From a virus (lineage: Duplodnaviria > Caudoviricetes): a DNA stretch of 35,294 nucleotides. Positions 1 through 35,294 of the stretch are shown piece by piece (the first letter of the stretch is position 1; the number at the start of each line of letters is the position of its first letter). Where the stretch lies: IMG/VR virus record IMGVR_UViG_3300043394_000364, positions 1 to 35,294 of that record, one strand, 5' to 3'. The translations under genes and the position numbers were made by a program. The notes beneath the pieces are model-generated. The model searched no databases. It was not told where the DNA came from and saw only the letters and a program-made list of their open reading frames with translations.

Positions 1-92
1 AAGATGCCGCGCACTTCGGTCAACTGTTGTTCGGTTGCCCTGCGCTCGCGGAAAGCCCGCTGGCGTTCTGCGTTGGTCTTGGCTGCGCTCAT
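1..92 (-). CDS. Small basic protein, possibly ribbon-helix-helix-like DNA-binding (partial, runs off the left edge)
   Basis: Read manually: MSAAKTNAERQRAFRERRATEQQLTEVRGI...; its ATG overlaps the stop of the upstream ORF (ATGA). The NAERQRAFRER pattern is common in small phage DNA-binding proteins. Confidence 0.55.
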   Translation of the reverse strand, partial: MSAAKTNAERQRAFRERRATEQQLTEVRGI

Positions 93-343
93 AGTGATTT
101 GCAGGCTTCGCATGGGGCATCAATTAGCCCTGAGCCGTTGCTGCTGGTTGTCACGGTTTTAGTGCCGTTGCAAGCCCCGCACTCAGGCGCATCTACATTT
201 GGCTTGTACGGCGCTGCCACGTCCGCACCAAGCACACCAAGCGCCAGCAGCGCGTCGTGGCGCGTGGCGCCGCCCTCATCCCAGCGGTGGGTGCGCTGCA
301 CATAGTCAAGCAGCGTGGCAAGGGCCTGTGCGGCCCCGCTCAC
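89..343 (-). CDS. Hypothetical protein with C-terminal CxxC...CxxC zinc-finger-like motif
   Basis: ORF 89..367; a GTG start at 343 overlaps the upstream stop (GTGA). Contains CGACNG...CEAC. Confidence 0.55.
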   Translation of the reverse strand: MSGAAQALATLLDYVQRTHRWDEGGATRHDALLALGVLGADVAAPYKPNVDAPECGACNGTKTVTTSSNGSGLIDAPCEACKSL

Positions 344-492
344 AGTTGCTCTGCCTTCATCGTCCACTGGTCTGCAGGGTACAGGCTGTTGTGGGTGTCA
401 ACCTTGCGCTGTCCCCATTCGCGGCTTAGTTCGTCGTGGGCTTCAATCAGGGCGCCTGTGTTGACGTTGCGGATAATGTAGAAGGTTTCCAT
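340..492 (-). CDS. Small hypothetical protein (50 aa, METFYIIRNVNTG...)
   Basis: ATG at 492 preceded by GGAG; first gene after the promoter at 527-554. Confidence 0.6.
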   Translation of the reverse strand: METFYIIRNVNTGALIEAHDELSREWGQRKVDTHNSLYPADQWTMKAEQL

Positions 493-526
493 TTGCTTGC
501 TCCGGGTTGGTGTGTCGATGGAATGA

Positions 527-554
527 ACTATAGCACCGTTACGCGTAACGTCAA
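527..554 (-). promoter_or_regulatory. Leftward sigma70-type promoter with palindromic operator in the spacer
   Basis: Minus strand TTGACG-16nt-TATAGT with extended TGn; perfect 14-bp palindrome CGTTACGCGTAACG at 537-550. Confidence 0.7.
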
Positions 555-626
555 GGGGGGCAGGCAACTATTTTTCACTGTTACATCTGCCATCGGCGGG
601 CCTGCAGCGCAAGCATGCAACCAGCG

Positions 627-698
627 CCCTAACCCCCGCTCAAACCGAGCCCTTACGGCCCTGCGGGCCTTCAGGTCCGGTTTAGCTTTACGTTAGGC
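627..698 (+). mobile_element. Integron attC-like recombination site (attC-1, slightly degenerate)
   Basis: R'' CCCTAAC, 4-nt spacer, L'' GCTCAAAC with extra C, inner hairpin GGCCC-TGC-GGGCC, L' GTTTAGC, 5-nt spacer, R' GTTAGGC; 72 bp. Confidence 0.75.
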
Positions 699-703
699 GT
701 CTT

Positions 704-1183
704 TCAGCGCTCACACAGCGGGTTGTCGCCTGGCTTGTGGTAGCAGCCGCAGCCGCTGCATAGGCCCATGCTGCATTTAGCGCGCGCCACGCCCAACGCC
801 CGCAGCTTCGCATCGATATCAGCCACCGGCTCGCGCATGAAGTCAATGCTGATTCCTTGTTCTTGCCCGAAAGCCTCGCCGTCGTCCATGTAGGTGTGCG
901 GCATCGCCACTCGGGCAGCTAGCAGGCGGCGCAGGTGGCGCTCATCAGCGCTTGCTGGCATGCCGTGGCGTTCCAGGCGCCACACTGCGCAGCGCTCGCA
1001 CTCTGGCTTGCCGGAGCACTCCGTCAGACCGCAGGCACTGGCGCGCTCCGGTGCATCACTGGTCAGCATGTATGGCTTGCCGCCCAGCCAGTGAACACCC
1101 AGCGCGCCAGCGTCCGTGCGCTTCGGCTCCAGCCGCCCAACCAGGCAGTCAACCGGAGCTTCGCCGGCAGCATTCGAGTCCAT
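704..1183 (-). CDS. Cys-rich hypothetical protein lying between two attC-like sites (putative cassette gene)
   Basis: 159-aa ORF with AAGGAG RBS. The stop lies a few nt from attC-1 and the start lies inside attC-2. Confidence 0.7.
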   Translation of the reverse strand: MDSNAAGEAPVDCLVGRLEPKRTDAGALGVHWLGGKPYMLTSDAPERASACGLTECSGKPECERCAVWRLERHGMPASADERHLRRLLAARVAMPHTYMDDGEAFGQEQGISIDFMREPVADIDAKLRALGVARAKCSMGLCSGCGCYHKPGDNPLCER

Positions 1184-1225
1184 CGTTACTCCTTCGGGCT
1201 CAGCCCGGTTACCGCCACGTTGGGC
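1135..1225 (+). mobile_element. Integron attC-like recombination site (attC-2, canonical geometry)
   Basis: R'' GCCCAAC, 5 nt, L'' AGTCAACC (extra C), GG[A]GCT (extra A) ... AGCCC, L' GGTTACC, 5 nt, R' GTTGGGC; R''/R' perfectly complementary; 91 bp. Confidence 0.85.
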
Positions 1226-1257
1226 GGTTGTTTGTGGCGCGTGATCGGAACCGCGCC

Positions 1258-1713
1258 CTAAAACGGGATGTCGTCGTCCATGTCGTCAAACGCAGCGGCT
1301 TTGCGGGGCGATGGCGGTGCAGGCGCACGCGAGACGGGCGCGCTTCGTTGCGCTGGTGCAGGCGCGGCGCCCTTGTCTTCACCGCTGCCAAGCAACACAA
1401 GCTCGGTCGCCATGATCTCGGTGGTGTAGCGCTCGACGCCGTCTTTGTCGGTCCACTTGCGGGTTTTCAGGCGGCCTTCGATGTAGACCTGCTTGCCCTT
1501 CTTAACGTACTCGCCAGCCACCTCTGCCAGGCGCTCGAAAAGGGCGACGCGGTGCCATTCCGTCTCCTCCTGGCGCTCTCCGCTGGTCTTGTCCTTCCAA
1601 CTGCGGCTCGTGGCCACCGATAGGTTGCAGATGGCCGCGCCTCCGGTCGCATATCGCAACTCAGGATCCTTGCCAACGCGCCCAAGGATGGTCACTCTAT
1701 TCACACTGCTCAT
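1258..1713 (-). CDS. ssb: Single-stranded DNA-binding protein
   Basis: SVNRVTILGRVGKDPELRY...TEWHRV...EGRLKTRKW; acidic DDDIPF tail. Confidence 0.97.
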   Translation of the reverse strand: MSSVNRVTILGRVGKDPELRYATGGAAICNLSVATSRSWKDKTSGERQEETEWHRVALFERLAEVAGEYVKKGKQVYIEGRLKTRKWTDKDGVERYTTEIMATELVLLGSGEDKGAAPAPAQRSAPVSRAPAPPSPRKAAAFDDMDDDIPF

Positions 1714-2336
1714 GATGGCTCCAGGGTTGTCATGATTTCAAATGCGGCATCCACGTCAGACAGGAAGGCGCGCGCGGCTTCTTCAACCTTGGCCACCTCC
1801 TCAAGCGCTGGTGTGAAGCGGCGAATGAACAGGGCGCGCGGCCCCTTGACGCGGGGGTCGAAGGACACAAAGTCCACCCACTTGCGGCCAGTGCAGGCTA
1901 GCTGGGCCAGCATCTGCGGCTTGTGCTCCTCTGGGACTTCGCCGGCCAGCGTCCAGGCCACATGCTTGGACGTGGTTGGGCACTTGACTTCGATCAATCC
2001 CTCGTCCTCCACAAGCCCATCAGGCGATGCGCCAAAGTTGTCGATGTCGAAGTGGTCGAAGAAGAAACAATCCGCCACCGTTCGGCCCGTGACGTTGCGA
2101 TAGGCGGCCTTGGCTAGCGGCTCGTGGTCGATCCCCCACTGCATCGGGGGGGACACGTGGTGGGGCACGATTACATCCGTCATGCGCTCGGCCACGAGGT
2201 CGAGGAGGTATTTGCGGCGCGTCTCCGAAGGCTTGCCGCCTCGCCCATTCGTGAGCACGTCGGCCATTCGTGATGCTGTCAGCTTGCCCGTGCGGGCAGC
2301 GAACCATCCCGCGCTGCCTTGGAGATTCTCGCTCAT
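1710..2336 (-). CDS. YqaJ/lambda-exonuclease family protein
   Basis: WFAARTGKLTAS, MQWGIDHEP, GASPDGLV, IEVKCP, QMLAQL motifs. Confidence 0.93.
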   Translation of the reverse strand: MSENLQGSAGWFAARTGKLTASRMADVLTNGRGGKPSETRRKYLLDLVAERMTDVIVPHHVSPPMQWGIDHEPLAKAAYRNVTGRTVADCFFFDHFDIDNFGASPDGLVEDEGLIEVKCPTTSKHVAWTLAGEVPEEHKPQMLAQLACTGRKWVDFVSFDPRVKGPRALFIRRFTPALEEVAKVEEAARAFLSDVDAAFEIMTTLEPS

Positions 2337-2989
2337 GGCTGCGCCGCTTCGATCGCTGCCAGCGCCTTCAGCCGCTCGTCCTTGGCGGCCTTGAGCACGG
2401 CGTATGCGGCGCCATCCTGCGCAGCGCGCGCGGCGTGGTCGGCCTCAGCCCACTCCGTGCGCAGCAGGTCACGCGATTCGGCGCGCAGCAGCCGGGCCTT
2501 AAACCGAGCCACATCGGCTGGCGGCATGGGCGGCGTCTCGGCCCCCTCGCCGTCGCCGCCTGCCTCCGGGTCCATCGCCATCGTTGGCACCACGAACTGT
2601 TGAAACAGGGCCGTGCGGAAAGCGACCGACTGCGCCTTGGTCATTGCCTTGTCGCCGCTGTCCATCGCTTCGCCGTAGCAAGCGCAATCAACGAAAGATC
2701 CGTCCTCAGCGCTGGCGAACCGGAACACGCCACGCACCAAGGCAAACCGGGTCGCCTTGCCATCAGCCGGCGCACCCTTGACCCGCTCCACAAACTGCGC
2801 CTCGCTGTAGGTGGGCGTGACTGTGATCTTGTGCGCGATGAGGATCGCTGACATCTGATTCATGGCGGCCTCAATTCCCCGGTACTGCACGGCTGCGCCG
2901 CCAAGCGATGCAGACTTGTCCTTCGCGATGCCGGTCTTTGCGATGTCGGCCATCGCCCGGTTGATCGCGGCATGAATTGCCGTAGTCAT
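2333..2989 (-). CDS. erf: ERF-family single-strand annealing recombinase
   Basis: Start at ATG 2989 (MTTAIHAAI); YRGIE...YGEAMDSGDKAMTKAQSVAFRTAL motif; adjacent to exonuclease and ssb. Confidence 0.85.
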   Translation of the reverse strand: MTTAIHAAINRAMADIAKTGIAKDKSASLGGAAVQYRGIEAAMNQMSAILIAHKITVTPTYSEAQFVERVKGAPADGKATRFALVRGVFRFASAEDGSFVDCACYGEAMDSGDKAMTKAQSVAFRTALFQQFVVPTMAMDPEAGGDGEGAETPPMPPADVARFKARLLRAESRDLLRTEWAEADHAARAAQDGAAYAVLKAAKDERLKALAAIEAAQP

Positions 2990-3126
2990 TTGGCCCCCGT
3001 TGAAGCGATCATGCTGAATGAAAGCACCGCCCACGCGATGATGCAAACTCCTATCACCACCAGGCGCCAGACGCCAGATGCGTCTTTGTCTCTCGGAACC
3101 TTTGGCATGTCGTCCTCGCTCATCAT
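2986..3126 (-). CDS. Small single-TM membrane protein (46 aa)
   Basis: Read manually: MMSEDDMPK...VWRLVVIGVCIIAWAVLSFSMIA; start/stop overlaps at both ends. Confidence 0.55.
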   Translation of the reverse strand: MMSEDDMPKVPRDKDASGVWRLVVIGVCIIAWAVLSFSMIASTGAK

Positions 3127-3296
3127 CAGTGACGTGTGGTCTTGCGCTGCACGCGGTTGCGCGGCTCAAGGACCCAGCCCTTTTCGGACTGTTTAAGCAC
3201 CTTGATGCTGGCCACAAGTTGCGCCTGCAACGCTGGGCTCTTGGGCCACTGCTTCTGTGCGTGCGCCCACAGGTCGGCGACTTCGGTTTTTGTCAT
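3126..3296 (-). CDS. Hypothetical protein (MTKTEVADLW...)
   Basis: C-terminal part of ORF 3126..3362; TGATG coupling with neighbours. Confidence 0.55.
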   Translation of the reverse strand: MTKTEVADLWAHAQKQWPKSPALQAQLVASIKVLKQSEKGWVLEPRNRVQRKTTRH

Positions 3297-3400
3297 CACA
3301 GCTTCCCAAAGATGATTGCGAGGGCGACAGCGGCGCCAATCGCCACCATCACGAATTCCCACGGGCTTTCGCCGTGGCTGTTGAGTCTGGGCGGGCGCAT
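3296..3400 (-). CDS. Small single-TM peptide (34 aa)
   Basis: Read manually: MRPPRLNSHGESPWEFVMVAIGAAVALAIIFGKL; TGATG overlaps both sides. Confidence 0.45.
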   Translation of the reverse strand: MRPPRLNSHGESPWEFVMVAIGAAVALAIIFGKL

Positions 3401-4074
3401 CACTGGTCGCGCTCGCTGTAGAAGTCCATCACCGCGCGCTTTTCAATCCGCTCACGCACATCCCGGCACTTCATGATTTGCGCGTTGTGCCTACGCATGG
3501 CGCGGGCGCAAAGCTCGTTCAGGCCTCGATCAGCAGCGCGCCCGGCCAGCGTCAGAGCATCGCCAGCGTTCAGGGTGTTGATGTCGCCCTCTCCATCGCC
3601 CTGATAGTCGTCCGGGTCGATGCTGCGATTTGTTCCGCGCTGGTTGGCGTCGCCGTACAGATCCAGGCTTTCGATGGGCGTTTCGTCGGCCAGCCACTCT
3701 TCGTGGAACCAGCGCGTTCCGACATCTTCGGCGTTCGATTCGAACCACGCTTGGAATTCGTCATTCCGGTGATCGCAGTACATTTCGGCGGCGTGCCTGT
3801 CGATGCGGTCCGCAGCGGCTTCGCGGTTCACACGGGCGACCCACTCGTCCACCGTCTCGCACTTGCCTGTGCGCTCCAAGTCACGGCGGGCTGCCTTGGC
3901 GCGGCGTGCCTTGTGCGCCGCTTCCTGGGCTTCTTTGGCTTCTTTGGCTTCTTTGACCAGACCTTGGTAGTGCACGACCGTGGCCGTGAGGTCGCCGAAC
4001 GGCGTCAATCCGGCCAGCCGATTCCTGACATCGGCGGCGGCCTGGTTCTCTGCTGCACCCATCTTGCTCTCCAC
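3400..4074 (-). CDS. Hypothetical early protein, first gene of the PL operon
   Basis: 224-aa ORF just downstream of PL; the real start may be ATG 4062 (GGAG upstream). Confidence 0.7.
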   Translation of the reverse strand: MESKMGAAENQAAADVRNRLAGLTPFGDLTATVVHYQGLVKEAKEAKEAQEAAHKARRAKAARRDLERTGKCETVDEWVARVNREAAADRIDRHAAEMYCDHRNDEFQAWFESNAEDVGTRWFHEEWLADETPIESLDLYGDANQRGTNRSIDPDDYQGDGEGDINTLNAGDALTLAGRAADRGLNELCARAMRRHNAQIMKCRDVRERIEKRAVMDFYSERDQ

Positions 4075-4102
4075 CCCTGAAGACGTTCAGGGCATGGAAA
4101 GA

Positions 4103-4145
4103 AGTCTATAGACAGTAGACAGAGACTGTCAAGCTTAAATAGACA
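4103..4145 (-). promoter_or_regulatory. PL promoter with operators OL1 (4103-4121) and OL2 (4127-4145)
   Basis: Minus strand TTGACA-18-TAGACT; AGTCTA-N7-TAGACA and TGTCAA-N7-TAGACA. Confidence 0.85.
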
Positions 4146-4193
4146 GACTGGGGAAAACACCTACAATAAAAGCACACCACAAATGCTGCCCAG

Positions 4194-4349
4194 CTATCGC
4201 AGAGAGAGCGCGAGAGCTATGCCTGTGCACGCGACGATCACCCAGGCAACAAACTCGAAAGCGGTTTTCAGTCGCTTGGTGTTGGTGTTCAGGTTCGTCA
4301 ACTGATCAAGAATCTTGAGCTGGACCTGGGCGAACTCGTCAGAGGTCAT
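4194..4349 (-). CDS. Small membrane protein downstream of the repressor gene (51 aa)
   Basis: Read manually: MTSDEFAQVQLKILDQLTNLNTNTKRLKTAFEFVAWVIVACTGIALALSLR; C-terminal hydrophobic helix. Confidence 0.5.
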   Translation of the reverse strand: MTSDEFAQVQLKILDQLTNLNTNTKRLKTAFEFVAWVIVACTGIALALSLR

Positions 4350-4443
4350 TGGTTTGGGGGCGCTGGAGTGTGTGAGCCGTCAGCAAAGTTGGTGATGCCG
4401 GCCATCCTTCGGGGCGCGAAAGTGTAAATGCGGGCAGACTTTC

Positions 4444-4749
4444 CTACGCGGCCGCCCGCTTTCCGACATCTGGCGCCGGCGCATCGAAGTGCCTACGAAT
4501 GATCTCTGAGGCGTCTTTGGCGGCCAGATCTCCAGCAAGCATGTAGTGCAGAGGCGCCCCATAGAGGCGAGCCAGCCTGAAAGCCTGGCCGATGTCAACA
4601 GGGTTCAAGCCGGTTTCCCAATGGCCAACGGTTCCATGAGACACGTCTAGCAGCTTGGCAGCAGCGCGGATTGATAGCCCCTTGGCGATTCTGGCGTCCC
4701 TCATTCGACGCCCGGCAGCGCGCACGAATTCAGCAGTAACAGCATCCAT
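4444..4749 (-). CDS. CI-like repressor, XRE HTH only (101 aa)
   Basis: RMRDARIAKGLSIRAAAKLLDVSHGTVGHWETG; divergent from cro; start set at ATG 4749. Confidence 0.85.
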   Translation of the reverse strand: MDAVTAEFVRAAGRRMRDARIAKGLSIRAAAKLLDVSHGTVGHWETGLNPVDIGQAFRLARLYGAPLHYMLAGDLAAKDASEIIRRHFDAPAPDVGKRAAA

Positions 4750-4780
4750 ACCGCCACGGTAGACGCTGGCGGAATCCACC

Positions 4781-4823
4781 TGTCTAGCATCGATTGACAC
4801 ATCATGTCTATCTGCAATAGACT
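4781..4823 (+). promoter_or_regulatory. PR promoter with operators OR2 (4781-4799) and OR1 (4805-4823)
   Basis: TTGACA(4794)-18-TAGACT(4818); TGTCTA-N7-TTGACA and TGTCTA-N7-TAGACT. Confidence 0.85.
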
Positions 4824-4829
4824 GTGGCG

Positions 4830-5078
4830 ATGACGAACGATCCAGACCCGGAGAGGAGCGCACTTCAACGTGCAGCCTCGCTACTTGGCGGGCAAGCAGC
4901 GCTTGCGAGCGCGTGCGGCTATAGCGACAGGCGGGCCGTGTGGCCATGGTTCCAGCCTGGACGACGGGTGCCGCCTGAGAAGTGCCCAGCAATCGAGAGG
5001 GCGACAAACGCGGCTGTGAGATGCGAAGAGCTGCGCCCTGATGTCGATTGGGCCGTGCTGCGCAAGCGCCGTGCCTGA
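4830..5078 (+). CDS. cro: Cro/YdaS-family transcriptional regulator
   Basis: GGQAALASACG...VPPEKCPAIERATNAAVRCEELRPDVDWAVLR; position opposite the repressor. Confidence 0.88.
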   Translation: MTNDPDPERSALQRAASLLGGQAALASACGYSDRRAVWPWFQPGRRVPPEKCPAIERATNAAVRCEELRPDVDWAVLRKRRA

Positions 5079-5296
5079 GCCATGCCAGTTTTCGGCGTGC
5101 GGTCACTGCTGCAAAGGGGCGTCCCTCCCGCCCTGGCAGTGCCTTTTGCGCCCACCGCAGAGTGTCTGCGGGTTTTTACAACTGTGACCATGCGGACAAA
5201 TGTGCAACCGCATGTGACACCACATAACCCCCCGTTCGCGGGGTCAACCCGGGCGCATCCCTAAACCTGCGGACGCCCACAACCTGGAGAGGGACC

Positions 5297-5542
5297 ATGC
5301 AAACACAACAACAACACCAAGTCCTTGGGGTGCGCCCCGGGGCACTGCTCACGCTGGCCGGTGGCTCGCATGTTGAGGTTGCGGACTACGGTATTGACGA
5401 GGACGACCGGCCCGTCGTGATGCTGCGCAACGTCACAAAGCACGGCAATTACAAGGGCGAGGCTTGGCCAATGCGGCTCACGGCGCTGCGTGCAAACCTG
5501 GCAGCGGCAACACAGCGTTTCGCGCGGGGGATGGCGCGATGA
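5297..5542 (+). CDS. Hypothetical protein
   Basis: 81 aa with GGAGAGG RBS. Confidence 0.6.
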   Translation: MQTQQQHQVLGVRPGALLTLAGGSHVEVADYGIDEDDRPVVMLRNVTKHGNYKGEAWPMRLTALRANLAAATQRFARGMAR

Positions 5543-5781
5543 AAGCGCAGCCGCTACCACCAGGGCAAAGCTACAGCATCGGGTGGCCGCCTAGGCGCGC
5601 TGAGGCCATCGCAGCTGCGGCGCCGCAGCCTGGCCACAGGTCGAAGGCAGAGCTGATGGCCAAGGCCAAAAAGCAGGCAGGCCCGCGCGAAGGCAACGCG
5701 TTTGACTCGCACAAGCAAATCATGCCCGGCACGCCCACGCATCCGGTGCCGGAGAGCGTCATAAAGGGGGGCGGGAAATGA
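5539..5781 (+). CDS. Hypothetical protein (MKAQPLPPG...)
   Basis: ATGA overlaps at both ends. Confidence 0.55.
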   Translation: MKAQPLPPGQSYSIGWPPRRAEAIAAAAPQPGHRSKAELMAKAKKQAGPREGNAFDSHKQIMPGTPTHPVPESVIKGGGK

Positions 5782-5981
5782 GCGCCGCCGACAACCCGAC
5801 GACAGACGCCGCGCGCCTGAAGGCCGTCGAATCCACGCTGGCCGACATGGCCGCAGCCATCGCAGCCATGGCCCAGTCCCAGCAAGCCATGGCGTTTGCG
5901 ATGCAGCAGCAGCACGAGTTCCTCCAGCGCATGGCCGACATGGAAGCGGCCGACATGGCGGGCGAGGGCGGGACACACTGA
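5778..5981 (+). CDS. Hypothetical coiled-coil protein
   Basis: 67 aa, coupled to neighbours. Confidence 0.6.
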   Translation: MSAADNPTTDAARLKAVESTLADMAAAIAAMAQSQQAMAFAMQQQHEFLQRMADMEAADMAGEGGTH

Positions 5982-6955
5982 TGGACGCGCGACCTGCCCC
6001 ATTGGTGCCCGAGGTCGTTGACCTTCGGGACTTTGCTTTCCTCCCGCTGGAGGTCGTGCGTCTGCGTGACTCAGGCCTTACCGCAAAGGCATCAGGCGAT
6101 GAGTTCCGCGCCGCAGTGCTGCTTTGGTGCGCCGCTTGGCACCAGACGCCAGCCGCAAGCCTGCCAGACGACGACGAAGAGCTCGCGAACCTGTGCGGGT
6201 ACGGCCGCACTCCGAAAGAGTGGGCGAAGATCAAACAGCGTGCGCTAACGGGCTTCGTGCTGTGCACTGACGGCCGGCTGTATCACAAGATCCTGTCCAG
6301 CAAGGCCATCGAAGCATGGCGCGGCAAGCTGCGGCAGCGCTGGGTCACAGAGACAGCGCGCGTGAAGAAGCACAACAGTCGCCACAACACCGCGCACGTT
6401 GTCCCTGAGTTTGAAGTGTGGGTGTCCCTCGGTTGTCCCCAGGGACAAACGCTACACGTCCAGGTGACAGAAGAGGGAAGTCCCCAAACTGTCAAAGTAG
6501 ACAGGCCTTCCAAGAGAGAGGGACAGGGACAGGGAGAGAGAAAGGGACAGGGAGAGGGAGAGGGACAGGGAGAGAAAGAAGAAGAGCTTGGCGCTGCGAA
6601 GCTTCGCCCCAAACGCAAAGCGCCGGCCAACTTCGCCCCATCCCCGGAAATGCTCGCGTGGGCATCGACCGAGTGCCCATCGGTAGACGCCAAAGCGGAG
6701 ACGGCGAAATTCCTGGATCACACCTTCGCTCGCACCATCACCGATTGGGACGGCGCGTGGCGCAACTGGCTGCGCAAGGCAAGCGAGAACATGCCGCGCC
6801 GGCCAGGCCAAGCCATGCGCAACGGCCCACCAGACGATGCCGCCATCCGGGCCTACAACGCCCGCGCCACAGCCGAAGCCGCACGGATGCTGGGCATTGC
6901 CCCACAGCCGCAGCCAGAACCGCCCCTTGACCTCTTGGAGGCCTGCAATGCGTGA
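5981..6955 (+). CDS. Replication initiator (DUF1376/YdaU-like)
   Basis: VDLRDFAFLPLEVVRLRDS...LWCAAWHQTPAASLPDDD...DGRLYH; C-terminal DWDGAWRNW; O-gene position. Confidence 0.8.
   Translation: MDARPAPLVPEVVDLRDFAFLPLEVVRLRDSGLTAKASGDEFRAAVLLWCAAWHQTPAASLPDDDEELANLCGYGRTPKEWAKIKQRALTGFVLCTDGRLYHKILSSKAIEAWRGKLRQRWVTETARVKKHNSRHNTAHVVPEFEVWVSLGCPQGQTLHVQVTEEGSPQTVKVDRPSKREGQGQGERKGQGEGEGQGEKEEELGAAKLRPKRKAPANFAPSPEMLAWASTECPSVDAKAETAKFLDHTFARTITDWDGAWRNWLRKASENMPRRPGQAMRNGPPDDAAIRAYNARATAEAARMLGIAPQPQPEPPLDLLEACNA
6400..6585. repeat. TGTCCC/GGGACA iteron-like repeats and purine tract (putative origin)
   Basis: TGTCCC at 6400, 6423, 6434; GGGACA at 6442, 6520, 6526, 6544, 6562; located inside the initiator gene. 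Confidence 0.55.
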
Positions 6956-7697
6956 CACCGATCTGCCTGAATTCGTCGCCCTGTTGGACGACGTGGCCGG
7001 GCTCCTGCGCCCATCTCAGCCGCTCACCAGCACCCAGAGGGCCATGTGGTTTCGCGCACTCCAGGGGCACACCTTGGCCGATGTTCGCGGCGCCCTGGAT
7101 GCCCACATCCACGACTCCCAGCGCGGGCGATTCATGCCGACACCGGCCGATGTCATCGGGCAGCTTGAAGCACGGGAGGGGCGGCCAGAAGCGGACGCGG
7201 CGTGGGCCATCGCCATTCGGGCAAAGGACGAAGCCGCGACTGTGGTGTGGACGCGGGAATGCGCCACCGCTTGGGCAGCTTGCCTGCCGGTCATGTGCGG
7301 GGGCGACGAAATCGGCGCGCGCATGGCATTCAAAGCGGCCTACAACTCGGCCGTGGCAGAGGCCAGACGCTTGCGCAAGCCCGTCGAGTGGGCTGCATCG
7401 GTAGGCCATGACGCATCACAGCGCCGTGACGCCATCACCACGGCCATCGGGGCCGGCTTGCTCACGCATGACGCGCTTCTCGCGTTGCCACCGCCAGCGG
7501 CCAAGGGGTGGAGCGACATGCCGCCAGATGTGCGGGCCAAGTTGGACGCCGTGCTCTCAGGGCTTCGCGGGCGCCTCGATGCGCCATCGGCTGACCAGAT
7601 CGAGCGCGAGCGCACGCAGGCTCTCAAGGCTGGTGCGGCGCGCGCTGTGCAGGCATACGGTGCCCAGGCTCAGGAGGGCAAAGATGGCAAGCCATAG
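6948..7697 (+). CDS. Replication-associated protein (helicase loader/P-position)
   Basis: MRDTDLPEF...GRFMPTPADV...EADAAW pattern; follows the initiator. Confidence 0.65.
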   Translation: MRDTDLPEFVALLDDVAGLLRPSQPLTSTQRAMWFRALQGHTLADVRGALDAHIHDSQRGRFMPTPADVIGQLEAREGRPEADAAWAIAIRAKDEAATVVWTRECATAWAACLPVMCGGDEIGARMAFKAAYNSAVAEARRLRKPVEWAASVGHDASQRRDAITTAIGAGLLTHDALLALPPPAAKGWSDMPPDVRAKLDAVLSGLRGRLDAPSADQIERERTQALKAGAARAVQAYGAQAQEGKDGKP

Positions 7698-7974
7698 CCG
7701 GCGCGGTTATGCCTGGATCGCGGACTTCGAGGCCGATGGGAAGCTGGGATCCCACATCGGGTGCAGCGTTTTGCCGCCACCCAAGGGCCTGGCCCAACTC
7801 CGACACAGGCTCAAAGCGCAAACGGTCGGGATGCGCGTGCTTGTGCCCGTGCAAGACATGCAACGGGCCAAAGACACGTCAAAACGCCTGGCCGAAAGCG
7901 ACGGCCGTGCGCACCGGGCAATGCTTACAGACGACCAGGGCCAACGCCTAATCGCGAGGTGGAAGGCATGCTGA
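7684..7974 (+). CDS. Hypothetical protein
   Basis: ATG 7684 with GGAGG upstream, overlapping neighbours. Confidence 0.5.
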   Translation: MASHSRRGYAWIADFEADGKLGSHIGCSVLPPPKGLAQLRHRLKAQTVGMRVLVPVQDMQRAKDTSKRLAESDGRAHRAMLTDDQGQRLIARWKAC

Positions 7975-8147
7975 CTGCCGCGCAAGATGACGACCGAGTG
8001 ACGTGCCTCACATGCACAAAGCGCCAGTCAGGGCGATGCACAGACCACATCCGCGCAGGACTCAAGCGCGCAGATGTTGGGCCTGACCTCGCGCAGATCC
8101 TCCAGCGTTGCCCGGCGCACAAGCCAAAAAAGCAGGCGCAGACATGA
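7968..8147 (+). CDS. Small Cys-rich protein
   Basis: DDRVTCLTC...GRC...LQRCPAH. Confidence 0.55.
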   Translation: MLTAAQDDDRVTCLTCTKRQSGRCTDHIRAGLKRADVGPDLAQILQRCPAHKPKKQAQT

Positions 8148-8413
8148 CAGACAACCAGTGCACCTATTGCGGGCAGATCGGCCACCGCGCCAGCAAGTGC
8201 CCGACACGGCCTGTTGATTCAGTCATCCCTGACGTGCTCGCAGACCTGCGCACAAACGGCATCAGATCCGTCCAGCTCCTGGCCAAATCAATCGGCGCAG
8301 ACATCGGCCCAGTGTGCCGCGCAGTCGAGCGACTGCAAACGCTGGGAGAAGTCAGATACCGCAACCCGCGACACAAGCGCGCAACAGGATTCGGGTGGGA
8401 GGCCTGCCGCTGA
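8144..8413 (+). CDS. CCHC zinc knuckle plus putative winged-helix protein
   Basis: CTYCGQIGHRASKC; SVQLLAKSIGADIGPVCRAVERLQTLGEV. Confidence 0.6.
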   Translation: MTDNQCTYCGQIGHRASKCPTRPVDSVIPDVLADLRTNGIRSVQLLAKSIGADIGPVCRAVERLQTLGEVRYRNPRHKRATGFGWEACR

Positions 8414-8796
8414 TGATGCCTCGCGCGCCAAAACCAATCGACCCGGCCGCAGCCCTGCGCAAAGCCACCGCCGCAGCAAACGCAGCCAAGCTGTCGGCAC
8501 CACTGCTGCTGCAAATCAGGATGGCCCAACTCGATGAGGGCATGTCCCTAGAACACGTTTTCCACCCAACGCGAAAGTGGCGCCTTGACATCGCATGGCC
8601 ACACAAACGCCTGTACGTCGAGATTGAGGGCGGCGTCTGGACCGCAGGCAGGCACGGCAGAGGCGCCGGCATCGTGGCCGACATGGAAAAGCAAAACGCG
8701 GCCGTGGTGCTTGGGTGGAAACCTCTGCGCGTTGCAGTAAACCACATCACATCGGGGGAGGCCATCACATGGATACGGCAAGCACTCACAACATGA
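8413..8796 (+). CDS. PD-(D/E)XK endonuclease (Vsr/DUF559-like)
   Basis: FHPTRKWRLDIAWP...VEIEGGVW...GRHGRG...DMEKQNAA...LGW. Confidence 0.8.
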   Translation: MMPRAPKPIDPAAALRKATAAANAAKLSAPLLLQIRMAQLDEGMSLEHVFHPTRKWRLDIAWPHKRLYVEIEGGVWTAGRHGRGAGIVADMEKQNAAVVLGWKPLRVAVNHITSGEAITWIRQALTT

Positions 8797-8999
8797 CCCG
8801 CACCGCAGCAACGTGCAAAGCCTGCAAGCTCGCAGAGGCCGAGCCAGATGCGGGTTACATCATGCACGGCTGCGTTGATTGCAGCGTGCGCGCGCTGGCC
8901 TCTTCTGCCATCGATGTCAGCCAGCGCACAGGCAGGCCGGTTGAAGAGGTTTTCCAGGCTGCAAAAATGTGGGCGCAACGGATCGAAACGGGAGCTTGA
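8793..8999 (+). CDS. Small CxxC...CxxC protein
   Basis: CKAC...CVDC; ATGA overlap. Confidence 0.5.
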   Translation: MTRTAATCKACKLAEAEPDAGYIMHGCVDCSVRALASSAIDVSQRTGRPVEEVFQAAKMWAQRIETGA

Positions 9000-9001
9000 A
9001 C

Positions 9002-9331
9002 ATGGTAAGAAAAACCCCAGAAAAGCCAAAATCTGCCCTCAGAGGCGCCGCAGCAATGGGGCCAGGGCCGGGGCGCCCGAAAGGCGTTGGGAACAAGACG
9101 ACAACCGCGCTCAAGGAAGCCATCCTCCTGGCCGCTGAGGCTGTGGGCTATGACGGCAAGGGCAAGGATGGGCTGACCGGCTACCTCACGCTGGTTGCCA
9201 GCACAGACCTGAAGGCGTTTTGCTCGCTGCTGGGCAAAGTTCTGCCGCTCCAGGTGACAGATGGCGATGGAGGGCCTGTGTTCGAGAGAATTCTGCGCGA
9301 GGTTGTCGCCGCAAATGGACCTGAGACTTAA
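9002..9331 (+). CDS. Putative terminase small subunit
   Basis: GPGRPKGVGNKTTTALKEAI...FCSLLGKVLP; immediately precedes terL. Confidence 0.7.
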   Translation: MVRKTPEKPKSALRGAAAMGPGPGRPKGVGNKTTTALKEAILLAAEAVGYDGKGKDGLTGYLTLVASTDLKAFCSLLGKVLPLQVTDGDGGPVFERILREVVAANGPET

Positions 9332-10538
9332 AACGCCAGCCGTATTTTTGCCGTTGCTCCAGCCGGCGCGCTACAAGGGCGTGCACGGCGGGCGTGGTTC
9401 TGGCAAGTCGCATTTTTTCGCTGAACTGTGGCTTGAGGAAAACATCGCGGAGCATCTGGATTTTGTGATGCTGCGCGAGACGCTGAAGAGTCTGGAATTC
9501 AGCGTGAAAAAGCTGCTGGAGTCGAAGATCCGCCACTACAACGCGGGCGCATATTTTGAGGTTCAGGACAGGCGAATCCTGGCGCGGCGCGGCGGCGTGA
9601 CGATCTTCGAGGGAATGCAGAACCACACGGCAGATTCAATCAAATCGCTGGAGGGGTTTGATCGTGCGTGGTTTGAAGAAGCGCAAGCAGCCACCGACAA
9701 AAGCCTGACGCTTTTGCGCCCGACAATCAGAAAGCCAGATTCTCAGTTGTGGTTTTCCTGGAACCCGGATAAACCGACAGACCCGGTTGATGCTTTGTTG
9801 AGAGGCGAGCAGCCGCCGCCAAGTTCGATCATTGTCGAGGCCAACTACGAACACAACCCGTGGTTGTCGGCGGAGCTGCGGTCAGAGATGGAATACGACC
9901 GGGCGCGCGATCCAGAGAAGTATGCCCATGTGTGGCTCGGCAAGTACCAGCGCAACAGCGAGGCGCGCGTCTTCAAGAACTGGCGCGTTGAAGAGTTCGA
10001 TACATCCTCGGACTGGATTTTGCGCAACGGCGCAGATTGGGGATTCAGTATCGACCCGTCCGTGTTGGTTCAGGTGGCCATCGTCGGAAAGACTCTTTAC
10101 ATCATCCACGAGGCATACCGGGTTGGCTGTGAAATCGACTTTCTGCCCGACCTGTTCAGAACGGTTCCAGATGCCGAGAAGTGGCCAACGACGGCCGACT
10201 CAGCCAGGCCCGAGACGATCAGCTTCATGCAGCGCCACGGGTTCCCCAAGATGCTGGCGGCAATCAAGGGCGCGCGCAGTCTGGAAGAGGGCGTCGAATT
10301 TCTGCGCACATTTGACATTGTGATTCACCCGCGATGCCGCCACGCAATCGAGGAATTCACTCTCTACAGCTACGAGGTTGACCCGCTCACTGGCGCCGTG
10401 TTGCCAAAGCTGGCGGACAAGAACAATCACGTGATAGATGCGACACGCTACGCTTGCGAGGGGGCGCGGCGTGCTGGGCTTGTGGCAAAGCCAGTGAACA
10501 TTGACCCTTTGCCGATGGTTTCGCACTGGAGGAAATGA
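9315..10538 (+). CDS. terL: Terminase large subunit (PBSX/Terminase_3 type)
   Basis: Walker A GGRGSGKS, Walker B WFEEAQ, DWGF, ADSARPE, NHVIDATRY. Confidence 0.96.
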   Translation: MDLRLKTPAVFLPLLQPARYKGVHGGRGSGKSHFFAELWLEENIAEHLDFVMLRETLKSLEFSVKKLLESKIRHYNAGAYFEVQDRRILARRGGVTIFEGMQNHTADSIKSLEGFDRAWFEEAQAATDKSLTLLRPTIRKPDSQLWFSWNPDKPTDPVDALLRGEQPPPSSIIVEANYEHNPWLSAELRSEMEYDRARDPEKYAHVWLGKYQRNSEARVFKNWRVEEFDTSSDWILRNGADWGFSIDPSVLVQVAIVGKTLYIIHEAYRVGCEIDFLPDLFRTVPDAEKWPTTADSARPETISFMQRHGFPKMLAAIKGARSLEEGVEFLRTFDIVIHPRCRHAIEEFTLYSYEVDPLTGAVLPKLADKNNHVIDATRYACEGARRAGLVAKPVNIDPLPMVSHWRK

Positions 10539-10628
10539 CGATGAGCGAAGGCTATTCAGTACGTTTTCAAAGCCGGTGGCGATGTCGCCAGTGGCGCCAC
10601 CTACCCCTTGACCTGGGTCGGAGAGGCA

Positions 10629-10713
10629 TTGCTTCTAGTCGTCAAGCCCGTATAATCCGCGCCATCCCGGATTAGGGAAGCTGTGATTCTTGGTTGCCAG
10701 CGGCCAGCGACAC
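10629..10713 (+). promoter_or_regulatory. Sigma70-like promoter plus conserved leader hairpin upstream of portal
   Basis: TTGCTT-16-TATAAT; followed by GCTGTGATTCTTGGTTGCCAGCGGCC, which is repeated at 25951. Confidence 0.55.
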
Positions 10714-10728
10714 CTGACTAGGTGGGCA

Positions 10729-12837
10729 ATGGGCCGCAAGAGCAACGCGCAAAAGCTACAGGACATCCACCGCGAGGCCGTGGATGAATTCGACGCTTGC
10801 TGGTCCGAGAGTTACCCCAGCCGGATGCAGAGCCGGCAAGACCGGCGCTTCGCCTCTGTGCCAGGCGCGCAGTGGGAGGACGACATCGGGCAGATGTACG
10901 CCAACCGCCCTAAGTTCGAGTTCAACCGGATCGAGCTTGCAATCCGCCGCATCCAAAGCGAGTGGCGCGCAAACCGCATCACGGTGGACTTCGTGCCCAA
11001 GGATGGCGAGACGGGCGCAGACACGGCCGACGTGTGCGACGGGCTATTCCGGGCCGATGAACAGGCCAGCGTGGCTTTTGAAGCCTATGACGGGGCTTTT
11101 GACGAGGCCATCAAGGGCGGAGTGGGCGCTTGGGAGGTTGTGGCCCAGCATGAGGACGATCATGATGATGATTCGCCTGTGGTTGTGCGCATCAACCCCA
11201 TTCATGATGCCGACCAGACCGTGGTTTTTGACCGTGGCGCCCGCAGGCAGGACAAGAACGACGCCATGCGCGCATGGCACCTCGTGCCGTACACACACAA
11301 GGCGTTCGAGGAGAAGTTCGGGGAGGCCCCATCATCGTGGGACAGTGGCGAGTTGGGCGCACGAGATGGCGTGACCCGTTACGGCTGGGTGAGTGCCGAT
11401 GTCGTCTGGGTCGCCAAGTATTACCGCAAGACCAAGGGCAAGCGCACCATGGTCTACTTCAAGCAGGCGCACCAAATCGGGTTTGAATTGCCCGAAGGTG
11501 AAGAGCCGGACATTCAAGAATTCGACGCCAAAGACCTGGACGAAGAGACAATTGAGGAGCTTGAAGCCACCGGCTGGGTTGAGGTGCGGCGCGAGGATGT
11601 GAAGGTCAACGAGGTGCGAAAGTACCTCATGACGCACCACAAGATCCTTGAGGACTGCGGCGTCATCGCAGGTGAGCACATCCCACTTGTGCCGGTCTAC
11701 GGCCGGCGCTGGGTGCAAGATGGCGTTGAGCACTGGGCCGGGCACGTGCGAGTGGCTAAGGATGCACAGCGGCTCATGAACATGACCCTCAGCATGATGG
11801 CTGAGATTGCGGGCCGATTCGACGTTGAAAAGCCAATATTCTCGCCCGAACAGATGCAGGGCCACAGAGAGATGTGGTCAAACGATATTGTCAATCGTTA
11901 CAGCTACATGCTGGCCAACAACGCCAAGGACGCCAACGGTCAGCCAATCCCAGGGACAAACATCCCGCTCGCCTACACCAAGGCCCCGAACATCCCGCCC
12001 GCGACTGCCGCCCTGGCGCAGATGTGCGACGCGGCCATGTCTGAGTTGATGGGCAATCAGCAGGCCGGGGAAGAGGTGCAAGCGAACACCAGCGGCAAGG
12101 CTGTGGAGCTGGTGCAAAACCGGCTGGACATGCAGGTCTTCATTTACCTGGACAACATGGCCAAGGCGTTTCGGCGCACCGGGCAAATCTGGTTGTCTGC
12201 AAAGCGCGACGTGGTGGGTGATGAGCAGCAGCGCGCCCGCACTGTGAACTTGCAGGGCAAGCCAGGCACGGTGATCCTGAATGAGCCGCGAATCGACAAG
12301 AAAACCGGGAAGGCCATCATCGCCAACGATCTGGCCGCCGCGACGTTTGATGTTGTGGCCGATGTCGGCCCAAGCAGCAGCGGCAAGCGGGCCGCCATGG
12401 TGCGCGCACTGACAGGGATGCGCGCAGTCACGCAAGACCCGGAAACCGGCGCCGTGCTGGAGATGCTGGCATTGATGGAGATGGAAGGCGAGGGACTGAG
12501 CGACGTGCAGGAATGGCTGCGCGGGAAGCTGCTGCGCATTGGCGCCGTGAAGCCCACGGACGAGGAGCGCGCGCAGTTGCAGGCTGAGGCCCAACAGCAG
12601 CAGGAAGACCCACAACAGGCCTATTTGAAGGCAGCAGCGCTCAAAGAGCAGGCCCAGGCGACCAAGGCTGAGGCGGACACCCTGGCGCAGCTTGCCAAAG
12701 TGGAGCTGACCGAGGCGCAGACCCTTCAGACCCTTGACACCATCGGGCGGCAGGCGCTGCCTGGTGAGGTTGACTCACCCGAAGTGCCCAGAGAGGGCGA
12801 ACAGCAACCGCAACCGCAGGAACAAGCACCAGCATGA
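10729..12837 (+). CDS. Portal protein, P22 gp1-like
   Basis: About 700 aa; GAQW, NRPKFEFN, IPLVPVYG, AKDAQRLMN, SGKAV, DVGPS; Q-rich coiled C-terminus. Confidence 0.92.
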   Translation: MGRKSNAQKLQDIHREAVDEFDACWSESYPSRMQSRQDRRFASVPGAQWEDDIGQMYANRPKFEFNRIELAIRRIQSEWRANRITVDFVPKDGETGADTADVCDGLFRADEQASVAFEAYDGAFDEAIKGGVGAWEVVAQHEDDHDDDSPVVVRINPIHDADQTVVFDRGARRQDKNDAMRAWHLVPYTHKAFEEKFGEAPSSWDSGELGARDGVTRYGWVSADVVWVAKYYRKTKGKRTMVYFKQAHQIGFELPEGEEPDIQEFDAKDLDEETIEELEATGWVEVRREDVKVNEVRKYLMTHHKILEDCGVIAGEHIPLVPVYGRRWVQDGVEHWAGHVRVAKDAQRLMNMTLSMMAEIAGRFDVEKPIFSPEQMQGHREMWSNDIVNRYSYMLANNAKDANGQPIPGTNIPLAYTKAPNIPPATAALAQMCDAAMSELMGNQQAGEEVQANTSGKAVELVQNRLDMQVFIYLDNMAKAFRRTGQIWLSAKRDVVGDEQQRARTVNLQGKPGTVILNEPRIDKKTGKAIIANDLAAATFDVVADVGPSSSGKRAAMVRALTGMRAVTQDPETGAVLEMLALMEMEGEGLSDVQEWLRGKLLRIGAVKPTDEERAQLQAEAQQQQEDPQQAYLKAAALKEQAQATKAEADTLAQLAKVELTEAQTLQTLDTIGRQALPGEVDSPEVPREGEQQPQPQEQAPA

Positions 12838-13745
12838 GCGCAGACGCCGACGTGATTGACGAAGTGCAGGACGTGCATGGCCATCAGCTTGATGCCGACC
12901 CGGCGCCCGATGTTGAGGCTCAGGGCCAGGACGCGGGCGAACGTCAGGACGAGGCCGACGACAGTGGCATCACGGTCACATTCGGCGCTGCCGATAAGCC
13001 CGAGTCCACAGATGATGACGATGGTGATGCCCCCATTGACGAGAACGAGCCGGTCAACATCCGCCAGCTTCGCCAGCACGCCCGCGATCTGAAGCGCGAG
13101 CTTCGGGAATTGCGCGCCAAGGCCGCAACGCCAAAGACGGACGCGCCCGAGGTTGAGGCTTTCACCGAGCCGCGCCCAACGCTAGCCGATGACGCCATCG
13201 AGTTCAACGAAGAGAAGTTGACAACGGCCATCATCGAATGGAACACGCGCAAGACATCGCACGAGGCCAAGGCCAAGGAAAAACAAGCCGAGGCGCAGGC
13301 GCGCAATGAAGAGTGGGCGCAGGCGCAGGCCAATTTCGCCACGGCCAAGGCGTCATTCAAGGCGCGCGACTACGAGGCGGCAGAGCTTGCCGCCGCTGCT
13401 GTGTTCTCGGTGACGCAACAAGGCATACTCATCCAAGGCAGCAAAGACCCGGCCGCGATGATCTACGGCCTGGGGAAGAACAAGGCCGAGGCCGAAAAGC
13501 TGGCCGCGATCAAAAACCCCATCATGTTCGCCCGCAGGGTGTTCGAACTGGAGCAAGGCATGGCAGTTTCCAAGAGTGGCGCGAAAACGGCGTCTGAATC
13601 AACGGGTCGCAAGTTCACGCCAGAGAAGGCCCTGAACCCTGGCCGCACGGGCGCCGCGTCCAAAACCGCAAACCTCGAAGCGCTGAAAGAACAGGCGCGC
13701 ACATCGGGCGATTACTCGGCATACCTTGCCGCCAAGCGCGGCTAG
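12834..13745 (+). CDS. Scaffolding protein
   Basis: Acidic N-terminus, coiled coil, C-terminal SGDYSAYLAAKR; between portal and coat. Confidence 0.8.
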   Translation: MSADADVIDEVQDVHGHQLDADPAPDVEAQGQDAGERQDEADDSGITVTFGAADKPESTDDDDGDAPIDENEPVNIRQLRQHARDLKRELRELRAKAATPKTDAPEVEAFTEPRPTLADDAIEFNEEKLTTAIIEWNTRKTSHEAKAKEKQAEAQARNEEWAQAQANFATAKASFKARDYEAAELAAAAVFSVTQQGILIQGSKDPAAMIYGLGKNKAEAEKLAAIKNPIMFARRVFELEQGMAVSKSGAKTASESTGRKFTPEKALNPGRTGAASKTANLEALKEQARTSGDYSAYLAAKRG

Positions 13746-13819
13746 ATCTAGAATGTGCGCAGTGGGGCCGCCACCCACTCAAATAACAGGCGCGATGGCT
13801 GCCATTCGGCCCACGAATG
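13726..13819 (+). promoter_or_regulatory. Sigma70-like promoter and structured leader upstream of coat gene
   Basis: TTGCCG-17-TAGAAT; GGCTGCCATTCGGCC motif variant overlapping a CATTCG/CGAATG hairpin. Confidence 0.45.
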
Positions 13820-13861
13820 AGATGAAACCCAACGTTTTCAACTCATTCGAAAGGGGCCAAC

Positions 13862-15091
13862 ATGCCCAACCAGCTGACGAAAGACCTCGAAATTCTCTTC
13901 GAGGAAGTGGTCGAAGGCTATGACGCGGATTGCGTCATTTCCAAGGCGGTCGAAAAGCGCTACCCGGAGCCAAAGGCCATGCAGCGCGCGGGTGAAACGC
14001 TGTACGTGTCGCAGGACTATCAAGCCACTTCTGTGGATGGCCTGGACATCTCGGCAGCGGCGAACACCGACCTGATCCAACGCATGATTCCTTTGACGTT
14101 CCGCCAGCCGCGCAACGTCAAATATGAGTTGGACGCCAAGGAAATGCGCGACGACTTGCACAAGAGGCGCATGGGTGAGGCCGCACGGCGCCACCTGGCC
14201 GGTCACATCGACCAGGCCATTTATGACCTTGTTGCGCAGCGCGCCGGCATCGTCATCAAGAAAGTTGGCGCTTTCACTTGGGACGATGCGGCCAACGCTG
14301 AAGTGCAGTTGTTCATGCGTGGGATCGCGTCCAACCGTGACAAGAAGCTGTTCCTGAACCCGGTGGATTACCTGTCCGTGGCCAAGGACTTGGGCAACAG
14401 GAGCTATGTGCCCGACCTGACCAAGACGGCCATCGAACAGGCGCGCGTGCCCAACATCGGCAGCTTCGAGACATACCGCACGGACAACGTGTCCAACGTG
14501 GTGGCCCCGACAGCTGCTGTGACCGGCATCACCGTTCTGGCCACGGCTTCCCACACGCCAAGCGCCATGACCGGCGACATCCCGACCGACAACCGGCAGA
14601 TGACGCTGACGCTTGCGGGCGCGAACCTGGCAAACCTGAAGAACGGCGACGCCTTCACTCTGCCTGGCGTCAACGCGGTGCACATGGAGACGAAGAGCGA
14701 CACGGGGCAGCCGTTCACCTTCCGCATCTTGTCTGGCGGTGGCACTGCCAGCGTTGTCGTGACCCCGGCACCTGTGCTGACTGGCCCCTACCAGAACGTT
14801 ACTGCTGCGCCCACGGCGGGCATGGCTGTGACGGTGCTGAACACGGCCACCAAGCCGGTGAACGTGTTCTGGAAGCAAGGCGCGGTTGAACTGCTGTATG
14901 GCCGTTTGGCCTTCCCCACGGGCGAAGGCCCGCAGGTCATGACTGCGACCACCAAGCAAGGGGTGCCGTTGCTGATGTCCTACTCCTTCAACCACTTGAC
15001 GGGAAAGACATCCGTGCGCTTCACCGTGATGTTCGGGACGGCCGTGCTCTGCCCTGAGCATTGCGGCATCGTCATTGCAAACCAAGTGTGA
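13862..15091 (+). CDS. Major capsid protein, P22 gp5-like
   Basis: 409 aa; MPNQLTKDLEILFEE, insertion domain with GDAFTLPGVNAVH, C-terminal PEHCGI. Confidence 0.92.
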   Translation: MPNQLTKDLEILFEEVVEGYDADCVISKAVEKRYPEPKAMQRAGETLYVSQDYQATSVDGLDISAAANTDLIQRMIPLTFRQPRNVKYELDAKEMRDDLHKRRMGEAARRHLAGHIDQAIYDLVAQRAGIVIKKVGAFTWDDAANAEVQLFMRGIASNRDKKLFLNPVDYLSVAKDLGNRSYVPDLTKTAIEQARVPNIGSFETYRTDNVSNVVAPTAAVTGITVLATASHTPSAMTGDIPTDNRQMTLTLAGANLANLKNGDAFTLPGVNAVHMETKSDTGQPFTFRILSGGGTASVVVTPAPVLTGPYQNVTAAPTAGMAVTVLNTATKPVNVFWKQGAVELLYGRLAFPTGEGPQVMTATTKQGVPLLMSYSFNHLTGKTSVRFTVMFGTAVLCPEHCGIVIANQV

Positions 15092-15098
15092 TGACGCG

Positions 15099-15126
15099 GC
15101 GGGCCGGGGAAACCTGGCCCGCTTCT
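15099..15126 (+). terminator. GC-rich hairpin after coat gene (terminator or stabilising stem)
   Basis: GCGGGCCGGG-GAAA-CCTGGCCCGC followed by a weak U tract. Confidence 0.6.
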
Positions 15127-15146
15127 CCCATCTTTTGGAGTGACGC

Positions 15147-15422
15147 ATGGATTTCCCCCGAATGATGTACTTCTCACCCGGCCTGCACCACTTGGACATG
15201 GCCGGCGTGACGTTCAATTTCGAAGTGGTCATGACCAAAGACGATGCAGAGCAGCGCAGCGAATTTGGCTGGGGCTACACCACGCAAGAGGCCGCAGCCG
15301 TGGCCGCAGCGCGCAATGCGCCTGAGCCTGACGGCGGCGAAGGCGTGGACGATGAAACGCCGCCATCCGCAGAGGTTGCCCAGCCCGCACGGCGTGGCCG
15401 TCCACCTGGCAAGAGGGCCTGA
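15147..15422 (+). CDS. Hypothetical virion-associated protein
   Basis: GGAG RBS; MDFPRMMY...RRGRPPGK. Confidence 0.7.
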   Translation: MDFPRMMYFSPGLHHLDMAGVTFNFEVVMTKDDAEQRSEFGWGYTTQEAAAVAAARNAPEPDGGEGVDDETPPSAEVAQPARRGRPPGKRA

Positions 15423-15424
15423 GC

Positions 15425-15895
15425 GTGGCCGGCTGGACAAAGCTCCAAATCATCGAACAGGCGTTCGAGGAAATCGGCTTGGCCGGTTACACATACGACT
15501 TGCAACCCGAGCTTGTTGTCTCGGCCGGGCGCAGGTTGGACGCAATGATTTTGGAGTGGGACAGCGCCGGCATCCGCACGGGCTACCAACTGGGTGGCGA
15601 CCTGAGCGAGCAAAGTGGCATCGAGCTGCGCGACATCTCGGCTGTGTACCTGGAGCTGGCGATCCGGCTGTCCCCATCGCTTGGCAAGAGCGTGGACACG
15701 CTACTCGCGGGACGGGCTCAGTCGGCATACACCACGGCGCTGATTCGGCGCGTGCAGCCAGGCCCAGCGCTGATTCGCGATGGGATGCCATTGGGCGCAG
15801 GAAATGGCACGGGCGACCAGTTCCACAACAACACCCCGCAAGAGCCGCTGACGGTGGCCGGCGACAATGACAAACTCGAATTCTTGAGGTTCTGA
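15425..15895 (+). CDS. Head-tail adaptor, P22 gp4-like
   Basis: WTKLQIIEQAFEEIGLA...RRLDAMILEW...LAIRLSPSLGK...MPLGAGN. Confidence 0.85.
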   Translation: MAGWTKLQIIEQAFEEIGLAGYTYDLQPELVVSAGRRLDAMILEWDSAGIRTGYQLGGDLSEQSGIELRDISAVYLELAIRLSPSLGKSVDTLLAGRAQSAYTTALIRRVQPGPALIRDGMPLGAGNGTGDQFHNNTPQEPLTVAGDNDKLEFLRF

Positions 15896-15898
15896 ACC

Positions 15899-16786
15899 AT
15901 GGCCATCAGTCAGCTTGTTCGCGGGTCGCCATCGGCTGGGGTGCAGATCCCGGTTCACGACCCGATCATCGGCGGCGACGCCCGCCTGACACTGGAGGAC
16001 ATGGCCACGGCCTTGGCCACCACCACGGCGCTTTCTGGGGCCAGTGGCGGCCTTCCGGATGGCGACTTGGGCGATGTGACCAAGAGCGGCGAAACGCTGA
16101 CGGTGCCAGGCCTGTCGTCCAAGGCTGAGCTGACAGCGCTGGACGCAAAGGCCGATCTTGATGACCTCCAGCTGGAGGCCCAAGTGGCCATTGCAGGCTC
16201 TGTGTCTGGCGCCATTGACACAAGCAAGCAATTCAACCCGCGACAGGTTGCAGTCAACACGGCCTTGGCGTTTTCTGGCGTCCCGGCTGTCAACAACACC
16301 TATTTCGGGTGCTCGCTGCAAAACACTGGCGGCGCGGATGTGACCATCACCATACCGGCCAGCTTTTCGATGGCGCGGCAGACGGTCATCAGCACCTTCA
16401 CACTGCGCGCAGGTGGCCGGGCGGACCTCTTGTGGTGCTGGGATGGAGCTACCTATCGGCTGTGGGGCGAGCCTGGTTTTGAGGCCTTCCAAGCGCCATT
16501 TGCGATGGTCGGCACGGTCAACGCTGGCACTTACCCGCTCATCATCGCAAACACCCGCCCGCTGGTGATTACAGGCGTGTCCACCAGGTGCGCATCGGGC
16601 ACGGCCGCGCTCACCGCCTTGATCGACGCGGTGCCACTTGGCGGCGCTGCAAACGCGGTGTCTTCCACTCTCAACACGCAGGGCCACGGAAGCGCGAACC
16701 AGTTTTTGGCCGGCGATGACCTGTCAATTTCCCTGTCGGCGCAGGTCACGAACCTGAACGGCATCCTGTCTGGGTACTACCTGTGA
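15899..16786 (+). CDS. Putative tail/structural protein
   Basis: 295 aa, Ala/Thr/Gly rich; DGDLGDVTKSG motif; position in tail block. Confidence 0.65.
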   Translation: MAISQLVRGSPSAGVQIPVHDPIIGGDARLTLEDMATALATTTALSGASGGLPDGDLGDVTKSGETLTVPGLSSKAELTALDAKADLDDLQLEAQVAIAGSVSGAIDTSKQFNPRQVAVNTALAFSGVPAVNNTYFGCSLQNTGGADVTITIPASFSMARQTVISTFTLRAGGRADLLWCWDGATYRLWGEPGFEAFQAPFAMVGTVNAGTYPLIIANTRPLVITGVSTRCASGTAALTALIDAVPLGGAANAVSSTLNTQGHGSANQFLAGDDLSISLSAQVTNLNGILSGYYL

Positions 16787-19700
16787 GCCGCCTTCTGCAC
16801 TACCTCACGGGCGCGCTGGCTTTGGGCCGGCGCAAGGGTGACACGGCCGCGCCGCCGCCTTCTGGAGGCGGTGGGACGCCGCCTCCGCCGCCTCCGGCAA
16901 TGAGTGCGCCCATCGCGCTGTCATTACTGGCCCCGATGCCGTACATGATCGCAGTCAAGGCCACGCCCACGCGCGCCCTGAACGTGGGAACGTCGATGGT
17001 GCTCACGGCGCGGCCTGTGGGCGGCACAACATGGCAGGCCTGGGGCGAGATGCACCGCGTCAATCCGAGCCTTACCAGCGGGCTTGTGGCCGCTGAGTAC
17101 TGGGCCGACGTGGTGCCACGCCGCTCGCCTGGCGTGGCCTATGAGGTGCGCGTAACGGTGCTTGAACCTGGGCAATCTGCGGTTGATGCGACCCTGACGC
17201 ACACCACGCGGGCACTGCCTGGTGCGGCCCCGGCGCCAACCGTCACTATAACGAGCGCGGCGCAGGCCATTTCTGTTTTTTCTAGCCCGCTGGCGGCTGG
17301 AACTCATGTGCGCTTTGCTGATGCTGAGGCGCCTTACGATTTCCCCAACGGCCTGAATGTCAACAGTCAGGGCACGGCGGGCAATCCGGTCTGGATCACG
17401 GCGCAGACGCGGCGCGGCGTGACATTGCGCTTGACTGGCACGCCCACAACATTCCGGGGCCTGTTCGGGTTCACGGCCACGTCTGGCGGCGATGTTGTGA
17501 TAGACGGATTCAACACCGAAGGCTATGGCGTAGACACCGGCACGGCTGCGGGCATCTCAAACGGGACGGCGGGGGTGCTGGGCTACTTCCTGCACTTCGC
17601 GGGCACGAGTGTGCCTGAGCGCGTGACCGTGCGCTATTGCAGCGGGGTCGGATTCGACAAGTTCATTGGGCTACACGCGCCCATGAATCAGTTGCTTGTC
17701 TACGAAAACAGGATAGACGGCAATTTGACCCATGCCACGCTGGTCAATGGTGACGATTCGGGCTGGGGCTGGAATCACACGGGGCTTGTCCTTGCTGGCG
17801 AGAGCAACAGCGGCTGGAGCAACACCATCAGTGGCCACGGCGACAGCATGAAGGCCACCATCAGCAGCATCCCAGGCGTTACCAAGGGCTTGCACTGGTT
17901 TGGCAATGAGGTTCTGCATGGCGCAGATGATGCATTTGAGCTGGACGACGCCCTAGGCTGGGTTGTGGCCGAGCGCAACACCTCGCGCAACACCACAACG
18001 GCCGGCAGTGCAGACCGAATCTTTGCTGGCCCTGTCTACATCGTCGAAAACGTGGCGATCAACTGCGCCCGCCATCCGTGGAAGTTCACAGACACGAGCC
18101 AGGGAATCCGGCGCCATAACAACACTGTTATGCAGACGGAGAAGAAGACCGGCCACTTGTCCGGTATGACGATCAGCAGCAGCGGGACGCTGCACGCTTA
18201 CCGCGACAAGAACAACGTCACGCTGTACGGCGGCGCTGGCACGCAGATGATCGCGGTCAATGCCACGCTTGTAGACGGCTTCAGCATCTCTCACAACGCA
18301 TACAGCCACCCATCGAAATCTTTCCAATGGGGTGGAGCGGGGCGCACGCAGTACGCCAGTTTGACGGCCGCGCTTGCTGCTTCTGATGCGCGATACGCGG
18401 GCAGTGTGTCATGTGGTGCGGCGCCGTTTGCAAACCCCATCACATTGGGTGCTACGTTTGCGACCGAGTACACGGGTCACGTTGATGTGACGCTGGCAGG
18501 AGGCAACGCGGCCAAGAACGCCGGCCTTGCAATCGATGGCTGGACAGATGGGTTCTCGGGGTCTATGCCTGACATGGGCGCGCACATCGCTGGCGTGGCC
18601 CGTGGCCAAGTCGGTGCGAGTTGGGCGCTTGGCTCGCCTGCGGTGCCTTGGCAGCCAAGCCTTGGCGGCGCTGCTCAGATCGGATATGCCAGCGGCGCGC
18701 ATCCGCAAGGCGCCCCCGCGACGATGCACGATATCCGGCCGGCTGTGCAGACGTGGAACCCGGAAGCACCAGGCGAGGGGCCGTGGTCACGCAACGGCAG
18801 CGGTGCCACAACGTGGCCCAGCATCACCGACTATTGCGCACCAGTGTTCGTGCCGAGCGTGCGTGCGTACTTGCAAGTTTTCCAAGCGGGTCACGCGGCG
18901 ATCAACGTCCCAAGCCCGCACGGTTTCCGGCTTCCAACGCTCGATTGGGCGTGGCTGGACTACCCGCCGCCGACAGATGGATTCGACGCAGCGAAAGACT
19001 TGAATCCGCCGTCAGGCTTGGTCACGGCGCTTGCCCTTTCTAACGCCTACGCGCCCGCGCTGGTCGATTCGGCGTGGGGCGAGTGGCAGGGCGGCCACGC
19101 GAGTTTTGGCGCATTTGCAAGGGCCGGGCGCATTTACACCGAAGGAACCCACACCTACGGTTTCACCACGTGGGTGCCTGGGGCTGCGGCTGGCAACACC
19201 AACGGCATCTTGGTGTGCCCCACGTCCGGCGGCGGTGCGCTCAACGGCAGCACCCTGCCAGGCGGCGGCCACCACTTTGACCTCGACACCATGCGCTTTG
19301 TGCGCAACGCCGGGCGCAGGTTGGACAACACCGGAACCGCTGGGGGTGCCTGTTGGGCGGCCGGCATCAATCGCGTGGTCGTGATTGCACGCGATGCGGG
19401 TTCGGATGGCCACAACCTGGTGGACCTTTTTGACCCGGCGCCAGGCGCCAGGACTTGGGTGCGGCGCACATTGCCCAGCGGCACGCGGGTGACCAGCGAA
19501 TCACCGGCCCCTCGGTATCACCCGCCATCTGGCCTGGTCTTGGTCTTCGTCCCTGTCCTGTCCAGTGGCGCGATCTCTGGCGGCGACGTGGCCAACTCTG
19601 TGCGGCATGACATTTGGGCTGCACCCGAGGCCGGGCTGCTGGCTGGCACTGCGTCATTCACCAACCTAACTGTCTCGGCAACGAGCTGGCCGCTGGGGCG

Positions 19701-20046
19701 CTTTGCTGGTCTCACGGCGACGTGCAGCGGCAAAGGGTGGTCGGATTTTGTGACTGCTGGCGGTCGCAATGCCTTCTACTCGGTCAATGGCGTGAACGGG
19801 TCAACCACGTTGTGGCGGCTCAAGCCACCGGCCGGGGCTGTGACACAGGCGGACCACCTGACAGGCACTTGGACGGTGACGACTGAAACCGTGTCCGCGC
19901 CCATCGTGATGCACGACAAAACAGGCGCAGCGGATCAGCAATATCTCTATCAAGGCCCTGGCTGGGATTCGGTCAGTGACTGCCTGATTGTGATGAGCAG
20001 CTACCCACAAGACCGGCCCACCGCAGTGCGGCCGGCTGCCCCATAA
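16783..20046 (+). CDS. Large tailspike/depolymerase-like protein (beta-helix plus putative beta-propeller)
   Basis: GTAGNPVWITA, repeated N-x-I/V strands, DDAFELD, PDMGA end of the helix region, Trp/Gly-rich C-terminal half. Confidence 0.7.
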   Translation: MSRLLHYLTGALALGRRKGDTAAPPPSGGGGTPPPPPPAMSAPIALSLLAPMPYMIAVKATPTRALNVGTSMVLTARPVGGTTWQAWGEMHRVNPSLTSGLVAAEYWADVVPRRSPGVAYEVRVTVLEPGQSAVDATLTHTTRALPGAAPAPTVTITSAAQAISVFSSPLAAGTHVRFADAEAPYDFPNGLNVNSQGTAGNPVWITAQTRRGVTLRLTGTPTTFRGLFGFTATSGGDVVIDGFNTEGYGVDTGTAAGISNGTAGVLGYFLHFAGTSVPERVTVRYCSGVGFDKFIGLHAPMNQLLVYENRIDGNLTHATLVNGDDSGWGWNHTGLVLAGESNSGWSNTISGHGDSMKATISSIPGVTKGLHWFGNEVLHGADDAFELDDALGWVVAERNTSRNTTTAGSADRIFAGPVYIVENVAINCARHPWKFTDTSQGIRRHNNTVMQTEKKTGHLSGMTISSSGTLHAYRDKNNVTLYGGAGTQMIAVNATLVDGFSISHNAYSHPSKSFQWGGAGRTQYASLTAALAASDARYAGSVSCGAAPFANPITLGATFATEYTGHVDVTLAGGNAAKNAGLAIDGWTDGFSGSMPDMGAHIAGVARGQVGASWALGSPAVPWQPSLGGAAQIGYASGAHPQGAPATMHDIRPAVQTWNPEAPGEGPWSRNGSGATTWPSITDYCAPVFVPSVRAYLQVFQAGHAAINVPSPHGFRLPTLDWAWLDYPPPTDGFDAAKDLNPPSGLVTALALSNAYAPALVDSAWGEWQGGHASFGAFARAGRIYTEGTHTYGFTTWVPGAAAGNTNGILVCPTSGGGALNGSTLPGGGHHFDLDTMRFVRNAGRRLDNTGTAGGACWAAGINRVVVIARDAGSDGHNLVDLFDPAPGARTWVRRTLPSGTRVTSESPAPRYHPPSGLVLVFVPVLSSGAISGGDVANSVRHDIWAAPEAGLLAGTASFTNLTVSATSWPLGRFAGLTATCSGKGWSDFVTAGGRNAFYSVNGVNGSTTLWRLKPPAGAVTQADHLTGTWTVTTETVSAPIVMHDKTGAADQQYLYQGPGWDSVSDCLIVMSSYPQDRPTAVRPAAP

Positions 20047-20060
20047 GTTGAAAGAACAAA

Positions 20061-21506
20061 ATGCCAGATACCACCCTAGGCACGCTGACCTTTGACGGCG
20101 CGGCGGACACTGATCTAGCCGTTTACGGCGCCGGCACGCTCACCCTGATTCAGGGTGATCCAGGGGCCATCGTTTTGGACGGTGCGGGCCAGGTCAAGGG
20201 CTTCACGGCGCCTCCAGCGTATTACCGATACACCGGGGCTTCTGGCTGGACTGATGACCAGTTTGCGGAAATCACGGTCGGCAGCGCTCCAGACGGCAAT
20301 GACAGGCAATACGCGGTGCATGTGCGAATGTCTGCTGATCTTGCCGCGGCAGCCGATTACTACATGCTGCGCTGGTGGCTGGACCCGAACATTGGTTCAT
20401 CTTTCACCCAGTTGTCCAAGGTTGTGAACGGAACGCTCACACAACTGCACATCAACAGTTCGACGCCATGGGCAACTGGCGACACTATGCGTTTGCGCGT
20501 CATCGGAACGTCGCTTGAGTGCTTGCGCAATGGCAACGTCTTCCACACATCGACCGATTCCAGCCTGACGACTGGACGCACAGGGTTTGGCGGGCGACTT
20601 GGCAACGCCATGCGCCTGGACACCTTCGCGGCTGGCAACAGCACATCGGGTGGGGTGACGATTGGCGGCAACGATGCGCCTTCAGTCGCTGAAAACACCA
20701 CCAGCATCGGCACCTACACGTGCAGTGTGGCCGGCACTTGGTCCATCACTGGTGTGGATGCTGCGGCATTTTCTTTCACGCCGGCAGGAGACAACCTGTC
20801 CGGGACGCTGGCGTTCACATCCGGGCGCAACTTCGAATCCCCCACCGACGTGGGCGGAAATAACGTCTACAACGTGACGTTGAACTGTGGCGCGGCCACC
20901 CCGCTTAATGTGGCGGTGACTGTCACAAACGTGAATGAGCCACCTGGGGCGCCAACTGGCCCAGCGGCATCGGCTGGCAATGCAAGCGCCACGGTATCGT
21001 TTACACCGCCAGCGGCCAACGGCGGCCCTACGCCAACCTCCTACACGGCCACATCATCGCCTGGAGGCATTCAGGCCAGCAACAGCACGAGCCCAATTTC
21101 TGTCACGGGGCTGACCAACGGCCAGGCCTACACCTTCACCGTGACGGCCACCAACAGCGAGGGCACAGGCCCCGCGTCGGCGGCGTCCAACTCCGTGACG
21201 CCAAGCGCTGGCGGGTCGCCCCCGGTGATGTCTGGATCGCTCACGGTGCCGACTGGCGGTTTCCGCGTGCAGGTTCCGGTGCAGGCCGGGGCCACGGGCT
21301 ACGAATTCAGCCTGGACGGCGGGGCCTGGGTGGATGTGGGCACAACCCTCTTCCGCGATTACAGCAACCTCGCATTGGGCCAGACCTATCAGGTGCGTGT
21401 GCGGGCATACAACGGGGCGGGCACGGCTGCTGACCCGCTTGTCATCAATGTGCAACTGAGCAGCGCGGCGGGCAACCCCTTCCAAGTCATCATCCTGGTG
21501 ATGTAA
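20061..21506 (+). CDS. Lectin-like + cadherin-like + fibronectin type III domain protein
   Basis: NFESPTDVGGNNVYNVT...VTVTNVNE (cadherin-like); PPGAPT...GLTNGQAYTFTVTATNSEGTGPAS (Fn3); second Fn3-like at the C-terminus. Confidence 0.8.
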   Translation: MPDTTLGTLTFDGAADTDLAVYGAGTLTLIQGDPGAIVLDGAGQVKGFTAPPAYYRYTGASGWTDDQFAEITVGSAPDGNDRQYAVHVRMSADLAAAADYYMLRWWLDPNIGSSFTQLSKVVNGTLTQLHINSSTPWATGDTMRLRVIGTSLECLRNGNVFHTSTDSSLTTGRTGFGGRLGNAMRLDTFAAGNSTSGGVTIGGNDAPSVAENTTSIGTYTCSVAGTWSITGVDAAAFSFTPAGDNLSGTLAFTSGRNFESPTDVGGNNVYNVTLNCGAATPLNVAVTVTNVNEPPGAPTGPAASAGNASATVSFTPPAANGGPTPTSYTATSSPGGIQASNSTSPISVTGLTNGQAYTFTVTATNSEGTGPASAASNSVTPSAGGSPPVMSGSLTVPTGGFRVQVPVQAGATGYEFSLDGGAWVDVGTTLFRDYSNLALGQTYQVRVRAYNGAGTAADPLVINVQLSSAAGNPFQVIILVM

Positions 21507-22940
21507 GTGCAGATTCCCCTGTTTGGTGGCGCCAAGGCGGAAGCGGACGCGCCAGAGCTGCGCGGGCGCTATCCGCGCAACCTCGTTCCCGTGCCAAGCG
21601 ACAGCGGGGTGTCTGCGGGCTACCTGCGGCCGGCTGAAGGCGTGCGCCTGCTGGCCCAGCACGCCCATGGCAACGACAGGGGCGGCATCAACTGGCGCGG
21701 GCGCTGCTACCGCGTGCTGGGCTCCAAGCTGTGCACGGTGGCTGCTGACGGCGCGGTGGCGGTGGTGGGCGATGTCGGCAACGATGGCCAGTCCTCGCCT
21801 GTGGCCATCGATTATTCATTTGACACGCTCGGCATCGTGTCCAACGGCCGGCTTTTCTATGCCACCGATTCGAGCGTGCAGGAAGTGACGGCAGCCGGCA
21901 CCAACGTGATAGATGCCACCTTCACTGGCGGTTACTGGATGTTCGCGGACGGCGAATTCATCGTGGTGACCGACCTGGACAACCCGGCCAACGTCAACCC
22001 GCTGAAGTACGGCAGCAGCGAGATCGACCCAGACCGCGTGGTGGCGCTGCGCCGGCAGGGCGATGAGGTGCACGTGTTGAACCGCCACACGGTGGAGACG
22101 TTCCGCAACGTGGGCGGCACGAATTTCCCGTTTCAGGTGGTGCCAGGAACGCAAGTCATGAAGGGGTGCATCGGCACCCGCGCGGCCTGTGTGTACCGTG
22201 ACGCGCTGGCCTTTGTCGGCGGTGGGCGCAATGAGGCACCGAGCATTTGGGCCACGCAGGGTGGCCAGGTGGTGCGCCTCGCCACGCGCGAGGTGGAGCA
22301 GATGCTGGAGGGCTACACAGAGGCCCAGCTACAAGGTGCGTGGATGGAGTCTCGTGCCTACCGTGCACATGAGTGGCTTTACCTGCACCTGCCTGACAGA
22401 ACCATCGTCTTTGACGGGTCGGCCAGTGAAGCGCTTGGTGCTGCGGCCTGGCACACGCTCGATTCGGGCCTCAACACACCAACAGCCTACCGTGCGCGTG
22501 GTTTCGTGTGGTGCTATGAGCAATGGATTGTGGGCGACCCAGTGGCCAGCCGCTTGGGCGTGATGGTGGACGACATCGCCAGTCACTACGGCGATGAAAT
22601 CGGTTGGGAATTCGGCACAAACATCATTTACAACGCGGGCGACAGCGCCATCCTGCATGAGCTTGAGCTTGTTGCACTGCCTGGCCGCGTGGCTGAGGCA
22701 GACAACCCGGTTGTGTTCACCTCCTACAGCGTTGACGGCGTGCTTTGGTCCGACGAGCGCGCCACGCGCATGGGCAGGCGCGGCGACCGGACAAAGCGCA
22801 TCGTGTGGCTTCAGCAAGGGCCGCTGAATCACTGGCGATTGCAGCGCTTCCGTGGCACCAGTCGCGGCAATGTGAGCTTTGCGAGGCTTGAAGCCCGCAT
22901 CGAGGCACTGAACAGCAAGCGCAGGATGCCCTATGGCTGA
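21507..22940 (+). CDS. Tail hub / packaged DNA stabilization protein, P22 gp10-like
   Basis: About 477 aa; YPRNLVPVP, GYLRPAEG, KYGSSEIDPD, YSVDGVLWS. Confidence 0.88.
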   Translation: MQIPLFGGAKAEADAPELRGRYPRNLVPVPSDSGVSAGYLRPAEGVRLLAQHAHGNDRGGINWRGRCYRVLGSKLCTVAADGAVAVVGDVGNDGQSSPVAIDYSFDTLGIVSNGRLFYATDSSVQEVTAAGTNVIDATFTGGYWMFADGEFIVVTDLDNPANVNPLKYGSSEIDPDRVVALRRQGDEVHVLNRHTVETFRNVGGTNFPFQVVPGTQVMKGCIGTRAACVYRDALAFVGGGRNEAPSIWATQGGQVVRLATREVEQMLEGYTEAQLQGAWMESRAYRAHEWLYLHLPDRTIVFDGSASEALGAAAWHTLDSGLNTPTAYRARGFVWCYEQWIVGDPVASRLGVMVDDIASHYGDEIGWEFGTNIIYNAGDSAILHELELVALPGRVAEADNPVVFTSYSVDGVLWSDERATRMGRRGDRTKRIVWLQQGPLNHWRLQRFRGTSRGNVSFARLEARIEALNSKRRMPYG

Positions 22941-23151
22941 AACGCGGCGCCCATATGGCCAGCACGTCGGACGGCACGCCCTTTCAGGGCTGAATGTGTC
23001 GCCTGAGATGGTGCGCTTTTGGGAGCAAATGGCGGCCGATGTTGAGGCCATGAAGGCCGCAGGAGGGCTCGAAGCTGGCGGCCTGGTCTTTGATGACGAA
23101 GCGGGCGATGAAGATGAAACGAGCCTTGTGATTGACGAAGAGCAACCATGA
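22933..23151 (+). CDS. Small acidic hypothetical tail protein
   Basis: 72 aa, overlaps both neighbours. Confidence 0.6.
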   Translation: MAETRRPYGQHVGRHALSGLNVSPEMVRFWEQMAADVEAMKAAGGLEAGGLVFDDEAGDEDETSLVIDEEQP

Positions 23152-25427
23152 CAGTCACCATCCAACATCGACGCAAGACGGCGGCCGAGTGGGTCGCCCA
23201 GAACCCGATCCTGAAGGCCGGGCAGTTTGGTCTTGAAACGGACACGCGCCGGGTGAAGTTTGGCGACGGTGTGACGCCTTGGGCCGGCTTGGGGTATGCA
23301 GTGGGCGACGGAGATTCCACAACGACCCCGGGTGACTACGCCAGCGCGGTGCATGGGCATGGCGTGGCCGACATCAGCGGGTTGCAGGGCCAGCTTGACG
23401 GCAAGGCGCCCGCATCGCACACGCACCCGGCTGCCCAGGTCACGGGGCTGGATGCTGCCATCGACGCGCGCATTGCTGCGGTTGGCGGTGGCGGTGGTGG
23501 CGCCACAGATCACGGGGCGCTCACAGGGCTCGGGGATGACGACCACCCGCAATACCACACGAATGCACGCGGTGATGCGCGATACGCACCGCTGGCCCAC
23601 ACACATGGCGGATACGAGGCCACGGGCACCGCTGCGGCTGCTGTGGCGGCTCACGTTGCCGCTCCAGACCCGCACCCGCAGTACCTGACCCAAGCCGAAG
23701 GGGATGCGCTGTATTTGGGCGGTGGCCAGGTCAATTCGGACTGGACGGCATCAAGCGGGGTTGCGCAGATCCTGAACAAGCCAACGCTTGGCACGGCCTC
23801 TCCGCTGAACGTGGCGGCGGCCGGGAATGCGGCGGCGGGCGAGGTGGTCAAGGGGGATGATGCCCGCTTGACCGACGCACGCACGCCAACGGCGCACGGT
23901 CACGCAATCGCGGACGTGACAGGGCTGCAAACCGCCTTGGACGGGAAGGCGGCCACATCCCACACGCACACGATTGCCAACGTCACCGGGTTGCAGACGG
24001 CCTTGGATGCCAAGTTGGACGACGGCCAGGCCACCGCGTTTGGACTGTCGTTGCTTGATGATGCAGATGCCACGGCAGCGCGCACCACGCTGGGCCTGGG
24101 CACGGCCGCCACATCGGCCAGCACGGCATTCGCGGCTGCCGCCCACGTCGGGGCGGGCGGGGCGGCTCACGCAGACGCGACAACCAGCGTTTCCGGCTTC
24201 ATGTCCGGGGCGGACAAAACGAAGTTGAACGGCGTGGCCACTGGCGCCACGGCAAACGCCACGGACGCGGCGCTGCGGGATCGCGCCACCCACACCGGCA
24301 CCCAGCTTGCGGCCACGATTTCCGACTTCAGCACAGCGGCAGATGCGCGAATTGGCGAGGCCTCGATCAATGCCCTGTCGGATGTGGTCATCACGGCGGC
24401 CAGCACCGGCCAGGTCATCAAGTTCAACGGTACGAACTGGATCAACGACACAGACGCCACGGGCGGCGGCGGTGGGGCGACCTGGGGCGGCATCACAGGC
24501 ACGCTTTCAGCCCAGACAGACTTGCAGGCGGCGCTTGACGCAAAGGCCGCCACGGGCCACACGCACGCCTTTGCAGACATCACGGCCAAGCCCACCACGC
24601 TGGCCGGGTACGGCATCACCGATGGACAGGGCCTGGATGCCACGCTGACCGCGCTGGCGGGCCTGAATGCCACGGCCGGGCTGGTGGAACAGACCGGGGC
24701 GGATGCGTTCACCAAGCGCGCCATCGGCGCGGCGGCGGCCACAGACATCATCACCCGCGCGGATGGTGATGGCCGCTACTCGCTCACCGGCCACACGCAC
24801 GGGCAACTGCACGACCGCTCGCACGCCTTCACGAGCTCGGCAGACCACACGGCCACGGCGTGGCGGGTGCACTACTCCAATGGGTCGGGTGTCATCACGG
24901 AATTGGCGCTCGGATCTGCTGGCCAGGTGCTCCAAAGCAACGGCGCAACGGCGGCCCCGTCATTTGTCACGCCATCGGGCGGCGGTGGGGACGGCTGGAC
25001 CCGGATTGTCCTGGCGTCAAACAACGTGGTGTCTACCACGGCCCTGGCTGTGGTGACGGGCCTCAGTTTCACGGCCACGGCCAGCACCACCTACTTGGTC
25101 GAGGTGCGCGGGGCCTTCCAATCTGCGGCCACGACCACCGGCATGAACTTGGCGTTGGACATCCCCAGCGGCACGGTCATTGGTCAATCCATCATCCCAT
25201 CGGCAAACACAACGCTGATGACATCTTTCCAGCGCGCGGACAATGCGATTGTTGGAACGACAACTGCGGCGGCGACAGCGGCGGCCGATTTGCCCGTAAC
25301 CGGCTGGTGGCTGGTCGTTGTTGGCGTGACTGGCGGCACGGTGCAACTGATGCAGTCCAGCGAGATTGCGGCGAGCAACACCACGCTCATTGGCGGGCGG
25401 TTTTTGATGCAGTACCGGGCGATTTGA
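23148..25427 (+). CDS. Tail fiber with Mtd/hyaluronidase-type N-terminal anchor and HxH fiber repeats
   Basis: IQHRRKTAAEW...NPILKAGQFGLETDT...KFGDGVTPW; repeats of HxH-IADVTGLQTALDGK. Confidence 0.85.
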   Translation: MTVTIQHRRKTAAEWVAQNPILKAGQFGLETDTRRVKFGDGVTPWAGLGYAVGDGDSTTTPGDYASAVHGHGVADISGLQGQLDGKAPASHTHPAAQVTGLDAAIDARIAAVGGGGGGATDHGALTGLGDDDHPQYHTNARGDARYAPLAHTHGGYEATGTAAAAVAAHVAAPDPHPQYLTQAEGDALYLGGGQVNSDWTASSGVAQILNKPTLGTASPLNVAAAGNAAAGEVVKGDDARLTDARTPTAHGHAIADVTGLQTALDGKAATSHTHTIANVTGLQTALDAKLDDGQATAFGLSLLDDADATAARTTLGLGTAATSASTAFAAAAHVGAGGAAHADATTSVSGFMSGADKTKLNGVATGATANATDAALRDRATHTGTQLAATISDFSTAADARIGEASINALSDVVITAASTGQVIKFNGTNWINDTDATGGGGGATWGGITGTLSAQTDLQAALDAKAATGHTHAFADITAKPTTLAGYGITDGQGLDATLTALAGLNATAGLVEQTGADAFTKRAIGAAAATDIITRADGDGRYSLTGHTHGQLHDRSHAFTSSADHTATAWRVHYSNGSGVITELALGSAGQVLQSNGATAAPSFVTPSGGGGDGWTRIVLASNNVVSTTALAVVTGLSFTATASTTYLVEVRGAFQSAATTTGMNLALDIPSGTVIGQSIIPSANTTLMTSFQRADNAIVGTTTAAATAAADLPVTGWWLVVVGVTGGTVQLMQSSEIAASNTTLIGGRFLMQYRAI

Positions 25428-25888
25428 TGTCTAAAGAATTCTCCGACGCCTTTGAGGATTCGTTCAATTTGTTGTGTGGTGCCGCACTCGGGCGCGGCAT
25501 GAGCCGTGACGTTTTTGAGTGCGCGCTGTTGCCGGATTGCGTTGTGAAGGTGGAGACAGGCGCGCAACGCTTCCAGAACATCATGGAGTGGGAGACTTGG
25601 CAAATCGTGCGCCACACCAAGGCTGCGAGGTGGTTCGCTGAGTGCCGATGGATTAGCCCGAATGGCCGCGTTTTGATCCAAGAGAGGACGCGGCCACCTG
25701 CGCCAAACGAGTATTTGGACAAAGTTCCGGTGTGGTTCACCGACCTCAAACGCACCAATTGGGGCATGGCGAAGACAAACCGAGATTCAAAGCAATTTTT
25801 CGTGTGCCACGACTACGGCACATGCCTGGCCATCCAAGAAGGCACGACGACCACAAGGATGAAGAAGGCTCAATGGCACGAAGGCTAG
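25427..25888 (+). CDS. Minimal protein-kinase-like protein (153 aa)
   Basis: LGRGMSRDVF, VVKVE, NIMEWE, DLKRTNWG, HDYG in kinase order; TGATG coupling to the fiber gene. Confidence 0.7.
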   Translation: MSKEFSDAFEDSFNLLCGAALGRGMSRDVFECALLPDCVVKVETGAQRFQNIMEWETWQIVRHTKAARWFAECRWISPNGRVLIQERTRPPAPNEYLDKVPVWFTDLKRTNWGMAKTNRDSKQFFVCHDYGTCLAIQEGTTTTRMKKAQWHEG

Positions 25889-25892
25889 CGAT

Positions 25893-25979
25893 TTGACCGG
25901 CGCAAGGTGGCCGGTATAATGTTTTGACTGCGCCAGCGATGGCGTGCAATGCTGTGATTTGGCTGCCAGCGGCCGACAC
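25893..25979 (+). promoter_or_regulatory. Sigma70-like promoter plus conserved leader hairpin upstream of ejection-protein operon
   Basis: TTGACC-16-TATAAT; GCTGTGATTTGGCTGCCAGCGGCC. Confidence 0.65.
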
Positions 25980-26006
25980 GACCCGAGAGGGTAGGCAAGG
26001 CGCGCA

Positions 26007-26453
26007 ATGGAAACGCTGGTGCTGCGGGAGTGGGTCCGAGAGTTGGAGACCACATGGATGGATTGGGACGCCCGCGTCAAGCTGGTGACCGCCAATCTGG
26101 CGCGATTCCCGCAGCTTGAGAACGACGTAACGCACACCTTTGGTGACGGGTTCTATGCCCGCACTTTGCGCGTTCCGGCCGGCGCCATGCTGGTGGGCCG
26201 AAAGCACAAGCACCCGCACACCTTCAGCTTGACCCGGGGCGAAATCGTCATTCGCATGGAATCGGGCTGGGCCGCGCTGAAGGCCCCCGCGCACTTCGTG
26301 GCCGAGCCGGGGGAAAAGGTCATCTTTGCGCTGACAGATGCGCGCATGACAACGATGCACGCCGTCGAATGTGCGGACCTTGAACAAATAGAAACAGCGC
26401 TTGTCGAGCCGCCAAGCGTGGCGCTCGCGCTCGAATCGGAGGTGGTGGCATGA
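26007..26453 (+). CDS. Cupin-like protein
   Basis: HTFGDGFYARTLRVPAGAMLVGRKHKHPH...GEI...PGEK. Confidence 0.7.
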   Translation: METLVLREWVRELETTWMDWDARVKLVTANLARFPQLENDVTHTFGDGFYARTLRVPAGAMLVGRKHKHPHTFSLTRGEIVIRMESGWAALKAPAHFVAEPGEKVIFALTDARMTTMHAVECADLEQIETALVEPPSVALALESEVVA

Positions 26454-27199
26454 CTTGGGTAGCAGTGGCCGTGGCGGCGGCTGGCGTTGTTGGCGGCGCC
26501 TACTCGGCCAAGAAGCAACGAGACGCGGCCCAAGATGCAGCGGCGGCACAGCAAGGGGCGGCACAGCAGGGCATCCAAGCCACGCAGGCGGCCCAGGCTG
26601 AATATGCGCGCCAGTTCGATTCGCTGCGCGCCATCCTCGCGCCCTACGTGCAAACCGGCAATGCCGCCCTGAATCAGCAGGGCGCATTGATCGGCACGGG
26701 CGGCCCGCAAGCCCAGCAACAGGCAATCAACTCGCTGGAGCAGTCGCCCCAGTTCGGCGCGCTGGCCAGGCAGGGTGAAAACGCGATTCTGCAAAACGCC
26801 AGCGCCACGGGCGGGCTGCGCGGGGGCAACACGCAGGCGGCGCTCGCGCAGTTCCGCCCGCAATTGCTGTCGCAAATGATCGACCAGCAGTATTCGCGGC
26901 TGGGGGGCCTCGTCTCGATTGGCCAAAACGCTGCGGCTGGCACTGGCAACGCCGGCATGGCATTGGGGCAGGCTGGCCTGAACACTGGCGCAAACATCAC
27001 CCAGCTCCTGCAACAGCAGGGCGCGGCCAACGCGGGCGGGTTGCTGGCCAATGGCCGGGCAGCGGGTGGCTATGCCAACGCCATCACGCAGGGCATCGGC
27101 ATGTATGCAGGTTTGGGCGGGTTCGGTGCGCAGCCGGCGCAACAGCCGACTCCGGTTGTCGCTGGCGGGCAGGTGTATTACGAACAACCGGGGCCATGA
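26450..27199 (+). CDS. DNA ejection/transfer protein, P22 gp7-like
   Basis: Hydrophobic Gly/Ala N-terminus; LAPYVQTG, NASATGGLRGGN. Confidence 0.85.
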   Translation: MTWVAVAVAAAGVVGGAYSAKKQRDAAQDAAAAQQGAAQQGIQATQAAQAEYARQFDSLRAILAPYVQTGNAALNQQGALIGTGGPQAQQQAINSLEQSPQFGALARQGENAILQNASATGGLRGGNTQAALAQFRPQLLSQMIDQQYSRLGGLVSIGQNAAAGTGNAGMALGQAGLNTGANITQLLQQQGAANAGGLLANGRAAGGYANAITQGIGMYAGLGGFGAQPAQQPTPVVAGGQVYYEQPGP

Positions 27200-28728
27200 T
27201 GGGACCAATCGACTACACCACGCAGGTGCAGCAGCCTTTTGAGGCTGGGATGCAGGGCTTCCAAGCCGGGTTTGGCATCCGCAACGCGCTGGACCAGCGC
27301 CAGATGCAGCAGCAGGCCATGCAGGCAGCGCAAGCCAAGCAAGCGCAGGCGCAGGCGGACCAACAGCGCATGAATGAGGCAATGGCCGAAGCCGTTGACG
27401 ACCCGCGCAAGCTGCCCGCTTTGATGATCCAGTTTCCGCAATTCGCGGACAAGTGGAAGCATGGGGTTGAGGCGCTGACGCAGCAGGAACGGCAGGCGCA
27501 GATCAGCACATTCAGCGACATCAGTAACGCCCTTGCTTCGGGTCGTACTGACATTGCGGTGAGCCTCATCAAGCGCGATGCAGCGGCACGCCGAAACAGC
27601 GGCATGGAAGACCAAGCCAAGGCGGCAGAGGCCATGGCCGCCGTGACCGAGCAAGACCCGCAGGCCGCCCTGTTCACGTACTTGGGCCGGTTGAACGGCA
27701 TCCCTGGCGGCGAAAAGGTGGCCGAAGGCATTTCCAAGCTGTGGGCAGAAAAACGCCTTCAACGGGGCGAGGCGCGCACCGAACAGTTGCACGGGCCAGC
27801 GGTCCAGCAGGCGCAAGAGCAAGCGAGGCTGACCGGCGCGCAGGCGACAACCGCACAGGTGGCGGCGGCAAACGCTCCAACGGCCACGGGCTTGGCCAAT
27901 GCCGCAACGGCGGCCGGTACAGCGGCTGTGGTTGCTGGCACGCGCAACACGGAATCGATGATCGCTGAGCGCGGCGCTCAAATTCAGCTGGCCGTGCGCC
28001 GCTTTGGCCTTGATGCGCAGCGCCTTTGGTTCGACCGGGACAAGTTCACGAGCGAAACGCAGATGCGCATGGCGGAGTTTTCGCAGGCAAGCACGAAGCT
28101 GCCTGACGACGCACGCAAGTTGGTGAATGAAAGCGTTGTGGCCTCCGTGGCGGCAGAGGCATCTGGCGAGCGGATGCTGGCGCTTGCGTCAAAGCTGGAA
28201 GACGCGGGCGGAAGTGAGGGCTTGGCGGGCAAGGGGTGGGAACTTGTGAAACGCTCTTTTGGTGGCGAAGACGGCATCACCGCGCTGCGTAAAGAGTACG
28301 ACGGAATCAAGATGACCGAGGTGATGAAGTTCCTTCCGCCTGGGGCGGCGTCCAACTATGAAATGCAGTTGGCGATGAAGCCGTTCCCAGACTCGACGGC
28401 TGATGCCAAACTTGTCGCCGACTGGCTTCGTGGCCGGGCGAAATTGGCCAATTACGCGGCGGCGCTTGAGTCGGCCAAATCCGAATGGGTGAACGCGAAT
28501 GGAAGCCTTGGCGGCGCACGCAAGGAAATGAGCGTGGGAGGGGTGAAGGTGCCAACGGGCGCCAACTTCGACAGCTTTGCGCGCCAGTTCGTGCATGGCA
28601 AAGCTGACGCCATCCAATCACAGCAGTCAATGCGTTACGTGCGGCAGGCTCCTTACCTTGCGCCGTACCTGCAACAGCCAGCCGGCACATCTGACCCGAC
28701 GCATGGCGCCCCATACGTCGCGCCTTGA
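27196..28728 (+). CDS. DNA ejection/transfer protein, P22 gp20-like
   Basis: PIDYT N-terminus, Q/A-rich helical; LPPGAASN; position. Confidence 0.75.
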   Translation: MMGPIDYTTQVQQPFEAGMQGFQAGFGIRNALDQRQMQQQAMQAAQAKQAQAQADQQRMNEAMAEAVDDPRKLPALMIQFPQFADKWKHGVEALTQQERQAQISTFSDISNALASGRTDIAVSLIKRDAAARRNSGMEDQAKAAEAMAAVTEQDPQAALFTYLGRLNGIPGGEKVAEGISKLWAEKRLQRGEARTEQLHGPAVQQAQEQARLTGAQATTAQVAAANAPTATGLANAATAAGTAAVVAGTRNTESMIAERGAQIQLAVRRFGLDAQRLWFDRDKFTSETQMRMAEFSQASTKLPDDARKLVNESVVASVAAEASGERMLALASKLEDAGGSEGLAGKGWELVKRSFGGEDGITALRKEYDGIKMTEVMKFLPPGAASNYEMQLAMKPFPDSTADAKLVADWLRGRAKLANYAAALESAKSEWVNANGSLGGARKEMSVGGVKVPTGANFDSFARQFVHGKADAIQSQQSMRYVRQAPYLAPYLQQPAGTSDPTHGAPYVAP

Positions 28729-28731
28729 GCC

Positions 28732-31668
28732 ATGGATGCCCCCAAGAGTTTCCGCGATCCGTTTTGGGCTTCGTTGGCCAGTGCCTCCGAAGACCGCTAC
28801 GGATTGCCAGCTGGGCTGCTGAACGCCATCGTCACCCGAGGTGAACGCAGCAACAACGATCAGGTGAGCAGCGCCGGGGCGCGCACGCCATTCCAGATCA
28901 TCCCAGAAACGCGCGATGCCCTGCTGAAGCAATACGGCGTGGATGCCTACAACAGCCCGCAGAACGCAGCGGATGCGGCTGCCATCTTGCTGCGCGACAG
29001 CCTCAAACGCAACAAAGGAAGCGTGCCCGATGCGGTGGCCGAATACCACGGCGGGACCAATCGGCGCAACTGGGGGCCGATCACTCGATCCTACGTGCAG
29101 CGCGTCACTGGCCAGGCCATGACAGATGCGGCAGCAGGGCCGGCGCCCTATGACAGCACCTATGCCAGGCTGAAGGCGCGGCAGGAAGCCGAAACGGACA
29201 AGACGAATGGCGCGCTCACAAGGGCGTTTGAAGCGTACCAATCCGGGCAGATGGCGCCCGAACATGCGGCGGCGCTTGAAGCGGACATCAAAGCCAAGCG
29301 GGTGATGGCACCAGAAGGGTTTGCGCTTCGCAGCGCGCCAGACCGGCAAGCGCTGCAAACGGCCGGGGCGGCTGTGGTGCTGCCCGAGGCTGCGGCCAAA
29401 GCCTACGCCAGCGGCGAAATGCCGCGCGAGCATCGCATTGCGTTGGAGCGGGACGCGGCGGCCGGGCTAGTGAAGATGCCCGAAGGCTTCGCGCTGCAAA
29501 AGACCGAGGCCCTTGGGGTGTTCGGCGGCATCAAAGAGGCCATCACCGGCAGCGACAGGGCGACCGAGGAAACCCGCAGCCTGCCAGATTGGGCGGGCAT
29601 GCCTGAGCTGAATTCGGCGAGCTGGGCCAGTTTCAAAACGGCGCTTGGAACGCTGATGGCTGGGCCGGATGAGGTGGCCAAGATCATTCAGGCGAACGCG
29701 CCTGGTGTTGGTGTGCGCAAGGATGCCAAGGGCAATTACATCTTCAAATCAGCCCAGGACGGGCAGGAATACGCCTACAAGCCCGGCCTGAAGGTCAGCG
29801 ACATCCCGCGCGTGGCGGCGGGGGCGCTCAGTCTGACCCCGGCCGGCGCAGCTCGTGGCGTGGCCGGCACTGCTGCGGCGGCTGCTGGCACTCAGGCGAT
29901 CATTGAAGGCACGCAGGCCGCCACGGGTGGCGAGTTCAACCCTGGCGATGTGGCCCTTGCCGGCGTTGCTGGCGCGGCGTTTCCGCTGGCCGTCAAGGGT
30001 GTGCAGGCGGTGCGCGGCGCAGTCGGTGGCGCCAAGCCGCAGGCAGCGGCCGGGCTGGATGCCCCGCTGCCGCAGCCACCAGCCGGTCCAGCCGGGACGG
30101 CCGCAGCGCAGCAAGTTCCGGCAGCGCCATCCATGACGATGGAACAGGCCCAGGAGGCGACCCGCACGGCTGCTCTTGGCGGGTTCGGCAGCAAACGCGC
30201 AACGGAAGACCTGGCCGGCATGGTGAAGCCAGATCGTGAGGTGGTTGAGTCTGCGGAACGCTTGGGCGTGCTGGGAGACCTGCACGTTGACCACATCACC
30301 AGCGACGGCGTGGTTCGCCAGCTTGCGCAATTTCTGAAGTCTCAGACCGGCAGCGAGGCCATGCAGGCGCAGCGCGAGGGTTTAGGCCGCGTGGCTGACA
30401 GGGCCGCCAAGATCATCGACGACGCTGGCGGCACCGCTGACCTATCTGCGCTGAATGATCGCGTCCTTGGGGCCATGAAGGCCGCGCGTGAGGGTTTCCG
30501 CGTTGAAGCTAACAAGCTCTATGACCAAGTGGATGCGGCAATCCCAAAGCCCACCCAGGTAAACGCTGACAGCACTCTTGCGGCGCTCCGAAAAATGGTG
30601 GCCGACGAAGGGTCCGAGACGCGGTTGTCAGGCGCGGCGCGAAAGCTCTTGCATGAGGCAGAGAGAAGCGATGCGCCGCTCACCTATGGTTTCATTGACC
30701 GTGCCCGGAAGAGCATCCAAGAGGCAGAGCAAGCAGCCAAAAAAGGCGAATTCCCGACCTACAGCAGCGGTGAGCTGACCGTGCTGCGCCGTGCCCTGCG
30801 TGAAGACCAAGCCGCAGCGGCCAAGAGCGCGGGCGTGGGCGACGTGTGGGAGTCGGCGCAGGCGGCATCAATGGCCAAGGCCAAGGTGCAGGAGTCGATG
30901 CAGGAGCTATTCGGCAAGAACCTGGACAAAGCTTTTACCAACTGGCTTGGCACGGCCACCAAGGCCATCACCAAGGGCGACACCACCCAGATCGGGCGCC
31001 TGATGTCCAACCTACCGGCCGACATGCGGCAGGAGGTGATGGCGTCCTCCCTGTCGAAATTCTTCGACCGCACGACGCGCGGCGGGGAGATGGATTTCGG
31101 CGGGTATGCCAGGTGGTGGCAGGCGGCGGGCGACAAGACGCCCATCCTGGCCAACCTCCCGCCCGAGACGGCCAAGCAACTGGCGGACATGGCCAAGGTG
31201 GCGAGCAACATCGCCAAGGCGAAAGCGGAGTACATCGCCACCGGCAAGGCCATCAACCCCAAGGCGTTTGCAGCTGCCGACACGCTCATGGGCAAGATTT
31301 TTGATGCCGTCAAGGCGCGCGGCATCACGGGCGTGGTGGCTGAGGTGGCCGGGTCCACATCCGGCGCCCCTGGGCTTGCGTCCGCCCTCATGGCTGCCAC
31401 TTCCCGCAACAAGGACAGCGTGCTCAAGTCGGCCGAAAAACTGATTGTGTCGCCCGAGTTCACGCAGATGGCGCTCGCAGCCGGCACGCCCAAGCAAAAC
31501 CGCGCTGCGCGGGCATTCGCGGCAAGCCGGGCATTCAGCCGCTTTGCCGAGCAGATGCGGATGCCGCGCCAGATCGGCCAGCGCGAGGCCTGGGTAACTC
31601 AGGCCCTGGCCCGAGGCATTGCCAACACAGAAACCAGCCAGCCAGAGCCGAAAGAGGCCCAGAAATGA
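28732..31668 (+). CDS. DNA ejection protein (gp16 position) with N-terminal lytic transglycosylase domain
   Basis: YGLPAGLLNAIVTRGERS...SSAGARTPFQIIPET...AEYHGG. Confidence 0.8.
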   Translation: MDAPKSFRDPFWASLASASEDRYGLPAGLLNAIVTRGERSNNDQVSSAGARTPFQIIPETRDALLKQYGVDAYNSPQNAADAAAILLRDSLKRNKGSVPDAVAEYHGGTNRRNWGPITRSYVQRVTGQAMTDAAAGPAPYDSTYARLKARQEAETDKTNGALTRAFEAYQSGQMAPEHAAALEADIKAKRVMAPEGFALRSAPDRQALQTAGAAVVLPEAAAKAYASGEMPREHRIALERDAAAGLVKMPEGFALQKTEALGVFGGIKEAITGSDRATEETRSLPDWAGMPELNSASWASFKTALGTLMAGPDEVAKIIQANAPGVGVRKDAKGNYIFKSAQDGQEYAYKPGLKVSDIPRVAAGALSLTPAGAARGVAGTAAAAAGTQAIIEGTQAATGGEFNPGDVALAGVAGAAFPLAVKGVQAVRGAVGGAKPQAAAGLDAPLPQPPAGPAGTAAAQQVPAAPSMTMEQAQEATRTAALGGFGSKRATEDLAGMVKPDREVVESAERLGVLGDLHVDHITSDGVVRQLAQFLKSQTGSEAMQAQREGLGRVADRAAKIIDDAGGTADLSALNDRVLGAMKAAREGFRVEANKLYDQVDAAIPKPTQVNADSTLAALRKMVADEGSETRLSGAARKLLHEAERSDAPLTYGFIDRARKSIQEAEQAAKKGEFPTYSSGELTVLRRALREDQAAAAKSAGVGDVWESAQAASMAKAKVQESMQELFGKNLDKAFTNWLGTATKAITKGDTTQIGRLMSNLPADMRQEVMASSLSKFFDRTTRGGEMDFGGYARWWQAAGDKTPILANLPPETAKQLADMAKVASNIAKAKAEYIATGKAINPKAFAAADTLMGKIFDAVKARGITGVVAEVAGSTSGAPGLASALMAATSRNKDSVLKSAEKLIVSPEFTQMALAAGTPKQNRAARAFAASRAFSRFAEQMRMPRQIGQREAWVTQALARGIANTETSQPEPKEAQK

Positions 31669-34196
31669 GCGTTGCAATCGTTGCCCCGTTACCATTCTTT
31701 GTCGGCCGCAGTGGGCCGCTCAGTGGGGGCCAGATCACATTCGGCCAGGCCGGGCAAGACCCAGACACGCACCCGGTGCAGGTCTATTGGGATGCCGCCT
31801 TGCTGGTCCCGGCATCGCAGCCGCTGCGCACGATCAATGGGGTGATTTCACGCAGCGGTGCGCCGGCAGCGGTGTACGCGGATGGGGACTACTCCATGCG
31901 CGTGCGGGACCAAAACGGCGCCCAAGTGCTATACACGCCAAGCGCGGCAGAGTTCACACTTGCGGCGCAGTTCAGCGGCAGCAATTCCACGGACCACGGC
32001 GCGGGCTTGCTGGACTATTCGGAGACGATCCCATACCGCTCAGGCTCGGTTGGTTCCAAGTTGCGCGAGTTGACACTAGCCGGTGGCGGCGGTTCTGGCA
32101 CCACGGCCAAGAGCTACTACACAGCCACCATTTACCGGCAAGAGGCCACGGAGCCGATAACGCCCACAGGGGGATCGTTCGACTTCGGCTCAAGCTCGCT
32201 CACGCCCCCGCTGGGCTGGACGGTTTCGCAGCCGGCCACCACGGCCACCCCGACATGGGCAGCGGTGTACGTTTACCAGTCGGACAGCGCATCCGCAACC
32301 GTGACGGCTGGCACTTGGGCGCGGCCTGTCATTGATGCGGTGCAGGGCGCAGCCGGCAATGGCGGCATCTCGCGCTGGCGGGTTGAGGTGTACGTCCAAA
32401 GCCCCACCGCGCCGGCCGCCCCGGTTGGCGGCAGCTACACCTTCACCAGCGACACCTTCGTGGCGCCGTCTGGTGGCTGGTCGCGCTCACAGCCGACATC
32501 TGGCAGCGTGCCCACCTGGATGGCCTGGGCTGACCTGGCCACCACCACCCCGGGCACGGTCATCAACATCGGCACCTGGTCTGCGCCAGTGGCCGTGGCC
32601 CAAAACGGGGCGGCCGGCACCAATTACCACACGGTCACCATCTACCGGCAGCAGGCCACGGCGCCCACGGCCCCCAGCGGCGGCAGCTACACATTCGCCA
32701 CCGGCTCGGTTGTCCCGCCTGCGGGCTGGACGGCCAGCAAGCCAAGCGCATCAGCCACGTTGCCCACGTTCGCCAGCCAATTCACTTTTGGCAGCAACAC
32801 GCCGACCGAGCCGGTCGTCGCCAGCGCGTGGTCCACCCCGTTTGTTGACTCGCAGCCTGGTTCTGCCGGTGTGTCCACCTACGTGGGCACGGTCTACCTC
32901 CAGCAAGTGGCCGCGCCAAGTGCGCCCACTGGTGGCAGCTACAACTTCGCCACCGGCCTATTGACGCCACCGGCCGGCTGGGTTGTGTCGCAGCCGAACA
33001 CTTCCAGCACCGCCACGTGGGCCTGTGAATTCAAGTTCTCCACGCAAACGCCAAACCTTGAAGTGTCTGGCGGCACATGGTCTGCGCCCTACATCGATTC
33101 CATCGCGGGCGGCAGCGGTGAGTCATCCAACACCATCGAAGTGTTTTTGCAGTCTGTGGCGCAGCCGGCCACGCCAGCGGGCGGCGAATACAACTTCAGC
33201 ACCGACGCATTCACGCCACCAGCGGGCGGCTGGACGCGCAACCAGCCAAGCGCAACCACAACGCCAACATGGCGGGCGGCCTTTCGCTTCGCCACCAGCA
33301 CGCCAGCGACCCCAGTAACAGCCGGCACCTACACCGCACCCATCGTGGTGGCTCAGGTGGGTGCACCTGGCACGAATGGGACAAACGGCACCAATGGAAT
33401 CAACGGCACCAATGGGACCAACGGGACCAATGGCCAGCGTGGCAGCGTGCAAGCAAGCCGAGCTGTCACCACAGCGGCATGGAGCGATGCAGAAGCCGCA
33501 GCGGCGATCAGCTCGGCCGGCTACGGGTCGCCCGTGATCCTCGATCAGGTCACGCTTTTCAACGGCGCTGCCAGCTTTGCCGAAACCCGGTTTTGGACTG
33601 GCTCGGCTTGGCTTGTCTACCAAACCAAAATCAACGGCAATTTGCTTGTGGATGGGACCATCGCAGGCACGGCCGTGATCGCCCGCACTATCAAGGCCGT
33701 CAATATCGAAGTCGGCACGGCCATGAAGTCGCTGGGGGTGTTTGCTGAACGCAATTCAGTCTTCACCAACTACACGATGGGGAACCAGGCAACAGCCGGG
33801 GCGGTGCTCATCACCATGACGGAGACGGCCCGAGTGTTCATGGAATGCGCGGTCGAATTCCGATGGGAAGGTCCGCTTGCTGCGTTGCCGACATACACAA
33901 ACGTAAAACAATTCCGGCTGGTTGTAACGCCGCTTGTGAACGGGCTGACGACATTGCCAGCAATCGGTGATTTTGAGGCTTCGGCCATGTTTTCGACAGA
34001 CGAGATTTTCGCGTCCACATTCCCGCTGCGGAAAACCGTTCGTTTCACGGCAATCTGTGCGCTAGCTCCTGGATCGCATTTTGTCGATTTGCGGTTCACG
34101 CTGTCAGGCTATGACGCATCTTTCAACGCTTTGAATCTGGTGCTGCCAAACTTTGAAACCATCGGGCGCGGTATCGCCTACACAAACAAGGTGTGA
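31665..34196 (+). CDS. Tail fiber/spike with P22-type head-binding N-terminus, five internal repeats and collagen-like stretch
   Basis: PLSGGQITFG...DP...VYWD...QPLRTING; five repeats of about 84 aa; (GTN)n; INGNLLVDGTI. Confidence 0.82.
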   Translation: MSVAIVAPLPFFVGRSGPLSGGQITFGQAGQDPDTHPVQVYWDAALLVPASQPLRTINGVISRSGAPAAVYADGDYSMRVRDQNGAQVLYTPSAAEFTLAAQFSGSNSTDHGAGLLDYSETIPYRSGSVGSKLRELTLAGGGGSGTTAKSYYTATIYRQEATEPITPTGGSFDFGSSSLTPPLGWTVSQPATTATPTWAAVYVYQSDSASATVTAGTWARPVIDAVQGAAGNGGISRWRVEVYVQSPTAPAAPVGGSYTFTSDTFVAPSGGWSRSQPTSGSVPTWMAWADLATTTPGTVINIGTWSAPVAVAQNGAAGTNYHTVTIYRQQATAPTAPSGGSYTFATGSVVPPAGWTASKPSASATLPTFASQFTFGSNTPTEPVVASAWSTPFVDSQPGSAGVSTYVGTVYLQQVAAPSAPTGGSYNFATGLLTPPAGWVVSQPNTSSTATWACEFKFSTQTPNLEVSGGTWSAPYIDSIAGGSGESSNTIEVFLQSVAQPATPAGGEYNFSTDAFTPPAGGWTRNQPSATTTPTWRAAFRFATSTPATPVTAGTYTAPIVVAQVGAPGTNGTNGTNGINGTNGTNGTNGQRGSVQASRAVTTAAWSDAEAAAAISSAGYGSPVILDQVTLFNGAASFAETRFWTGSAWLVYQTKINGNLLVDGTIAGTAVIARTIKAVNIEVGTAMKSLGVFAERNSVFTNYTMGNQATAGAVLITMTETARVFMECAVEFRWEGPLAALPTYTNVKQFRLVVTPLVNGLTTLPAIGDFEASAMFSTDEIFASTFPLRKTVRFTAICALAPGSHFVDLRFTLSGYDASFNALNLVLPNFETIGRGIAYTNKV
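33369..33431 (+). repeat. 9-bp tandem repeat encoding (Gly-Thr/Ile-Asn)x7
   Basis: GGCACGAAT GGGACAAAC GGCACCAAT GGAATCAAC... Confidence 0.85.
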
Positions 34197-34198
34197 AT

Positions 34199-34390
34199 AT
34201 GTCAGTCGAAATCGAACTACTCGCCAGCCACGAAGCCAAGTTGCAGCTTGTCAGGCTGCGCGCCGAATCGGCAACAGAGATATTCACCGACCGCATCTCA
34301 AGTTCAACATCTGCGGCCATGCGTCAATTGATCTTGCAAGAGAGCATCGCGGATGCTCGCCAGATCGTCGCTGCGTCAATCCCCCCGTGA
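34199..34390 (+). CDS. Small hypothetical protein
   Basis: About 63 aa after the fiber gene. Confidence 0.5.
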   Translation: MSVEIELLASHEAKLQLVRLRAESATEIFTDRISSSTSAAMRQLILQESIADARQIVAASIPP

Positions 34391-34398
34391 GGTTTGTC

Positions 34399-34656
34399 AT
34401 GGATCAGTTGTTTCAGCGCATCGCCGACGCGCTGCTTGAGCATGCAGGCAAGGTCAACGCGCTTGGGTCGGCCAGCTTCTTCGGGGGCTGGTTTGGAAAA
34501 GTCGATTGGGCGATGGTCATCGGCTTGGTCGTGGCTGTGATAGGTGCGCTGTGCCACGTTTCGCGGCGCATGGATGAGCGGGCAGCGCACAAGATGGACA
34601 TGCGCAGGCGGCAGATAGAGCTTGACCAATTGGAGAGCAAGCATGGCAAAAGATGA
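34399..34656 (+). CDS. Putative holin
   Basis: Hydrophobic segment DWAMVIGLVVAVIGALC, charged C-terminus, precedes endolysin. Confidence 0.7.
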   Translation: MDQLFQRIADALLEHAGKVNALGSASFFGGWFGKVDWAMVIGLVVAVIGALCHVSRRMDERAAHKMDMRRRQIELDQLESKHGKR

Positions 34657-35002
34657 AACCCTTGGGCAGCTTCAAGAGACGTTCGCGGTGTTGGCGGCAA
34701 AGCTGGTTCTGCACGCCAATTCGCTGGGCTACAAAACCCGCTTGGGCGATGTGTTCCGTGACCCGCGCAGCCACGGGGCGCAGGGGGTCCGAAAGGCCTA
34801 TGGTGAGGCCAGCAGCGCCCACAAAAACAAGTTGGCAATCGACATCAACCTGTTCCAAAACGGCGAGTTTCTGACCCGCACGGAAGACCACCAGCAGCTT
34901 GGTGAATGGTGGGAAAAGCAGCACCCGCTTTGCCGCTGGGGCGGGCGGTTCCGGGCCAAAGATGGAAACCACTATTCAATGGAATGGCAAGGGGTTTCAT
35001 GA
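34643..35002 (+). CDS. Endolysin, M15 family peptidase
   Basis: FRDP...SAHKNKLAIDINLF...WGGRF...DGNHYS. Confidence 0.9.
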   Translation: MAKDETLGQLQETFAVLAAKLVLHANSLGYKTRLGDVFRDPRSHGAQGVRKAYGEASSAHKNKLAIDINLFQNGEFLTRTEDHQQLGEWWEKQHPLCRWGGRFRAKDGNHYSMEWQGVS

Positions 35003-35274
35003 TGCGCGCACTTCTCATCCTCGCAGCCGTCGCCCTTGGCGGCTGCTCAACACTCAACAAGTACGGCATTGGTGGCCCGCCCAAACTCGGGTGCAATGTG
35101 TCCACAGGCCAGGCGTACTTGATCGACCCGATCTTCGGCCCCGACGAAGTTGTGATCGCGGCAGTGCGCCGATTCCAGGACGTTGACGACAAGTGCCATC
35201 CCAAGGCTACGACTCTGGAGCGTGCGCCATCGCATGCGCCTAGTACGCCGCTTGCCAAGCCGGCCAGCTTGTAG
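34999..35274 (+). CDS. Lipoprotein (spanin candidate)
   Basis: Signal peptide with lipobox LGGC; follows endolysin. Confidence 0.6.
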   Translation: MMRALLILAAVALGGCSTLNKYGIGGPPKLGCNVSTGQAYLIDPIFGPDEVVIAAVRRFQDVDDKCHPKATTLERAPSHAPSTPLAKPASL

Positions 35275-35294
35275 GCGCGCGCCTGGCGGGGTGG

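Follow-up and report, generated by a model that had tools for sequence, protein, structure and literature searches.

A reversed integron-type cassette in a phage early operon and the likely translation start of its gene inside an attC hairpin

The stretch of DNA analysed here (35,294 nt, called the window throughout) quite probably carries an integron-type gene cassette in reverse orientation within the early operon of a phage. According to this interpretation, the attC site precedes the gene on the mRNA-sense strand, cassettes are exchanged at the G|TT core of the site, and a Shine-Dalgarno (SD) sequence and an ATG in its loop likely start the gene. The hairpin of this site, attC-2, is likely to be both the joint at which genes are swapped and the place where translation of the gene begins. 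The window is a whole virus record, linear and 97% complete, in which a scan of 40 ORFs uncovered head, portal and ejection genes of the podovirus type as well as a repressor-like gene and a replication gene. The early operon runs leftward (1258..3217, minus strand), encodes an ERF-like annealing protein, an exonuclease and SSB, and lies upstream of attC-2. The reversed cassette region is located directly 3' of ssb, and the operon would provide a transcript running into attC-2.

The attC-2 site comprises 91 nt (1135..1225; top strand plus, bottom or recombinogenic strand minus, the latter being the mRNA sense) and was recognised by a geometry scan, DNA folding and a covariance model. On the plus strand, R'' (1135-1141) and L'' (1147-1154) are separated by a 5-nt spacer, as are L' (1207-1213) and R' (1219-1225), and the crossover triplet G|TT occupies positions 1219..1221. 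The R boxes GCCCAAC and GTTGGGC form 7/7 pairs and fit RYYYAAC / GTTRRRY. The bottom-strand fold and the alignment to the model both have the L'/L'' boxes, an unpaired central spacer and a variable loop, and the fold leaves a G at 1150 and a T at 1157 unpaired as extrahelical bases. Folded as DNA, the minus strand has the greater stability (-23.5 vs -19.8 kcal/mol for the plus strand) and it carries the extrahelical bases; the mRNA-sense strand is therefore the bottom strand, as the initial annotation had proposed. The covariance model, which was trained on 21 attC sites next to bacterial intI genes and on no phage sequence, assigned 40.3 bits (rough E 6e-9) to the minus strand of attC-2 vs 16.8 bits to the plus strand. 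Over the window and a related locus, L025, it ranked 1135-1225 first and a second site, attC-1, next (627..698, plus strand; 72 nt; 23.1 bits; crossover G692|T693), which has no start codon inside. In both sites the geometry scan and DNA folding revealed a more stable minus strand and an extrahelical G, a base that our scanner and search patterns require, so that its conservation in the site sets described below is no evidence. Both lengths fall within the 55-141 nt range of attC sites (PMC7370490). Thus, 1135-1225 is a canonical attC site. The two sites are on the same strand, 437 nt apart, in a record in which no integron integrase was found, which corresponds to a CALIN; a complete integron is not present, as there is no intI beside the array and no tyrosine recombinase (PF00589) in the linear, 97% complete record.

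The putative excisable cassette extends from the G|TT of attC-1 to that of attC-2 (693..1219, plus strand; 527 bp) and fits an assembly unitig, 665-1248, between graph branches. Its gene (704..1183, minus strand) is antisense to the cassette and encodes a protein of 159 aa with the N-terminus MDSNAAGEAPVDCLVG; the stop codon lies 5 nt ahead of the R' box of attC-1. The coding strand was assigned with a codon model built from 14 annotated window genes, which gave 15.4 for this frame and at most -7.4 for each of the other five; the model was validated on its training genes alone (108/111), and 24% of integron sites come out as reversed with it. A classical gene cassette, with a top-strand ORF ending before its attC, was rejected because the coding signal is on the bottom strand. 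The 223-codon top-strand ORF 952-1623 was likewise discarded as a gene, owing to its antisense overlap with ssb and its negative codon-model score. The longest ORF was given up as a strand test in favour of the codon model since GC-rich phage DNA misled it into calling the cassette gene classical.

The 159-aa protein consists of an attC-derived leader and several small modules that are seen in other uncharacterised proteins. Pfam contained no match, a single weak PHROG match was obtained (E 0.018), and the best Atlas hit (0.86) was unnamed, with a low pLDDT of 0.44. No useful relatives were found among cultured phages and plasmids, and 80 metagenome ssb loci yielded 2 sites and no close relative. 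A GKPY segment, a Cys-rich segment, a DGEA core and a Cys-rich tail make up the mosaic of the protein, and these modules turn up in different combinations among the homologs. The core module also occurs in ordinary genes: of 15 loci that were found with an alignment chosen by leader, 12 have no attC near the gene, and in L186 alone the gene starts inside one. In another locus, L002 (2940-3025), the 3' arm is all that remains of attC in the leader of a relative, and this gene begins exactly where the upstream one ends; it is possibly a domesticated cassette.

The start signals of the gene are located in attC-2 itself. On the minus strand, a Shine-Dalgarno-like AAGGAG in the variable loop (1189..1194, read from 1194 to 1189) is followed by the five bases TAACG and by ATG at 1183-1181, and the last base of codon 16, at 1136, is one position within the boundary of the site. 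The description in the initial annotation, which had placed the ribosome-binding site (RBS), the start codon and the first 16 codons within the hairpin, was thus accurate; about the first half of these codons is in the loop and the remainder in the L''/spacer/R'' arm. No ATG, GTG or TTG occurs in frame between ATG-1183 and Met39. Residues 17-38 are conserved with synonymous changes, and ATG-1183 is the sole canonical start above them. Over residues 15-38, the numbers of identical, synonymous and non-synonymous codons were 13/6/4 against L001 and 12/7/4 against L002, which amounts to about one comparison because L001 and L002 are nearly identical to each other. Since no canonical start lies between ATG-1183 and Met39 and residues 15-38 are conserved, with more synonymous than non-synonymous changes, initiation most likely takes place upstream of Met39, within attC-2; a true start below position 1135, which would have refuted the initial annotation, is thus disfavoured. 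It is very likely that translation of the cassette gene starts inside the site, and ATG-1183 would be the codon used in vivo.

The same overlap recurs in other phages. The search pattern for viral attC sites contained neither ATG nor SD and provided 128 of an estimated ~230 loci, from which the scanner retained 157 unique sites in 85 loci among the matches listed. The control came from one candidate host order, which we take to be Burkholderiales; of 401 genomes sampled, 150 had intI. We picked 40 intI-adjacent regions on long contigs of the intI-carrying genomes, and 37 of these regions contained sites, 135 in total; in 132/135 the bottom strand coincided with the intI strand, as anticipated. 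Sites of 80 nt or more were considered long, and an in-loop ATG was counted when no stop interrupted its frame over 30 or more codons beyond R''. Among the matches listed, 131/157 viral sites were reversed vs 32/135 integron sites (Fisher p 8e-26), an in-loop ATG was present in 78/128 long viral vs 10/73 integron sites (p 3e-11) and an in-loop ATG with SD in 58/128 vs 0/73 (p 9e-15); the sites are related to each other rather than phylogenetically independent, and the p-values overstate their independence. Shuffling the loops of the listed viral sites gave a mean of 18.9 in-loop ATGs (maximum 32) vs the 78 observed and, for SD plus ATG, a mean of 2.8 (maximum 9 in 300 shuffles) vs 58. The mirror test on the top strand found 15 in-loop ATGs in 124 listed viral sites, and none occurred in the 29 listed viral sites under 80 nt. 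An earlier, stricter pass had pointed in the same direction (reversed, 47/52 viral vs 19/54 integron sites; in-loop ATG, 21/52 vs 1/54), and for its viral loci picked independently of the cassette gene the values were 22/25 and 6/25. Run on 372 kb of shuffled DNA, the strict scanner produced 2 false hits.

Not every reversed cassette starts in the loop. Of the 50 long viral sites among the matches listed that lack an in-loop ATG, 9 have an in-loop GTG or TTG with SD; an SD and ATG just past R'' were found in 24/50 of these long sites and in 16/29 short ones, vs 1/63 and 2/62 in integrons. Over all viral sites listed, in-loop starts amount to 78/157, or 87/157 when GTG and TTG are included. Reversal is therefore the general rule and the in-loop start only its commoner subtype.

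These numbers bear on the view that the window contains an ordinary host cassette, brought in by off-target integration at an attG site (a SALIN or a small CALIN), with an incidental ATG in the loop and the true start farther downstream. IntI does insert cassettes at genomic attG sites (10.1101/2022.09.11.507474, available text), and ORFs beginning with a chance in-loop ATG occur in 10/73 integron sites and in about 19/128 shuffled loops. The polarity of the gene is opposite to that of host cassettes, however, the SD enrichment exceeds both the shuffled loops and the integrons, ATG-1183 has no canonical competitor above the conserved residues, and homologs with either frame of the leader remain in frame with the same downstream module. 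This view is disfavoured, and we regard it as very improbable. The claim that the recombination site doubles as a translation-initiation module is instead supported by the SD and ATG in the loop, the coding constraint above Met39 and the recurrence.

The initial annotation had also predicted that proteins from such cassettes share an attC-derived V/L-D-x-x-V-G/R signature near the N-terminus. It is present in 47 of 52 dereplicated frame-0 leaders, but it is not universal, since the 78 in-loop starts among the matches listed use two frames through R'': 58 give the V-G/R type and 20 an S/N-x-x-L-G type. The third frame, in which R'' brings a stop, is unused. For the cassette protein, the best 120 of 166 homologs were used (119 without the query). 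In these listed homologs, the strict motif was found in 25/119 (shuffle mean 0.8, maximum 4) and was absent from the other 94; a relaxed form was present in 34/119, and a leader of the L-G type, the same DNA arm in another frame, in 12/119. An alignment of 39 of the 120 homologs, picked by leader and therefore illustrative rather than a count, shows both leader types running in frame into the same downstream module. A C-terminal Pro-Asn, a loose pattern scored without a null, occurs in 50/119 listed homologs, a count to which we attach no weight.

The site also supplies the stop or a C-terminal tail to the upstream gene: in viral arrays, upstream genes stop at the core TAA or just before the core, or run into the site as a Pro-Asn tail. 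In attC-2, the Pro-Asn frame that enters via R' is closed by a TAA (1186..1188, minus strand) 2 nt before ATG-1183, likely a coupling stop. In 45 of 71 dereplicated sites from the matches listed, this frame meets its first stop between -12 and +5 relative to the in-loop ATG, vs 14.4 expected (maximum 24 in 500 shuffles), and ATGA overlaps number 25 vs a null of 6.9. A comparison of frames (48 vs 3 vs 3 of 78) was dropped as a test of coupling in favour of these loop shuffles because it is biased, the conserved TAA triplets closing the other two frames early. The distribution of stops suggests translational coupling through the Pro-Asn frame. In the window, ssb ends before attC-2, so that coupling would be only latent in this arrangement. 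According to predicted folds of 58 viral sites, the stretch from RBS to ATG is more open than the remainder of the loop (0.59 vs 0.45), and a hairpin that presents the RBS would fit the family; the SD of the window is predicted to be paired in a small local hairpin. Gating of the RBS by the hairpin, which the initial annotation had also raised, would be hypothetical. According to a review, hairpins of attC block ribosomes, and ORFs inside attC relieve this block (PMC8876359, available text). Initiation within the loop may avoid the block that is known from bacterial arrays.

That the core of attC-2 is a recombination point is indicated by the locus L025, which was found via ssb. It is 100% identical to the window from 5713 to 1219 (4,495 bp), diverges right after G1219 of G|TT, and has two other reversed genes and two attC sites beyond; past AA|, the two share one base only. 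The runs X1 and X2 represent a single sample, which may be the very one that yielded the window, and are therefore not independent; they contain unitigs that branch at 694/695 and at 1219. In X1 and X2, respectively, the cassette unitig 665-1248 has a depth of 26 and 62 vs 46-47 and 75-93 for its flanks, and the L025 allele, with a depth of 7-13, is connected through the TAA|C of the last L025 attC to a unitig with depths of 43 and 83. From its depth, this unitig would be the continuation of the window past position 1. The first segment of the alternative allele (L025 4489-4560) folds into a hairpin that pairs R-like boxes and lacks the canonical L-box geometry; it may be either a degenerate attC or resident DNA with an attG-like target, and the L025 allele is therefore more than a plain replacement of one cassette by another. 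Homology of the window ORF 3-92 to the first L025 gene had been guessed at and was unsupported on comparison.

Pairwise comparisons extend the observation to other loci. Among pairs from 250 viral sites, 19 have everything in common, 37 the site only, 5 the downstream DNA only, 5 the site with the downstream gene, 2 the upstream flank only and none the upstream flank with the site alone. Thus, attC moves with the downstream gene, or both are replaced next to a constant upstream flank. In 12 of 12 pairs from the matches listed, the point at which similarity switches is no more than about 11 nt away from AA|C; several of these pairs are non-independent (four from L395/L397 and three within L186). 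Moreover, one nine-site array, L186, contains the same cassette twice (5474-5992 and 8215-8726) with different neighbours.

Exchange could alternatively be the work of the phage's own homologous recombination, ERF and exonuclease acting on the conserved arms, while the attC-derived hairpins now serve at the RNA level only, in translation start and coupling. The genes for ERF, exonuclease and SSB lie directly upstream, no integrase was found in the record, the L002 relative keeps its 3' arm alone before a related gene, and none of the contigs, in which rare variants are dropped, contained the excised junction 692/1220. A single shared base beyond AA| is too little for homologous exchange between the window and L025, though, and the breakpoints concentrate at the R' core instead of being spread over the arms. 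We consider this alternative unlikely; recombination in the flanks could still shift whole alleles after the original insertions.

Under site-specific exchange of reversed cassettes, a host integron integrase likely acts in trans at the core of attC-2. The mobile unit would run from the C of AA|C through the loop, the arm and the gene to the next RYYYAA, so that every reversed cassette brings its own RBS and a leader of roughly 13-27 residues. An upstream gene would stop at or just before the core, or enter as a Pro-Asn tail that stops on or beside the next ATG and couples translation whatever the order of cassettes. The recombinase might also be a dedicated phage or satellite enzyme. The reversed pool does look phage-specific, attC-2 aligns better to viral than to integron sites (best scores 123 vs 82.5), and our recombinase screen covered the window's own record, whose missing part could encode such an enzyme. 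Yet the consensus of the viral arms closely matches that of bacterial integron attC, and intI is carried by the candidate host order at the frequency given above. A dedicated enzyme appears to us quite improbable. The record has a repressor-like gene and no tyrosine recombinase; an integrase may belong to another family or lie in the missing part.

Several features of attC-2 are those of integron attC sites as described in the available text of Nivina 2016 (PMC5027507): R and L boxes, extrahelical bases, an unpaired central spacer, a variable loop, a more stable bottom strand and exchange at the GTT/AAC core. In contrast to integrons, the phage gene is on the bottom strand, 3' of the site in the direction of transcription, the site itself contains the RBS, the start and the first codons, and no intI was found in the record. 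It is already published that attC sites and integrase-less attC clusters occur in phages and that IntI1 recombines phage attC sites, five of six having been active (Qi 2023; PMC9892861, available text). That source terms TJE1 and PH101 typical arrays, with TJE1_attC1 in classical polarity, unlike the window, and notes divergent attC directions in P12002L; in its available text, "start codon" is absent and both mentions of "overlap" concern primers. SALINs resemble the window in having cassettes outside integrons, made by IntI in trans, and a phage array could plausibly have been founded by attG insertion; the cassettes are ordinary ones, and reversed attC-initiated genes were not seen in the available text (10.1101/2022.09.11.507474). 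Effects of attC on translation are known as well (Jacquier 2009, via PMC8876359, available text): attC hairpins in mRNA affect ribosomes, and short ORFs in attC couple the next cassette. In that case the mRNA corresponds to the top strand and the ORF encodes a short peptide, whereas the phage cassette's own gene would start in the loop of the bottom strand. Synthetic protein-coding attC sites, in which one sequence is recombining attC and coding DNA at once, still recombine (Nivina 2020; PMC7439510, available text), and the phage sites would be natural counterparts of these engineered ones. Full-text literature searches, with few subscription journals covered, gave no description of reversed phage cassettes or of starts inside attC. 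New from the window are the crossover swap in an otherwise identical phage and, for both the start and coupling, matched nulls with controls.

A broader reading, to which we give an even chance, is that phages own a pool of reversed cassettes and borrow the host IntI for shuffling early genes. Here, attC would serve three uses (recombination, start and leader, stop or C-terminal tail), any order of cassettes would be coupled, the recombinogenic strand would be on the lagging-strand template, and host defence cassettes would be antisense. The 18-nt iteron-like repeats at 6513-6584, within the replication gene, are a probable origin; an origin to the right would put the bottom strand on the lagging-strand template. 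As the leading-template orientation limits excision (PMC5371416, available text), the orientation of the phage cassettes would favour turnover. If so, reversal would lead by way of the lagging-strand template to fast turnover, and host defence cassettes landing in a phage array would, speculatively, be antisense and silent. Integron-type shuffling with opposite polarity would explain, by a concrete site-specific process, how the early regions of phages become mosaic, and recurrent N- and C-terminal motifs of unrelated hypothetical proteins would be accounted for as translated recombination arms. One cassette survey retained only ORFs with an attC overlap of <= 50 nt (PMC7370490), so that genes starting inside attC can be filtered out. 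The window is a directly testable case, with two crossover-bounded alleles of one slot in one sample.

Some minor observations concern attC-1 and its surroundings. In run X3, a variant of attC-1 has a compensatory C/G to G/C change in the loop stem (window 660 and 666); in run X4, the site is identical, with other DNA left of 628. The last attC of L025 and attC-1 have 19 identical bases over R'' and flank (L025 5181-5199, window 620-638), and their loops differ. A sigma70-like promoter match lies 3' of attC-1 (527..554, minus strand; consensus match only), with a 14-bp palindrome (537-550) between its hexamers. The unitig 490-694, which holds the promoter match and attC-1, is deeper than both neighbours and has a branch at each end, and this block may therefore be common to another genome.
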